The translations under genes and the position numbers were made by a program. A stretch of 64,000 nt of DNA from Microscilla marina ATCC 23134 (lineage in GTDB: Bacteria; Bacteroidota; Bacteroidia; Cytophagales; Microscillaceae): positions 7,192-71,191 of the forward strand of contig NZ_AAWS01000006.1 of the NCBI RefSeq assembly GCF_000169175.1. Direction: 5' to 3'. This document shows, one piece after another, positions 1 through 64,000 of the stretch (positions within the stretch are counted from its first letter, which is position 1; every line of letters starts with the position of its first letter). The notes under the pieces were generated by a model that had not been told where the DNA came from, did not search any database, and worked only from the letters and a program-made list of their open reading frames with translations.

Positions 1-2107
1 GAAAACGAAAGCCTTCAGCAGTGGCGTTTACTACCCCTATGTTTGCCGGATCATTGCTCCCTCGGTTACTTGCCTGATTGCCTATCCATACAAAGGGTAC
101 TCTTCCCGAAAAAATACCTGTTCCTCCTCTCAACTGGGTGCTTTGGTCGCCATTGAGGTCTACATTGAAACCAAAGCGAGGCGCAAATAAAGGGTTAACA
201 TTAGGCAACTCGCCCACATCTAATTTCTCATTGTTGTCCTCATTATCTTTAAAAGTAAGTGCCGTAACCAAAGGGTTAGACGTGATGCTTGAAAAATACA
301 TAGGAAAGTCGACCCGAAAACCAAAGGTAAGTTTTACCTGATTGTTTATCTGGCGCTCTAACTGCCCGTATACGCCCAGTTGCCCCAAGTCTACCTCTAC
401 CAAATTAAACGGCTTTTGTTGAAACTGTGCCACCTCTGCATTGTAGTCGCGATAAGCCGCATCATTAGGGTCGGTAGTAGCCAGGAAATCGGCCACCGAA
501 GAAAAAGAGTATCCACCCGCTGAGGCAGGCACCGGAAACACCCCGTAGTAAAATAAGTTAAATGAGTTGTTGAACTGAAACATCTCAAAGTTTGCCCCAA
601 AAGTCCAGGTATTTTTTCCAGTATAAATGGTAAAGTTATTGGTAAACTGAAAAACGTCTTGATCGAGTACATTGTTAACTGAAAAAGGTTCGTACCCTAC
701 TGTAGTGTAAGACAAATTGTTTTCGGCAATTTCGATGGTAGGAAAAGGGGTACTAAATGGGGTTCTGAAATCGCGAAACTGTGTATACCCTACCACCAGG
801 TTATTAGACATTTTGCTTCCCAAACTTGTACTTAGCTCGGCTACTATCGAGTTGATGTTGTTGTTGATGGCATACCCCGAATTACGAAAAGGCAAAGTAT
901 TGACACTGGGCGAGCGCCCTCCGGTAAAGTTGATAGCAAAAGGGTTGGGGCCTTGCTCCCGCACCGACTTAAGGTAATTGTAACGCAAAGTCAGGCGGTT
1001 TTGCTTGTTGATGTTCCAGTCTAACTTGGCAAGAAACTTATCATTGGTTGTGTTGTATACATAGTTTTCATAAGGACCTGTTTCGTACCCGTATTGGTCG
1101 CGCAGGCGATTGCTGATTTGGTCCATTACTGAGGCTTCTACCCTTGACACATTGACTCCGGCAATCCCCGGACGACTGGCTATAAAGTTAGAGCCTGGGT
1201 CTTCGCGGCGTACCGACTCCCCATTGATAAAGAAAAATAGCTTGTCTTTGATAATAGGTCCGCCTAACCTAAAACCGTACTGGGTAAACTTAAGGTCGGG
1301 GTTGGTTACTTCTTCATCAGCTACTTTGTTTCCTATCATTTGTTCGTTTCTGATAAAGGTATAAACCGACCCTTTAAACTCATTGGTGCCACTCTTGGTA
1401 ATGGCATTTACCCCTGCCCCAGTAAAGCCACTCTGACGTACATCATACGGGGCAATACTCACCTGCAACTGATCTATAGCGTCTAAGCTCACCGGTTGGG
1501 CGCTGGTTTGTCCGCCAGGGGTGGGGGCATCCAACCCAAACGAGTTGTTAAAAATAGACCCATCCAACGAAAAATTATTAAACAAGGCATTGCGCCCCAT
1601 AAAACTGTTGCCATCACTTTGAGGAGTCAAGCGTGTATAATCTTGCTGGCTTCGGCTAATGGTGGGCAATGCTTCTATTTTGTCGCGGTTGATGTTAGAG
1701 GTTGCCCCAGTGCGGTCATTGTTAAACAACTGATCGCTCACTACGACTACCTGCTCAAGGGTGGCGGCATCTGCTTTTAACTGAAAATCTACTGCCAGGT
1801 TTTGTCCTAGCTTTACAAAAACATTTTCTTTTTTTTGAGGCTTAAATCCCACAAAATTTACCTGAAAAGTATAAGGACCACCCGGACGAAGGTTAGGCAA
1901 ATAAAAACGCCCGCTTGCCTGAGTCACTGCCCCATATTGGGTACCCGTAGGCTTGTGTACAATCACGACGGTTGCCCCTGGCAAAGGTTCGTTTTTATTA
2001 TCGGTTACTTTGCCATTAAAGGCTGAGTTGGTTACCTGAGCAAAGGTATTGGTAAAACCAGCCAATACTCCAAGTACTGATACAATAAGCGTAAATCTTT
2101 TGATCAT
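1..2107 (-). CDS. TonB-dependent outer-membrane receptor with N-terminal carboxypeptidase-regulatory-like domain. Partial: the start codon is at 2105-2107 and the C-terminus lies beyond the window start.
   Basis: Reverse-strand translation from the ATG (rc of 2105-2107) gives MIKRFTLIVSVLGVLAGFTNTFAQ (signal peptide). This is followed by GKVTDNKNEPLPGATVVIVHKPTGTQYGAVTQASGRFYLPNLRPGGPYTFQVNFVGFKP (CarbopepD_reg-like) and then plug-domain-like sequence. The frame stays open to position 1. The ORF track omits it because it runs off the edge. Confidence 0.75.
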   Translation of the reverse strand, partial: MIKRFTLIVSVLGVLAGFTNTFAQVTNSAFNGKVTDNKNEPLPGATVVIVHKPTGTQYGAVTQASGRFYLPNLRPGGPYTFQVNFVGFKPQKKENVFVKLGQNLAVDFQLKADAATLEQVVVVSDQLFNNDRTGATSNINRDKIEALPTISRSQQDYTRLTPQSDGNSFMGRNALFNNFSLDGSIFNNSFGLDAPTPGGQTSAQPVSLDAIDQLQVSIAPYDVRQSGFTGAGVNAITKSGTNEFKGSVYTFIRNEQMIGNKVADEEVTNPDLKFTQYGFRLGGPIIKDKLFFFINGESVRREDPGSNFIASRPGIAGVNVSRVEASVMDQISNRLRDQYGYETGPYENYVYNTTNDKFLAKLDWNINKQNRLTLRYNYLKSVREQGPNPFAINFTGGRSPSVNTLPFRNSGYAINNNINSIVAELSTSLGSKMSNNLVVGYTQFRDFRTPFSTPFPTIEIAENNLSYTTVGYEPFSVNNVLDQDVFQFTNNFTIYTGKNTWTFGANFEMFQFNNSFNLFYYGVFPVPASAGGYSFSSVADFLATTDPNDAAYRDYNAEVAQFQQKPFNLVEVDLGQLGVYGQLERQINNQVKLTFGFRVDFPMYFSSITSNPLVTALTFKDNEDNNEKLDVGELPNVNPLFAPRFGFNVDLNGDQSTQLRGGTGIFSGRVPFVWIGNQASNRGSNDPANIGVVNATAEGFRF

Positions 2108-2577
2108 ATTACATAAATATTTGTTAGAAGAAATGTATTCAATGCTACTGTAGCACTTGCACTTAAAACAGAAGGGACAAATCGTTGGGCAGTTGCATAG
2201 ATTTGACAAAGCTTCATCAGTCAAAGGTGTATACTATCAGCTGTTTTGGTTATGTGTGATGCCAACCATATAGTTGTAGTATCAAACATAAATTGCGCAA
2301 AGTAACAAAATATTTACATAAAAATAACCATAAGGCAACTTCACTCAATCTTTTAACTTAGAATAATACCAGTGTTACCCCTGCTTTAGATAGGGTATAT
2401 ATACAAAAATGGGCACTCATTCATCTTTTGACAGATGTATGATGCCCAACATTTCAACAGAGCGTGTTGATTATATTTTTAATACCATTGTGGTTTTCTT
2501 AATAAACATACCTAAAATATCTTGTTCACGTCAAACACAGTTCCAAAGAGTGCTATAGGAGAAGGTTAAAATTCAAG

Positions 2578-3003
2578 TAAATTAGTACTACTTATTTTGT
2601 TGTTGGGCAATGGCTTGGTCTAGTACCAAGTCTGATTGAAAACCCATACAAACTCACTTGTAGTGGTCTTAAGGCTTTTGGCAAGACCAACACAATGCAC
2701 GTTCTTCGCTATCGTTACCTGCTCTCTTGGTCAGCTACGCTTAAGACCAAGAGGAGGGGGAAAATCAGGTAAATTAGTACTACTTATTTTGTTGTTGGGC
2801 AATGGCTTGGTCTAATACCAAGTCTGATTGAAAACCCATACAAACTCACTTGTAGTGGTCTTAAGACTTTTGGCAAGACCAACACGATGCACGTTCTTCG
2901 CTATCGTTACCCGCTCTCTTGGTCAGCTGCGCTTAAGACCAAGAGGAGGGGGAAAGTCAAGTAAATTAGTACTACTTATTTTGTTGTTGGGCAATGGCTT
3001 GGT
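2578..3003. repeat. Tandem direct repeat: two full units of about 191 bp plus a 44-bp partial third unit. Each unit starts with a copy of the last ~45 bp of the CDS 2972..3271 and contains internal inverted repeats (tggtcttaag / cttaagacca).
   Basis: Units 2578-2768 and 2769-2959 are near-identical on direct reading, with a few SNPs. The third copy, 2960-3003, runs into the 3' end of the 99-aa gene. Confidence 0.85.
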
Positions 3004-3271
3004 CTAATGCTACTTTTTCATCATATAAACCGTCGTTTCCTTTAAACCTAGACTCAGAGATGAACAAATAACAACCTCCATTATAATGAGACGAATACTT
3101 TGCGTATAATTCATCGCCTGGCAATATTTGTATGTAATTCATTCGATCTTTGCCTGTGAGCTGTACCGTAAAGGTCTTACCATCTTGCACATCTTGAGTA
3201 AGGTAAGCCCCTCCTCTCAACGATTGAATAACTACACACTTGCGTAAACGCGTATCTACAGGTGTTGACAT
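2972..3271 (-). CDS. Hypothetical small protein (99 aa), terminal gene of the MoxR-associated cluster.
   Basis: ATG-initiated ORF 12 bp downstream of the 611-aa gene on the same strand. No recognisable motif. Confidence 0.45.
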   Translation of the reverse strand: MSTPVDTRLRKCVVIQSLRGGAYLTQDVQDGKTFTVQLTGKDRMNYIQILPGDELYAKYSSHYNGGCYLFISESRFKGNDGLYDEKVALDQAIAQQQNK

Positions 3272-3282
3272 TAGACTACATT

Positions 3283-5118
3283 TTATAATTTAGGCTCTAA
3301 CCACAAAAAACCTGCACACAACAAAAACAAGCCAAAGAAATAGAGCAAGGGTATTGGGCGACGTTGGGTAAGTGGTACCATCGCATTTGACTTGGTTTGG
3401 GTAGCTGTTTGTTTTGCCCAACGGTTATTGGCACGTATTTGCTGGATGGTTTGCCAGCTTTGCCAGTCGTCCTTGTCAAAAATGTACAAGGGGGTTTGGG
3501 TTGTATCTCCTTTTACTTGTAATTGGTGCCAGCCTTGGTGTTTTGCCCATAGATTGCCTTGCCACTTTTGATCAAAGTTTACCTGGTTTTGTAAATAAAA
3601 CTCCAGTACATTGCCTGCTTGAGTAAGCGTGCCTACTGGCTGGGGTAAAGCCGTGCTAAGGGTAAGTTTGCAAGCCATATTTACCTTAGGAAAAACCGTG
3701 TTTGCCTCCCATACGTGCACAGGTGTTTGTTTTTTGGCGAGCTTGCTCAACAGGTGTGACCAGTAAGCAGCATAATAATTGGGGTTGCCATCCAGCAATA
3801 GCTGGTAAGACTCAGCAATGAGGCTTATGCCCACTGCCCCCAACCCGGTCACGTTGTACCCTACCAATGCTTGCCCTTGTTGGTTGCGTACCAAGGCAAG
3901 CGTACCTAGTTTTTGCTGTAGCAAGTAGGGGAGCTGCTTCAACTCAAAGTTGCCTTTTACCCCCAGGTCACTGCCATTAATCAAGGTTTTTTCGCGCTCG
4001 ACGCGCCCCAGTGGAAAGTTTGTCAAGGTGGCGGGCACCCTCCCCGATTCGTCCGCCTGAATGAGCACCCCCAAGCCTTCGTTTTTGACTGCCTGACGCA
4101 GTACTGCTATAGTACCCACTCCCAAACCCTGGGCGTATTCAGCGTCTAGTATCAGCAAATCTATTTGCCTGAGCAGGGTAGTGTTTAGTTGAAAACTGGT
4201 GGCGCTTTGGTTAACAAATTCATCTTTGACCTTGTTTTTAGAAATAATCGCACGTACTGCCACCTGGTGCCCTTCAGCAGCCAACCAGTTTTTGAGGTAT
4301 TTGGTCTCAAAACGGGGAAAACTGTTGATAATCACGATGTTTAACTTTTGTTTGGGACGAATGTGTACCGGAACAGATTCGTTGTGTAATGTATCTCCAG
4401 TGGGGGCTTTTACCAACATCCGATAGATAAACTGCCCGGCTTCTTTTGGGGAGTCACGCAAGGCAAAGCTTTCGGTCTGGCGACTGCCAATCAAGGCAGA
4501 GTCTACTGCACCACCAGGGCTTGCCAACACCAATGTCACATTGGTATCGGTAGGGTTATGATAGCTCCCTTTTACCTGCCAAAGGTCTTGGGCAATGGTT
4601 TGGCGAGCGTAACTTACAGTGGTAAAACCCGCAGGAATTGGGTTGAGGTGAAATACAGTGTTGAATGCCTTAAGTGTGGGCAATTCATAAGGTTGCACTC
4701 CATTGCCTACTATGTGAAGCGTACCCAATTGGGGATAGTTTCGTTGAATAAATGCCGCATCTGGGGCTTTGATTGTATGTTTGTCAATGCCTCCCCCTTG
4801 ATAAGCAAACACGAGCACACTATCTTCACGCTCACGCAGGCTGTCAACCGTTGCCAATGTATATTCGTTGGTAAGCAAAATGGCGGATAAAGTCTTTTGG
4901 GCGGTTTGGCAGGCAGGTTGCAGCCCCAACATTGCCAAAGCCACCACCAGGCCTGTGCTTGCCAATAGCCGCCCTGCCAAATATTTTTTATTCGATCGTT
5001 GCCAGGCTTGCCAACTCAACAATGCCCACATCCCTAAAGTCACCCACACTACCACCCAAAAGGTTTGGCTGTTTACCAACCACACAATATGTTCTGGTTT
5101 CATTTCTTCAGGTTTCAT
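3283..5118 (-). CDS. Membrane protein of the MoxR/DUF58/BatA-N cluster, with a possible class-I glutamine-amidotransferase-like (ThuA/DUF4159-like) fold in the C-terminal half.
   Basis: 611-aa ORF. Its start codon overlaps the upstream stop (ATGA at 5115-5118). It has N-terminal TM helices and a C-terminal hydrophobic tail. The segment LILDAEYAQGLGVGTIAVLRQAVKNEGLGVLIQADESG resembles a GATase1-like beta-alpha unit. Confidence 0.5.
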   Translation of the reverse strand: MKPEEMKPEHIVWLVNSQTFWVVVWVTLGMWALLSWQAWQRSNKKYLAGRLLASTGLVVALAMLGLQPACQTAQKTLSAILLTNEYTLATVDSLREREDSVLVFAYQGGGIDKHTIKAPDAAFIQRNYPQLGTLHIVGNGVQPYELPTLKAFNTVFHLNPIPAGFTTVSYARQTIAQDLWQVKGSYHNPTDTNVTLVLASPGGAVDSALIGSRQTESFALRDSPKEAGQFIYRMLVKAPTGDTLHNESVPVHIRPKQKLNIVIINSFPRFETKYLKNWLAAEGHQVAVRAIISKNKVKDEFVNQSATSFQLNTTLLRQIDLLILDAEYAQGLGVGTIAVLRQAVKNEGLGVLIQADESGRVPATLTNFPLGRVEREKTLINGSDLGVKGNFELKQLPYLLQQKLGTLALVRNQQGQALVGYNVTGLGAVGISLIAESYQLLLDGNPNYYAAYWSHLLSKLAKKQTPVHVWEANTVFPKVNMACKLTLSTALPQPVGTLTQAGNVLEFYLQNQVNFDQKWQGNLWAKHQGWHQLQVKGDTTQTPLYIFDKDDWQSWQTIQQIRANNRWAKQTATQTKSNAMVPLTQRRPIPLLYFFGLFLLCAGFLWLEPKL

Positions 5119-7571
5119 TTCCCCAGTTTATTTAAATAAATTTCCAACAAACGATTTTTCATTTTGCGTTGCATGCTGGGTTCGGCAGCATTTTGCGGCA
5201 ACGCGCGCCACAAGGCATTGATAAGGTAGGGCAGTACCCGCTTGATGTCGGCAGGGGCTAGTTGGTCTTGAGTAAGCTTTTGTAAGGTTTTCAAAGCAGT
5301 CAAAAACTGTCCGGGTTTGTCTATAGCCACTGTAGCAAGTTCACTGCCTGCCGCCCTCAACCACTGTTTTTGCCTTGCAGTGGGCAAAGTTATCCGGTGG
5401 TTACGCCATTGCTCCAGCAGGGGCAACACCTTGCGAATATTGGGGTACAAGACCTTGTCTTCGGTGCTGCGTTTTTTATACACATTTTGGATGTCTTCCA
5501 ATTCGCCCTTAAGACGTTTTTCCTTTTCTTTGATGGGTGGGGGTTCAAACCCAATGCGCTCTACATACACCCTTGATTTTTGCTGAATCTGTTTGATGAG
5601 TTTCAAGGCTTTGTATTGGTAAGGTAATGATGCTTTGGGGCGGTTGGTGCGCAAATGTAGCTCCGACTGCCACATATTTACCAAGGCTTCTTTCAATTGT
5701 TTTTTGAGCACTTCATCAAAAAATGTCGCCTCTTCCATCAAGTCGTGCAAGTGCATCACACTGGTAGGCACATAATCGTTGGGGTTGTTAGAGGGTGCCG
5801 CAGACTTGGGGCGGTGGTTATGGTCTTTTTCGTTGCGTTTGAGCACCTCCAGCGACGAAGTGCGTTTTTTCCATTGGCTATGCCCGTGGTCTTTGTGGTC
5901 GTGTCCATCGCCCTCGTAGTGAACCTCTGTAATTATTTTACCAGTTTTTTTGTCTTTGTAACGCACCGTATCTCTTTTACCTTTGTCATTGTGCTTATGA
6001 TGTCCATGGTCATGATGATCGTGGTCGTGATCGTGGTCGTCGTGCCTATCATCTGCGCCAATACTTACCTCATACTCTTCGCCCAAAAACTTTCCATAGC
6101 GCAAGCGCAAAATCTTTTGGTCTACTCCAATACCATTGCTTCTGTATTCAAAAGAATCTTGGGGCATCGTTGCCTTATTACGTAACAATTTTTCGGTGTC
6201 GATGATCAATTGTCGTTGGCTACGAAAATAATCAGGCAGTTTGTTTACCCCATTGCCCATTTCTGCGGTCAATTGCTCGCGGGTGGTGTCCTGAATGCTC
6301 ACAAAATACATTTCAGTACGTCCTTTTTGGGCTTGCGGGCTTTTATTGTCTATTGCCTCCACAAAAAAATAGAGTTCGTCGCCAGGTGCCATGCCTAGTT
6401 GTTGTAGGTTCAGCGTTTTGTGCAGCTGATGGCTTCGCCCACCAGGGACAAAATTGCCAAAACGTAGTTTTTGTTCTCTAAACTTGACCGACTCGCCCTG
6501 TCCCTTGCTTACGGTTGCCACTATGTAGGCATCGGTTATGCCATAATCATCGGTTATTTTGGCGCTAAGGCTGATATTGATGTTGGGTTTAAACTCAAAT
6601 TCTTCATAGTCATTGATCCCCACAAGGGAAAGTTTGGGGCGCGCATCAGGCACGGGAGTCAGGGCAAAAAACTCGCTGCTTTGCCACTCATTTGATGAAC
6701 TCAAAGCAGCTTTTTGGCTGGTTTGTCTAAACACTAGCTGATAAAACCCTTTCTCTTTGAGTCGCCACTGTGCCACATACTCATTGGCTTGCTGTGGGCT
6801 AGGCTGTAGCCGGAGCGAATCGCCTGTATTGAGTACAATGGCAGCTTGGGCGATGTCGCCTTTGAAGCGGACTTTCCAACGAATCACGCTATTCTCTACA
6901 GCTTTTATATTGAGTTCGGGGGCTACCTGGGTGCCTAGCCGGGTATAAGCAGGAGCCTGCACTATAGCCTGTATGCTTTGAATACTGGCGGGTAGCTGTT
7001 GAGGCAATTGGGTGGTATTGTGCAAAGTGTCGTTGGCTACACTGGTGGGGGTGCCTTTGGGCAAATGGGCAACGCCAAAGCTAAGGGTAAATAGCAAGCT
7101 GGCAAGTACGCCACTACCCAACAAAGTAAGGGCGGCTTTGGGCAATTGATGGGGCAATGTGGCTTGGGTGGCTACCTCTATCAGGGCATTGCTCACTTTT
7201 TGCCGTTGCATTTTGGCGAGCAGGTTAAGGTCTTCTTCAGGCAAGAGCAACAACTCGCTGCTGTTTTCTAATACAGGATGGTGTTTGTTTAAATACTGCG
7301 CCACATCATACAAAGTAATTTGGCGCAAGCCCCGCCACCAAAGTAAGCCTACCCACACCAATACAGTAAGTAAAGCTCCTGCCCCAGCCAATGCTCCTGC
7401 CGACCAACGTACTGCCAGGTACACAGCTGCCATTGTCAATGCACTGATGCTCAAAGCCCACAATAGCAGTTCAACGCGCTTGTACTTGCGCCACTTGCTT
7501 TGAAGTTTCTTCAGTATTTGCCGGGTGGTGGCTTCCTGCGATTGGCTTATTTGAGTGGTGTCTGTATTCAT
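5115..7571 (-). CDS. Large membrane/coiled-coil protein (DUF4175-like) with an internal His/Asp-rich tract. The likely start is the internal ATG at 7569-7571 (MNTDTTQ...), which avoids a 118-bp overlap with the upstream gene.
   Basis: The listed ORF is 860 aa (5115..7697). It has TM helices near the N-terminus and low-complexity HDDHDHDHDHHDHGHHKHNDKG. It is conserved with the MoxR/DUF58 genes in Bacteroidetes; this is recalled from memory and not searched. Confidence 0.5.
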   Translation of the reverse strand: MNTDTTQISQSQEATTRQILKKLQSKWRKYKRVELLLWALSISALTMAAVYLAVRWSAGALAGAGALLTVLVWVGLLWWRGLRQITLYDVAQYLNKHHPVLENSSELLLLPEEDLNLLAKMQRQKVSNALIEVATQATLPHQLPKAALTLLGSGVLASLLFTLSFGVAHLPKGTPTSVANDTLHNTTQLPQQLPASIQSIQAIVQAPAYTRLGTQVAPELNIKAVENSVIRWKVRFKGDIAQAAIVLNTGDSLRLQPSPQQANEYVAQWRLKEKGFYQLVFRQTSQKAALSSSNEWQSSEFFALTPVPDARPKLSLVGINDYEEFEFKPNINISLSAKITDDYGITDAYIVATVSKGQGESVKFREQKLRFGNFVPGGRSHQLHKTLNLQQLGMAPGDELYFFVEAIDNKSPQAQKGRTEMYFVSIQDTTREQLTAEMGNGVNKLPDYFRSQRQLIIDTEKLLRNKATMPQDSFEYRSNGIGVDQKILRLRYGKFLGEEYEVSIGADDRHDDHDHDHDHHDHGHHKHNDKGKRDTVRYKDKKTGKIITEVHYEGDGHDHKDHGHSQWKKRTSSLEVLKRNEKDHNHRPKSAAPSNNPNDYVPTSVMHLHDLMEEATFFDEVLKKQLKEALVNMWQSELHLRTNRPKASLPYQYKALKLIKQIQQKSRVYVERIGFEPPPIKEKEKRLKGELEDIQNVYKKRSTEDKVLYPNIRKVLPLLEQWRNHRITLPTARQKQWLRAAGSELATVAIDKPGQFLTALKTLQKLTQDQLAPADIKRVLPYLINALWRALPQNAAEPSMQRKMKNRLLEIYLNKLGK

Positions 7572-7579
7572 GGTTCTTT

Positions 7580-9010
7580 TTATTGAGTATTCTCTAGTGA
7601 TTTTTGCTGGTTTTTGGCAAGCATACGGTTGCCATTGCCTCGGTTTGCCAGCATCCTTTCTATCAATACGCCTGCTACCAATGCCCACCACAACCACCCT
7701 CTAAAGCTTCGGGTTTCAGTGGTGGGGGTAGTGGGTTGCCTTTGTTGGGCTATAGTTTGGGGCACTGCCTGTGCACTGTTGAGTTGCCTTTGGTCAAATT
7801 GTCGCACTCGTGCCGCTGCCGCTGGGTTGGCAAACAACAACTGGGTAAGCTCCCCCAGCAAACCAGCCTCTAATGCCTGAGGGTTTAACTCTGGGTTTAG
7901 GCGTTGGCACAACCAATGCCTCTGGGCTTGGCTACTATCATTTACTATCCACTGGGGCACATTTTTCGCCTGATAAAACAGTTGACGCGCCTTTATTTTT
8001 TCATAATCTTTAGCCACAAGCTTCCCTTTTTTCAACACCACCAACCAATCAGTTTTGCGTGTAGCATCCAGTTTTTTTGTAGCATATACTTTCACCTCAG
8101 CACCCATATATTCACCCACGGCTTGCAGGGCTGCCGCCAAATATTGTCGATCAACAGCAAAGTCTTGATCATATAGTAGCTGTACGTTTTGCGCCTTGGG
8201 TGAGCGAATGGGTACTATGTTTTGAGGGGCAGTGGCAAAGCTTACTTGTTGGTTTTGGGCCTTGATCAAGGGCAAATCCCTGATTTGAATAGAAGGTTGC
8301 CGCTTTACTTTTTCTTTGAGCAAACGGGTACCTTCTTTTGTGCTCCTGCCAATACTCAACCAAAGACTGTCGTTGGGCAGCTGTAGGGCATCTGCCAAAA
8401 ACACTTGTTTGCGCTCTATAGGTAAGGGCAACCATTGCACTTTTAGGTTCAGTTTGGGGCGGTTTCCCGCAAAATTTCGGGCAGCATTGGGAGCAAGTAT
8501 CCATACCTTTTCGGGAGCATTAGCGCGGGCGTCTATTTCTCGCAAAAACGACCAATAATCCACATTGTTTGCTTTGGCGGAATTGGTAGACAAACTGGTT
8601 TTAATAGCGGTTAATTGCGTGGGCAATACTTTGGGCATTCCTGGCTTAAGCAAATGAATGGCATAGCCTTTTTGTTGCAAAGAATCTATGGCAGGCCGCG
8701 CCATAGCATCTCTCAACATTGCCTCTTCGGTCAGTAGCCATTGGGTAGACAAGTGGGCGACTTTTTTGGGCTGTTGTTGGCTCACGTCTAGCAAAATAAA
8801 CACGGCAACTAACACCAACCCTGAACGCAATAGGTACAATCCTGCTTCGTTGAATCGAATGCTGCTCAAACGGGTGTTTTCGGCGGCAATCATCCACTGT
8901 ACACTGCCTACCTTTACTGTTTTGCCTGATTTACGACTCCACAAGTGTATAATGAGCGGTACAAGCAAGCCTAATAAAGCCCAGAGATATGTTGGTTGTT
9001 GTATGGTCAT
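7580..9010 (-). CDS. BatA-N-terminal-like protein (N-terminal double-transmembrane domain, TIGR02226-like), without an obvious VWA domain.
   Basis: The N-terminus LWALLGLLVPLIIHLWSRKSGK matches the P-I-I-I-H-L-x-R-R signature of the aerotolerance BatA N-terminal domain. It is 476 aa and sits in the MoxR/DUF58 cluster. Confidence 0.6.
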   Translation of the reverse strand: MTIQQPTYLWALLGLLVPLIIHLWSRKSGKTVKVGSVQWMIAAENTRLSSIRFNEAGLYLLRSGLVLVAVFILLDVSQQQPKKVAHLSTQWLLTEEAMLRDAMARPAIDSLQQKGYAIHLLKPGMPKVLPTQLTAIKTSLSTNSAKANNVDYWSFLREIDARANAPEKVWILAPNAARNFAGNRPKLNLKVQWLPLPIERKQVFLADALQLPNDSLWLSIGRSTKEGTRLLKEKVKRQPSIQIRDLPLIKAQNQQVSFATAPQNIVPIRSPKAQNVQLLYDQDFAVDRQYLAAALQAVGEYMGAEVKVYATKKLDATRKTDWLVVLKKGKLVAKDYEKIKARQLFYQAKNVPQWIVNDSSQAQRHWLCQRLNPELNPQALEAGLLGELTQLLFANPAAAARVRQFDQRQLNSAQAVPQTIAQQRQPTTPTTETRSFRGWLWWALVAGVLIERMLANRGNGNRMLAKNQQKSLENTQ

Positions 9011-9399
9011 GAGTCAATAGTTTTTAGTCGGGAGTCCATAGCGTTGACAAGGTGCTAGGGACTAGGTGCAAGCTACACCCTGTTCCATAGGTAACTACAT
9101 TTTTATATCACACTGATTTTTAATAGTTTACAAAACCGACAGACGGAAGTCGATAGTCAATAGTTTTTAGTCGGGAGTCGGGAGTTTTTGGCTGTTTTCT
9201 TAGTTTTTATTGATCAGAAAGTAGTTGATGCGCCCTAATCAATAGTCAATGGTCGATAGTGGCTGACGCGTGTAACTAAAATCTTCACTAAGTAAGCTTT
9301 ATTAGTCGAAAGCCCGTAGTTTTTCTCATAATTAAGAAATCGCTTTGCGCAACCATAAAACAATAGAGCCATAAAACAATATAACCATTAAGCCATTTT

Positions 9400-10317
9400 T
9401 TAAAACCTCCTCTTCACCAAAAAGTCATTCAGTGCCCTGTCTAGTGGTTCGCCCATCGAGAATAAATCGTAACTGATCTCTAAATCCAACATTTGAGTTT
9501 TTATTTTGTTCAAATGCTGCGCTAACTGTTCCTTGTATTGTTTGCGCACTTTTTGGCTGTCTACTTGCACCCTTTGCCCGGTTTCCAGGTCTTCCAGCGT
9601 TACCGTTCCTTTATAATTTAGTTCTAGCTCGTTGTTGCCCATCAAGTGAAAAAACAGCACTTCATTGCGCAAAGCACTCAATTGCTCCAGGGTTTTATAA
9701 ATCTCGTGGCTGTGTTGGTACATGTCGCTTATAAAAACAATCATTTCTTTGTTGCCTCCTTGGTTATGGTATAACAAAGGACTATCGTTTACCGCTGGAA
9801 ACTTGCCCCCTGGTTTTATCTGAAGTAACTCGTATACAAAGCGGTGTAAGTGCTGGCGGTGTTGACGAGGGGCTAACTGTACCAGTTGATTTTCGTTGAT
9901 GGCAAACAAACCTATAGCATCGCCTTGCTCCAGGGCAAGGTGTGCCAATGTTGCAGCAAGCAAACGGGCAAAATCTATTTTTTTAATGCTTACCTTACTG
10001 CCTTTAGGTTGGTCTTCGTGCAGCATAGAGGCACTGGCATCTATCACAAACTTAACCGTAATGTTGGTTTCTATTTCTGACTCTTTGACAAAGTATCTGC
10101 CCGAACGGGCGTACATTTTCCAGTCGAGCAAACGCAAATCGTCGCCTGGCTGGTAGCTACGATATTGCCTGAACACCTGCCCCTGCCCGGTTTTGATGCT
10201 TTGGTTTTGCCCTAGTAAATAACTACCAATAATCATTTTACTCATGAGCACCAAGCCCTCTACCGAGTTGAGTAATTCGGGTTGTAAAAGGTCATTGTAT
10301 TCTTGTTGGTTTTTCAT
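9400..10317 (-). CDS. DUF58 domain protein (MoxR-associated, VWA-like).
   Basis: Motifs GDDLRLLDWKMYARSGRYFVKESE and VIDASASM are typical of DUF58. It lies immediately downstream of the MoxR ATPase. Confidence 0.8.
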   Translation of the reverse strand: MKNQQEYNDLLQPELLNSVEGLVLMSKMIIGSYLLGQNQSIKTGQGQVFRQYRSYQPGDDLRLLDWKMYARSGRYFVKESEIETNITVKFVIDASASMLHEDQPKGSKVSIKKIDFARLLAATLAHLALEQGDAIGLFAINENQLVQLAPRQHRQHLHRFVYELLQIKPGGKFPAVNDSPLLYHNQGGNKEMIVFISDMYQHSHEIYKTLEQLSALRNEVLFFHLMGNNELELNYKGTVTLEDLETGQRVQVDSQKVRKQYKEQLAQHLNKIKTQMLDLEISYDLFSMGEPLDRALNDFLVKRRF

Positions 10318-10757
10318 ATTTAGTCGATAGTTAGGAGTCCGTAGTCGGGAGCTTCTACAAGCTGTTAGTCGTTAGCCATTGGCTCGCGAAGCGATTTTTT
10401 TGTCATTCCGAAGAACTGAGGAATCAGCTTGGTTTTCAAGCAGCTAATCTACTTTGTAAAACACTGATTTTTAAGTGTTTATAAATTATTAAATGGAATT
10501 ACTATGCTGTTTGCTTAAGTCCTAGTTAGCTAAAAGGTTGTAGGTACGACTTTATCCACAGTCGACGGTTGACAGTGCTGATGCGTATCTTAAAATATTC
10601 ACCAAGACAACAAGATTGGTCAATAGTACCTTGTAGCTACCTCAAACAATCATATTTGCAAGTATGACAATCATTAATATTTGATTGTACGCCAATGCTA
10701 GATATTGCTGCACACGAAACAGCCATCAACCATCGACTGAATGCTATCACCTACCAC

Positions 10758-11759
10758 CTATTCCAACCTACTTTTGGGCAAATCGACTTGTTTGAGCAAC
10801 TCGGTAGTTGCCTGGTCAGCCGCAATGCCTTGAGCCTCTGCCTTAAAGTTCATCAATACACGGTGACGCAACACAGGGTACGCCATTGCTTTTATATCGT
10901 TGAGTGTTACTGCAAATCTGCCCTGTAGCAAGGCGCGGGCTTTGGCAGTCAAAATCATTGCTTGCCCGGCGCGAGGCCCTGCTCCCCAACGCACCCAATC
11001 TTTGACAAAAGCCACCGAAGTGGTATCGGGGCGGGTGGCACGCACTACCTTATTTACAAAGGCTACCAGGTCTTGGGCAATGCTTACCTCGCGTACCAAC
11101 TCTTGCACTTGTTTTATTTCTTTGCCCGACATCACAGGCTCAATTCGCACTTTTTGGGTGCCTGTAGTACCTGTCAATATCCCCAGTTCGTCTTGTTCGG
11201 TGGGGTAACCAATCTGAATAAACAATAAAAAACGGTCGAGTTGGGCTTCGGGCAAAGCGAAGGTGCCCGCTTGCTCGATAGGGTTTTGGGTGGCAAGAAT
11301 GAAAAAGGGGCGGTCGAGTTCGTAGGTTTTGCCTCCATAAGTTACCTCAAACTCTTGCATGGCTTCCAGCAGTGCCGACTGGGTTTTGGGTGGGGTTCGG
11401 TTGATCTCATCGGCAAGAATGATGTTGGCGAAAATGGGTCCTTTGTTAAACTTAAATACCCGTTCGCCTGTGGCTTGGTCTTCTTGCAATATTTCGGTAC
11501 CTGTAATGTCGGTGGGCATCAAATCGGGCGTAAACTGGATACGCCTAAAGGGTAGCTCTATGGCTTGCGATAGGGTGCGAATCATCAAGGTTTTGGCGAG
11601 TCCTGGTACCCCTTCGAGCAAGGCGTGCCCGCCTGCCATAAAGGTAATGAGCAATTGCTCGATGGTATCTTCCTGCCCTACTATTTTTTTATGAATTTCT
11701 TTCTTCAGCAAAGCAAGTTTGTCAATCAACTGCCCTACTTCGGCTTCGGTTGTTTTCAT
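10758..11759 (-). CDS. MoxR-family AAA+ ATPase.
   Basis: Walker A GHALLEGVPGLAKT, Walker B ILADEINR, sensor ATQNPIE. It is 333 aa, typical of MoxR. Confidence 0.9.
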   Translation of the reverse strand: MKTTEAEVGQLIDKLALLKKEIHKKIVGQEDTIEQLLITFMAGGHALLEGVPGLAKTLMIRTLSQAIELPFRRIQFTPDLMPTDITGTEILQEDQATGERVFKFNKGPIFANIILADEINRTPPKTQSALLEAMQEFEVTYGGKTYELDRPFFILATQNPIEQAGTFALPEAQLDRFLLFIQIGYPTEQDELGILTGTTGTQKVRIEPVMSGKEIKQVQELVREVSIAQDLVAFVNKVVRATRPDTTSVAFVKDWVRWGAGPRAGQAMILTAKARALLQGRFAVTLNDIKAMAYPVLRHRVLMNFKAEAQGIAADQATTELLKQVDLPKSRLE

Positions 11760-11856
11760 GGGTTATATGAGCTTCAAGGTGCAAGCTACAAGTAGCAAGC
11801 GTTTTTATATGGTTACAATTTCTTGTTTTTTTGGGTATTGGGTTTGGCGAAAACTG

Positions 11857-12672
11857 CTATTTTCCCAATGCTTTTTTATATTTTTTTTCGTCTTCGAGGA
11901 TAGCTACTATTACTTGGCAAAACACATCAAACTCTCCTTTATCATTTTTTTCACCAAACCCTTTAATAAGCAGTTCAAGTTCCTGAATAGAAAAACCTTC
12001 TGCATCAATATCTATCAGCCTATCTTCAATTGCTTCTCTTCTAAGTTTTTTTAACTTCTCAACATCCAAACCTAATATTTCTATTGTATCTGTCACATTC
12101 TTGTTGTTAGCATCCTTTGCCTTAATTGCTCCACCATAATCGTATACAAAGTAACTTTCACAATTAGTCATCTTAGGATGAATCGCTATTTCTTTATTAC
12201 TTTTTTTTGCATCACAATGTAGTTTTTTCGGAGAGCTAACCACCTGAACAATAACACTATCTCCTTTTTGTAACAAATCTGTATATGGGTTAATTTTCTT
12301 ATGTGGTTTTTCTGCAAAGTTCATTGCATACAAGACTTCCTTATTTGTATGATACTTTTGCATAATAACCTCCCATGTATCATCTGCTTCACATACATGT
12401 GTAATATTTTTTTGATCACCATTACAAGAAGCAAATAGGTTACTATACTCGTACATTTTTTCAGGATATTTATCTTTATCCTTAGGCAACAAATGTTCAA
12501 TTGGGGTGTAATGATTATCAAATATTCTCATGCCACAATAACAACAGATATACCCCTGTTCTTCCAACAAATATTTCTTCAAAAACCCAGGAGGTTGCCA
12601 AGCTGTTGGGTTATTTTTCTTTTTCCAATCTTCAAACTTTTGAGGTGATGCTTGCTTATTGATGTACTTCAT
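11857..12672 (-). CDS. HNH endonuclease, PtuB-like (TIGR02646-type), putative Septu component B.
   Basis: YICCYCGMRIFDNHYTPIEHLLPKDK...SNLFASCNG...HVC gives a CxxC-H-N-H(C) HNH arrangement. Its start overlaps the ATPase stop by 4 bp (ATGA). Codon usage is AT-rich. Confidence 0.6.
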   Translation of the reverse strand: MKYINKQASPQKFEDWKKKNNPTAWQPPGFLKKYLLEEQGYICCYCGMRIFDNHYTPIEHLLPKDKDKYPEKMYEYSNLFASCNGDQKNITHVCEADDTWEVIMQKYHTNKEVLYAMNFAEKPHKKINPYTDLLQKGDSVIVQVVSSPKKLHCDAKKSNKEIAIHPKMTNCESYFVYDYGGAIKAKDANNKNVTDTIEILGLDVEKLKKLRREAIEDRLIDIDAEGFSIQELELLIKGFGEKNDKGEFDVFCQVIVAILEDEKKYKKALGK

Positions 12673-14033
12673 CTACCTAAGACCTCCTTTCGTTTAATGA
12701 CAGCTAACTTTGCATTTAACTCTCGGTCATGAGTAAGGTTAAAATCTTGAAATAATTGTTCAATATAATCTCGTGCCTTGCTTAAATTTTCTTTACCACC
12801 TTCTTCTATTAATTTTTGTACTTTGGTTAATTTAGGTTCAAATTCACGAGGTCGAGCAGATACCCCCATTACTTCTTCTAAAATCCAGTTGACATCTCTG
12901 CCTAGAGTAGAATCGGGCTGTTCACAAGTGATTTGATTGTTTTCGTTGCGAAATAAAAATATATTTCGAGCATCCACATTATTCAATACATGCGGCGAGT
13001 GCGTAGTCACGATAAATTGAATGTTAGGGAAAGTTTGCTGTAGGGCAGGCAATACATTGCGTTGCCAAGCAGGATGCAAGTGTAGTTCTATTTCGTCTAT
13101 CATTACCACACCTTCGCCCTCTAGTTTATTCTCTAAAGCAGGGTTAGCAATGGTGAGGCGGCGGGCAATGTCGCACACGAGCATAATGAGGGTTTTCTCT
13201 CCGTCGGATAGTTGGTTGATATCAAAGTCTTGCCCGTTTTTGTTAATGGCGAGGCTATAATCGCTTGCCTTAAACTCAAAAACAGGTGAGTCATTCACTT
13301 TCACAGATAAATTGGTATACTTGTCTGAACCTAAGGCAGAAAAAAAAACATCTAATGCTTTTCTTACTACTTCGAGGCGAAAGTCTCTATAACTAAAATC
13401 ACTCTTATTTCTTATCTGTCGTACTTCCTCATCCTCAATTTGTTTGAACCATTCTGAAAAGTCTTCGGCATGAGAAATTTTAGAACTAAAAGCATTTTGA
13501 TATGTAGCAAGTTGGGGAAGAATTTTCTTGATTGGATTGTTATCATTTACCTCTCCCTCTTCAATTTCATGTTTTTGATTGGTTCTTCGTAAAAAGTGAT
13601 GTTTTTCTGTTTGATAATACGCAACTATAGGCAAGGAACCATTGGCGTTTACAATGGATGTTTTTTTAAGGTTAAAACTCCCAATGCTTATCTCTTGATT
13701 TGTAAATTTACTTATTCTAATTCCATTAGCTTGTTGCCCTGTCAGCTTGACTTGTAATGCCTCATCACTATTTATTCGAATATCTTGATTTATTAAGTTA
13801 AAGCCTTTCAATAAAAACCGATCAAAAAAGTATTGATCTGATTCATTCCATTTCGCAAGCCTCAAAAACCACAAGGACGCCATCCCCAAAGCATCCAACA
13901 CTGACGACTTACCCGAACCATTGGTACCAATAAATACCGCTAAGTTGTTGTCAGGAAACTGGATTTTGAGGTGTTTAAAACCACGGAAATTATTTAACTC
14001 TAACTCTTTGATTTTCATATCTTCTCTATCCAA
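12669..14033 (-). CDS. AAA_15/AAA_21-type ATPase, PtuA-like, putative Septu component A.
   Basis: Walker A FIGTNGSGKSS, Walker B VVMIDEIELHLHP, and TTHSP near the C-terminus: the OLD/RecF-like ABC ATPase signature. An alternative start at M6 (MKIKELEL) is possible. Confidence 0.65.
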   Translation of the reverse strand: MDREDMKIKELELNNFRGFKHLKIQFPDNNLAVFIGTNGSGKSSVLDALGMASLWFLRLAKWNESDQYFFDRFLLKGFNLINQDIRINSDEALQVKLTGQQANGIRISKFTNQEISIGSFNLKKTSIVNANGSLPIVAYYQTEKHHFLRRTNQKHEIEEGEVNDNNPIKKILPQLATYQNAFSSKISHAEDFSEWFKQIEDEEVRQIRNKSDFSYRDFRLEVVRKALDVFFSALGSDKYTNLSVKVNDSPVFEFKASDYSLAINKNGQDFDINQLSDGEKTLIMLVCDIARRLTIANPALENKLEGEGVVMIDEIELHLHPAWQRNVLPALQQTFPNIQFIVTTHSPHVLNNVDARNIFLFRNENNQITCEQPDSTLGRDVNWILEEVMGVSARPREFEPKLTKVQKLIEEGGKENLSKARDYIEQLFQDFNLTHDRELNAKLAVIKRKEVLGR

Positions 14034-14073
14034 TATTTTTCACTCAAATGTACAGCTTTTTGGGTAAAACAGT

Positions 14074-14700
14074 TTAAGCCGTCATCGCATACATCACTAT
14101 GTTCACCGCAAACTTGGTATTGTCTTGAGCCATCCAACGTTTGTTGCGGTGGTCGTAGTCCCATTCGCAACCATAGTCTTTGTTGCTGTAAAGCACCCCA
14201 ATGCGTCCTTTTATTTCTATGGCTTTGAGGTATTCGTGCACCAAGTCATCGCCCCAACCGTTGAGCTCTTGTGAGGTAGCAGGAGGTCCTTCGTCAAACT
14301 TGAAAAAAATGTCGTATAGTTCGTGGTTGTTGGGGATTTTCTTGAGGGCGTTTGCCCCAAAAATATCCGCCATCTGACGCTCAAACGATTTGGCAAACAA
14401 GCCATCTATATCGTGGTTGCAATCGTCTACAAACACAAACCCACCGTTGCGTACATATTTCTCAAAATTGCTCCGTTCTTTGGTGTTAAACTGTACCAAC
14501 TTATGCCCACTGAGGTAACAAAAGGGTTGACTAAAAATTTTATCGCTTGCCAATGGCACCACTTGTTCTTTGATGTCTACCGGAATGGTGGTATACTCTA
14601 TCAGCGAGTTCATCATATTTGAAGGCATGCGCTGGTCGGTGTTCCAGTCGCCAGAGTTGTACTGCAGGCGGGTAAAAGTAAATTTGTTACGGTTGATCAT
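14074..14700 (-). CDS. DUF4159-like protein. The probable start is the internal ATG at 14698-14700 (MINRNKFTFTRLQYNSGDWN...).
   Basis: An N-terminal RLQYNSGDWN motif and a ThuA-like fold are remembered for DUF4159. The upstream extension in the ORF track is encoded by intergenic repeat sequence. Confidence 0.5.
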   Translation of the reverse strand: MINRNKFTFTRLQYNSGDWNTDQRMPSNMMNSLIEYTTIPVDIKEQVVPLASDKIFSQPFCYLSGHKLVQFNTKERSNFEKYVRNGGFVFVDDCNHDIDGLFAKSFERQMADIFGANALKKIPNNHELYDIFFKFDEGPPATSQELNGWGDDLVHEYLKAIEIKGRIGVLYSNKDYGCEWDYDHRNKRWMAQDNTKFAVNIVMYAMTA

Positions 14701-14893
14701 AATATTAGCGATAAGGTACAAGCAACAAGCTTCAAGTATCAATAGTAGCAAGCCATTAGCTGCAAGCAACAAGTAGTTGTAATCCCCTAACAGATTATCT
14801 AATACCTAAACTTGTCAAGCTTTAGCTAATTCAATAAAAAAGCGACAAACCAAAAGCATTACTTGTTGCTTGTCGCTCAAAGCTCGTTGCTAC

Positions 14894-16210
14894 TTATATA
14901 GCATCCGACAAACTGGTAAAGGTAAAGTCTCGTATCTTCATGGCAGGTACAAGGTTACCGTTGACTCTTTGTTGTTGCCCTAGTTCTTCGAGGTTGTTGA
15001 GCATAATGACCGGGCTCTCGTTGAAACGGAAGTTTTTTACGGGGAATTTGATTTTTCCATTCTCGATATAGAAAGTGCCATCACGGGTAAGCCCAGTATA
15101 CAATAAGGTTTGTGGGTCTACCGAACGGATATACCATAAGCGAGTGACCAACACCCCTTTCTTGGTACTCTTGATCATGTCCTGAATACTGGCACTGCCC
15201 CCTAGCATAATGCCGTTAGAAGGTGCTGGCGTATAAATTTTGCCTTTCTTTTTTGCCCAGTAACGTGAATAAAACATGTTTTTTACCACGCCTTTTTCTA
15301 TCCAGCTCATTTTCTGAATAGGTTGTCCGTTGCCATCCCATGATGCTGACGGCACTTCTTTGTTCCAAGGGTCAGAATAAATGGTAATGCGTTCGTCTAC
15401 CAGTTTTTCGCCTAGTTTGTTTCCTCCCCCTTTTTTTGCCAAAAAACTACGCCCTTCGTCTGCCTGGCGTGCTCCCATGTTACTTATCATATTACCAATG
15501 AGTGCCTCGGCAGCTACTGGTTCCAAAATCACGGTATATTTACCCGGCTCAATCGCCTTGGGCTTGCGTGATAACAATGCTTTGTCGAGTGAAATTTGCG
15601 AGGCAGTGGCAGAATTAAACTTCTTTACATCATTATAGTCACGGGTAACCCAACCCGACCCAGTGCCGTCGTTGGTACGCATGGTCACCGAAAAACTTAG
15701 GTTGGTACTTTGATTAAAAGCAAACAACCCTTTAGAGTTCATCATGGCGTTGAACCCAGCACTGTCGTTTAAAAATCCGGCAGCGGTTACGTCCTTTTTA
15801 GCGGCTGGTCCTATGCTATCTGCCGCTACCTTTGCCCGGTATTCTGGGGTAATGTCGGCAGTAGATTTAACAAATGTAGGCGTGTCTTTGTATTGTTGAG
15901 GACCCAAAGGAGGCATGTACTCTGGGTTTTCGGGCGAAAGCCGGGCAAGTTCTTCTGAGCGACGGATCACTTTTTCAAGCGATTGATCGTCAAACTCGGT
16001 AATAGTGGTGGTTCCGGTTTTTTTACCAAAACTAGATTGTACTCCCAGGGTCATGGTAGAACGCACCCCACTGGTAGTAATGGTATTACGGGCATAACGA
16101 ACGTTGCCACTGTCGCTCCCGTTGAGGGTAACAATGCAGTCGTCAGCTTTGGAAAAGCTGAGTGCTTTCGCCAAAATCTTTTTAGCTTCTTCTTTACTTA
16201 ATATAGACAT
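14894..16210 (-). CDS. TldD/PmbA family metallopeptidase (U62).
   Basis: 438 aa with a conserved C-terminal TldD/PmbA region (…GVLVTRLWYIRSVDPQT…NGKIKFPVKNFRFNESP). Confidence 0.8.
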   Translation of the reverse strand: MSILSKEEAKKILAKALSFSKADDCIVTLNGSDSGNVRYARNTITTSGVRSTMTLGVQSSFGKKTGTTTITEFDDQSLEKVIRRSEELARLSPENPEYMPPLGPQQYKDTPTFVKSTADITPEYRAKVAADSIGPAAKKDVTAAGFLNDSAGFNAMMNSKGLFAFNQSTNLSFSVTMRTNDGTGSGWVTRDYNDVKKFNSATASQISLDKALLSRKPKAIEPGKYTVILEPVAAEALIGNMISNMGARQADEGRSFLAKKGGGNKLGEKLVDERITIYSDPWNKEVPSASWDGNGQPIQKMSWIEKGVVKNMFYSRYWAKKKGKIYTPAPSNGIMLGGSASIQDMIKSTKKGVLVTRLWYIRSVDPQTLLYTGLTRDGTFYIENGKIKFPVKNFRFNESPVIMLNNLEELGQQQRVNGNLVPAMKIRDFTFTSLSDAI

Positions 16211-16423
16211 TGTATGAATTTCTTTTTTAATTGATAAACCTGATAGTCCAGAGTTGGTAGTTAGTAGTTAGTAGCCCAATATTGCTTTCCTAAGCCTTGA
16301 TTGACTGAAAGTTGTGGTTGTACGTTTGTCCACAGACCACAGTCGACAGTGCTGATGCATACCATAAGCTTGTTGCTTATCACTTTAGAAACTACGGACT
16401 CCCAACTATAAACTACCGACTCA

Positions 16424-18070
16424 TTATATCTTCCTGGCTGTATTTATCACATTTACGTTATCAAATCGGGTGGTAGAACTACCGTGCGACACTGCACTTA
16501 CCTGTGAAGGTTGCCCCTTGCCATCGAAGAATGACCCAAAAACACGATAATCACTGTCGTCGCATATTTTGGTACAAGAGTTCCAAAACTCCTGCGTGTT
16601 TGACTGATAAGCCACATCACGCACTGGCCCAGTAATTTTCCCATCTTTGATTTCAAAGAAAAGCGTTCCGCCGAATTGGAAGTTGTAGCGTTGCTGATCT
16701 ATAGAGTAAGACCCACGCCCTACAATGTAAATCCCCTTTTCTACATCTTTGATCATATCGTTTACCGAGTACTTTTCTTTGCCCGGCTCAAGCGATACAT
16801 TGGGCATACGCTGAAACTGTACATCGTTCCAGCTTTGTGAGTAACAACAGCCATGCGACTCGTTTTGGTCGAGCATGTGCACCTGGTCGCGAGTTGCCTG
16901 GTAGTTTACCAATACCCCATCTTTTACCAAATGCCATTTTTTGGTTTTTACCCCTTCGTCATCGTAGCCTACAGCTCCTAAAGAACCCGGCAGGGTTTTG
17001 TCAGCCACCAGGTTTACCAGCTTGCTTCCATAGTTAAATTTCTTGGTTTTCCATTTGTCGAGCGTGGCAAAACTGGTACCAGCATAGTTGGCCTCATAGC
17101 CCAATACCCGATCGAGTTCTAGGGGGTGCCCTACCGACTCATGAATGGTAAGCCCCAGGTGGTTGGGCTCCAGCACCAACGAATATTTCCCAGGCTTGTT
17201 CGACTTGGCGCTCAGCATTGCTTTGGCTTGTTTGGCGGCGTCTATACAGTCTTGTACCAAATCGTAAGAGTCGCGGTACAATGTCACTCCAGTGCCTTTG
17301 GGTCCAGCAATTTTATCTTTGGCTTTGGGCTCCATATACTCATAGCCCATACCCATAGGGGCACCTAAACCACGGCGGCTCTGAAACTTGCCTTTTTTAC
17401 GGTCTACTATGCTAATATTGGGTGTAGACCATATACGGTGTACATCCTGATCTATGTAAGAGCCTTCGGTAGAGGCAAAGTATTTTTGTTCGTTTACCAA
17501 AAATAAGTAGTTGGCGGCATAAGTAGCGCCATTCTTCAAAGCTTCTGAGTTTGCTTTTAGCAATAAATCTACTTTGTCGGAAATAGGAACTTTAAATGCG
17601 TTCTTTTTGATAGGTGTTTTCCAACTTACATCACCATGTCCTTTGACTGGAGCCAGTTTTACCGGCTCTTTCTGAAATTTTGAATTGGCTTTGGCTATAG
17701 CTACTGCTTGTTCAGCAGCTTTGGCTATGCCTTCTTTGGTAACATCATTGGTAGAGGCAAAACCCCAGGTACCATTGGCTATTACTCTGATACCCACCCC
17801 AAACGATTCTGTATTTACCAGGTTTTGTACTTTGTTTTCACGGGTAATTACATATTGGTTCAAATAGCGCCCTATGCGCACATCGGCATAAGTAGCTCCC
17901 CTAGATTTAGCAGCGTTGAGTCCTATATTAGAAAGAGTTTTCTTTTTGGCCACGGTCATCAACGGGTCCAGCATGTGTTCTATTGACACATCTTTGCCGA
18001 AAATAGGTATAGGAAGCATCATCGCTCCGGCACCTAAACCAGCCAATTGTAAAAAGTTACGTCTATCCAT
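16424..18070 (-). CDS. TldD/PmbA family metallopeptidase with a twin-arginine signal peptide.
   Basis: N-terminus MDRRNFLQLAGLGAGAMML (Tat motif). It has an HExxxH-like HESVGHPLELD segment typical of TldD. 548 aa. Confidence 0.8.
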   Translation of the reverse strand: MDRRNFLQLAGLGAGAMMLPIPIFGKDVSIEHMLDPLMTVAKKKTLSNIGLNAAKSRGATYADVRIGRYLNQYVITRENKVQNLVNTESFGVGIRVIANGTWGFASTNDVTKEGIAKAAEQAVAIAKANSKFQKEPVKLAPVKGHGDVSWKTPIKKNAFKVPISDKVDLLLKANSEALKNGATYAANYLFLVNEQKYFASTEGSYIDQDVHRIWSTPNISIVDRKKGKFQSRRGLGAPMGMGYEYMEPKAKDKIAGPKGTGVTLYRDSYDLVQDCIDAAKQAKAMLSAKSNKPGKYSLVLEPNHLGLTIHESVGHPLELDRVLGYEANYAGTSFATLDKWKTKKFNYGSKLVNLVADKTLPGSLGAVGYDDEGVKTKKWHLVKDGVLVNYQATRDQVHMLDQNESHGCCYSQSWNDVQFQRMPNVSLEPGKEKYSVNDMIKDVEKGIYIVGRGSYSIDQQRYNFQFGGTLFFEIKDGKITGPVRDVAYQSNTQEFWNSCTKICDDSDYRVFGSFFDGKGQPSQVSAVSHGSSTTRFDNVNVINTARKI

Positions 18071-18453
18071 ATTTTAAAAAATTAATAAGGTTGGATGATT
18101 ATATGTCAGTAATTATAAATTGATATAAAACCCTGATAAACAGGTATATTTTTCACGGCTCAATCAAATGAGTCGCAAACTTTACGTGTTTCTTAAGGTT
18201 TTTGTATATTTTTTTAACAATAGTTTGGTAAAACAGGGCTATTAGCCAAACTAAAGTTGCTATAACCTCGTTTAATAGCAGTTTGTTTTAGATAGGGTGA
18301 AGTTAATAGAAACTTGAGGAAATAGGTAGATTTTCGTTTTTTTTAACAAAAAGAGGGTTAACTTGACATATATAAAGAATATTGGCGGGGTAGCAAAACA
18401 AAGTTTGGGTAGTAAGCCACAAAATATCAGTCAGAAATACCAGCAAATAAGCA

Positions 18454-19482
18454 TTATCCGTTGAGCATGGTATTTTGATCGTTGTCAAACCAATCTTTAA
18501 TGGCTTTGATCCCATTGAGTGCCACTTGCAACGGTGGCATTTGTAATAACAATCCTTTTACGTTGAGTTTTTCGAGGTGGGGCAAGTGGGTGATGCTATG
18601 GGGCAAGTGGGTAATTTTAGTGTTTTCCAGGTTGAGTTTTTTCAAACTTTTAAGTCGGCTTATTTCAGGCAATAAAGTAGTAATATTGGTTTGACTAATG
18701 TCGAGATCTTCCAGACAGGACAGTTCAAACAATGCTTTGGGCAACAAACTCACTGGCAGGCTTTTTAGGCTGAGTTTACGCAATTGGGTAAGCTTGCCTA
18801 CGTTTTCGCCCAGTTGACTAATGTTGTTGTGGTTGAGACACAAGGCTTTTAAATTATATAATGTGTATATTTCTACAGGTACCTTGTCTAATCCCATCCC
18901 TGACAAGTCAAGTTCGTGGGTCTCACGTGCTTCAGAAATCCTCAGTCGACAATCAATCAATTTTTGAGACTGGTCGTTCAGGTGGTTTTCATCGGCAAAG
19001 ATATGTTCCAGGTGTTGCAACTGTAATAAGGTAAAAGGCAGGTCGGTAATTTGATTGGCGGTAATATTTAATAGTTCAAGTTGAGTAAGTTGTCCAATAG
19101 CCGCTGGAATACCCAACAGTTGATTGTGTTCAATAGAAAGCGATTTGAGGGCACACAAACAAGTAATTACTTCCGGAAACTTTTGTAATTGATTAGAGGT
19201 AAGGTTTAAACGCTCAAGGTTTTGGAGTTGGGCAAGTTCTTTAGGCAAATCTTTGAGTTGGTTTACCACCAAATTGAGTTCCCGCAAATTACTTAACCGG
19301 GCAATGTGTGCCGGAATAACCGATATACGATTGAAATGTAAACGAAGAATTTCTAACTGCGGCAACTCAAATACTTGAGCAGGAATGGCGTTGAGTGCCA
19401 AGCCTCCCAAATCTAATTCATTTAAATTTTTATCCTTTACTTCTTGTATTCTTTGGTATGCCTTTTTTTCGAGACTGTTCAT
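18454..19482 (-). CDS. Leucine-rich repeat (LRR) protein. The probable start is MNSLEKKAYQRIQ at 19480-19482.
   Basis: It has more than ten LxxLxLxxNxL 22-24-residue repeats. It shares an N-terminal motif with the other LRR paralogs in the window. Confidence 0.7.
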   Translation of the reverse strand: MNSLEKKAYQRIQEVKDKNLNELDLGGLALNAIPAQVFELPQLEILRLHFNRISVIPAHIARLSNLRELNLVVNQLKDLPKELAQLQNLERLNLTSNQLQKFPEVITCLCALKSLSIEHNQLLGIPAAIGQLTQLELLNITANQITDLPFTLLQLQHLEHIFADENHLNDQSQKLIDCRLRISEARETHELDLSGMGLDKVPVEIYTLYNLKALCLNHNNISQLGENVGKLTQLRKLSLKSLPVSLLPKALFELSCLEDLDISQTNITTLLPEISRLKSLKKLNLENTKITHLPHSITHLPHLEKLNVKGLLLQMPPLQVALNGIKAIKDWFDNDQNTMLNG

Positions 19483-19895
19483 CTGGATTTGCCTTTTTAC
19501 TCTTTTCCAATATATAAAATACTGATGAAAAATGCTAACAATAGTCCACAGCATTCAGTCGATAGTCGATGGCTTTTTCGTAAATACTCACATCTAACAA
19601 TATACTGATAACCAATGGTTTAAAAGTTATTCTACCGTATTGATATTTTTTTGGCTGTTTGCTCAAAAGTCCCAAATACAGTTTTTATTGAGTAAATAAC
19701 TCAGAATAATTGAAAGGGTTAACCTCCCCAATATAAAAAACGCTGAACCATTGATACTAAGGAATGTGACCGCCCCGTAAACGGGATTTCGGGCGTAGCC
19801 CTCAACAATAACAGCCCGATTTAGAACAGAGCCACAAGTTTTATAATCGATTATTTTATTCTTGTCGCTTGTGGCTCATGAGTCATAGCTTTAGG

Positions 19896-21113
19896 CTACA
19901 CCAACTTCCCTCGTTTCCATACCTTGTGCGGCTTGAGCTTGCCTTGGTGGTACAAAATCTCCCGATAATCGCTGGTAGCAAAGCCCGCCAAATCAGCCAG
20001 TTGTCCGGCAACCAATTGCCCCCTGTCGTGCAGGTTGAGCGCCTTTGCCGCCCTAAACGTCATTCCGGCAAAAGTTTCTGCGGTGGTGAGCTTTTCTACT
20101 GCACCCAATACTGCTGCTTGCATGAGCAAGTCGCCCATAGGCGCTGAGCCTGGGTTCCAGTCGGTAGCAATTGCCACACAAGCCCCTTGGTCGAGCAATT
20201 TACGCGCAGGAGCATAGTCCATGCCCAAGCCAAAAGTAACCCCTGGCAATACCACTGCTACAGTATCAGCTTTCGCAAAAAGTGCCACTTCTTGGTCGGT
20301 GCTGGCTTCGAGGTGGTCAGCACTGATTGCCCCCACTTCGCACGCAAGTGCACTGCCCCCGGTACTAAACTGATCGGCGTGAATGGTAATGTCAAACCCC
20401 AGAGCCTTTGCCTTGTTGAGGTAATGCCTGCCCTCTTCTACTGAAAAGGCGGTATCTTCGACAAATATATCTACTCGGTTGGCAAGTTTACGCGATTTTA
20501 CTTCGGGCAGTAGTTTTGCCAACACATCGTTGAGGTAGGCAGTAGAATCATCGTATTCGGGTGCCCGCATGTGGGCTGCCAGACAAGTCGCCACTATGTC
20601 TATAGCATGGGTATCATTTACTTTTTTAATGGCTTCCAACATTTTAAGCTCCGCCTCTACCGACAAACCATAACCACTTTTTACCTCACAGGTAGTTACT
20701 CCTTCGGCCAAATGCCTTGATGCTCGTTGGGTGGCTGAGGCTACTAAGGTATCAAGCGAAGCTTCACGGGTTTTTCTTACCGAATCAAGAATTCCTCCTC
20801 CAGCGCGCGCTATCTCAAGGTAAGGCTTACCTGCCACTCGCATGGCATAGTCGCGGGCACGGCTGCCCCCAAAACAAATATGGGTATGAGCATCGACAAA
20901 CCCAGGCAACAAGACACAATCTTCTTCTATGCGTTCTACCTGATCGCAGGTTTTTACCAGCTGATCAAAATCGCCTATTGCTTCTATAATATCATTACTT
21001 ACCAAAACTCCGGCATTTTCTCTGATTACCAATTGCTCATCGCTGATGGCTCCTTTTACAGGAAGGTTTTCGAGGGTAACAACTTGCTTAAAAGGTCCTA
21101 TTAATTTTTTCAT
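19896..21113 (-). CDS. hutI: Imidazolonepropionase (amidohydrolase).
   Basis: GFVDAHTHICFGG metal-binding motif, ...IHADQFS..., and D-W-N-P-G-S near the C-terminus. 405 aa, typical of HutI. Confidence 0.8.
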   Translation of the reverse strand: MKKLIGPFKQVVTLENLPVKGAISDEQLVIRENAGVLVSNDIIEAIGDFDQLVKTCDQVERIEEDCVLLPGFVDAHTHICFGGSRARDYAMRVAGKPYLEIARAGGGILDSVRKTREASLDTLVASATQRASRHLAEGVTTCEVKSGYGLSVEAELKMLEAIKKVNDTHAIDIVATCLAAHMRAPEYDDSTAYLNDVLAKLLPEVKSRKLANRVDIFVEDTAFSVEEGRHYLNKAKALGFDITIHADQFSTGGSALACEVGAISADHLEASTDQEVALFAKADTVAVVLPGVTFGLGMDYAPARKLLDQGACVAIATDWNPGSAPMGDLLMQAAVLGAVEKLTTAETFAGMTFRAAKALNLHDRGQLVAGQLADLAGFATSDYREILYHQGKLKPHKVWKRGKLV

Positions 21114-21606
21114 GATGATAGTTTATAACATTGACGGGACAATATATGAGAAATTCAGCCCTTGATGAATCAGGATTTACAATTTTTGGTATAAAATCAA
21201 ATGATTTCACTTTATTTAAGGCAAAAATTACTTAGCTTACCCTCAATGAGGATATGGTAAATATTGCCCCCTCACAACCTCACCAAAAATAGTCGCATTC
21301 AAAAAAGTTTTACACTCAACGATTGCGCTATTTTTGTGGCAATTTTTTAAGTCAATCAATAAAAAATCAATCATTTATTAAAAGTAAACAGCCATCGTGG
21401 GAAAGATATTTTTGACTTTGAAACAAGGCATTTTTTCAGTTCGTAGAGCTTTTATGGACATTGAGGCAAGCCTCTGAGTCACAGAAAAAACTCGCCCAAA
21501 TCAAAAAACTATTTTTTGTCCATGACTTATTAAAATAACTTTCGTTTATAGCAGAACTCATATTGAGTTCACAAAAAATTAAGTTTGTAACCAAATCCAT
21601 TAATCT

Positions 21607-23109
21607 ATGAACTTCAAAACAATTACAAATCAAATGAACTTTTGGGGGGTAATGACCCTTGTTTGCTTGTTCCTTGCCAAACCCCAACAATCTAAAGCCC
21701 AAGGCGACTTGATGGCTATGGCAGACAGTGCCAATGTATTTGCCATTCCTTTTGGCTACACTCAAATCGGTGAAACTGGTTATGTAGGGTTTCGCTTACA
21801 ACCTGAGCTTGCTTTTGGCAAAATAGGGGTTGGTTTAGACATTCCTATTATGTTTAGTACCAAAGATGGTTCGTTCCGGGCAGAAGAATTTCAAGACGGA
21901 TTGGGCGGTGTTTTGCGTATGATTCAGTATTTCCGTTATGGACGTAAGCGTCGCGATCCTTTTTACATCAAAGTAGGGGTGCTCAGAAGATCATATTTAG
22001 GATTTGGCGGCTTATTGAACAACTATACCAACTCGCCTAGTTTTGAGCGTCGTAAGGTAGGTTTTGAATTTGACATCAGCCCTGGCAACAGGTTTTTTGG
22101 GGTAGAGGGTTTATACAGCGATATTAATGGCTTGAACCTGTTGGCTGTTCGTCCTTATGTACGTCCTTTTGTCAACTCTCTTGCGCCTATTATCAATACC
22201 TTCGAGATTGGGGTAGGAGTCGTACATGACCGTTCGCAACAAGCTCTACCGGTAGCATCTACCACCACACCTTTGCCTATCACCATTCCTACTACCTCGG
22301 CAGACTCTACTACCGACTTACGAGATACCCGCTATGTAAACAACGGAATGACTGGTTTGAACGTAGACGCGGGCATCACCCTTTTAAACATTCCTTTTAT
22401 AAAGGTAGATGCTTATACCCAATATGCTTTTTTGTTGAAAAACAACTCTGACAGCCTCAAAAAAGACTTGGATGCTATAGCTTCAGTGGCTGGAAACGAA
22501 GCCGTGAAAGAATATGGTACTGGTTCGGGTTTTAGTGCTGGGGTAAGGGCTCGTTTGAACTTCATTGCCAATATATTTGCTATGGAAGCACGTTTGGAAT
22601 ACCAAAACTACAGTAAGTTCTTCCGCCCTCAGTTTTTTGATGCTGCCTACGAAATAAATAAGGATGCAGGTATTTTGGCGCTTGCTACTGACACTACTGC
22701 TACCAATGGTATTTATGGTACTTTGAGTGGGCATTTGTTGAATAAAATTAAAATTACGGGTGGTTTACAATTGCCTTTTGAGATTAGCAAAACCAACCCT
22801 GCTTTATTGTTTATTCAGGGAGATGCTACTGGTTTGATCCCTAAAGTAGTATTATCAGGAACTTATGTAAAGGGCAACCTTTTTACGTTGCAAGATGCTT
22901 TGGTGTTAGACGATCGCTCACTTGCCAATGTAAGAGCGGCTTATCAGTTGTATTCCTGGCTTACTTTAGGCGTTGACTTCCGCTGGACGTTTGCCAAAGT
23001 AACCAACGACACTTTTGACCCTCCCATAGAAAGAGTAGAGGCTACTCGTTATGTGATGCCTTATGTAGGGATAAATATTCCTTTATTTAGTAACAAATCT
23101 GCTAACTAA
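21607..23109 (+). CDS. Hypothetical secreted/outer-membrane protein with a signal peptide. An alternative start is at 21637.
   Basis: MTLVCLFLAKPQQSKAQ signal-peptide-like N-terminus. It has alternating beta-strand-like composition and ends in an aromatic-rich C-terminus. Confidence 0.5.
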   Translation: MNFKTITNQMNFWGVMTLVCLFLAKPQQSKAQGDLMAMADSANVFAIPFGYTQIGETGYVGFRLQPELAFGKIGVGLDIPIMFSTKDGSFRAEEFQDGLGGVLRMIQYFRYGRKRRDPFYIKVGVLRRSYLGFGGLLNNYTNSPSFERRKVGFEFDISPGNRFFGVEGLYSDINGLNLLAVRPYVRPFVNSLAPIINTFEIGVGVVHDRSQQALPVASTTTPLPITIPTTSADSTTDLRDTRYVNNGMTGLNVDAGITLLNIPFIKVDAYTQYAFLLKNNSDSLKKDLDAIASVAGNEAVKEYGTGSGFSAGVRARLNFIANIFAMEARLEYQNYSKFFRPQFFDAAYEINKDAGILALATDTTATNGIYGTLSGHLLNKIKITGGLQLPFEISKTNPALLFIQGDATGLIPKVVLSGTYVKGNLFTLQDALVLDDRSLANVRAAYQLYSWLTLGVDFRWTFAKVTNDTFDPPIERVEATRYVMPYVGINIPLFSNKSAN

Positions 23110-23130
23110 GGAGTAAAATCTTATTTATAT

Positions 23131-23174
23131 AAAACAAAAGCGAGACAAAGTTACTTTGCCTCGCTTTTGTTTTG
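23131..23174. terminator. Bidirectional rho-independent terminator between the convergent genes.
   Basis: Perfect 14-bp stem aaaacaaaagcgag / ctcgcttttgtttt with a 15-nt loop. It is flanked by A-run and T-run. Confidence 0.65.
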
Positions 23175-23227
23175 TTATGTATATAGGTGTTTGCTTGTCG
23201 CTCATTGCTCAAAGCCTTTATCTCTCT

Positions 23228-25522
23228 CTATTTGCCAAACTTTGCTTTCAAGGCGGCCAGTTTAGAGTTAAAGTCTCCTTCTGGAACTTCTTCTTCTTTT
23301 TTACTTTTATTGCCTACTCCGTCTTTGCGTCGGTTTTGCGGCTTGTTTTTGCGGTCTTTGTTATTGCGTCGTTTGGCCGTATCAGCAGCTCCAGCTTCGC
23401 CTTTCATTGTCAGTTGAATACGCTTGCGTTCTACGTCTACGTCCAACACCATTACCTCTACCTTTTGCTGTACTTTTACTACCTCGTTGGGGTCGCTTAC
23501 AAAAGTATTGGACAACTCGCTGATATGCACCAAACCATCCTGGTGTACACCAATATCTACAAAAGCACCAAACTTAGTTACATTGGTTACTACACCGTTG
23601 AGCTTCATTCCGGTTTTGAGATCTTCTATAGTATTTACGCCTTCGGCAAACTCTACCACCTCAAACTTAGCCCGAGGGTCGCGCCCTGGTTTGGCAAGTT
23701 CTTGCAAAATATCGTTCAGTGTAGGCAAACCCACCGTATCGGTTACATACTTTTTAGGGTCAATCTGCTGGCGTAACTTGTCGTCTTTCATGAGGTCGGT
23801 TACTGAGCAGCCCAAGTCTTTAGCCATTTGTTCTACAATGGGGTAACTTTCGGGGTGTACTGCACTGGCATCGAGTGGGTTGGGAGCATCGCCAATGCGC
23901 AAGAAACCAGCCGCTTGTTCAAACGCCTTGTTGCCCAAACGCTTTACTTTTTTGAGTTCCGCCCGGCTTTTAAACGCACCGTTTTCATTGCGGTATTCTA
24001 TGATATTTTGCGCAAGCACAGGGCCTAAACCAGATACATAAGTCAGGAGTTGTTTACTTGCTGTATTTACTTCTACCCCTACCTTGTTTACACTACTCTC
24101 TACCACGTCGTCCAGGCTTTTCTTGAGAGCGGTTTGGTCTACATCGTGTTGGTATTGCCCTACTCCTATCGATTTTGGGTCTAGTTTTACCAGCTCAGCC
24201 AGTGGGTCCATCAAACGGCGTCCAATAGAAACCGATCCTCTGACAGTAATGTCTTCATCAGGAAACTCTTCGCGTGCTACCTCAGACGCTGAGTAGATAG
24301 ACGCTCCGCTTTCATTGACCATTACCACCAAAACTTCTTTAGACAAGCCAATGCTGCGAATAAAAGCTTCGGTTTCGCGGCTTGCGGTACCATTGCCAAT
24401 GGCTATAGCCTGTACATCGTATTTTTTGCACAAATCGTGAATGGTGGCCATTGCTTCGGTGCGGCGACGATCGGGAAAGATAACGTCGTGCTTCAGCAAC
24501 TTACCTTGTGGGTCGAGGCATACTACCTTGCAGCCTGTACGAAAACCAGGGTCGATTGCTAAGACTGCTTTTTGCCCCAAAGGAGCCGCCAGTAAGAGTT
24601 CACGTAAGTTGTCGGCAAATACCTGAATAGCCTCAGAATCGGCCTTTTTCTTTGCCTTAAGGCGCACTTCGGTTTCCATAGAAGATTTAAGCAAACGCTT
24701 GTAGGCATCTTTTACGGCAAGTTCCATTTGCTCGGTGTTTTCGGCATTGCTGCCTTCTTTCACAAAACGGTGGGCAAGTTTTTGTAGAGCTTCTTCTTCT
24801 TCGGGCGAGGTATCAAGCGACAACATGCCTTCTTTTTCACCTCTACGAATGGCCAATACCCGATGTGAAGGAGCCTCTTGCACGGCTTCTTCCCAGTCGA
24901 AGTAGTCCATATATTTTTTGGCTTCTTCTTCTTTGCCTGGAATCACTTTTACGGTGTAGGCGCCTTTTTTCCAGAACAAGTCGCGCATAGTAGCACGGGC
25001 TTCCACATCTTCGTTTACTTTTTCGGCAATAATGTCGCGGGCTCCGGCAAGGGCTTCTTCCTCAGTATTTACGCCCTTTTCGGGATCAATAAATTTTTTG
25101 GCTTCTGCTATTAAGTCAAAATCTTCCTGAGCGAATATTTTTTCTCCCAAAGGTTCCAACCCTTTTTCGCGGGCAATGGTAGCGCGGGTGCGCTTTTTGG
25201 GTTTGTAAGGCAGGTACAAATCTTCGAGGGCTGTCATAGTTTCGGCAGCCTCTATTTTCTTTTTGAGTTCAGGGGTGAGTTTACCCTGTTCTTCTATCGA
25301 TTTTAGTATAGCCTCTCTTCTTTTGTCCAAGTCGCGCAGTTGCGTCAGTCGGTCACGAATTTGTGCAATGACAACTTCGTTTAAGCTTCCGGTGGCTTCT
25401 TTACGGTATCGGGCAATAAAAGGAATGGTAGCCCCTTCGTCGAGCAATAACGCCGTGGCTGCCACCTGGTGCTCAGTAATATTTAGTTCCTGAGCTATTT
25501 TTGGAAAATGTGGATTGTTCAT
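23228..25522 (-). CDS. tex: Transcription accessory protein Tex (YqgF/RNase H-like, HhH and S1 domains).
   Basis: N-terminus MNNPHFPKIAQELNITEHQVAATALLLDEGATIPFIARYRKE is the canonical Tex start. It has an S1 domain near the C-terminus and a basic tail. 764 aa. Confidence 0.9.
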   Translation of the reverse strand: MNNPHFPKIAQELNITEHQVAATALLLDEGATIPFIARYRKEATGSLNEVVIAQIRDRLTQLRDLDKRREAILKSIEEQGKLTPELKKKIEAAETMTALEDLYLPYKPKKRTRATIAREKGLEPLGEKIFAQEDFDLIAEAKKFIDPEKGVNTEEEALAGARDIIAEKVNEDVEARATMRDLFWKKGAYTVKVIPGKEEEAKKYMDYFDWEEAVQEAPSHRVLAIRRGEKEGMLSLDTSPEEEEALQKLAHRFVKEGSNAENTEQMELAVKDAYKRLLKSSMETEVRLKAKKKADSEAIQVFADNLRELLLAAPLGQKAVLAIDPGFRTGCKVVCLDPQGKLLKHDVIFPDRRRTEAMATIHDLCKKYDVQAIAIGNGTASRETEAFIRSIGLSKEVLVVMVNESGASIYSASEVAREEFPDEDITVRGSVSIGRRLMDPLAELVKLDPKSIGVGQYQHDVDQTALKKSLDDVVESSVNKVGVEVNTASKQLLTYVSGLGPVLAQNIIEYRNENGAFKSRAELKKVKRLGNKAFEQAAGFLRIGDAPNPLDASAVHPESYPIVEQMAKDLGCSVTDLMKDDKLRQQIDPKKYVTDTVGLPTLNDILQELAKPGRDPRAKFEVVEFAEGVNTIEDLKTGMKLNGVVTNVTKFGAFVDIGVHQDGLVHISELSNTFVSDPNEVVKVQQKVEVMVLDVDVERKRIQLTMKGEAGAADTAKRRNNKDRKNKPQNRRKDGVGNKSKKEEEVPEGDFNSKLAALKAKFGK

Positions 25523-25569
25523 GTATTCACAATAATATCAAAATAAGTGAACAAAGTTACAAAAACTTG

Positions 25570-25745
25570 GGGTTTGGGCAGACGTTGATTTGGTAAATAT
25601 TTCTTTTTTATAAGAAAAACACCTCTTCATCTACTATCTTACCCTTCCCCGAAAGTTGATGAATAAATTCTGCTTCCCTGGGTGACATAGAATTATCTGA
25701 CACAATCACCTTTTTTAGTTTTTTTAGCTTTAGTTCAAAAGCCCC
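25570..25745 (-). pseudogene. Remnant of the 3' end of an LRR-protein paralog, plus about 35 bp of its downstream flank. It is truncated by the adjacent MITE-like element.
   Basis: 25575-25745 aligns at roughly 85-90 percent with 31125-31300, which is the C-terminus and downstream of the LRR gene 31159..31944. There is no intact ORF. Confidence 0.55.
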
Positions 25746-25928
25746 AACAAGGTTCTAGTGCACTGGGGATTAAATAAATATACTATTTATTCGAGGGTAT
25801 TTTGTTTGCTGACGCACTTCAAAAAGTGCGCATAGCCAAAGCTACGCAAACTTTTTTAAGTAAAGTCAGCGAGCTAAAGACTCCGAATAATGTGGTAGTA
25901 ATTTAGTCTCCAGTGCACTAGGTACAAC
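25741..25928. mobile_element. MITE-like palindromic intergenic element (copy A) with terminal inverted repeats gccccaacaaggttctagtgcactgggg / tctccagtgcactaggtacaac.
   Basis: The terminal inverted repeats are visible directly. Related copies occur at 33879-33979 and 35707-35940. Confidence 0.6.
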
Positions 25929-26468
25929 TTGTTTAACTGCGATGAGCTCAGCACAGTTAAACTGTAGCTTCGGTTTTTCAAAAGTAATTTTTTTGCTATG
26001 CTTCTCTTAACCTAATGGCTATGGTGGAGACACAAACCGAGGCGAAAAAATAGTAGGGTAGAATAGACGACACAAAAAACATCTTTCCCTTATTTTTTTC
26101 CTATTCTAAAAAATAGTAGGGCAAAACAAACAATTTGTTTCTTTTACACCTCAAATTGCTGCTATCATCCCTGATTTTGAACACTTCTTTATATGCTGCC
26201 TAAAGTTTCCACCTCTTCTTACTATAGGTACAATTTGAATAAAAAAAATACAATGAAATTCTTTCCAATTACCAGTTATACCCCAAAAACGACCACTTAT
26301 ACCTCGTTTTGGGAAAGTATTTTTCTTTGTAAGACCTTTGCCGGTGGGGATTCCGAAAACCCAACAACAGAGTAGGAAATTAGATATTACAATACTTACC
26401 AGGCAGATGGTGGATAATAAGTGCCTATCAAAATAATTCAAGACTGCCTGTTGGTTAATACACAAGTT

Positions 26469-29400
26469 ATGATACATTTTACAAACAAGGTCGTCGGACT
26501 AAAACCGCCTGTGCAGCCTTTTTACCTGGCTTGCTTGCTGGCTTTTGTTGCGTGCATTCATCCGCTCAAAGCGCAACTTACTGCTGTGTCTAATAGCACA
26601 GTGATGTCTGTCGATGGTTCTGAAAGCCCAGCAACAAGTAATATTTGGAAATTTTTTGATGGGGCAAATCTTTCAACCAACGATTCTGACCTTACCGGAA
26701 ATCAGGTGATTTCGTTACAAAAGAAAGGAAGAGCACGCCGCTCGTATACAGTGACCGAGGCTGGTTATTACCGGGTACGGGTAAAGGCTGCATTGCGTGC
26801 CAAGGTGCTGAACACACAACGCCCAAATGTGGGCATACGCATAGATGGTATCGATTTGGGTAATATACCAGTGCCCTCTGACTCTTACACCGACTTACAT
26901 TCTTTGGCCATTTATTTAACTGCTGGCAACCACAATATAGAACTCAGAAGAGTTCCTTCACAAGAAGGTGATCAAACCGCCTTTGTAGACGATTTGCGCC
27001 TTGAGAAACTACACGATTGGCAAATTTGGATAAACAGCCAGACAAACAGTAGCCAGATGGTAACTATACCAGCAGGAACCACTGTAGTAATGAATGGAAA
27101 CATCAAGGCAAAACGCATCATGGTGAAGGGACACCTGGTGGCGGCCCAAAACCGTGACCTGGATATTACTACTCATAATATTATGGTGATGGGAGCAGGA
27201 GCTTTGTTTGAACTTGGGCAGGCACTGGTTCCTTACCCTAAACAAGCCACCATTACCCTCAATGCACCTGGGGATGGTACTGCTCACTCAACAATGGGAG
27301 ATAATTATTTGGGAGCTATGGGAGGTGCCCGCCTGGAGATGCATGGTTTGGCAAAAACCAGTTGGACAAAACTGCAAAGTGGCGGTGCTGTTGGTAGCAA
27401 TCAAATTGTGTTGGAAGGGGCTATCCCCCACTGGAAAGCGGGTGATGAGATCATCATTACATCCAATCGTCTTACCAAGGAAGAAGGTGTCTGGGTTGAT
27501 CGATCCGAAAAACGCACCATTCATTCAGTAGCAGGAAGACGAGTTACCTTAAGCACCGCTTTGACCTATGCGCATAATGGAGGGGTAAAAACTTACAAAA
27601 ATGCTGAAGACTCCCCAACCTGGACGGCCGACCTAAGAGCCGAAGTAGGTATGCTTACCCACAATATTAAAATACAGGGAGCCCCTACTACTACAGGCTA
27701 TGGTGGCCACATCATGATAATGGGCAATGGCAAGGCTTATGTAAGTGGCGTGGAACTATACAACATGGGGCAAAAACAGAAAATGGGGCGTTACCCGTTC
27801 CACTGGCATATGTTGGGTAAGGCAGGTAAGGGACAATACTTCAAAAACTCCAGTGTGCACCAATCGTACAACCGAGCCATTACCATTCATGGTACAGACA
27901 GCACACTCGTTGAAAACAATTTTTGTTATGACCACATCGGGCATGGCGTCTTTCTGGAAGATGGCAGCGAACGTTTTAACACCATCAAAAAAAATGTGGT
28001 ATTGCTTACCAAACGTCCCGAAAAAGGAGAAGAACTAATTATTTCTGATAACGAGCTTGATAAAATGCAAGACCGCACCCCAGCCAGCTTCTGGATTACC
28101 AACCCCCAAAACACCTTTGAAGACAACATAGCCGCTGGCACACATGGTACAGGGTATTGGTTTGCGTTCCCTCTCAAGCCTACAGGAGCATCAGCTAACG
28201 ACCCTCGCTTTAAGGATATGGAACCATACAAGTCGCCTCTTATTAGTTTTAAGGGTAATGTGGCCCATAGTTGTATGTCTGGTTTTGATATTTTTGACCA
28301 AATACGTTCTGATCACAAGATTTTGGTGAGCATGGGATGGGATAACAAGGAAGAACACTTGATGGAAGACTGCCTGTGGTTTGCCAATGATTTGGCACTG
28401 TATGCAGGCTTTGGCTGGCTTGAACATATTGTGCAAGGTCCTACCGATAACCTTATTTTTAGAAACAATATATTCGTTGAAAACAAGGCGGCTACTATGT
28501 TTGCCAGCAACTGCATTGTAGATAAGTCGGTGTTTGTGGCTCATTCAGGTTATGATTTGATTCCTGCAAACGAGGAGCGCCGGGCGTATTTGGTATACGA
28601 TGGCCCTGGCCAAATACATCATAGTCATTTTATAGGGTGGGATCATAAAAAAGCCAACTTGTTGGGGAACATTGGTTCAGCTATCAAACATGTAAACCAT
28701 ATATTTAGGGGTAACACCACTAATCAGGTAGTTCGTTGTGAATTAGATAACTTCAATATTCAACCAACAAATGACCAGCCTTTATTCAGACTTCGCCCCA
28801 GAGTTTGGTCTGTGGTGGTTAAAGACGAAACCGGAACTTTTACCGGGATACCTAACACTGCTTTGGTAAGCAACCATCCTTTTATATTGGTGGGCGATGA
28901 AAAAAACCCATATCCAAACAAATGGGCAAATGTTTATCGCAGTCATCATCGTTTTGCTTTGGCTACGTTGCGTTATCCTGATATTGAAACAAACAAGTTT
29001 CCCAATATTGTGGTTACCCGTCAAAAACAAGGTGCTGAGTCCCGACAGGTTTCTTACAAACCAGATGGTGTGCAGGTAGGTAATTACCAATCGCTGCCTG
29101 TAATTGTAAACGAGGGCTTTGAATATATATATGAGTTTGACAAGCTGCCTTCAACGCAGATGATACAAATGCGAATGGATGATGCTACAACAGGCGATGA
29201 GAACACTACTGTCTTCAAAGACTTTGGTAAACTGGGTGGTTTAGAGGTAGCCGCTATTGATTGCCCCAGTTGCCCTGATAAGACCGCTTTAAGTATGTCT
29301 TCGTATACATCTTTAGATGATTTGCGTAGCGCGCCGGGCAGTGGGTACTACATAGAGCCAGCGGGTGATTTGTATGTAAAAGTAAAAGCCATTGGCAACA

Positions 29401-30743
29401 GGCAATATTATAAACTCACTTGGAATACCAACTTTGTGGTACCTATGATGGATACCGACGGAGATGGTATGTCAAATGTGGACGAGTATCTTAAAAGTCG
29501 CAGTATGTTTGATGCCAAAGATTTGGAGACTGGTTTTGATAAAACTGATGACGCTGATAACGCTGATAAATTTGAGGGTTGGACAAAGTTGTACCATGTT
29601 GTAAATGTGCAAGTAAAAGATGGTACCTTGCGTGGAACCTCTAACAATAGTGGTATAAGAGCAGCCATTATTAACGATCAATTTAACTTCCAGGCTGATC
29701 GGGTGCAAACCATTCAGGTACGAATGAAGGCTTCGCATAATGTGCCTGTTCTATTGTTTTTTTATATCAATAATGAATCTTATTTTCCAGCACAAAATAA
29801 GCCGGTAATTGCTCATTATACTGGCAATGGAGACTGGCAAACGCTTACTTTTAATGTGAGCAATCACCCTGCATGGAATGGTACCATCAAAGCCCTACGC
29901 CTTGACCCAGTAAATGTGCCAAATACTTCCTTTGAGATTGATTGGATCAAATCGAGTCACATAGATACTGATGGAGATGGCATGTCAGATGTGGAGGAAA
30001 ATCATAAGAACCGTGATCAGCTTGATGCCAAAGATTTGGAGACTGGTTTTGATAAAACTGATAACGCTGATAAACTTGAGGGTTGGACAAAGTTGTACCA
30101 TGTTGTAAATGTGCAAGTAAAAGATGGCACCTTGCGCGGAACCTCTGGCAATAATAATAATAGAGTAATCATTATTAACGATCAATTTAACTTCCAGGCC
30201 AATCAGGTACGCACCATTCAGGTACGAATGAAGGCTTCGCGTAATGTGCCTGCTCTATTGTTTTTTTATATCAATAATGAATCTTATTTTCCAGCAGAAA
30301 ATGAACCGATAACTACTCATTATACAGGCAATGGAGACTGGCAAACGCTTACTTTTAATGTGGGCAATCACCCTGCCTGGAATGGTACCATCAAAGCTCT
30401 ACGCCTTGACCCAGTAAATGTGCCAAATACTTCCTTTGAGATTGATTGGATCAAGAGTTGTACTAATTGTGCGGCAGCAGGAGGTTCATCGGCCAGAACC
30501 ACCACCCAAGGCTTTGTCCAACCACAGCCAGAAAGTAAGGTAAGTATTTACCCCAACCCACTGGGCGAGCAGTTATTTATCAAGGGCATTGGCGAAGGTA
30601 CCATCGTTCGCATTTTTGATATGCAGAGCAAGCTTCGTAAAAAACTGGCATACAAAGGTTCTATTAATGTAACCGACCTCGAAGCGGGTATTTATTTGGT
30701 AGAAGTAAATGGCACATTTTATAAAGTGCTAAAGGAGGAGTAA
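26469..30743 (+). CDS. Secreted G8-domain / CEMIP-TMEM2-like right-handed beta-helix protein. It has thrombospondin-type-3-like Ca-binding repeats and a T9SS (Por) C-terminal sorting domain. The start is probably MIHFTNK... at 26469, with the signal peptide ending ...PLKAQ.
   Basis: The G8-like segment is ...GDEIIITSN.... The motif GRYPFHWHMLG...VHQSYNRAITIHGT...NNFCYDHIGHGVFLEDGSERFN matches the CEMIP/TMEM2 core (GRYPIHFH...HCFF.EDG.E..N). DTDGDGMSNVDE / DTDGDGMSDVEE are calcium-binding motifs. The C-terminus VSIYPNPLGEQLFIKG...IYLVEVNGTFYKVLKEE is a T9SS CTD. Confidence 0.7.
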   Translation: MIHFTNKVVGLKPPVQPFYLACLLAFVACIHPLKAQLTAVSNSTVMSVDGSESPATSNIWKFFDGANLSTNDSDLTGNQVISLQKKGRARRSYTVTEAGYYRVRVKAALRAKVLNTQRPNVGIRIDGIDLGNIPVPSDSYTDLHSLAIYLTAGNHNIELRRVPSQEGDQTAFVDDLRLEKLHDWQIWINSQTNSSQMVTIPAGTTVVMNGNIKAKRIMVKGHLVAAQNRDLDITTHNIMVMGAGALFELGQALVPYPKQATITLNAPGDGTAHSTMGDNYLGAMGGARLEMHGLAKTSWTKLQSGGAVGSNQIVLEGAIPHWKAGDEIIITSNRLTKEEGVWVDRSEKRTIHSVAGRRVTLSTALTYAHNGGVKTYKNAEDSPTWTADLRAEVGMLTHNIKIQGAPTTTGYGGHIMIMGNGKAYVSGVELYNMGQKQKMGRYPFHWHMLGKAGKGQYFKNSSVHQSYNRAITIHGTDSTLVENNFCYDHIGHGVFLEDGSERFNTIKKNVVLLTKRPEKGEELIISDNELDKMQDRTPASFWITNPQNTFEDNIAAGTHGTGYWFAFPLKPTGASANDPRFKDMEPYKSPLISFKGNVAHSCMSGFDIFDQIRSDHKILVSMGWDNKEEHLMEDCLWFANDLALYAGFGWLEHIVQGPTDNLIFRNNIFVENKAATMFASNCIVDKSVFVAHSGYDLIPANEERRAYLVYDGPGQIHHSHFIGWDHKKANLLGNIGSAIKHVNHIFRGNTTNQVVRCELDNFNIQPTNDQPLFRLRPRVWSVVVKDETGTFTGIPNTALVSNHPFILVGDEKNPYPNKWANVYRSHHRFALATLRYPDIETNKFPNIVVTRQKQGAESRQVSYKPDGVQVGNYQSLPVIVNEGFEYIYEFDKLPSTQMIQMRMDDATTGDENTTVFKDFGKLGGLEVAAIDCPSCPDKTALSMSSYTSLDDLRSAPGSGYYIEPAGDLYVKVKAIGNRQYYKLTWNTNFVVPMMDTDGDGMSNVDEYLKSRSMFDAKDLETGFDKTDDADNADKFEGWTKLYHVVNVQVKDGTLRGTSNNSGIRAAIINDQFNFQADRVQTIQVRMKASHNVPVLLFFYINNESYFPAQNKPVIAHYTGNGDWQTLTFNVSNHPAWNGTIKALRLDPVNVPNTSFEIDWIKSSHIDTDGDGMSDVEENHKNRDQLDAKDLETGFDKTDNADKLEGWTKLYHVVNVQVKDGTLRGTSGNNNNRVIIINDQFNFQANQVRTIQVRMKASRNVPALLFFYINNESYFPAENEPITTHYTGNGDWQTLTFNVGNHPAWNGTIKALRLDPVNVPNTSFEIDWIKSCTNCAAAGGSSARTTTQGFVQPQPESKVSIYPNPLGEQLFIKGIGEGTIVRIFDMQSKLRKKLAYKGSINVTDLEAGIYLVEVNGTFYKVLKEE

Positions 30744-31158
30744 CAGTACTTTCTTATAAAAATTGAAAGTGAGGGTTAGTTGTAAAATTGGAGTGTTGGC
30801 TCCACCTCAATTACCACTAACCCTTACTCTCATGTTAATCAAAAGACGAAGTTTGTACGAAGAAATGCAAAATTGTTCAGCTGTAGATCTCAGAAATACT
30901 CACAGAAAAACACATGAGATGGCCTTTGTTTTATTGGGCATATTATTAGGCATGCTCCGTAAACACGATGGTGTTCTCTCAAGTATTCAGACTTGTTTGC
31001 GAGTGCAAAGCTCAGTCATAGCTCAAGTCTATTGAGTCATTCGGCTAGAAAGCCTGTCTTGTCAAGATCGGAGGCTTCTTTTTACCATAAGTTTCAAGTG
31101 ACCTAAAGAAACACTTAAAACAGCCTGGGCAGACGTTAATTTGGCAAATATTTCTTTT

Positions 31159-31944
31159 TTATAAAAAAAACTCATCTTCGTCTATTATCTTACACTTCCC
31201 CGAAAGTTGGCGAATAAATTCTACTTCCTTGGGTGACATAGGATTACCTGACACAATCACCTTTTTTAGTTTTTTTAGCTTTAGCTGAAAAGGTAGAAAC
31301 TGTACCTCATTATAAGCTATATCCAACACTTTCAGTTTTTGAAGCGCCCCTGATACACTAAGGTCATCACTATACAACTTATTACTACGCAGGTTTAACT
31401 CTGACAACTCAGTTAACTTAGCCATTTCTTCAGGCAACGATTTTATTTTATTATAACTTAGATCAAGGTTTTGTAGCTGGTCTAAGTTCCCTATCTCTGG
31501 TGGGACTGTTTCTATACTATTATCACTTAAATTAAGTACTTCCAAACTCTTTAACTGCTCTATTTCGGGAGGTATATGCGTAATTTGTCGTTGAATCAAA
31601 AACAAAGACTTCAAACCTGTAAAAGCGAACAACTCTGGTGGAAACGGATTCACCATTATTTTTAATGAATGACCATCGGCAGTAGACAATGGCTTTGTGT
31701 TTTTATTGTTGCCAGGCTTTAAAAAATACAGCTCATTGTCATATATTTCAATCGCGTCTACTTGCTTAATAAACTCCATTTCTACATTATTCTTAATGCA
31801 AGAAATAGGATATTTTCTTAACTCCTTGGTCACTTTTTCATTGTACTCTCCATTTTTCCCCAAACACAATTGAAAAGCAAGTGCTATGTTATGAGCATCT
31901 TTAGTTTTCAAAAGAGATAATATCTTTTTGTTATGATCTTCCAT
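31159..31944 (-). CDS. Leucine-rich repeat protein (paralog family).
   Basis: LRR repeats (LxxLxxLNLSDNSIETVPPEIGNL...). The N-terminal motif KKILSLLKTKDAHNIALAFQLCLG is shared with 54611 and 55877. Confidence 0.7.
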   Translation of the reverse strand: MEDHNKKILSLLKTKDAHNIALAFQLCLGKNGEYNEKVTKELRKYPISCIKNNVEMEFIKQVDAIEIYDNELYFLKPGNNKNTKPLSTADGHSLKIMVNPFPPELFAFTGLKSLFLIQRQITHIPPEIEQLKSLEVLNLSDNSIETVPPEIGNLDQLQNLDLSYNKIKSLPEEMAKLTELSELNLRSNKLYSDDLSVSGALQKLKVLDIAYNEVQFLPFQLKLKKLKKVIVSGNPMSPKEVEFIRQLSGKCKIIDEDEFFL

Positions 31945-32398
31945 TGTTTTTTAATACTTATAAAACCACAAAAATACACCTTTGCTCAAAAAAAAAACAC
32001 GCAAGGCTTCTCTTTAGTCATCTTTCAATAAATAATTTGAGCTATTAAAGTGTATCTATTGCCCTCATTCTTCTCAAAAAAAAGCTTCATAACTTCGGCT
32101 ATGCACCGTTTTTTTGCATCGTCTGAGAACAATATATTTTCTTGAATTGGCACCTCTTATTTTTTCCGGATCACTTATCAATTTTATGAAAAAAAATTTC
32201 ATTAATATTTCTTGGCAAATGTGGACGCTAAATATATGATACATTGTATTTTTGGGTAAAGCTTTATAATAGAGACCAGTGGTAAGCGGCAAATCGCAAG
32301 TTGTATATACCTTCTTCTACTTTATACTTGTGTTAGGTCACTTGCTACCTACCTCTTTCAAAATATACTTACTAACAAGTCTAACAATTTCAAAAACA

Positions 32399-33673
32399 AT
32401 GAGCAACGAAAACGACAACGCGACTGACAACAACCTTCGCACGGCAAAACTAATCATGGTGACTGCCAACAACAACAACAAGTATTATGAAATGCAAGAA
32501 AACGGTGATGGCACCTTTACAGTAAGCTATGGCAGGGTAGGTGGACGTGCTACTACCCGAAGCTATTCAATGCGGGAGTGGGACCAGAAGTACCGCGAAA
32601 AAACCCGCAAGGGCTACGCTGATCAAACCCACTTATTTGCCGAAAGCAAAGAGGAAATAAAACTGGCTGACATTGACGATAAGGGAGTAGAAAAGCTTGT
32701 TAATCTATTGACCAAATATGCCAAAAAATCTATTGGCGACAACTATAATGTAACTGCCGACCAGGTAACCCGCAAACAAGTGGATGAGGCGCAAGAGATT
32801 TTGGACAAGATTGTAGGGATGGTAGAAAAGAAAAGTAAGGATATAAAAGTCAAGCTTAAGCTGGAAGATCTTAACCGTAACTTGTTGAATTTGTACCAGA
32901 TTATCCCTCGTAAAATGTCTAATGTAAACGACCATTTGTTTACTGGTGCATCTACTCAAGACGATGTGGAAACCATGGAAAAGAAAATGGCAGAAGAACA
33001 GGCGACACTTGATGTAATGCGTGGACAGGTAGACATTAATGAAAAAACCAAAGTAGCTGCTGAGGAGGAGAACACCAACGAAATAAACTTGTTGGAGGCA
33101 ATGGGGCTGGAAATGGCTACGGTGACCGATGAGGCGGTAATTAGTAAAATCAAGGACTTGATGCAAGACGAAGCGCATAAGTTCCACAAGGCATTTGAGG
33201 TAACTAATATCAAGACGCAGAATTGGTACGACGACTTTAAAAAGACAGCTAAAGATCAGAAAACTGAGCTTTTTTGGCACGGGAGCCGTAACGAAAACTG
33301 GATGTCCATTCTGGAAAACGGTCTGGTGCTACGCCCCGCCAATGCGGTAATCACCGGAAAAATGTTTGGGTACGGTTTGTATTTTGCTGATAAGTTTCGT
33401 AAATCACTGAACTACACCTCTTTGCGTGGTTCTTACTGGACAGGAGGCACGGCAAAAGATGGTTTTCTTGCCTTATACGAGGTGCACGTAGGCAACCAAT
33501 ACCACCTCAAAAAACACCAATCGTGGTGTTATGAATTGAGCGAGAAAAACCTCAAGAAAAAAGGGGATTATGATTCTCTGTTTGCCGAAGGCGGCGCCGA
33601 TTTACGCAACAATGAGTACATCATTTATAATCACTCGCAGTGTACGGTCAAGTACTTGGTACAGGTGAAGTAG
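32399..33673 (+). CDS. Poly/mono-ADP-ribose polymerase homolog (WGR domain, PARP helical regulatory domain and PARP catalytic domain). The start is probably MSNENDN at 32399.
   Basis: WGR: YYEMQENGDGTFTVSYGRVGGRATTRSY. Catalytic: LFWHGSRNENWMSILENGLVLRP...TGKMFGYGLYFADKFRKSLNYT...LYEVHVGNQYHLK...NEYIIYNHSQCTVKYLVQVK. This aligns to the PARP1 catalytic core with the H-Y-E triad preserved. Confidence 0.8.
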   Translation: MSNENDNATDNNLRTAKLIMVTANNNNKYYEMQENGDGTFTVSYGRVGGRATTRSYSMREWDQKYREKTRKGYADQTHLFAESKEEIKLADIDDKGVEKLVNLLTKYAKKSIGDNYNVTADQVTRKQVDEAQEILDKIVGMVEKKSKDIKVKLKLEDLNRNLLNLYQIIPRKMSNVNDHLFTGASTQDDVETMEKKMAEEQATLDVMRGQVDINEKTKVAAEEENTNEINLLEAMGLEMATVTDEAVISKIKDLMQDEAHKFHKAFEVTNIKTQNWYDDFKKTAKDQKTELFWHGSRNENWMSILENGLVLRPANAVITGKMFGYGLYFADKFRKSLNYTSLRGSYWTGGTAKDGFLALYEVHVGNQYHLKKHQSWCYELSEKNLKKKGDYDSLFAEGGADLRNNEYIIYNHSQCTVKYLVQVK

Positions 33674-33878
33674 TAGTAGTCGATAGCATTCAGTCAATGG
33701 TCGATAGTATTTATAAGCTGTTAGCTATTGGCTGTTGGCTTTATAAAAAATACAGCATTAATTCTTAAATTTTACAAACGACAGGCTACTTGCTTGTCGT
33801 TTGTTGCTTAAGCAAATATGATTATTTATTGCTTTAGGTTTGTTATATTTGCAAACTTGGATAAATCATTCGTTCATA

Positions 33879-33979
33879 GCCCCAACGAGGTTCTAGGGAC
33901 TAGTGCATTAGGTACTAAGTTACTCACATATTATTTGGCGACTTATTTAATCCCTAATGCACTAGGTGCAAGGTTCTAG
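33879..33979. mobile_element. MITE-like palindromic element (copy B).
   Basis: gccccaacgaggttctagggactagtgcattagg ... cctaatgcactaggtgcaaggttctag, with inverted arms of about 25 bp around a roughly 45-bp loop. Confidence 0.55.
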
Positions 33980-34236
33980 ATACACCCTGTTCCATAGGCA
34001 ACTAATGACCATAAGTAACAGTAAGGACTTAAGACACTATCAAACACTCTACAAAATAGGCTGAAGTCCTCTATTTAGATATTTTTAAAATAAGTGTTGA
34101 AATTTAAAAGCTGACATAGCATATCCTCTGATTTGTAGTATAAGTAGAGTGATTTTGTACTGATAAAAGAACACTCAAAGCCCCACAGGACAGGCATACA
34201 CCTGACTGTGGGATGTTCCCAAAATTTTGCGCCAAA

Positions 34237-35673
34237 ATGAATTATAAGGAAGTTGTAGACAATAATCCCCTTCTTGAGACTGTGGCTAAGGTAGCCCAGC
34301 AAACCGGGCTTGAAACTTATGTGGTAGGTGGCTTTGTACGCGATTTGATACTTAAGCGCCCCTCGAAAGACATAGATATTGTATGTGTAGGCAGTGGTAT
34401 AGAACTGGCAAAGGCGGTAGCTGAAGAGCTACCTGATAAACCACAAGTAAATTATTTTAAGAATTTTGGTACGGCTCAAATCAAGGCTCAAGACTGGGAA
34501 CTGGAGTTTGTAGGAGCTCGGAAAGAGTCTTATCAACGCAATTCGCGCAAGCCAATTGTGGAAAATGGCACCCTCGAAGATGACCAAAACCGCCGAGATT
34601 TCACCATCAATGCTTTGGCCATTAGCCTACAGGCAAATAATTATGGTGAAGTGATAGACCCCTTTGGGGGAATAAAGCATCTGGAGCAGCGGGTAATTAA
34701 AACTCCGCTTGACCCAGACATTACTTTTTCTGATGATCCATTGCGAATGATGCGTGCCATGCGCTTTGCTACTCAGCTAAAGTTTGACATAGAACCCAAT
34801 ACGTTTGAGTCTATTCAAAAAAACAAAGAGCGTATCAAGATTGTATCGCAAGAGCGCATTACGGTAGAGCTCAATAAAATTGTAGCAGCCTCGGTGCCCT
34901 CTTATGGGTTTAAATTGTTGTTTTATGCTGAGTTGCTACACTTGATCTTTCCTGAAATGGTAGATCTGCATGGGGTCGATGTAGTAGAGGGCAAAGCACA
35001 CAAAGACAATTTTTTCCATACACTACAGGTACTTGACAATGTGGCCAAGGTATCGGACGACTTGTGGCTACGTTGGTCAGCCATTATGCATGACATTGCC
35101 AAACCTGTTACCAAACGCTTTGACAAACGGGCGGGATGGACTTTTCACGGGCATGAAGACAAAGGAGCTAAAATGGTTCCGCATATTTTTCGTAGGCTTA
35201 AGTTGCCCATGAACGACCGCATGCGTTTTGTGCAAAAATTAGTACGCTTGCACCTGCGCCCCATTCCATTGTTCCGCGACCACATCACCGATTCAGCCAT
35301 TCGCCGCTTATTGTTTGATGCTGGCGATGATATAGACGCGCTGATGATGCTTTGCCGGGCAGATATTACGTCTAAAAACCACGAGAAAGTAAAGCGTTTT
35401 CTCAAAAACTTTGATGTGGTAGAACGCAAGCTCAAAGAAATAGAAGAAAAAGACCGAATGCGCAACTTTCAACCGGTGATTACGGGTGAGGTAATTATGG
35501 AAGCGTTTGACCTGAAACCCAGCCGTGAGGTAGGACTGATAAAAACGGCAGTAAGAGAAGCGGTACTGGACGGTGAAATTCGTAATGAAATAGAAGAAGC
35601 TTTTGCTTTTATGGTAAAAAAAGGCAAAGAATATGGGCTTACCCCAGTAAAAACCATCAAAGAGTTGTCTTAG
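34237..35673 (+). CDS. cca: CCA tRNA nucleotidyltransferase / poly(A) polymerase family with an HD domain.
   Basis: [19 protein letters not shown] nucleotidyltransferase motif, [10 protein letters not shown], and a downstream HD domain (HDIAKP). Confidence 0.85.
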
Positions 35674-35694
35674 CCCTAAGGCAACTCTTTTTTC
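35659..35694 (+). terminator. Rho-independent terminator overlapping the cca stop.
   Basis: 9-bp stem aaagagttg / caactcttt followed by a T-run. Confidence 0.55.
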
Positions 35695-35706
35695 AAATTA
35701 GAATAA

Positions 35707-35940
35707 CCTAGTGCATCAGGCACTAAGTCACTCACATATTACTTGGCGACTTTTGCCCCCTGACTTCCTCGTAAAAAAGTTAGATAGCTAAGGTTCCGAT
35801 ATGCATCGGAATTCAAAAAGCGAACTATCCGCCATTTTCACGACTCGTCAGAAAACAAAACCGAGCTTTTCGCGAGCTCAACGTAGTTAATTCATCCAAA
35901 TTAATAAGCAACTTATTTAATCCCTAATGCACTAGCACAG
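35707..35940. mobile_element. MITE-like palindromic element (copy C), carrying a roughly 150-bp internal insertion relative to copy B.
   Basis: cctagtgcatcaggcactaagtcactcacatattacttggcgac ... gcaacttatttaatccctaatgcactag. The arms are homologous to copy B, and the inner segment is related to the inner part of copy A. Confidence 0.5.
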
Positions 35941-36002
35941 ACTTGTAATTGAATAAACGACTTAAGCGCACTTGCTGCTTATAGTGAGTAAGTAGCTTGT
36001 TG

Positions 36003-37238
36003 CTATTTATACCGCACAGGGTTATGCGCCCATCCTCCCCACGCCGACTCATCCCAAATATATTTTGCTTTCATTGCTTGAGCTTTTTCATACATAACCG
36101 CTGCTTTTTGGTCATGGCTATTGCCACGCATCAGCAGTGCCAAAGCGTAGCTTTCGTACAAAGCAATAGAATGAGGCAAATACTCAAATAGTTTTTGGTA
36201 GCAAATCTCTATGACCTCTCTGGGCAAACAATAGGTAATATCTATCTCAAGGGCTGCCAATAGGTCTATTGGGTCTTGAGATAGTAAGGTTTCTTTGATC
36301 AGCTCAGGTAAATAGGCAGCTCGTTGGGGGCGTTGGATGTATTGGCGAACAAAGCTTTCGAACCGATGACTGGTACGAAAAACCAAGGCTTGTGGGTGAT
36401 GTTCTAGTGACTCTTTATCTGGTATATCAGCTGTTTGCCCTGTCAAGTATTGGGCTTTCCTTTTTTCGAGGTTCCACCACCACGAGACGTGGGCTTGCTG
36501 CCCTTCAGCATAAGTTCTGATAATGGGTGAAGTAAGCAAACCGTGACAATAATCACTAGGGGTAGTGGTTTCGTCTAACAGTGTTTTGAGGCGTTGTTGG
36601 AGTTGCCAACTATAGGTAAAGTCAATATTGGCTCTGATAATTTCGCTTACCCTGAGTACTTGGTCTAAGTTGGTTTTGATACGTAAATGCATATCATATT
36701 GGCTATAAGCTTTTGCGTAGTTGGTTTGGTGCTGGTTGTCCCACAGGCGCAAGGCATACACTGCTTGGGTAGCTGCATTACGATAATTGTAATATTGAGG
36801 CTCGATGTATTGATTGATATAGGTTTGCAAAGTAGGAATCAAGCTTTCGTCGTTGTATAAAAACAAAGCAGATAGCCAAGCAGGTGAAAAAAAGATATGA
36901 TCGTTGGCGGTCAAAATAGCCTCTTTGACTTGGGGCAAAAACTGGCGCTTTTTTAATAAACCTGCCACCCAACATGCTGTTAGTAAAGCTTCGCGTTGGT
37001 AGGGTGCCCAAAGGTTTGTAGTTACATCTTGCTTACTAAATTTAAACAACGCCTCTATGTGTTCGTCGGGAATGGCAGCAAGTACGTAGCGGGTTCGCAG
37101 GATGAAATAGTCCCAATGTTGGTCGTAATGACTAAATACTTTGAGCCCAAATAAATGCCTTCGGAAGAATACAGAAAGATATGCATTAATCAAATCAGGA
37201 GGATAATATCGCAAGTTATCGCTGTTAGGGAGAAACAT
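36003..37238 (-). CDS. Hypothetical protein (411 aa), Trp/Tyr-rich, with no recognisable domain.
   Basis: Long ATG ORF between cca and the macrodomain gene. A degraded partial copy of its interior occurs at 38555-38750. Confidence 0.5.
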   Translation of the reverse strand: MFLPNSDNLRYYPPDLINAYLSVFFRRHLFGLKVFSHYDQHWDYFILRTRYVLAAIPDEHIEALFKFSKQDVTTNLWAPYQREALLTACWVAGLLKKRQFLPQVKEAILTANDHIFFSPAWLSALFLYNDESLIPTLQTYINQYIEPQYYNYRNAATQAVYALRLWDNQHQTNYAKAYSQYDMHLRIKTNLDQVLRVSEIIRANIDFTYSWQLQQRLKTLLDETTTPSDYCHGLLTSPIIRTYAEGQQAHVSWWWNLEKRKAQYLTGQTADIPDKESLEHHPQALVFRTSHRFESFVRQYIQRPQRAAYLPELIKETLLSQDPIDLLAALEIDITYCLPREVIEICYQKLFEYLPHSIALYESYALALLMRGNSHDQKAAVMYEKAQAMKAKYIWDESAWGGWAHNPVRYK

Positions 37239-37345
37239 ATTTTTACGCTAAAATTTAAACTTATTTTCTTTCCAATCGAGGCTTGAAGCCTCCATTTCTT
37301 TGCTGTAAATTGTAGCAAAAAAAACAGACCTAATTTATTAAAAAT

Positions 37346-37798
37346 ATGGCAATAACATTTAAAAAAGGGGGCTCTTTATTTGACGAAGATGTAGTGGCTA
37401 TAGTAAACCCAGTAAACACTGTGGGTGTGATGGGCAAAGGGCTGGCACTAGAGTTTAAAAAACGCTTTCCGACAAACTACGATTTATATCGGGCTGCTTG
37501 TAAAAACGACGAGGTACATACAGGACAAATGTTTGTAACCCATACGGACAACACTCCTGGCATCATTGTTAACTTTCCGACCAAACAACATTGGCGGGGA
37601 AAATCAAAATTAGCTTACGTGAGTGAGGGGCTAGATGATTTGGCAAAAGTGATAGCCGCCGAAAAGATGGCTTCTATTGCTTTGCCTCCTCTGGGCTGTG
37701 GGTATGGTGGCTTGGCCTGGACTGAGGTAAAGCGCTTGATTGAAGAAAAGCTGTCAGAAGTGGCCAATGATGTAGAGGTAATTGTCTTTGAACCTTAA
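37346..37798 (+). CDS. Standalone macrodomain protein of the DarG/TARG1-like clade (putative ADP-ribosyl hydrolase).
   Basis: IVNPVNTVGVMGKGLALEFKKRFP, NFPTKQHWRGKSKLAYV and PPLGCGYGGLAW match the DarG/TARG1 macrodomain signature (VNTVNCVGVMGKGIALQFK, NFPTK.HWR, PPLG.G.GGL). Confidence 0.75.
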   Translation: MAITFKKGGSLFDEDVVAIVNPVNTVGVMGKGLALEFKKRFPTNYDLYRAACKNDEVHTGQMFVTHTDNTPGIIVNFPTKQHWRGKSKLAYVSEGLDDLAKVIAAEKMASIALPPLGCGYGGLAWTEVKRLIEEKLSEVANDVEVIVFEP

Positions 37799-38133
37799 GA
37801 TACATTCAACTTTTTACGCTCTAAATATTTAATAGCTTCGTAAATCTTCCACTCTTATTTCTGGGCTTACAATCACCCCTGATTGTGCGGCAAAAAATAA
37901 TTATCCAGATATTAACACTTGAGTTTTTAGTGGCTTTTATCGAATTTTGCCTTGTAATTTTTCTCCAAAGTTATACTATGCCCTTAAGGTGAGTTGTCAT
38001 AAACTTTGAGCCTTAAGGGTTTTTTATTATAGTAAAAGCATAATAGTTATCGTGTGAAAACACAATTAAAACAATATTTTAATTATACTATAATTAACAC
38101 TAATTTTATAATAAAATTATTTTAAATATTTAT

Positions 38134-38415
38134 ATGAATACAGTAGAACAGATTATAGAAAAGATCAAGCAGATACGAAAAGAAAGAAAAATTAAACAAG
38201 AGGCTTTGGCGAAAGCTATAGGAGTAACTACTGGGCAATACTCGCACTATGAAACCCTCAAAACAGAAATCTCTTTGAGTAATTTTTTAAAAATACTTGC
38301 TTACTTTGAAATGTCAGTGAAAGACTTTTTTATGCTTGACTCCGCTACCATTTCCAAAGAAAACCTGGACGAGGTAATCCAAAGGCTAGAGTCCTTGCGA
38401 GATGGTAACGAATAG
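38134..38415 (+). CDS. XRE-family helix-turn-helix transcriptional regulator.
   Basis: IKQEALAKAIGVTTGQYSHYE is an HTH_3-like motif. It is preceded by a very AT-rich region. Confidence 0.6.
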   Translation: MNTVEQIIEKIKQIRKERKIKQEALAKAIGVTTGQYSHYETLKTEISLSNFLKILAYFEMSVKDFFMLDSATISKENLDEVIQRLESLRDGNE

Positions 38416-38440
38416 ATTTTAATGACATTTTTATATTTCA

Positions 38441-38750
38441 AGGATAACCTGTTTGATCATTCGTCGCTTGCCACTATTCCCTACCCCCTTCCTCATCCAA
38501 CACTTTCAGAAAAGTAGCAGGTTCGGGGCGTACCCGATAGTTGTCGATCGGGTCGGCTTCTTTGATTTGGGGCAAAAACTGGCGTTTTTTAATAACCCCG
38601 CCACCCAACATGCAGTAAACAATGCTTCGCGTATGTGATGCACTCAAGGGCTTGTGTTACTTTGCTTGCTAAATTTAAACAAAGCTTCTATGTGTTCGTC
38701 GGAAATAACAGAAGGCAGGAAACGGGTTTGAAGGACAAAGTCTTTCCATT
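38441..38750 (-). pseudogene. Mosaic of two gene fragments. 38478-38549 is a copy of the 3' end of gene 44361..45233. 38555-38750 is a degraded copy of an internal part of gene 36003..37238.
   Basis: Direct sequence similarity of 38478-38549 to 44378-44449, and of 38555-38750 to 36915-37105. There are no intact ORFs. Confidence 0.6.
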
Positions 38751-38858
38751 CATAAGTTGAAATGTAAACTAAACTAAACAAAAAATGGCTCCTAATAAAA
38801 AAGTAAGGAGCATAGAATAAATCTACACTCCTTACTTTTTGTTTACTGTCAATTGATA

Positions 38859-39188
38859 TTAGACAAAAATACTTTCTGATACTTCTTGCTTTTCAACTCT
38901 AAGCGCGATTGGTATGGCCAGTTTAATCCCATTTGCATCAAGTTGTCGCAACACCTCCATATTCACCTGGCTTGTGCCCAGGCTAACTTTATCATATTCT
39001 GACCCTACAGTTAGTTTATCCTCTGGCTTCCAAACTGCTATAGCAAACCAATAGTCAATATCGTGCGAATACTCTCCCAGCTTGTAAGTTGTCCAGGTTT
39101 TCTTCTCTGTTACATCGAATTTTTCAGGAATTTCTCTTAATAATTTCATTGCTATCTCAATCTGTTCGTGGGTAGTATCAAACCGCAA
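38859..39188 (-). CDS. C-terminal domain of the MscS-family channel. It lies in-frame downstream of the TGA at 39219-39221. The gene is either interrupted or read through.
   Basis: …DIDYWFAIAVWKPEDKL…VNMEVLRQLDANGIKLAIP aligns with the MscS C-terminal alpha/beta domain (INFVVRVWSNSGD…VLERIKREFDAAGISFPYP). It is the same frame as 39219..42797. Confidence 0.55.
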   Translation of the reverse strand: MRFDTTHEQIEIAMKLLREIPEKFDVTEKKTWTTYKLGEYSHDIDYWFAIAVWKPEDKLTVGSEYDKVSLGTSQVNMEVLRQLDANGIKLAIPIALRVEKQEVSESIFV

Positions 39189-39218
39189 ACGAATGATATT
39201 ATTAACAAAATAACGTGG

Positions 39219-42200
39219 TCAGGAGTCTTTATTTTTTATAGTGCTATTGATAAACACCCTGTTAGAAATGACATTTTTTTCGCCATAAAAATTGTTAATC
39301 ACAGAACTTCGTAAACCTATTTTATGTACCCAGCCATCTATGCCTGCCACTACTACTCTTTCTCCTACTTTAAAAGGTTTGGTAATAAGTAATGTAAGCC
39401 CTCCTAACAAATCGGCAAGAATATCTTTTAGCGCAAATGCCAAAGCAAAACCACCAATGCCTAAACCAGCAAGAATGGCTCCTGCATTAAAGCCTAATGT
39501 TTCGATAGAAAGTGTGATTGCAAATAGCCAAATCACTACAATAGTTAAAGCCTTTAGGAAGTAAACCATAGGCAAAAAATCTGCTTTTTTCAACCATTCC
39601 AGCTCATCTACTTTTTCTTCTCCCTCTCGTTTTCGTTTTTTAAAGAATCGGGAAAGAAGAACAATTGTCCTTGATTTTTTTTGTGTGAGCAATGCCTCTG
39701 TATACTTGCCCTCTTTGGCTTTTGTAGTGGTTGAGATAACACGAGCTACCATAGATTTGACTATTTTTATTAGGAACCAGGCGATCAAAACGATAAAAGA
39801 CAGTTTGATAATCATGTACAATAAAACTTTGTACCTTAATCGGTTTCTTGTGGATCTCAATGCCCCAATTTTTCCCTTCAAAAAAATCAGCCTAGCCAAA
39901 CTCGTTTGAGGTCTTTCTTCTTTATCCATCTTATCCAGCTCAGATTTGGGGTGACCAATAAGCTCAGCGATGCTCTTTTTAAGTACCACATTTTTGGCTT
40001 CCAATGCGCTAATAATGTCGGCATAAATATCTATTTCTTTCTCTATACCTCCAGGTGTTTGCCTTTCCTTAAAAAGAGTGATCCATTTTTTCGTCGCTGC
40101 AATTTGCACATGGTAATCAAACAATAAATCAGTGCTAATGCTAATGATAGAGTCCTGGCTACTTTGAGCAACTGGAGCTAACAAAGGAATATTTCGTCCT
40201 GTTTTTACCTGAAAAGCATTGATTAATTCATTGGCTTTTTCAGGTACCAGCCTTATTTTAATTTTTATCCATTCTTCTTCATAAGCAAGCTCAAGTTGTT
40301 CTAAATGTTTATTAAGAAATGTAAGTAAGACAGGAATAGAATCTTTTTCTGCGTATTCAAGCTTTGTTAATTTTTCTAATTTGTATATTTGGGTTTGCAG
40401 TATCCTTTGTTGTTGTTCTAACTGAATAAGTTCTACATAATTTGATGTGAGTATTTTAGAGTAGTTTTGAGTTTCAGAAGAGTTAATAAACCCAAGAAAA
40501 AATTCTTCAATGCCATTATCCGAATTCAGACGGTTAACTGCCAATTGTTCACTTACTTCTAAGGCAGTACCTTTCAGGGCTACTTTTTTATTGTCAAATT
40601 CCTGTTGTAATTCCTCTAATTGTTTATGAATGCTTCCTCGTTCACCAGTATTTTTTTGCATCTTGATAAACTGAGCCTGTAATTCGTTTTTCTCTTCTGT
40701 CTGACTCAGCCTCTTTAGCTCCCGCTGAATGCTTAGTTCCACCCCAAACAACTCATGGGTAAGCGATTCGAAATTGCTTATTCGTTCATATTTCAATGCT
40801 TCATTTACTTTAGCAGGTACTTCTTTGCGTTTTATTTTAGCCTGACTATACAGCTTTTTTATTTGTCCTGCATAAAGATTTTGTTGCAATAAAATATCGG
40901 TTATTTTTTCCCGCTTTACAAGTAACTGCCTGAGATACATCTGTAAAGAGTCCAATGATGTTTTCAGAGAATCTTTCAGACTTTTGCGTTTTTGAATAGT
41001 TTCTACATTTTGTGCCAGTAAGTTTTGATACTTTTCTCCTGCAATGTTTTTAAACAAACTTTTGCTTTTTGCCTTTTCTGCTTCGGGCTTCACCAACAAG
41101 CTATCCACTTTTTGTTCTTTTTTAGTAAATATCTGGACTTGTTTTCTTTGAGCTCGTTTGTGTATAAGAGCATATAGTTGAGAACGAATGCCATATTTAT
41201 CCTCCTGTGACTCTCTTTTAATAATTCTGAACAAAGGTCCTTTCAATATGTTCAATTCTCTTTTTATAGTTTTGGCAGTATCTTCTGCTCCTTTATATCT
41301 TTTGTAATAACTTTCTAGTCTCCGTTGTCTCATTGCCAAGCTATCTGTCAGTGTAGTAAAAGTATTGAGTAGCTTTTTTTTGCCAATGTTTTCAAGCTTT
41401 GCTTTCCATTTTTCTACTTTCATTAATGACTTGGCTGTTCTCTCAAGGCTATTTTTTTTGCTGGCAATCTCATCATAGTTCGCCATTAGCTTTTTTATTT
41501 CTTTAGCATTCAGTTCAATTTGTTTTTTTGCATTCTCGCTCAAAATTATTACTTCTGCATTTTGCTTAGTCAGGCTTTCTTCTTCTGCAATAATGGCTTT
41601 ATACCAGTTTGCTGACAGCATTGATTCAGGTTTTACTTCTCCTTTCTCTTCAAGGTTCTTAATGAGTTTTGCAATAAAAATCATCTTTGACAGATGCTCG
41701 CCAATTACTGCAGCTTCAGCAGTAAAAACTTCCTTACTAGCAATAAGCGCCTTCAACTGACTTTGCAATTCATTGGTGTTTTTTATTTGAACAGAGTCAT
41801 ACTTCAGCAAACTATTCAATGCCTGTATTGTCTTTTTTGTATCTTTCGACTCTTCTATACGCTTTGTTTTGGGAGGTTTTTTCAGCTCTATTTTTTTGTA
41901 CCTTACTTCTGCCTCTTTTCCCAAGGCCATTACTTTATTGTAGGCTACCAGGTAAGAACTCTTTATCCAATTTTTTTCTTCAGATAGTTCGGCAAAAGTT
42001 CTCAATAGTTTTTTAGGAGTCATTGCGGCATACTTGTTCTGTAATGCTACATTTTTTTGCTCGTTTGCCTGTTTTTCTTTGGCAGTAAACAGTTGTAACG
42101 CTACCTGTGCTATAGCTTTTTTATTTTCTGCAATATCGCTCCCAAGGCTTATAATCTCTTTTTTTACTACTTTATTGATTCCTTCAAATCGTTTTTCGAT

Positions 42201-42797
42201 TCCAGATAGCTTTTGTTGCTTTGCCTTAATATTTTCTTGCGACAATGATGCGGGCAATTTGGATGCTATTAGTGTACCATCATTTATTCGTAATTTTACC
42301 TCTAATAAATAAGGGGTTAGCAATATAAGATCATTCTTAAACCTATTGCTCGAAAACAGCACCTCATCTACTTGAGTAAGCAGGGTTTCTAAAGCTGTTT
42401 GTTTGCGTTCCAACAACAGTGCTTTTTGCTTGTAAGCATTTAAAAGGCGAGCAATATGTTTGGCTTTAAGCACCGAAATTTCAAGGGGAGTCAATTCTTT
42501 GGCAGGTTTTCGAAAGGTAGAATCAGGCAGGCGAAAATTGCTCAGTTGTCTGTCACTTTCCTGAATAATTTTCTCATCGCTATAAAATTTCCGTAGCTCT
42601 TTTCGATAACTAAACTGAGAAGTACTAAACATTTTATCTGCTTGCCTAAGCAATGCCTCATTACTCAAATTGTGTAAGTTACCAGTGGTTTGTGCCCAGG
42701 TACTATTGTAAACAAACAACAATGCTATACAAAATAGTTGATGAATAAATACTCTTTTTATTATAATTACTTGATAATTTGAAAAAAGTCTTTTCAT
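39219..42797 (-). CDS. Large MscS-family mechanosensitive channel (MscK/KefA-like). It has a roughly 950-aa N-terminal coiled-coil/periplasmic region and is terminated by an in-frame TGA before its conserved C-terminal domain.
   Basis: MscS TM3/beta domain: GAILAGLGIGGFALAFALKDILADLLGGLTLLITKPFKVGERVVVAGIDGWV. N-terminal signal/TM, then a long K/E-rich coiled coil. AT-rich codon usage. Confidence 0.65.
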   Translation of the reverse strand: MKRLFSNYQVIIIKRVFIHQLFCIALLFVYNSTWAQTTGNLHNLSNEALLRQADKMFSTSQFSYRKELRKFYSDEKIIQESDRQLSNFRLPDSTFRKPAKELTPLEISVLKAKHIARLLNAYKQKALLLERKQTALETLLTQVDEVLFSSNRFKNDLILLTPYLLEVKLRINDGTLIASKLPASLSQENIKAKQQKLSGIEKRFEGINKVVKKEIISLGSDIAENKKAIAQVALQLFTAKEKQANEQKNVALQNKYAAMTPKKLLRTFAELSEEKNWIKSSYLVAYNKVMALGKEAEVRYKKIELKKPPKTKRIEESKDTKKTIQALNSLLKYDSVQIKNTNELQSQLKALIASKEVFTAEAAVIGEHLSKMIFIAKLIKNLEEKGEVKPESMLSANWYKAIIAEEESLTKQNAEVIILSENAKKQIELNAKEIKKLMANYDEIASKKNSLERTAKSLMKVEKWKAKLENIGKKKLLNTFTTLTDSLAMRQRRLESYYKRYKGAEDTAKTIKRELNILKGPLFRIIKRESQEDKYGIRSQLYALIHKRAQRKQVQIFTKKEQKVDSLLVKPEAEKAKSKSLFKNIAGEKYQNLLAQNVETIQKRKSLKDSLKTSLDSLQMYLRQLLVKREKITDILLQQNLYAGQIKKLYSQAKIKRKEVPAKVNEALKYERISNFESLTHELFGVELSIQRELKRLSQTEEKNELQAQFIKMQKNTGERGSIHKQLEELQQEFDNKKVALKGTALEVSEQLAVNRLNSDNGIEEFFLGFINSSETQNYSKILTSNYVELIQLEQQQRILQTQIYKLEKLTKLEYAEKDSIPVLLTFLNKHLEQLELAYEEEWIKIKIRLVPEKANELINAFQVKTGRNIPLLAPVAQSSQDSIISISTDLLFDYHVQIAATKKWITLFKERQTPGGIEKEIDIYADIISALEAKNVVLKKSIAELIGHPKSELDKMDKEERPQTSLARLIFLKGKIGALRSTRNRLRYKVLLYMIIKLSFIVLIAWFLIKIVKSMVARVISTTTKAKEGKYTEALLTQKKSRTIVLLSRFFKKRKREGEEKVDELEWLKKADFLPMVYFLKALTIVVIWLFAITLSIETLGFNAGAILAGLGIGGFALAFALKDILADLLGGLTLLITKPFKVGERVVVAGIDGWVHKIGLRSSVINNFYGEKNVISNRVFINSTIKNKDS

Positions 42798-43325
42798 AAC
42801 TGATCAAAGGGTGAATAATTGTTTAATAATGATTAATTACATTTCAATGGTATAGTGATTTGTCAGCTTTATCTAAGCCTCATTTTTTTTCAAGTATCTT
42901 AGTTTGGGCTGCCCTTATTGTTGGTTGATATCAAGATTTTAGATAAACATGGATCAGGGTTCCTTGAGAGGTAGACGTAGGGAAGTTTTTCCGTTTAATT
43001 TCAGCATAGGGAATATTTTCAGTATTTCTGCAAAATCGGTTATATTGTGTGCCACTAGGTGGGTTACTATTGCCAATCTTTCAGATAGTGTGCATGCTCG
43101 CCCAAATAAATGCTTATACTATGATTGGCAAGGCTTGCCATTTTCTTGCAAACAGCCAGTACCTCTTTATTTTCCTGCCTACACTCAAGTTTCCCAACGA
43201 AAACCACCCAGTTGATGTAATTTTTCAGAAAAGAGAATTTATAACCTATTTCAATCTTTTAATGATGTCCATAGGTTAACCATCGTCCTGCTCTCAAAAT
43301 ATTTTTTGACTAGCCGCACTAACAA

Positions 43326-44021
43326 TCAGTCCCTCTTGTAATATAAAAAAGCTTCATGCTTGACTATATCACCACTCATCAACCTTCTGTGATTATATAT
43401 TTTACTTTCACAAAGAGACATTTCCTGTTCGAGCCAGCCCAATATGCGGCTTCTCCTGTAGTCATCTTTATCTGTCAACAGGTTAAATACTATGTAAGCG
43501 TTTTCATTTAAAAGGTTTACATAGCTTTTAAGGTCTTCAAGCTCTATATGATTTGCTCCTCCACTAATTGTAATACAATTAAAATCATACTTTGTAAGGT
43601 TTTTATTTTTTATTACATTTTTTACAATAAAAGTATCATCATAAATTTCAGGGTAATCACGATTAAGTGCATCGATGGCTTCTGGCAGGATATCGACTCC
43701 TACCAAAGATTTAATATCCACATTGCTGTTTTCTTTTAATGCTTTGCCCATTAAACCTGAACCACAGGCAAGATCAAGTACATTAAGTTCTTTATGAGTT
43801 TTCGCAGCATACTTTAGCAGCAAACAAGACAATTCTTCATACGCTTTATAATCAAGTAAATCGCAATATAATCTACTATACAATTTTGGGTATGAATAAA
43901 TACTGGCATAATCCCAGGTTTTAAACACTTTTTCTGCGCCATTGGCAAAATCTACTTTAAAGGTTTCGCTTCCTTGGCTTGTGCCTTGTAAGGGAGTAAT
44001 TTTAATAATTGATTCAGTCAT
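43326..44021 (-). CDS. Class I SAM-dependent methyltransferase.
   Basis: VLDLACGSGLMG (motif I) and VDILPEAI (motif II). 231 aa. Confidence 0.6.
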   Translation of the reverse strand: MTESIIKITPLQGTSQGSETFKVDFANGAEKVFKTWDYASIYSYPKLYSRLYCDLLDYKAYEELSCLLLKYAAKTHKELNVLDLACGSGLMGKALKENSNVDIKSLVGVDILPEAIDALNRDYPEIYDDTFIVKNVIKNKNLTKYDFNCITISGGANHIELEDLKSYVNLLNENAYIVFNLLTDKDDYRRSRILGWLEQEMSLCESKIYNHRRLMSGDIVKHEAFLYYKRD

Positions 44022-44360
44022 TTTTTGAAGTTATTTGCATGAAAGTACCATCATTTACAGTCAGTAAAATCATTTAAACCCAGCCTCATAAAATATTTTA
44101 TAGAACCCTTAAAGGTTTCAAATATCTGTTTTTAAACAGGGCATATTCTATGTAATGAAAAATACATCAACTGGTCATTTTATTACATCAGCAAGTAAAT
44201 TACTTTAATTTACTAAAAAAACCAGTATAAAAACACATATTGAATTAAAATCACGTAATTATACCTATTAAAACACAAAAAAATACTGAGCGTATTTGGG
44301 ATTTATGAAGAAGACAGAGGAAATGCTTTATTAGGAGGAAAAAAAGGAGGTTTCACACCA

Positions 44361-45233
44361 TCAGGAACGATGTTCAACACCCTCTTCCTCATCCAACACT
44401 TTCAGAAAAGTAGCAGGTTCGGGGCGCACCCGATAGTTATCGGTCAGGTCGGCAAAAATGATCTTTCCTTCAGAATTGGTTATAATCACGGTGGGTAAAA
44501 CTGTGTTGGAATCGTAACCCAATATTTCAAAGCCTTTAGGAATGCCGTTTTCTGAGATAATTTCTAATTGGCGAGCTGCCCGGCTTTTTACATCTACCAG
44601 AAAGTGAAAAGGAACTTTCATTTTTTCTGCCAATTGGCGTGAATACCCGTGAGGTTGGGGGCTTACCAAGGCTACCTTTACCCCTCTTTGGTTGAGTTCT
44701 TTGTATTGTTGGGCTACTTCTTTGATTTGTGCCATACACAATGGGCACCAATTGCCCCGATAAAATAGCCATAGAGTGGGGTGTCCGTCAAACTCTTTGC
44801 TTTGTACTTGTTCGCCTGCCTCGTTTTCTAACACAAAACTAGGCAATGGTTTGCCCACCGCAAGCAACTCTTTATTGCGTAAGGTAAAACGTGAATACCA
44901 ATAAATATAAATGAGCCAACCCAAAGTGTTGCTTACTGCAAATACTATGGCTGCATAAACTGGGGGAGTTTGGGTGGTGTAAGCCGTTACTATCGCCCAC
45001 CCAGTGCTTACCAACATCAAGGCTGTGTATTTGGGCATAGCAGCTTTGGTACGGGCAAAAGGACGAAAAATGAATAACCCCGCAAACATAAGGGCTATAG
45101 CCCACCCGCCCAAGGCTACCCCCAACCAAGGCAAACTAAAATCTAACAAAAGCTGACGAACAGCATAAATACCTATGACCATTCCATAAACAGGAAAAGC
45201 AGTAATAAATATCGATTTGGCTACATTTACCAT
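44361..45233 (-). CDS. Membrane-anchored thioredoxin-fold (redoxin/AhpC-TSA-like) protein.
   Basis: About 130 aa of N-terminal TM helices, then a C-terminal GNWCPLCMAQ (CxxC) motif in a thioredoxin-like region. Confidence 0.6.
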   Translation of the reverse strand: MVNVAKSIFITAFPVYGMVIGIYAVRQLLLDFSLPWLGVALGGWAIALMFAGLFIFRPFARTKAAMPKYTALMLVSTGWAIVTAYTTQTPPVYAAIVFAVSNTLGWLIYIYWYSRFTLRNKELLAVGKPLPSFVLENEAGEQVQSKEFDGHPTLWLFYRGNWCPLCMAQIKEVAQQYKELNQRGVKVALVSPQPHGYSRQLAEKMKVPFHFLVDVKSRAARQLEIISENGIPKGFEILGYDSNTVLPTVIITNSEGKIIFADLTDNYRVRPEPATFLKVLDEEEGVEHRS

Positions 45234-45445
45234 GACTTGATGAATGTGTTTTATATTTTACAACTTACAAAGCATTCTCGGTTTATTGTGAAGCCTGCAT
45301 TTAAATTTTTAAGTTTACAACCGCTTTTTTTTACAAAAAAGTTCTGTCATACAATAACGAGTTTGTTTAAAGTCAACCAAAAAGACATGCTTTAAAACCC
45401 AAAGCTGTTCGCTAAACAAACTCCAAGACTTTGAAAATACTTAAT

Positions 45446-46588
45446 ATGAAGAAATTAGTTTTTACTTTGTTATTTCTGGGCACTTATGCCTTACTTTCTG
45501 CTCAACCTTCTGCCTATAAAGCCCAGCCGTTTGCAGATGATGTTCCATTGACTACTCCGTCTATGCTGGATGCTGACTACATAGCCCGTGTAATGGCAGC
45601 ACTACCGCTGCCTGAAGCTGCTCCCGAAAACATAAAGCAGTTGTCCAAAGTTGCCTCGGTTCAAAATCATTATAAGGAGTTTACTATTGCCTGGCAAAAA
45701 TTAGAGAGTAAAAAACTGTCACGCTTACGCAAATGGCGGGACAGTGAAATTACTGACTTGCATAAAAAGCAAACCAATTTGTTCTACCCTTTTGCTGGTC
45801 CCGATTTTCTGAATGCTTACCTGCTTTTTCCTACCTGCGACAATTATTTGTTGTTTGGACTAGAGAAAATGGGCACATTGCCTACAATGGCGCAGCTGAG
45901 GGGTAATTATTTGTTTCGCTTACGCAAATCGTTGTCTATTTTGATGAAGCGCAATTACTTCATTACCCGCGACATGATCAACAACCTTAATAGCAATGTA
46001 AAAGGAGTGTTGCCTTTGATCGCAGTATTTATGGCGCGCACCGACAATAAGATATTGAGTATTCAGAAGGTGTATGTACAAAAAAACGGCAAACCTAAAT
46101 TTGTGGCTTTTAACGACAATAAGTGGCATCCAGGGATCAAAGGGGTAACAATTGAGTTTAAAAATAAGAACCGTGATTTGCCTCAACGCATGTATTACTT
46201 TGGGACCAACTTTGTAAATACCGCCATGTATACCAAAAAAAACCTGGTTAATTTTATTACTAACTTTAAAAACAAGATGACTTTTACCAAGTCGGCTTCT
46301 TACTTGTTGCACGGTCACAACTTTAGTATTATTCGTAATATTATCCTCAATCAGACATCGGCTTCGGTACAAGACGATACTGGAGTGCCCTACCGCTATT
46401 TTAAAAACAGTTGGAGTGTAAAACTATACGGTAAGTATGCCCGCCCGGTGCGTGACTTTAACTATGGGTTTCAGACTGACTTAAACAGGCTATTTAAGAC
46501 AGATAAAACCGTTAAGCCCATTGACTTTACTTTTGGTTATCATTGGTGGACAGATAAATCAAGTATTTTGGTTTTCAGGAAAAAATAG
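45446..46588 (+). CDS. Hypothetical secreted protein (signal peptide MKKLVFTLLFLGTYALLSAQ).
   Basis: The ORF has a signal peptide and no recognised domain. Confidence 0.5.
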   Translation: MKKLVFTLLFLGTYALLSAQPSAYKAQPFADDVPLTTPSMLDADYIARVMAALPLPEAAPENIKQLSKVASVQNHYKEFTIAWQKLESKKLSRLRKWRDSEITDLHKKQTNLFYPFAGPDFLNAYLLFPTCDNYLLFGLEKMGTLPTMAQLRGNYLFRLRKSLSILMKRNYFITRDMINNLNSNVKGVLPLIAVFMARTDNKILSIQKVYVQKNGKPKFVAFNDNKWHPGIKGVTIEFKNKNRDLPQRMYYFGTNFVNTAMYTKKNLVNFITNFKNKMTFTKSASYLLHGHNFSIIRNIILNQTSASVQDDTGVPYRYFKNSWSVKLYGKYARPVRDFNYGFQTDLNRLFKTDKTVKPIDFTFGYHWWTDKSSILVFRKK

Positions 46589-46794
46589 CTATTCCAGAGG
46601 GCAGTGATTCAGGCAAAAACACTGTCCTTTTTGGGTCATTTGGCGGGTTCGGTTTACTTTCTTTTGCTTTATATTCAAAACCACTCTTCAGAGCGTTTAC
46701 TTTCAGACAAATAAGCTCACCTTCAGTTGCACAAATCAATAAAAGGAATATATTTGTAAATGAGATGGTTATAACTAAAAAATGAACTATTGAT

Positions 46795-48081
46795 ATGGTT
46801 GAAGATAACCCTACAAACCCCGATTCAGGAGACAAAAAACCTACCCACGATCCGTTTGATATGCTCAAAGGAGACACTCCTACCGGCAGCACTCCACCTC
46901 CAGAAAAAGAAGAAAATAAAGAGGAAGACAACACAGGAAACAAACAAGAAACTTCTTCCACAACGGGTAGCGACCCGTTTGATATGGTAGAAAAACACCC
47001 TACCTCCGGAACAACACCCTCTACCCCTACTGTCAATACTGGTGGCGACCCGTTTGATATGGTAGAAAAGCAACCTACTTCTGGTACCACTCCCCCCATT
47101 ACCAATACTGCTGACCCGCTCAACACAGCAGGGCAATCTACGGGTTCTACATCTCAGCCTGACTTGCCTAAACCATCAGAAGACCCTTTAACTGGGCAAT
47201 CGGGTACTGCGGGTTCTGCGTCTCAACCTAATTTGCCACAAACTCCCCTGACGGGGCAGTCAGGTACAACTACTGGTTCTACCTCTCAACCTGATTTGTC
47301 TTCTACACCACAAAACCTGTCTACTCCTCCCCCTCCTAATACATCAATACCTACACCTACTGCTACCTCTGTACCCAACCCGCAGCCCATACCCAATATT
47401 GCTACGCCACCACCCAATGCCCACAAAGCAGCAGAGCGGGAAGCGTATCAGTCTAAAATAGATATGAATGCAGTATTGGCTGCTGCCAATAAGGTAAACC
47501 AAATGCCTAAACTACAGGCCACTTCTATGGAAAAATTAGATGAAGCACTATTTACCAAACGGCATAGAACCAAAGTAGGCCCTGAAGAAAAAGAGGAGGT
47601 AGAACAAAAGCTTCAGTATTTGGTAAATAAGATTAAAAAAGACTTGGCTTTTTATAACAATAAAGAGAAAAAGTCGGGTAAATGGACATTGATATTCAGT
47701 GTATTGTCTTCTTTATTGGCGGCTTCTGTAACCGTATTACTAGGTTTGAATATTACAGACTTTATGCGTAAACATAATTTTGACTGGTATATCAATACTA
47801 TAGCCTTGATTATTAGTGCATTTATTTCGGTAATTGGAGTTTTGCAAAACTTTACAGACTCCAAACCTTTATGGGTTAAATATACCGATACCTCCAACAA
47901 GTATCAACAGTTGCTAGACAATATTGAGTATATGCAACTGGCAGGTAATTATATCACACTAGATGATGTAAATCAGATAAAACTTGCCTATAACCGAATA
48001 AAAGATGGTACAAACAACTATATCATTCAGGTAAGAAGCCAAGATGATGGTACTGGAAACTCGTCACTTCTCAGGTCGTAA
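46795..48081 (+). CDS. Repeat protein. The N-terminal Pro/Thr/Ser-rich low-complexity region carries three DPFDM(V/L)EK repeats. The C-terminal region is two-TM plus helical and may be SLATT/DUF4231-like.
   Basis: DPFDMLKGD, DPFDMVEKHPTSGTTP and DPFDMVEKQPTSGTTPP repeats. The C-terminus has WTLIFSVLSSLLAASVTVLLGL and YINTIALIISAFISVIGVL TM helices followed by an amphipathic tail. Confidence 0.5.
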   Translation: MVEDNPTNPDSGDKKPTHDPFDMLKGDTPTGSTPPPEKEENKEEDNTGNKQETSSTTGSDPFDMVEKHPTSGTTPSTPTVNTGGDPFDMVEKQPTSGTTPPITNTADPLNTAGQSTGSTSQPDLPKPSEDPLTGQSGTAGSASQPNLPQTPLTGQSGTTTGSTSQPDLSSTPQNLSTPPPPNTSIPTPTATSVPNPQPIPNIATPPPNAHKAAEREAYQSKIDMNAVLAAANKVNQMPKLQATSMEKLDEALFTKRHRTKVGPEEKEEVEQKLQYLVNKIKKDLAFYNNKEKKSGKWTLIFSVLSSLLAASVTVLLGLNITDFMRKHNFDWYINTIALIISAFISVIGVLQNFTDSKPLWVKYTDTSNKYQQLLDNIEYMQLAGNYITLDDVNQIKLAYNRIKDGTNNYIIQVRSQDDGTGNSSLLRS

Positions 48082-48149
48082 CTCCTCTTATGGTGATTAC
48101 AAAAAGGCTGTCTCATCATAGATTTTAGGAAAATGTTATTCTAAATACT

Positions 48150-48184
48150 ATTCATACCTGCCAGGTTTTTGAAGCCTGGCAGGT
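48150..48184. terminator. Bidirectional terminator hairpin between convergent genes.
   Basis: Perfect 13-bp stem catacctgccagg / cctggcaggtatg with a 9-nt loop (tttttgaag). Confidence 0.6.
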
Positions 48185-48212
48185 ATGAAATTTCTTAAAA
48201 ACCGTTTTTACT

Positions 48213-49022
48213 TTACTTTTGCCAATGTTGCTGTATAATCTCCAGCATTTGTGAATGTACTTCTCCACTGGCTACAATTTCTCCCTTGAACACACTATCG
48301 TCCCCTCCACTAAAGTTGGTCACGGTTCCGCCTGCTTCTTGTACAAGACAAGCACCAGCGGCTACATCCCAAGGCTTTAGATTGTACTCAAAAAAACCTT
48401 CAAAACGCCCACAAGCTACATACGCCAGGTCTACTGCTGCTGACCCCATACGACGCAAGCCATGGGTATTTTGCATAAACCCATTGAGTATCTCCAGGTA
48501 ATTGCGCATTTGGTCAAAGTTATAATAAGGAAAACCTGTAGCAAGCAAGCTATCGCTTAGGTCTTGGGTGCTTGATACCCTAATTTTGGCATTGTCCATA
48601 TAGGCTCCTCCATCTTTCCAGGCATAAAAACACTCATTTCGGTTTATTTCATAGACTACCCCTGTTATCACTTCGGTGTTTTGCATAAGTGCTATACTGA
48701 TAGCAAAAATTGGCAATCCGTGCAAAAAGTTAGTGGTACCATCCAACGGATCTACTACCCAATGGTATTCTTTACCCGACAATTGGTGGTTGGCTGAGTC
48801 CTCTTCAGATACAAACCCAGCTTCGGGTAGTACCTTGGTCAATGCTTTGATAAGCATTTCTTCTGATCGTTTGTCTACATAAGACACCAAGTCGTTTTTA
48901 CCTTTGTACTCAATCATTGAGCGGTCAAAGTTTCTCAGTTCAGTTCTTATAAAATATCCTACATCTTTGGTGATTTGAATCACTTGCTCAACCAATGGTT
49001 GTAAGTCTATTGTACTACTCAT
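48213..49022 (-). CDS. suhB: Inositol monophosphatase family protein.
   Basis: WVVDPLDGTTNFLHGLP is the IMPase motif, and WDVAAG lies in the C-terminus. 269 aa. Confidence 0.85.
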   Translation of the reverse strand: MSSTIDLQPLVEQVIQITKDVGYFIRTELRNFDRSMIEYKGKNDLVSYVDKRSEEMLIKALTKVLPEAGFVSEEDSANHQLSGKEYHWVVDPLDGTTNFLHGLPIFAISIALMQNTEVITGVVYEINRNECFYAWKDGGAYMDNAKIRVSSTQDLSDSLLATGFPYYNFDQMRNYLEILNGFMQNTHGLRRMGSAAVDLAYVACGRFEGFFEYNLKPWDVAAGACLVQEAGGTVTNFSGGDDSVFKGEIVASGEVHSQMLEIIQQHWQK

Positions 49023-49041
49023 GTTTTAAATGTTTATTTTT

Positions 49042-50685
49042 TTAAGTGAAGCTTCCAGTAGTTCCTTTAGTAATTTTCTTTACCAACATGGTGAGTATTA
49101 AACCTATTGCCATAAATGCTGACAAACGTCCTAAATAATCGCCATGACGGGCATACATAGTTATTTTGGTATGAGACTTTATACCTTGCTTAAGCACTGC
49201 TTTTTTACCATAATCAGTTTGAGCTATTGCCTCTCCAAATTGATTGATTACTCCTGAGGTACCAGTATTGGCACAAAATACCACATCACGGCGTGTCTCA
49301 ATGGCACGCAAACGGGTGTAGGCAAAATGTCGGTGATGCCCATCAGTGTCTCCCCACCAGCCATCATTGGTGATCACAGCCAGTGCATTGGCTCCGTTGT
49401 GAATGTAACGACGGGTAAAGTCTCCATGAATAGATTCAAAACAAATCAAAGGAGCTATTTTCATCTTTTTTTCACCTTTGTCTTTAGCAAGTAAAGTAAA
49501 CACTTCGCGGGCTGGTTGGGTACCATACGAGCCACTGGTACCACCAAAGTCTATCAACCAATCACCCAATATACCCAATACTTGAGGATAAGGTAAAGTT
49601 TCTACCCCAGGCACTAACTTGGATTTATGATAGAACCCGGCAGAAGGCGGATGCTCTTGTAAGAAAACAGCCGTGTTGAACACCTCATAGTACCTTCCTG
49701 TTTTGGGGTGTACACGGGCACTAGTAGTAGGTTTTACTCTGCCATAAAATCGCGAAGTAGTGGCTCCAGTGATCATTGCTAGATGGGGGTATTTTTTCAG
49801 GAAAGTTTGGGCTTGCCTAAATACTGCATACTGGCTAAGGGAAGCTTCATTGTATTGTTCATCGAAAGCGGTTTCGGGCAATAATAACAAACGGGTATTG
49901 GCACTTAAGTAAGGTTGGGCCTGCGCTAAAAAACGCTGCATTTGTTGGGGGTAAGGAGTAAAATTGGAGCCTTCGGCAAATTTTTGGGTATAAGGATCTA
50001 CATTGGGTTGTACAATGACTACCTCAGTTGTGAGGCTGTTTTGTGGAGAATAACCAGCTTTGAGCGCGATGGATGCAATGGCTGGCACTCCCACCAACAA
50101 GGCAAGGTATATAGTATAAGTAATACGGTTATGTTTCAGTTGGCTACTGATGAGTAAGTATGTTAAAATGTTTGCCACAAGCACCCACAAAGAACCACCC
50201 AAAACACCCGTATATTCATACCATTGAATGAGGTAAGGGGCAGTGGCAAATGCATTGCCCAGGGTAAGCCAAGACCACGAAAGTTGCCAGTGCAGGTGCA
50301 AGTACTCAAAACTCAACCAATACAGCGTCAAGGTCAAATAACCATAGTTATTGCCCAATATTTTTCGGGTAATACGATAAGCCAACAGAGGTAGGGTCAT
50401 GAGCAGGGCATTCAAAACAATGGCAACTATTGCCCCCACCACACTTGCCTTTGCCAACCACCAGGTAACGGCAATGTTCCACCCTAATGTAACTCCCAGA
50501 CAACACAACCAAAAGATGAGGTTTCCTCGTTTTTGGTTCTCAATATGTGCCTCAACCATTAAAACCGGGGCAAACCCCACGCATAAAAACAATGGGTGTA
50601 GTTGCCACCCTAACCACAGGCTTATGATACTTGCCAGTACTAAACTGATACAATATTTGAATGAAATTTTTGGAGTTTCGCGCAT
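49042..50685 (-). CDS. lnt: Apolipoprotein N-acyltransferase.
   Basis: About 7 N-terminal TM helices, then a CN-hydrolase domain (LLLLPETAF…ICFES…). 547 aa, typical of Lnt. Confidence 0.7.
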   Translation of the reverse strand: MRETPKISFKYCISLVLASIISLWLGWQLHPLFLCVGFAPVLMVEAHIENQKRGNLIFWLCCLGVTLGWNIAVTWWLAKASVVGAIVAIVLNALLMTLPLLAYRITRKILGNNYGYLTLTLYWLSFEYLHLHWQLSWSWLTLGNAFATAPYLIQWYEYTGVLGGSLWVLVANILTYLLISSQLKHNRITYTIYLALLVGVPAIASIALKAGYSPQNSLTTEVVIVQPNVDPYTQKFAEGSNFTPYPQQMQRFLAQAQPYLSANTRLLLLPETAFDEQYNEASLSQYAVFRQAQTFLKKYPHLAMITGATTSRFYGRVKPTTSARVHPKTGRYYEVFNTAVFLQEHPPSAGFYHKSKLVPGVETLPYPQVLGILGDWLIDFGGTSGSYGTQPAREVFTLLAKDKGEKKMKIAPLICFESIHGDFTRRYIHNGANALAVITNDGWWGDTDGHHRHFAYTRLRAIETRRDVVFCANTGTSGVINQFGEAIAQTDYGKKAVLKQGIKSHTKITMYARHGDYLGRLSAFMAIGLILTMLVKKITKGTTGSFT

Positions 50686-50792
50686 GTTTTATTTGCATTA
50701 AAGTAACTTAAGTAGGGCATTTATTACCATACAGATACTCATCTGCAAAGGTACACGTTTTCAAAAGGTTTGGGTAAAAAAGTGGGGTAAAG

Positions 50793-51500
50793 TTAGATAA
50801 GGTCAAATGCCTGAGCAAAGCGAATCAAATCCACAAAGCGCCTAATTTCTAACTTACGCTTCAGGTTTTTGCGGTGTTGCTCGACAGTAGCCTTAGAGAT
50901 AAACAACTGTTCACCTATTTCGGTATTTTGATAACCTAAAGCCAATAAGGGAACTATTTCTAGCTCGCGTGGGGTCAAGCTGGCAAATTTATGATAGTTC
51001 ATTTTCATGTAATTTGTTTCTTCCAATGCCCTTACCATTTTATTGGTAACCTTGCCCACTTTTGCCAAAGGGATAGTAATACCAGCCAAACACGGTTGTT
51101 TATTATAAATACGTGAGGTAGTATACAATGGCTCAAGGCCTTTCACTGGGTCAATTGCCGCCCTTTGTACAAATCCGACGGCTTTACGTTTATGCTTGAG
51201 CAATACGTCTTTGATAAGTATGATCGACTTATTATAATCATCAGGATTCACATAACGCTTAAACAGGTCAGTAGGGGCATTTTGTACATCTTGCAAAGTA
51301 AGCTCAAAGCGCTCTAGGTGTTGCTTACTCAAAAACTTAGGAGCAAAAGTATGGATGTCATTCAAGTGCAGTAAAGCCCCTTGAATCAACTCACAGGCTT
51401 CCTCAAACGAATACCCGTTTTTAGTAATTCTTTGTTCTATCAAAAAGGTTTGACGTTCAAGAGCAACTAGTATTTCTTTTTCAGTAATAATTTGCTTCAT
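50793..51500 (-). CDS. LuxR-type HTH regulator, tandem paralog 5 of 5.
   Basis: C-terminus ASLTPRELEIVPLLALGYQNTEIGEQLFISKATVEQHRKNLKRKLEIRRFVDLIRFAQAFDLI (GerE/LuxR HTH). N-terminus MKQIITEKEILVALERQTFLIEQ. Confidence 0.75.
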   Translation of the reverse strand: MKQIITEKEILVALERQTFLIEQRITKNGYSFEEACELIQGALLHLNDIHTFAPKFLSKQHLERFELTLQDVQNAPTDLFKRYVNPDDYNKSIILIKDVLLKHKRKAVGFVQRAAIDPVKGLEPLYTTSRIYNKQPCLAGITIPLAKVGKVTNKMVRALEETNYMKMNYHKFASLTPRELEIVPLLALGYQNTEIGEQLFISKATVEQHRKNLKRKLEIRRFVDLIRFAQAFDLI

Positions 51501-51504
51501 TTTT

Positions 51505-52212
51505 CTAAATCAAATCAAACGCCTGAGCAAAGCGAATCAAATCCACAAAGCGCCTAATTTCTAACTTACGCTTCAGGTTTTTGCGGTGTTGCTCTACGGT
51601 AGCCTTAGAAATAAACAGCTGTTCGCCTATCTCATTATTTTGGTAGCCCAAAGCCAATAAAGTAATGATTTCTTTTTCGCGAGGGGTGAGTGAAGCAAAT
51701 TTGTGGTAGTTGTAACGCACATATAGAGTTTCCTCGATTGCACGAAGCATTTTATTTGTTATAACATCGATTGTTTTCAATGAAACGTGAACTCCCAATA
51801 ACTCTTGCTTGCTTTTCAATAAACTATTAGTTGTAAAAGTTCCTGGCTGAGATATATGAGGTCGGAAACGTTGAATAAAGCTCACTTTTTGACCTTTGGC
51901 TCCACGCAATATCTGCGTATTAACTAAATATGCCGCTCGTTCAAAGTCACCTGGGTTCAAATACTTTTGCACATAATTCGCAGGATTTTGTAATAAATCA
52001 TTGAGGTTCACACTAATGAAATCGTAAAAATCCTCATAAATATACCTTGGTAAAAGAGTGTGGACATCACTTAGGCTTACCATTGAACCTTTAGGTAAGT
52101 TTTGATTCAAGTCTTGCACCTTTATGATTTCCCTGTTCAATTTCTGCTCAATCAAAAACGTCTGGCGCTCTAAAGCTGCTATTATTTCTTTTTCAGTAAC
52201 AATCTTTTTCAT
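51505..52212 (-). CDS. LuxR-type HTH regulator, tandem paralog 4 of 5.
   Basis: Same conserved termini as the other four. Divergent middle region. 4-bp spacing to neighbours. Confidence 0.75.
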   Translation of the reverse strand: MKKIVTEKEIIAALERQTFLIEQKLNREIIKVQDLNQNLPKGSMVSLSDVHTLLPRYIYEDFYDFISVNLNDLLQNPANYVQKYLNPGDFERAAYLVNTQILRGAKGQKVSFIQRFRPHISQPGTFTTNSLLKSKQELLGVHVSLKTIDVITNKMLRAIEETLYVRYNYHKFASLTPREKEIITLLALGYQNNEIGEQLFISKATVEQHRKNLKRKLEIRRFVDLIRFAQAFDLI

Positions 52213-52213
52213 G

Positions 52214-52921
52214 TTAAATCAAATCAAATGCCTGAGCAAAGCGAATCAAATCCACAAAGCGCCTGACTTCCAGCTTACGCTTCAGGTTTTTGCGATACTG
52301 TTCTACGGTAGCCTTAGAAATAAACAGCTGTTCGCCTATCTCATTATTTTGGTAGCCCAAAGCCAATAAAGTAATGATTTCTTTTTCGCGGGGTGTCAAA
52401 GCAGCAAATTTGTAGTAGTTATTGCGCATGTACAGTGTTTCTTCTAATATACGCAGCATTTTATTAGTTACTTGCCCGACCTTTTCTAATGAGATAAGCA
52501 CACTAACCAAGGATTTTTTATAACTTTGACCATTTATCAATGTATAAAGCGGCAAATAATTCCCTGAGCCTACAGGTTTTACACGTTGAATATAACCAAT
52601 ACTTTTTCCCTTTAAAACAAAATCTTGTACTAGCCTAACTCCTTTTTCAAAATCACCTGGGTAGACTCCATTTTTGATAAATAAAGTAGGGTCATTCGCT
52701 ACAGTTTCTGTGGAGACATTCAGCTTTTTTTCAAAGTTTTTACCAAGATACTCAAGTGTAAACTCCTTATAACTATACAGGTTTACAGCATAATTATCTT
52801 CCTTGGTTAAAGTATTTGCCTCCTCAATAGTCATTTGTTGTGCTTTCAGCTTTTGCTCTATTAAAAAAGCCTGACGTTCTAGAGTTGCTATTATTTCTTT
52901 TTCAGTAACAATCTTTTTCAT
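52214..52921 (-). CDS. LuxR-type HTH regulator, tandem paralog 3 of 5.
   Basis: Same conserved termini. Divergent middle region. Confidence 0.75.
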   Translation of the reverse strand: MKKIVTEKEIIATLERQAFLIEQKLKAQQMTIEEANTLTKEDNYAVNLYSYKEFTLEYLGKNFEKKLNVSTETVANDPTLFIKNGVYPGDFEKGVRLVQDFVLKGKSIGYIQRVKPVGSGNYLPLYTLINGQSYKKSLVSVLISLEKVGQVTNKMLRILEETLYMRNNYYKFAALTPREKEIITLLALGYQNNEIGEQLFISKATVEQYRKNLKRKLEVRRFVDLIRFAQAFDLI

Positions 52922-52922
52922 G

Positions 52923-53639
52923 TTAAATCAAATCAAATGCCTGAGCAAAACGGATTAAATCCACAAAGCGCCTGACTTCCAGCTTGCGCTTCAGGTTTTT
53001 GCGGTGTTGCTCTACGGTAGCTTTAGAAATAAACAGTTGCTCACCAATCTCATTGTTTTGGTAGCCCAATACCAGTAAAGTAATGATTTCTTTTTCGCGA
53101 TTGGTAAGAGTAGCAAATTTGCGGTAATGATGGCGTACATATAGCGTTTCTTCTAACAAACGGGTCATTTTATTAGTAGCAACACCAAACTCTTCTACAG
53201 GAAGTACTAAGTTACACAATTTACCTGTCAAAACATTTTGCTTGGCTACAGTAAACATCCCACTATAATCACTATCTTTCTTATACAACTTTGTGCGTTG
53301 TATATAGCTTATGGGTAAGTCTTTTGATTTTGTTGATAAATGTTTCTTTAGTAAAACTACTGATTTTTCAAAGTCTCCTGGAAACAAGCATTCTTGTATA
53401 ACAGACATTGGTTTTTCAAAGAATATATTGTGCGGAATGTTTAACATATCTAACGATTTGTGCCCTATGTACGAAGGCAGCATAGTTTTCAAATCTAACA
53501 AGTTAATAACAATTCGCCCTGGTAAACTATCGTTCAATGCTTCTATGCTTACCCCGTCTTTATTCATTCTTTGCTGAATCAAAAAAGCCTGACGCTCTAA
53601 CGCTTCTAATATTTCTTTTTCTGTAAAAACTTTTGCCAT
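52923..53639 (-). CDS. LuxR-type HTH regulator, tandem paralog 2 of 5.
   Basis: Same conserved termini. Divergent middle region. Confidence 0.75.
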   Translation of the reverse strand: MAKVFTEKEILEALERQAFLIQQRMNKDGVSIEALNDSLPGRIVINLLDLKTMLPSYIGHKSLDMLNIPHNIFFEKPMSVIQECLFPGDFEKSVVLLKKHLSTKSKDLPISYIQRTKLYKKDSDYSGMFTVAKQNVLTGKLCNLVLPVEEFGVATNKMTRLLEETLYVRHHYRKFATLTNREKEIITLLVLGYQNNEIGEQLFISKATVEQHRKNLKRKLEVRRFVDLIRFAQAFDLI

Positions 53640-53640
53640 T

Positions 53641-54354
53641 TTAAATCAAATCAAATGCTTGGGCAAAACGAATTAAGTCTACAAATCGCTTTATTTCCAG
53701 CTTACGCTTTAGGTTTTTACGATGTTGCTCTACAGTAGCTTTAGAAATAAACAGTTGTTCGCCTATTTCACTGTTTTGGTAGCCCAATGCCAGTAAAGTA
53801 ATGATTTCTTTTTCGCGAGCGGTAAGTGAGGCAAATTTGTGGTAATGATGACGTACATACAACGTTTCTTCCAACAAACGGGTCATTTTATTGGTTACTT
53901 GCCCTAGGTTTTTGACCCTAATCAGTATATTAGATAATTCTTTTTTATGGCGGTTTTGTTTAGTAACAGTAAACATGCCTTCATACACATCGCCACCATA
54001 TAACTTTAACCTTTGAATAAAACTTACTGGTGCAAAACGATTCTCACCTGAAAAGTGACTGGACACAATAGAAGCATTTTTTTCAAAATCCCCTGGATAC
54101 ACAAGCTTTTGGATATACTCAGAAGGGTTTTTGAAATATAACTCTCTAGGAGCATCAAGCATTTTTAAGGATTGGTCGCTCAAATAAACGGGTACAAAAT
54201 CTTCTGAACTATTCAAGGTTACCATGACCCCCTTTGGCACACTTTCATTTAAATCTACAATGCTCATAGCATCCAGGTTCAATTTCTGCTCAATCAGAAA
54301 AGCCTGGCGCTCTAATGCCTCTAATATTTCTTTCTCACTAACAATGCGCTTCAT
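53641..54354 (-). CDS. LuxR-type HTH regulator, tandem paralog 1 of 5 (promoter-proximal).
   Basis: Same conserved termini. Divergent middle region. It is preceded by a 256-bp AT-rich divergent promoter region. Confidence 0.75.
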   Translation of the reverse strand: MKRIVSEKEILEALERQAFLIEQKLNLDAMSIVDLNESVPKGVMVTLNSSEDFVPVYLSDQSLKMLDAPRELYFKNPSEYIQKLVYPGDFEKNASIVSSHFSGENRFAPVSFIQRLKLYGGDVYEGMFTVTKQNRHKKELSNILIRVKNLGQVTNKMTRLLEETLYVRHHYHKFASLTAREKEIITLLALGYQNSEIGEQLFISKATVEQHRKNLKRKLEIKRFVDLIRFAQAFDLI

Positions 54355-54610
54355 GTTATGTTGTTAACTTGATTGATAAAGGTTGTGTTTTCAGTGTCTT
54401 TTCAGCTTTTCCTCTTTTGCCCTTCTCTATAATTTACAATTTTAACAATAAACGCCAAAATTAGTAAAACCATCAAATATACCCTCAAGTGTATAGTAAT
54501 GCTTCTTTTTAATAAAAAAAAATATTTAAACTTCAGAGTATTACCTGCTTGAAAAAACACCATAAGTTGCCTAACTTTTACTATTCACTCAAGCCCAACT
54601 TACAACCTAA

Positions 54611-55324
54611 ATGAATGCTCAATATTTAAAAAACGATCCAGAGTTTGCCCACAAACTCACCCAATTGCTTGATAGCTATGACGATGTCAACATCAGGCTT
54701 GCCTACCAACTGATGCAAGGAGGTGGAGTGCCCAACTCATTGGCTAAACGTATTTCTGATAATATTCAAGGTAAAATTTTATGCCTGGAGTATAGGCTTA
54801 CTTCTCTTTTGACACACTTACAAATACTTCAGATACACGATACTCACTTGCAAGAGTTACCCTCAGCTATTGGCGATTTACAAGCACTGGTTATACTGGA
54901 GCTCATCAACAATCAACTTGTTTGTTTGCCACCCGAAATACAATACCTGCAACAACTGACCGACTTGCAACTAGTAGCCAATCGCCTCATTGGCTTGCCA
55001 GAAGAAATAAAAGCACTTAAAAAGCTTGAAAAGCTGAACATATACGGTAATCAACTTAAGGTATTTCCAGAAGCATTACTTCATTTACCCAAACTTGAAT
55101 CGTTGAACTTGGGAGCCAATCAACTACAGGCTTTACCCACTCAAATGCCTCAGATGCGTGCTTTACGAAAATTGGATATTGGCACCAACCCTATGCAAAA
55201 TATAGTAGCAGTGCTCACTCAAATGCCTTGGTTAGAAATATTATCGTTGAGCGGGCTCAAGCTGTCAGACCGGGAATGGCAACAATTAAAAGTAAAATTG
55301 CCCTATACACAAATCATTCGTTAG
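54611..55324 (+). CDS. Leucine-rich repeat protein (paralog family).
   Basis: LxxLxxLxLxxNxLxxLPxEI repeats. N-terminal motif KLTQLLDSYDDVNIRLAYQLMQGGGVP. Confidence 0.7.
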   Translation: MNAQYLKNDPEFAHKLTQLLDSYDDVNIRLAYQLMQGGGVPNSLAKRISDNIQGKILCLEYRLTSLLTHLQILQIHDTHLQELPSAIGDLQALVILELINNQLVCLPPEIQYLQQLTDLQLVANRLIGLPEEIKALKKLEKLNIYGNQLKVFPEALLHLPKLESLNLGANQLQALPTQMPQMRALRKLDIGTNPMQNIVAVLTQMPWLEILSLSGLKLSDREWQQLKVKLPYTQIIR

Positions 55325-55876
55325 ACTTGAGGTATAAAGAGTGTAAGTCGATTTTATTATTTTGAATAAAAAAATTAATTTGGCTTATTAAATCAATAAT
55401 CCACAGCGCTGACAGGTGCAAGTTCTTAGATACCAACGTATATCAGTACTAAACCCTGTTCTACAAGCAACTAATAAATCCATAGTACATTCATTTTCAG
55501 CAGATGATGAGTTTGTTAGTTAAAAATTTTTGAAATGGAGTTAACATTCGCTCTTAAGTAGCAGCAAGTAATTAGCTATAAGCTACAAGTAAGGGTAACT
55601 CGCTCATAATATGGCTGTTACACCTACTCATTAGATATATTTAATTCTGCCTCGGTACTTACGTTGAAAAACAATGTTTTACAGAATGACTTCCAGCGAC
55701 TGTATGTATTTTTTACTTCGTTTGCCCAAAGTGCCTCACCATACATTTTAATGGTAGTCAAGTGCTTAAATAGTTGACGGAAAAAATCTACGGAGAATTG
55801 TTAAATAAAAGTAGGCTTAAAACTTCTTTGAGGTAAGTCATAAGGCATACTTTGAAAGCTCGACTCTGACATTATA

Positions 55877-56647
55877 ATGAATACACCTAATTACTTACAA
55901 GACAACCCTGACTATATAAAAAAAGTAAGTCAATTGCTCCTGAGCGACAACCCCGAAAATATAGAGTTGGGGTTTCAGATCGTAAAAGGTGCTGGCACTA
56001 TTCCAGTCAAACTCTACCCTATACTCACCAATAACCGATATAAGGTGGTAAAGTGTCTCGAATATAGTTTTACCGATTTATTACAATCACGCAAGAAGAT
56101 TAACTTGAACTACTTAAGGCTAAAGCGACTTCCTTTGCCGCTTTTGCAACTCAAAAGCCTTCAACACCTGGGGCTTGCTGGCAATCCCCAACTCAACAAC
56201 CCACAAACGTTTGAGCTGCTTGCTCAAATGCCAGGGCTGAAGGCATTAGATTTATATTCCTGGCACTTGACAGAAGTACCCAAGGCATTGCTCAACCTCC
56301 AACATCTCCAGCATTTGGGGTTAGGAGCCAACCCCCACCTCAACCTTGACTTAGTTTTTACTCAACTCAGGGGCTTGCCTCAACTTGAGTCGTTGAGTTT
56401 GTACAATAACAAGCTCAAGACTTTGCCTCCAGGTATTCGTGTACTTGATCAACTCAAAAAACTTGATTTAAGTGATAACTATTTTGAAGGTTTGCCAGAA
56501 GTGATCCACCAAATGCCTCGCCTCAAACACTTGGAATTGTGCGATAATAGAGGGACTGATTACTGGGATCATTTCTGGGATATTGATAATGAGGATGCCC
56601 GTAAATTACAAAAGGAATTTCCAAACATAGTGATCACATTTGGCTAA
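55877..56647 (+). CDS. Leucine-rich repeat protein (paralog family).
   Basis: LRR repeats. N-terminal motif KKVSQLLLSDNPENIELGFQIVKGAGTIP. Confidence 0.7.
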   Translation: MNTPNYLQDNPDYIKKVSQLLLSDNPENIELGFQIVKGAGTIPVKLYPILTNNRYKVVKCLEYSFTDLLQSRKKINLNYLRLKRLPLPLLQLKSLQHLGLAGNPQLNNPQTFELLAQMPGLKALDLYSWHLTEVPKALLNLQHLQHLGLGANPHLNLDLVFTQLRGLPQLESLSLYNNKLKTLPPGIRVLDQLKKLDLSDNYFEGLPEVIHQMPRLKHLELCDNRGTDYWDHFWDIDNEDARKLQKEFPNIVITFG

Positions 56648-56963
56648 CAAGCCTCTCGCCAAAGTCTGTACTATTCATATATTTTGAAGGTGATAGATTC
56701 CTTAGGAATGGTACCAAAATAAATTTACATTCTTAACCTCATCTTTTGAGGCTATACTTTGTTAAAAAATAGCCGAATAGCGCTGCTATTAGCCGATTTT
56801 TTACCGCGTCTAGCAACAAAATATTTTATTAAACTATAGAAATTTATTTTTACACCATTCCTTAACAATCTTTAACATACCCGCTAACATTTTTTAACAG
56901 CCCAAATTGAGTTGGCTGTTTTGGTAAAGGTAATTTTGTATCAAACACAATTACTTAAATGCC

Positions 56964-59957
56964 ATGAGAAGACCAACCCAACTCAATTTTTCTTTACTCA
57001 ACCACCTTTTAGGTTACTTACTATTTGTCGTTGCTTTTATTACGTATGCCCTTACTATAGAACCTACGGCAAGTTTTTGGGACTGCGGCGAGTTTATAGC
57101 TGGAGCTTATAAACTACAGGCACCTCATCCACCAGGCACTCCTTTCTTTTTGCTTGTTGGCAGGCTGTTTTCACTATTGGCAGGCAACGACCTCACTCAG
57201 GTTGCTTACTGGGTAAATATGGTATCGGTAGTATGTAGTGCAGGCACTATTTTGTTGTTGTTTTGGAGCATTACTTTGCTGGGACTAAAATTGATGTCAG
57301 TTAGCAAACATCAACTTTCGACGGTTCAAACCATTACCCTGCTAAGTGCAGGGGTAGTAGGCGCTTTGGCTTACACCTTTTCCGATTCGTTTTGGTTTTC
57401 GGCAGTAGAAGCCGAAGTATACGCCATGTCATCATTGTTTACAGCTTTTATATTTTGGGCGATGCTAAAATGGGATAGCGTCCACAACCCTCGTTTTGCC
57501 AACCAATGGCTATTACTCATTGCTTATGTTACTGGCTTGTCGCTAGGAGTACACATACTCAACTTGCTTACGATTCCAGCTTTGGGGCTGATATTTTATT
57601 TTAAGTATACAAAAAAAATCAGCTTTTGGGGCATAGTCAAAGCATTGGTTATCAGTGGCTCAATTATTTTATTCATTTTGATTGGGGTGATCAGCACTTT
57701 ACCAGGCTTGGCGCTAAAGTTGGAAGTATTTGCTGTCAATACGCTGGGCTTGCCTTTTAATAGCGGGGTTTGGATGGTCATTGTTGGAGTGGCAAGCAGC
57801 CTTGGTTATGGCATTTATTATACCCAGCGCATCCAAAAAGTACAACTCAACACCTTAGTTTTAGCTTTTACGCTGTTGTTGGTTGGCTATAGCTCTTACG
57901 GGATCATTGTAGTGCGGGCACAATACGATACTCCCATTAACATGAACAAGCCAAGCGAAATTAGTCGTTATGTGAGTTATGTAAACCGAGAACAATATGG
58001 CAACAATGCCTTGTTTTACGGGCCTACCTATGAGTCACGCCTAATTGATAGCCAACCTGTCAGTGGGGTATATCGTCGTAGGGGCAAACGTTACGAAAGG
58101 GTAGACTTTAAGCCAAAGTATGTCTATGATCAATACATGTATTTTCCTCGTATTTATAGCCAACGCGACAACCACCCAACGCTGTACCGACAAATACTCA
58201 AAAAACGTAAAGGGCAAAAGCCTTCCATGCGCGATAACCTGACTTTCTTCTGGGATTTTCAGCTGGGGCATATGTACTGGCGATACTTTCTTTGGAATTT
58301 TGCCGGACGTGAAAGTGATATACAAGACGCAGGCATATTGATGCCCCATCAGGTAAAAAGTAGTTTGCCTGAAGTACTCAAACGTAACAAAGCCAATAAC
58401 CAGTTTTATATGTTGCCTTTACTGCTGGGGTTGATTGGTGCTTTTTTCCAATACCGTAAGAGCAAAGCCCTATTTATGATCAATGCCCTCTTGTTTGCTA
58501 TGCTGGGCTTGGCACTGGTGTTTTACTTTAACTCACCTCCTGTCGAGCCTCGCGAACGAGACTATATTTATGTGGGCTCTTTTTATGCTTTTGCAGTATG
58601 GATAGGTTTTGGAGCAATGGCGCTGGGCACTTGGGTACAACAATTATTTAAACAGTCTCCACTTGCGGTATTATTTGTTAGTATGCTTTGTATGTGGGTG
58701 CCTTTACTTATGGCTATCGAGGGCTGGAACGATCATGATAGGTCAAACAGGGTATTTTCGGTCAACTCTGCCAAAAATATGCTCAATAGTTGTGCTCCTG
58801 ACTCTATCTTGTTTGTAAGCGGCGACAACGAAACTTACCCTTTGTGGTACGCCCAAGAAGTAGAAGGGGTACGAACAGATGTGAGGGTTTGTAACTTACA
58901 ATTAATGACAGGCGCCTGGTATACCGAGCAATTGCGACGAAAGGTGTACCAATCAGATGCCTTGCCCTTTGGCTTAGACCAGCCACACTATGCCAGAGGT
59001 ACCAATGCCTATTTGCCTTATATTGCGGCTACCAAAAATCCAGCTTTTAGTCCACAAACTGCCCAAAAACTTTTGCAAAAGGGAATGAACCTAAAACAGT
59101 ATTTTCAATTGTTGAAAAAACACGATGCCCGTTTGCGTTATCAAAGTGGTACCCGCCAGTTGCATACGTTTCCTACTCAAAAACTGGTGTTGCCCATCAA
59201 CAAAGAGAGCATACTGAAGCAAGGCATTATTCCAGAGGATAAAAAACACTTGCTAAACCACCAAATGGAGTGGGTGCTTCCCCAAAAGTATTTGTACAAA
59301 GACGACTTGGCAATTTTAGACTTGATTGCTCATAATGAATGGAAACGACCAATTTATTTTTCTACCCATTTAGACGCTAAAAGTTACCTGGGACTAAAAG
59401 AATACCTGCAAATGGAAGGGTTGGTGTATAGGTTATTACCCGTAAAGGTACAAGGAGCAAGCAATGGATATGTAAACACGACATTGGCTTACAAAAATTT
59501 ACTACAAAAAGCAGACTGGACCGGGCTAAATAATCCTGACATTTATTATGATGAAATGCACCGAAGAATGGTCATGTTTAGCCGAGGGGCTTTTGCTCGT
59601 TTGGCGGCTCAGTTATACCAGGAAGGAAAGCCAGAAAAAGCCAGAAAAGTAGCTTTGTTTTGTCTGGACAAAATGCCCGATCAAGCCATTTCTTTTGACT
59701 ACTACACTGTTCCTTTGATAGGTATTTTACTAAAAGCCGGAGAAAAAAAACGGGGGGTAGATATAGGCAAAATGTTGGTACAACGTGCGGATGAATACTT
59801 GGTATACTTACTGGACCACTCGCCCCATAACCGACAAGCCATTATTACACATTACAGCATACTGGGGCAGCTTGCCCAACTCTTCGAGCAACATCAGTTG
59901 CCTGAAGCCAAGGCTATCAATGGCTTGATGATGAAATATTATCAGCAATTAAAATAA
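56964..59957 (+). CDS. Large polytopic membrane protein, DUF2723-like (distant GT-C / PMT-ArnT-like glycosyltransferase fold).
   Basis: N-terminal motif TASFWDCGEFIAGAYKLQAPHPPGTPFFLL is characteristic of DUF2723. It has more than ten TM helices, then a roughly 400-aa soluble C-terminal region. 997 aa. Confidence 0.55.
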   Translation: MRRPTQLNFSLLNHLLGYLLFVVAFITYALTIEPTASFWDCGEFIAGAYKLQAPHPPGTPFFLLVGRLFSLLAGNDLTQVAYWVNMVSVVCSAGTILLLFWSITLLGLKLMSVSKHQLSTVQTITLLSAGVVGALAYTFSDSFWFSAVEAEVYAMSSLFTAFIFWAMLKWDSVHNPRFANQWLLLIAYVTGLSLGVHILNLLTIPALGLIFYFKYTKKISFWGIVKALVISGSIILFILIGVISTLPGLALKLEVFAVNTLGLPFNSGVWMVIVGVASSLGYGIYYTQRIQKVQLNTLVLAFTLLLVGYSSYGIIVVRAQYDTPINMNKPSEISRYVSYVNREQYGNNALFYGPTYESRLIDSQPVSGVYRRRGKRYERVDFKPKYVYDQYMYFPRIYSQRDNHPTLYRQILKKRKGQKPSMRDNLTFFWDFQLGHMYWRYFLWNFAGRESDIQDAGILMPHQVKSSLPEVLKRNKANNQFYMLPLLLGLIGAFFQYRKSKALFMINALLFAMLGLALVFYFNSPPVEPRERDYIYVGSFYAFAVWIGFGAMALGTWVQQLFKQSPLAVLFVSMLCMWVPLLMAIEGWNDHDRSNRVFSVNSAKNMLNSCAPDSILFVSGDNETYPLWYAQEVEGVRTDVRVCNLQLMTGAWYTEQLRRKVYQSDALPFGLDQPHYARGTNAYLPYIAATKNPAFSPQTAQKLLQKGMNLKQYFQLLKKHDARLRYQSGTRQLHTFPTQKLVLPINKESILKQGIIPEDKKHLLNHQMEWVLPQKYLYKDDLAILDLIAHNEWKRPIYFSTHLDAKSYLGLKEYLQMEGLVYRLLPVKVQGASNGYVNTTLAYKNLLQKADWTGLNNPDIYYDEMHRRMVMFSRGAFARLAAQLYQEGKPEKARKVALFCLDKMPDQAISFDYYTVPLIGILLKAGEKKRGVDIGKMLVQRADEYLVYLLDHSPHNRQAIITHYSILGQLAQLFEQHQLPEAKAINGLMMKYYQQLK

Positions 59958-60270
59958 CTATTTAGCCAACTTGTAAGTTAACCTCTTGCTTTGAAACAGT
60001 ATAAAACTAAAAGGCAGAGGTTTTTATATGTTCAAACCTTTCAACACCAATTATTTATCTGTATTTTAAGCCAATCAAACCAACAGTGTATACATTTGGT
60101 TTAGTCATAGTTAACGGGTAGTAGCAGGTAATATTTCCCAGGAATAAGTATATAATATATAAAATTCCTTTTATTCATACCAAACAGGCATTTGGTACAA
60201 TACATGTCTGCTATGCCTATACATCACCAAACAATCTTTTCACTATTATTTGTCAAATCTACAATAACAA

Positions 60271-61899
60271 ATGCAGCGATTTAAAGAGTTTATTACTGAG
60301 TTAGAGTTTCTAGAGGTTGAGTTTCTGGCAATACTTTTTGTCCTCATACCTATCTGGATCATCTACCTGGCAATCAGAGATATTTTGAACAAACGCCAAA
60401 CCATCAAACACAACTTTCCGGTGGTAGGTCGTTTACGTTATTTGCTTGAGTCAATAGGTCCAGAGTTAAGGCAGTACATTGTGGCAAGTAACCGCGAAGA
60501 ACTCCCCTTTAACCGAAGTCAACGCTCTTGGGTGTATGCTTCATCGAAGAAACAAAATAACTACGAAGGTTTTGGAACCGATAAAGATATTTATGCTCCT
60601 GGTCATGTATTTATCAACCCTGCCATGTTTGCCTACCAGCTCCCCGAAAACCACCCTAACCTGAAAGACCCTCATTTTTTGCCTTGCGCCAAAGTCATGG
60701 GAGAGTACAACCAACGCAAAAGACCTTTTCGTCCTTATTCATTAGGCAACATTTCGGCCATGAGTTTTGGTTCGCTTTCGCGAAATGCCGTGACAGCCCT
60801 GAACCGAGGCGCCCACACCAGTGGTTGTTATCATAACACAGGAGAAGGAAGCTTGTCGCCTTACCACAGCCACGGCAGTGATGTTATGTTTCATTTTGGT
60901 ACAGGTTATTATGGGGTACGCAACAAAGACGGTAATTTCTCGATGGACAAATTGGTAGAGCTGGTAGAGAAAAACTCTTTTATAAGAGCTGTGGAAATCA
61001 AACTCTCGCAAGGTGCCAAGCCAGGCAAGGGGGGGATTTTACCGGCGTCTAAAATTACCAAAGAAATTGCCGAAATACGTGGGCTTCCAATGGGCAAAGA
61101 CATACTGTCGCCTGCCTCACACACAGCTTTTACCAACGTGCCCGAAATGTTAGACTTTATAGAAGATGTTGCCGAAAACACAGGATTGCCTGTAGGGTTT
61201 AAATCTGCGGTAGGGCAACTCAAAATGTGGGAAGAATTAGCCGATTTGATGGTTCAAAGAGGGAAAGGTCCAGATTTTATTACCATTGACGGTGGTGAAG
61301 GAGGGACGGGTGCTGCTCCTCACTCTTTTGCCGATCATGTATCCTTACCTTTTGCTTTTGCTTTTACCAGTGTATATCAAATATTCTTAGAGCGAGGACT
61401 TACCGATAGGGTTGTATTTGTTGCCTCTGGTCGTTTGGGCTTTCCAGCCAAAGCCTTAATGGCAATGGCTATGGGCGCTGACCTTATTCAGATGGCACGC
61501 GAACCTATGATGGCCATTGGTTGTATTCAGGCACAAGTATGCCATACTAACAAATGTCCGGCAGGGGTAGCTACCCAAAACAAGTGGTTGTCTTCAGGGC
61601 TTGACCCTACTTTCAAATCGGTACGTTTTCATAATTATATGACTGCTTTCCGCAAAGAAGTATTACAAATATCTCATGCTTGCGGCTACGAACACCCTTG
61701 TCAGATTACGATGCATGATATAGAGGTGGGAATGGGCGCTAGTCGTAGTACTCAAACCCTTGCCGATAATTATGGCTATACCAAAACTCCTGTAGAGTTT
61801 AAAGGCATGCAATCACTATTGGATTGTCCTCACTTGGGTGGTTTGGGTAAAAATATCACCAGTGTCGAAGCTTTAACCAAAGTAAAGGCAACGCATTAA
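60271..61899 (+). CDS. FMN-binding glutamate synthase family protein (GltB domain-2-like).
   Basis: ISAMSFGSLS, EIKLSQGAKPGKGG and ITIDGGEGGTGAAP are the conserved glutamate-synthase FMN-domain motifs. There is an N-terminal TM helix. Confidence 0.85.
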   Translation: MQRFKEFITELEFLEVEFLAILFVLIPIWIIYLAIRDILNKRQTIKHNFPVVGRLRYLLESIGPELRQYIVASNREELPFNRSQRSWVYASSKKQNNYEGFGTDKDIYAPGHVFINPAMFAYQLPENHPNLKDPHFLPCAKVMGEYNQRKRPFRPYSLGNISAMSFGSLSRNAVTALNRGAHTSGCYHNTGEGSLSPYHSHGSDVMFHFGTGYYGVRNKDGNFSMDKLVELVEKNSFIRAVEIKLSQGAKPGKGGILPASKITKEIAEIRGLPMGKDILSPASHTAFTNVPEMLDFIEDVAENTGLPVGFKSAVGQLKMWEELADLMVQRGKGPDFITIDGGEGGTGAAPHSFADHVSLPFAFAFTSVYQIFLERGLTDRVVFVASGRLGFPAKALMAMAMGADLIQMAREPMMAIGCIQAQVCHTNKCPAGVATQNKWLSSGLDPTFKSVRFHNYMTAFRKEVLQISHACGYEHPCQITMHDIEVGMGASRSTQTLADNYGYTKTPVEFKGMQSLLDCPHLGGLGKNITSVEALTKVKATH

Positions 61900-62071
61900 C
61901 GATAATCCATCGCCCGCTCGTATTTACGTTGAGCTCATAGGCAACTAACAAACTTGTAATACATTTATTTTCAATGCATTATAAGTTTGTTAGTTAGAAT
62001 TTGATTTAAAATTAGCTGAAAAGGCTAAGTCATCTGAAATCAAGACTTACAAAAAAGTATAACTAAAGTAG

Positions 62072-62101
62072 CCCTGGCAAATCAAGTCAGGGCTTTTTTA
62101 T
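62072..62101 (+). terminator. Rho-independent terminator.
   Basis: gccctgg-caaatcaagt-cagggc hairpin followed by TTTTTTAT. Confidence 0.6.
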
Positions 62102-62107
62102 GTTTGC

Positions 62108-62830
62108 TTACATAAACAACCAACCAAAGTAGCCGTACCCTGCCCCTACCCATAAAAAGCTATCAAATCGATCGGTGATGCCCCCTTGCCCTGGTAACAC
62201 TTTCCCGAAATCTTTGACATGGTGTAGTCGTTTGTAGTAAGAAGCTGCCAAATCGCCCGTAAGAGCCAATACCACACTTGCCAGACCAGTAGCAAGGGCT
62301 TGCCACCAGGCATAGTCAAGCCAGGTTTTGGCAAGCAAAGCAGCAGTCAAACCAAAACAAGCTCCTCCTATAAAACCTTCACGGGTTTTGGCGGGGCTAA
62401 TGTGGGTAAAAAAGGGAGTCTTGCCAAAAAGTTGTCCTGATATCTGGCTAAAACCATCAAATGTAACCACTACAAAATAACCAGTAAGAATAACTGCGGA
62501 AGGTAGTCGAAAGGCAAACGATAAAAAACCTGTGACAAGTAAGAGGTATAACAACCCTATTTGCCCATAGGCAGCAAATGGCAAGGGGTTTTGTAATGCT
62601 ACTTTTACCACTTCAACCAAAATAGTGAGTATAAGCAATATGGCAAAAGCTACAAACCAGTAGCCCTCTGCCAAAATACATATTTTGACTCCTACAATGA
62701 TGCAAAGGTAACTGACAAGTTTTACCCAACGTTGCTGTTGTTCTTGGGGCGGTACTTTGCGGTTGCCCAGCGCCATGCCTACTATGCCAATGAGCATGTA
62801 GGGCATAAGGTAGTAAAATACAGGATGCAT
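62108..62830 (-). CDS. cdsA: Phosphatidate cytidylyltransferase (CDP-diglyceride synthase).
   Basis: ISPAKTREGFIGG and GQGGITDRFDSFL are CdsA signature motifs. Multiple TM helices. Confidence 0.7.
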   Translation of the reverse strand: MHPVFYYLMPYMLIGIVGMALGNRKVPPQEQQQRWVKLVSYLCIIVGVKICILAEGYWFVAFAILLILTILVEVVKVALQNPLPFAAYGQIGLLYLLLVTGFLSFAFRLPSAVILTGYFVVVTFDGFSQISGQLFGKTPFFTHISPAKTREGFIGGACFGLTAALLAKTWLDYAWWQALATGLASVVLALTGDLAASYYKRLHHVKDFGKVLPGQGGITDRFDSFLWVGAGYGYFGWLFM

Positions 62831-62833
62831 TGA

Positions 62834-63409
62834 TTAATTTTTTAAGACCCAGTACAAGCCCTTTACATTGGAACGAGGCTCAGGAATAATAAGAATAATG
62901 ATAATTTCTTCGATGCAGGCAAGGGTACCCCAACCCAGCGCCAGGTAACACAGCCAAGTTTGAAATCCAAAAACAAACCACACAAACATAAATATGCCTT
63001 GCAAATAACCCGTCACTTTAAACATATAAGTATGTAAACCTATCAAGCCTTTGAATTTAACAAACACTACCAAATAGGCCAAAAACCAGCAAAACAGGTA
63101 CAAAATAAAAAGCCAATATAAGCCTTTGATATCTGCCATCCGAAACTGATACACTGCAAAAAAAGCCAAGGCAAATACACCTAAATCTGCCCAGGAGTCA
63201 AGCTTTGCTCCTAATTTGGTTTGCATATTAAACCCACGGGCGATGGCTCCATCCAGAATATCGGTAATGAGACTGATGGCAATAAAAACCACAAAGAGTT
63301 GTTCTTGTTGACTCGCAATAAAATAAAGGATCAAAGGAAAAACCAGCAAACGATACAACGAAAGTATATTAGGAATTGTCCATGTTGGTTCTTGGGAGTT
63401 TTGTGCCAT
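62834..63409 (-). CDS. CDP-alcohol phosphatidyltransferase family protein (PgsA/PssA-like).
   Basis: DILDGAIARGFNMQTKLGAKLDSWADL matches D-G-x2-A-R-x8-G-x3-D-x3-D. Its start is 4 bp from the cdsA stop (operon). Confidence 0.75.
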   Translation of the reverse strand: MAQNSQEPTWTIPNILSLYRLLVFPLILYFIASQQEQLFVVFIAISLITDILDGAIARGFNMQTKLGAKLDSWADLGVFALAFFAVYQFRMADIKGLYWLFILYLFCWFLAYLVVFVKFKGLIGLHTYMFKVTGYLQGIFMFVWFVFGFQTWLCYLALGWGTLACIEEIIIILIIPEPRSNVKGLYWVLKN

Positions 63410-63523
63410 GTTTCATATCAAATTATGTGATGTTTTACTTTAGTGAAGTGCCCAGCAATATTAAATGTAGCCTACTATGTATTACTTGTAGCTGATCGCT
63501 AATTACTTGCCGTTTCTTGGCTC

Positions 63524-64000
63524 CTAGGCATGCTCGTTTCGTAATACCTCTAACGGTGGCTTGTTTAATACTCCACGGCTATTGAGCATGCCAATCATAA
63601 TAGTGACAGCAGTAATGATAAAGTAGATCGCAAAGGTAGACCAGTAGTGGATATAGAATGGTACTTTAAAGGCAAAGTGTGCCAAAGCATAGGTGCTAAG
63701 CACCGCAAGTACAATACCCGACAAGGAAGCCAGACTACCCAAAAAGAAGTACTCTAACACATTGATCCAAAGAATTTGACGACGACTGGCACCCAGCGTA
63801 CGCAAAAGGACACTTTCTTGTACCCGCTGAAAACGACTGATAATGACCGACCCTACCAACACTACTAAACCAGTAAGAATGCTAAATAATGCCATAAACT
63901 GAATGACAAAAGCGACTTGTCCCAATACACCGTCAATGGTTTTGACTACCAACCCCAGGTCTATGACAGAAATGCCAGGGTACTTTTCTACGAGGGCTTT
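63524..64000 (-). CDS. FtsX-like ABC transporter permease. Partial: the N-terminus lies beyond the window end.
   Basis: The C-terminal FtsX domain (...LRTLGASRRQILWINVLEYFFLGSLASLSGIVLAVL...) has 3 TM helices. The reading frame stays open past the listed internal Met toward 64000. Confidence 0.65.
   Translation of the reverse strand, partial: KALVEKYPGISVIDLGLVVKTIDGVLGQVAFVIQFMALFSILTGLVVLVGSVIISRFQRVQESVLLRTLGASRRQILWINVLEYFFLGSLASLSGIVLAVLSTYALAHFAFKVPFYIHYWSTFAIYFIITAVTIMIGMLNSRGVLNKPPLEVLRNEHA

What the first reader, a model, noticed from the sequence alone, without database searches (positions are those of the whole stretch)
50793..54354. Five tightly packed tandem LuxR-type regulator paralogs with near-identical termini and hypervariable central domains
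Five genes of 235-238 aa sit in tandem with 1-4 bp spacing. Each starts with about 25 near-identical residues (MKKIVTEKEIIAALERQTFLIEQKL...). Each ends with a nearly nucleotide-identical roughly 90-aa block (VTNKMLRxLEETLYVR.NYHKFASLTPREKEIITLLALGYQNNEIGEQLFISKATVEQHRKNLKRKLEIRRFVDLIRFAQAFDLI), which is a GerE/LuxR HTH. The roughly 120-aa middle regions are almost unalignable with one another. Conserved ends with diversified cores point to repeated duplication with gene conversion at the termini. They also suggest diversifying selection on a ligand- or partner-binding module, and a shared DNA target. The array is transcribed divergently from two of the LRR paralogs. I do not recognise this architecture as a described family.
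Basis: seen in the sequence. Interest (0 to 1): 0.7.

Follow-up and report, generated by a model that had tools for sequence, protein, structure and literature searches.

The report
Tandem PAS-LuxR sensor-regulator array
Five back-to-back genes in Microscilla marina encode transcription regulators with nearly the same DNA-binding end but five old, different PAS sensor domains; this resembles the clustered PAS-LuxR 'solo' receptors of Photorhabdus, here in a new bacterial phylum and always beside two leucine-rich-repeat genes.

Summary
The five genes exist as described (minus strand, 235-238 aa, joined as TAA-N-ATG). The wording was too strong in two places. The C-terminal blocks are 69-85% identical at DNA level, not nearly identical. 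The middles align almost without gaps at 20-40% amino-acid identity.

AlphaFold models of the first and the most divergent copy (pLDDT 88) show the same layout: N-cap helix, PAS domain, linker helix, LuxR/GerE HTH. The closest structures are EL222, 3CLO and VqmA.

The sensors are not hypervariable. Each has a cross-genome ortholog (four pairs at bootstrap 99-100%, one at 77%) and evolves under purifying selection (pN/pS 0.06 between near-identical strains). The HTH is nearly invariant across all Microscillaceae copies and well conserved across Bacteroidota, so selection explains most of the conserved ends.

Gene conversion is real but secondary. HTH-coding DNA groups by genome (W.3+W.4 95%), and its synonymous divergence is below that of orthologs (Fisher p=3e-5).

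Related genomes carry 2-7 copies, with mosaic genes whose breakpoints lie in or near the conserved ends. A divergent LRR gene pair accompanies the array in seven of eight arrays. Signals, DNA targets and co-transcription are inferred, not shown.

Verdict: a new variant of a known kind, of moderate interest.

The parts
53641..54354 (-). W.1, the first gene of the array (237 aa), a PAS-LuxR regulator. N-cap helix aa 7-26 (54277-54336), PAS core aa 43-146 (53917-54228), linker helix aa 155-175 (53830-53892), HTH aa 176-233 (53656-53829).
   Evidence: ORF. GerE E=7e-18. AF2 model with pLDDT 88.6 and PAS topology. PAS and LuxR structural matches. Ortholog L009.1 at 99% bootstrap.
52923..53639 (-). 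W.2 (238 aa), a PAS-LuxR paralog. Its sensor ortholog is L009.3.
   Evidence: 100% bootstrap.
52214..52921 (-). W.3 (235 aa), a PAS-LuxR paralog. Its sensor ortholog is L009.2, so gene order differs from L009.
   Evidence: 100% bootstrap.
51505..52212 (-). W.4 (235 aa), a PAS-LuxR paralog, identical to database protein P0001 from Microscilla marina.
50793..51500 (-). W.5 (235 aa), the last and most divergent paralog. Its ortholog is L008.2.
   Evidence: AF2 model with pLDDT 88.2 and the same PAS-linker-HTH topology.
52214..52393 (-). 3' HTH-coding segment of W.3 (last 59 codons plus stop). With 51505-51684 (W.4), 52923-53102 (W.2) and 53641-53820 (W.1), it forms the tracts showing within-genome homogenisation.
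   Evidence: C2 pS is 0.21 for W.3-W.4 and 0.41 for W.2-W.3 and W.1-W.2, against 0.64-0.76 for W-L009 orthologs. Fisher p=3e-5. Bootstrap for W.3+W.4 is 95%.
54355..54610 (.). Divergent intergenic control region between the array and LRR-A. Several sequence blocks are conserved between clades whose synonymous sites are saturated.
   Evidence: Alignment of six loci. Flank pS of about 0.8 between clades.
54564..54577 (+). AAGTTGCCTAACTT, a 14-bp near-palindrome 35-48 nt upstream of the LRR-A ATG and a candidate operator. A second candidate dyad, TTCAAG-N11-CTGAAG, lies at 54531-54553.
   Evidence: Conserved in all six loci. No covariation supporting an RNA stem. Not enriched elsewhere in the window. 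Function untested.
54611..55324 (+). LRR-A (237 aa), a leucine-rich-repeat protein with a ~70-aa non-LRR N-terminal region, transcribed divergently from the array.
   Evidence: Pfam LRR_8 E=1.5e-18. Adjacent to the array in seven of eight distinct arrays, all but L006.
55877..56647 (+). LRR-B (256 aa), a paralog of LRR-A and the second conserved neighbour.
   Evidence: Pfam LRR_8 E=9e-15. Conserved synteny.

Best explanation
The locus is probably an operon of five paralogous one-component transcription factors.

Shown:
- Each protein has an N-terminal capping helix, a PAS sensor domain, a long linker helix and a LuxR/GerE helix-turn-helix.
- The duplications are old. They predate the split of Microscillaceae genera, because each sensor type has orthologs in other genomes.
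- Each sensor is kept by purifying selection.
- The DNA-contacting helices, the last HTH helix and the N-cap helix are held nearly invariant in all copies. Strong purifying selection is the main cause, and occasional gene conversion between neighbouring 3' ends adds to it in the Microscilla and L009 lineages.
- The conserved block formed by one gene's 3' end, the junction and the next gene's 5' end recurs along the array.
- Copy number varies from 2 to 7, and mosaic genes have breakpoints in or near the conserved ends.

Inferred:
- Each paralog binds a different small-molecule signal (or partner) through its PAS domain. Binding changes how the PAS domain and linker hold the HTH, as in EL222 and VqmA.
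- All paralogs then bind the same operator type as dimers. Several signals therefore converge on one set of promoters.
- The most likely targets are the shared divergent promoter region and the two conserved LRR genes.
- Unequal homologous recombination between the repeated conserved blocks adds, removes or swaps whole sensors in frame, which would account for the copy-number variation and the mosaics.
- The five genes are co-transcribed.
For: Anatomy:
- Five intact ORFs with TAA-N-ATG junctions, and no excess of terminator-like sites.
- GerE HTH in all five.

Fold:
- AF2 models of W.1 and W.5 (pLDDT 88.6 and 88.2) both show N-cap helix, beta-beta-4 alpha-3 beta PAS topology, linker helix and HTH.
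- Foldseek top hits are EL222, 3CLO and VqmA.
- Pfam PAS_3 hits occur in 9 of 46 distant relatives, a few of them large multi-PAS histidine kinases.

Old paralogs under constraint:
- The sensor tree groups W.1/L009.1, W.2/L009.3, W.3/L009.2 and W.5/L008.2 at 99-100% bootstrap.
- Ortholog sensor pN is 0.09-0.39 against pS 0.6-0.85.
- L002 vs L003 sensors show 17 synonymous and 4 nonsynonymous differences (pN/pS 0.06).

Shared output:
- Recognition helix identity is 0.93-0.97 and the last helix 0.96-1.00 across 32 copies.
- HTH pN between genera is 0.01-0.06, while the flanking proteins are only 68-75% identical.

Conversion.

Turnover:
- Arrays have 2, 3, 4, 5, 5, 5, 6 and 7 copies.
- L008.1 has the head of W.1 (93% DNA identity), a distinct sensor, and a tail colinear with W.4.
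- The last 55 codons of L002.4 are 100% identical to L003.5, but its sensor is different.

Linkage to the LRR pair: the pair and the array stay contiguous although the outer flanks differ between clades (TMEM260-like and Lnt in one, a 401-aa protein and MacB in the other).
Against: - No ligand, DNA target, dimer or transcript has been observed. The function rests on analogy with other PAS-LuxR regulators.
- No operator motif could be established. No k-mer of 8 nt or more is shared by all upstream regions, and the candidate palindrome is not enriched in the window.
- One array (L006) lacks the LRR genes, so the LRR link is not obligatory.
- Only five sensor residues (P87, G88, Q114, R115, T129) are conserved across the Microscillaceae copies. 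A common ligand head-group, or no ligand at all, is not excluded.
- pS is saturated in most inter-genome comparisons. The HTH test rests on about 38 synonymous sites per pair.
- The 2-copy array (L008) comes from a single short-read MAG and could be a collapsed assembly.
Confidence: 0.6

Rival explanations
1. Cassette diversification. The cores are hypervariable modules under diversifying selection, and the ends are kept identical mainly by gene conversion, as in antigenic-variation or contingency loci.
For: - The ends are conserved and the cores divergent.
- There is a 3' conversion signal.
- Near-identical strains L002 and L003 differ in one array slot, with an unrelated sensor and one extra gene.
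- W and L008 flanks are 90-93% identical, but the arrays differ by three genes.
- The array ortholog pair W.5/L008.2 is more diverged than its flanks.
Against: - Sensors have orthologs across genera at 99-100% bootstrap.
- pN/pS is 0.06 between close strains and at most 0.17 where it can be estimated between species.
- End conservation holds between genomes that cannot convert each other.
- Five of the seven genomes with three or more copies show saturated within-array HTH pS.
- All copies are complete genes with start codons, not silent cassettes.
- No recombinase or reverse-transcriptase gene is among the annotated neighbours.
Confidence: 0.12
2. Redundant local amplification. The copies do the same job (dosage), the cores are simply drifting under relaxed constraint, and the HTH is the only part that matters.
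For: - Single-copy homologs are the rule elsewhere in Bacteroidota.
- Copy number varies freely from 2 to 7.
- Only five sensor residues are conserved among all copies.
Against: - Sensors are under strong purifying selection within each ortholog group.
- Distinct sensor types are retained across genera.
- Both models keep a confident PAS fold.
- No copy carries a frameshift or stop.
Confidence: 0.13
3. Obligate hetero-oligomer. The paralogs are subunits that pair with each other through the invariant N-cap, linker and last HTH helix, so that the array computes combinations of signals. The LRR proteins are common binding partners rather than targets.
For: - The N-cap helix (0.70-0.76 identity), linker helix and last HTH helix (0.96-1.00) are the elements that mediate dimerisation in other PAS and LuxR proteins (established knowledge), and they are the conserved parts here.
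- The genes are tightly packed.
- The LRR pair is co-inherited with the array.
Against: - There is no direct evidence. Homodimers would explain the same conservation.
- Single-copy relatives presumably work alone.
- The L006 array lacks the LRR genes.
Confidence: 0.15

Closest known systems
Photorhabdus PAS4-LuxR solos (e.g. plu0915-plu0925, plu2001-plu2016; PMC4235431)
   Same: - Proteins of about 230-250 aa with an N-terminal PAS-type sensor and a C-terminal LuxR HTH.
- Many paralogs arranged in tandem clusters or operons.
- Variable sensor motifs with a conserved HTH.
- Signals unknown, and the 'high redundancy' unexplained.
   Different: - A different phylum (Bacteroidota, not Gammaproteobacteria).
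- Pfam PAS_4 (PF08448), which defines that group, does not hit these proteins. The only weak sequence link is to PAS_3.
- Smaller arrays (2-7 copies).
- A conserved divergent LRR gene pair.
- Segment-specific concerted evolution and mosaic genes are documented here. The parts of that paper I read do not mention them.
VqmA (Vibrio and vibriophage receptor for DPO)
   Same: PAS + LuxR-type HTH one-component receptor, and among the best structural matches (6ide, 6ugl, 7dwm).
   Different: - The sensor is not related by sequence. The family profile matches VqmA only in the HTH (E about 3e-3).
- VqmA is a single gene next to its vqmR target, not an array.
EL222 (LOV-HTH light-regulated factor of Erythrobacter litoralis)
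   Different: There is no LOV signature. No conserved cysteine or GXNCRFLQ motif occurs in any copy, so these are not flavin photoreceptors.
3CLO (Bacteroides thetaiotaomicron NP_811094.1, structural-genomics PAS-LuxR protein)
   Same: From the same phylum with the same two-domain architecture. It is the second-best Foldseek hit (E=1.5e-7).
   Different: Sequence similarity is limited to the HTH. Its function is also unknown.
Streptomyces PAS-LuxR pathway regulators (PimM, PteF, CfaR; PMC9774167, PMC4380410)
   Same: N-terminal PAS plus C-terminal LuxR HTH activators (titles and abstracts).
   Different: Those are single genes inside biosynthetic gene clusters. Here the immediate neighbours are LRR, Lnt, inositol-phosphatase and glycosyltransferase-like genes, and the genes form an array.

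Membership tests
LuxR/GerE (NarL/FixJ-type) HTH superfamily | C-terminal four-helix GerE-type HTH (Pfam PF00196) above the gathering score | tested here: met
   All five score 61.6-67.0 bits against a cutoff of 23.5. The models show four helices at aa 179-233.
PAS-domain sensors | PAS fold: five-stranded antiparallel sheet with the order 2 beta, 4 alpha, 3 beta | tested here: met
PAS-domain sensors | Match to a curated PAS sequence model (Pfam PAS clan) | tested here: inconclusive
   None of the five window proteins hits a PAS model at E<=1. PAS_3 matches 2 of 49 close members at E=0.007 and 9 of 46 distant relatives, some of them large multi-PAS histidine kinases.
PAS4-LuxR solos (Photorhabdus type) | N-terminal PAS_4 domain (PF08448), as used to define the group in PMC4235431 | tested here: not met
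   No PF08448 hit in the five proteins or in the 49 family members.
PAS4-LuxR solos (Photorhabdus type) | Many paralogs organised in tandem gene clusters or operons | tested here: met
   Five tandem genes here, and 2-7 in relatives.
LuxR solos (general) | No cognate LuxI-type synthase gene adjacent | tested here: inconclusive
   The neighbours within about 5 kb are LRR, Lnt, inositol-phosphatase and TMEM260-like genes plus two proteins with no Pfam match. The rest of the genome was not examined.
LOV-HTH photoreceptors (EL222 type) | Conserved flavin-adduct cysteine in a GXNCRFLQ motif | tested here: not met
   No conserved cysteine and no such motif appears in the alignments of 5 and 37 copies.
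AHL-type LuxR receptors | Autoinducer-binding domain (PF03472) | tested here: not met
   There is no Pfam hit. NCBIfam hits to SdiA and PA1136-family models mostly cover the C-terminal HTH and linker and all fall far below their cutoffs.
NarL/FixJ response regulators (the name NCBI gives these proteins) | N-terminal receiver domain (PF00072) with the phospho-acceptor aspartate pocket | tested here: not met
   There is no Response_reg hit. All NCBIfam response-regulator hits cover only the C-terminal ~70 aa and fall far below their cutoffs. The N-terminal fold is PAS.
VqmA family | Sensor domain homologous to the DPO-binding PAS of VqmA | tested here: not met
   The family profile aligns to VqmA only over the HTH (query 176-221, E about 3e-3). 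The resemblance is at fold level only.
Known anti-phage defence systems (PADLOC) | Match of the sensor or the LRR proteins to a defence-system model | tested here: not met
   There are only HTH-region hits to CARF-HTH models, and none for LRR-A or LRR-B.

The most novel reading that the evidence does not exclude
The array is an evolvable, modular signal integrator. The invariant N-cap, linker and HTH let any two paralogs heterodimerise on one operator, so the cell reads combinations of signals. The same invariant segments act as in-frame recombination handles, through which strains gain, lose and exchange whole PAS sensors. The co-inherited LRR pair would be the common output or partner.
Probability: 0.15. 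Interest if true: 0.7.

Novelty: new variant of a known kind. Interest (0 to 1): 0.42.

Why it matters
Clusters of PAS-LuxR 'solo' receptors have been known in Photorhabdus since 2008. Nobody knows what they sense or why so many sit together.

This locus shows the same design arising independently in Bacteroidota, in a small and tractable form. The array has 2-7 genes in a cultured organism, with one conserved neighbouring gene pair that is an obvious candidate target.

The locus also shows the segments of one gene evolving differently:
- The sensors behave as old orthologs.
- The HTH is frozen by selection and partly homogenised by conversion.
- Recombination breakpoints fall in or near the conserved ends.

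That makes it a good system for asking how bacteria add new inputs to an existing regulatory output. It also corrects the database name 'response regulator', because these proteins have no receiver domain.

Tried and rejected
- **Shared operator by k-mer search:** no k-mer of 8 nt or more is common to all seven LRR-linked upstream regions.
- **Candidate 14-bp palindrome as a regulon marker:** one exact and four one-mismatch matches in the window, against 6.8 expected.
- **RNA hairpin in front of LRR-A:** a 7-bp stem, -4.5 kcal/mol, with no compensatory changes.
- **Rfam:** no family anywhere in the window.
- **Sigma-70 promoter scan:** no more hits than in shuffles, and not suited to Bacteroidota.
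- **PADLOC:** only HTH-level hits.
- **Sequence-profile search of the PDB for the sensor:** only the HTH matches.
- **Literature:** no paper combines PAS-LuxR with Bacteroidetes, and the three papers mentioning both Microscilla marina and LuxR have titles and abstracts on other topics; I did not read them.
- **afdb50 fold search:** not available.
- **Gene conversion at the 5' conserved block:** within-genome and between-genome pS overlap, and there are only 25 codons.
- **Response-regulator reading (the NCBI name):** rejected, because there is no receiver domain.
- **LOV photoreceptor reading:** rejected, because there is no conserved cysteine.


Full report
**Naming.** W.1 to W.5 are the five genes in transcription order on the minus strand. 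W.1 is 53641-54354 and W.5 is 50793-51500. "C2" is the last 59 codons, which encode the HTH. L-numbers are related loci fetched from public assemblies.

Five ORFs lie on the minus strand at 53641-54354, 52923-53639, 52214-52921, 51505-52212 and 50793-51500. They encode 237, 238, 235, 235 and 235 aa. Spacers are 1, 1, 1 and 4 nt, and every junction reads TAA-N-ATG. All five carry a GerE/LuxR HTH in the last ~57 residues (PF00196, 62-67 bits against a cutoff of 23.5). No Pfam model matches residues 1-170.

Two LRR genes are transcribed divergently at 54611-55324 and 55877-56647.

Identity between the five copies depends strongly on the segment:

| Segment (aa) | Amino-acid identity | DNA identity |
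|---|---|---|
| 1-25 | 73% | 69-85% |
| 26-150 | 26% (20-40%) | 38-51% |
| 151-end | 84% | 69-85% |

- The C-terminal blocks are not nearly nucleotide-identical.
- The middles are not unalignable. They align with only a few 1-3-residue gaps and share conserved positions.

**2. What the proteins are**

W.4 is identical to a Microscilla marina protein on a 295,532-bp contig. The only M. marina family members found are these five.

AlphaFold2 models built with family alignments are confident for both W.1 and the most divergent copy W.5 (pLDDT 88.6 and 88.2). Both have the same order of elements:
- a long N-terminal helix (aa 7-26);
- two strands, four helices and three strands, which is the canonical PAS topology (aa 43-146);
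- a long linker helix (aa 155-175);
- a four-helix HTH.

The structure searches agree:
- Foldseek against the PDB ranks EL222 (LOV-HTH), 3CLO (an uncharacterised Bacteroides PAS-LuxR protein) and VqmA (a PAS-LuxR receptor) first, then the AHL-type LuxR receptors.

By sequence, the family profile reaches solved structures only through the HTH. Pfam PAS_3 is hit by 2 of 49 close members and 9 of 46 distant ones.

These proteins are PAS-LuxR one-component regulators. The NCBI name 'response regulator transcription factor' is wrong, because there is no receiver domain. There is no LOV cysteine motif and no autoinducer-binding domain.

**3. Distribution and neighbourhood**

Close relatives (at least 42% identity over the full length) occur only in Microscillaceae and related MAGs, and always in tandem:

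| Locus | Source | Copies |
|---|---|---|
| L008/L011 | uncultured Microscilla sp. | 2 |
| L013 | Cytophagaceae MAG | 2 |
| L006/L007 | metagenome | 3 |
| L001/L012 | marine bacterium AO1-C | 4 |
| window | M. marina | 5 |
| L009/L010 | metagenome | 5 |
| L004/L005 | coral metagenome | 5 |
| L002 | metagenome | 6 |
| L003/L014 | Microscillaceae UBA11690 | 7 |

Independent assemblies confirm three of these arrays: the 7-copy one, the coral 5-copy one and the L009 5-copy one.

Full-length relatives at 30-35% identity are widespread in Bacteroidota, including Chitinophaga, Bacteroidales, Adhaeribacter and Albibacterium. They are almost always single-copy, with unrelated neighbours. Only Balneola has tandem sets of 2-3.

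A profile of the sensor alone finds just 125 representatives (clustered at 50% identity) among 1.84 billion proteins. Nearly all are 220-245 aa. This is a small family with one fixed architecture.

The LRR-A/LRR-B pair sits divergent to the array in every Microscillaceae locus except L006. The outer flanks differ between the two clades. One has a TMEM260-like gene and Lnt. The other has a 401-aa protein and MacB. The LRR pair and the array therefore travel as a unit.

**4. Why the ends are conserved**

Most of the end conservation is due to selection:
- The last ~40 residues are nearly the same in all genomes, not only within M. marina.
- Across 32 non-redundant copies, the recognition helix is 93% identical and the last helix 96% identical.
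- HTH pN between genera is 0.01-0.06, while flanking proteins are only 68-75% identical.
- The same gradient exists in distant Bacteroidota homologs (sensor 16% identity, HTH 55%) and in the independent Balneola arrays (sensor 24-35%, HTH 63-81%).

Gene conversion adds to this in some lineages:
- At four-fold degenerate sites of identical residues, the five copies share the same base in 64% of cases in the HTH. In the sensor the figure is 35%, which is the saturated level.
- HTH pS among W.1-W.4 averages 0.42 and is lowest between neighbours (0.21 for W.3-W.4). For W-L009 orthologs it is 0.64-0.76.
- The W.3-W.4 contrast is significant: 8 differences at 38 sites against 27 at 39 sites (Fisher p=3e-5).
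- The trees disagree with each other:

| Segment | Grouping | Bootstrap |
|---|---|---|
| Sensor | ortholog pairs across genomes | 99-100% (W.4+L008.1: 77%) |
| HTH DNA | the three W-L009 ortholog pairs | 0% |
| HTH DNA | W.3+W.4 | 95% |
| HTH DNA | L009.1+L009.3 | 87% |
| HTH DNA | L009.4+L009.5 | 90% |

- In L001, L002, L003, L004 and L006, within-array HTH pS is saturated at 0.72-0.77, so those arrays show no recent conversion.
- I found no clear conversion signal in the 25 N-terminal codons.

**5. Are the cores hypervariable?**

They are not hypervariable in the sense of diversifying selection. Each M. marina sensor has a cross-genome ortholog:
- W.1 with L009.1
- W.2 with L009.3
- W.3 with L009.2
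- W.5 with L008.2
- W.4, more weakly, with L008.1

Ortholog pairs show pN 0.09-0.39 against pS 0.6-0.85. The near-identical strains L002 and L003 allow an unsaturated estimate. Their sensors differ by 17 synonymous and 4 nonsynonymous changes, a pN/pS of 0.06. The cores are old, individually constrained paralogs.

What does change fast is the content of the array:
- W and L008 have flanks that are 90-93% identical (pS 0.15-0.42, pN about 0.04), yet W has five genes and L008 has two.
- L008.1 is a mosaic. Its first ~35 codons are 93% identical to W.1, its sensor matches no W copy closely, and from about codon 137 its tail runs colinear with W.4 into W.5.
- L002 and L003 have five shared genes that are 98-99% identical. 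In one slot, L002 has a single gene where L003 has two. That gene's last 55 codons are 100% identical to L003.5, but its sensor is different.
- Gene order also differs between W and L009.

Most breakpoints lie in the conserved ends. The 3' breakpoint of L008.1, near codon 137, lies just upstream of the conserved C-terminal block. This is what homologous recombination between the repeated block (3' end, junction, next 5' end) would produce.

One caveat is that the 2-copy L008 array comes from a single short-read MAG and could be partly collapsed.

**6. How it most likely works**

Shown:
- the domain architecture;
- the age of the sensors and the constraint on them;
- the invariance of the DNA-contacting helices;
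- the tight packing of the genes;
- the linkage to the LRR pair.

Inferred:
- The five genes form one operon. The junctions are TAA-N-ATG and there is no excess of terminator-like sites.
- Each PAS domain responds to its own signal and controls its HTH through the linker helix, by analogy with EL222 and VqmA.
- All copies recognise the same operator.
- The divergent control region (54355-54610) and the LRR genes are the likeliest targets.

That control region keeps several conserved blocks between clades with saturated synonymous sites. They include a 14-bp near-palindrome at 54564-54577 and a TTCAAG-N11-CTGAAG dyad at 54531-54553. I could not show that either is an operator.

Because the invariant parts are those that usually mediate dimerisation, heterodimers are possible. 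This was not tested.

**7. Comparison with what is known**

[quoted passage not shown] There are about 80 of them in three species, mostly in tandem clusters or operons. Their signals are unknown and their redundancy is unexplained (PMC4235431).

The present family is not a member by that paper's definition, because PF08448 does not hit. It also lies in another phylum. It shares the design, however.

PimM-type PAS-LuxR regulators of Streptomyces are single, cluster-situated genes. I found no paper on such arrays in Bacteroidota.

**8. Verdict**

The feature is real and now well characterised:
- It is a tandem array of PAS-LuxR regulators with a frozen output domain and old, distinct sensors.
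- It evolves by gene gain and loss, with recombination in or near the conserved ends and occasional 3' gene conversion.
- It is linked to an LRR gene pair.

It is a new variant of a known kind and of moderate interest.

One result remains unexplained. The retained ortholog pair W.5/L008.2 is about 2.4 times more diverged at synonymous sites than its flanks.

Noticed in passing
window 54564-54577 and 54531-54553: Two conserved dyad-like elements lie in the divergent control region. One is the near-palindrome AAGTTGCCTAACTT, 35-48 nt upstream of the LRR-A ATG. The other is TTCAAG-N11-CTGAAG. Both are conserved between clades with saturated synonymous sites. They are candidate operators, but they show no covariation for an RNA stem and no enrichment elsewhere in the window.
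   Followed up: partly
window 18457-19554 (-) and 31162-31950 (-): Two further ORFs match the LRR-A/LRR-B profile through their repeat region (159 and 130 bits). The window therefore holds four LRR genes in all.
   Followed up: no
window 46795-48081 (+): A 428-aa ORF has no Pfam match. Its N-terminal half is low-complexity, with repeated DPFDMVEK-x-PTSGTTP units, and its C-terminal part looks membrane-spanning.
   Followed up: no
window 50686-50792: The 107-nt spacer between the last array gene and lnt contains TACCTTTG, a perfect match to the Bacteroidetes -7 promoter consensus TAnnTTTG (the consensus is from my own knowledge). lnt probably has its own promoter.
   Followed up: no
W.5 (50793-51500) versus L008:6006-6713: This clear ortholog pair has sensor pS 0.68 and HTH pS 0.48, while the flanking single-copy genes have pS 0.15-0.42. 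The array is a local divergence hotspot even where orthology is retained. This is unexplained.
   Followed up: partly
L025:6904-9056, L034:7605-9051, L035:7593-9046, L040:7569-9051 (Balneola): Independent tandem sets of 2-3 distant family members in Balneola show the same gradient: sensor 24-35% identity and HTH 63-81%.
   Followed up: partly
P0066, P0075, P0113 (about 450 aa): Three proteins found with the sensor-only profile contain two sensor stretches each. They may be fused tandem copies or merged gene calls.
   Followed up: no
L006:8001-10253: A three-copy array has longer spacers (49 and 65 nt) and no LRR neighbours. It sits next to a 1692-aa protein and a beta-lactamase-fold gene. The LRR linkage is therefore not universal.
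   Followed up: no
window 50793-54354, database names: NCBI names all five proteins 'response regulator transcription factor', although they have no receiver domain. JGI calls relatives 'CsgD family'.
   Followed up: yes
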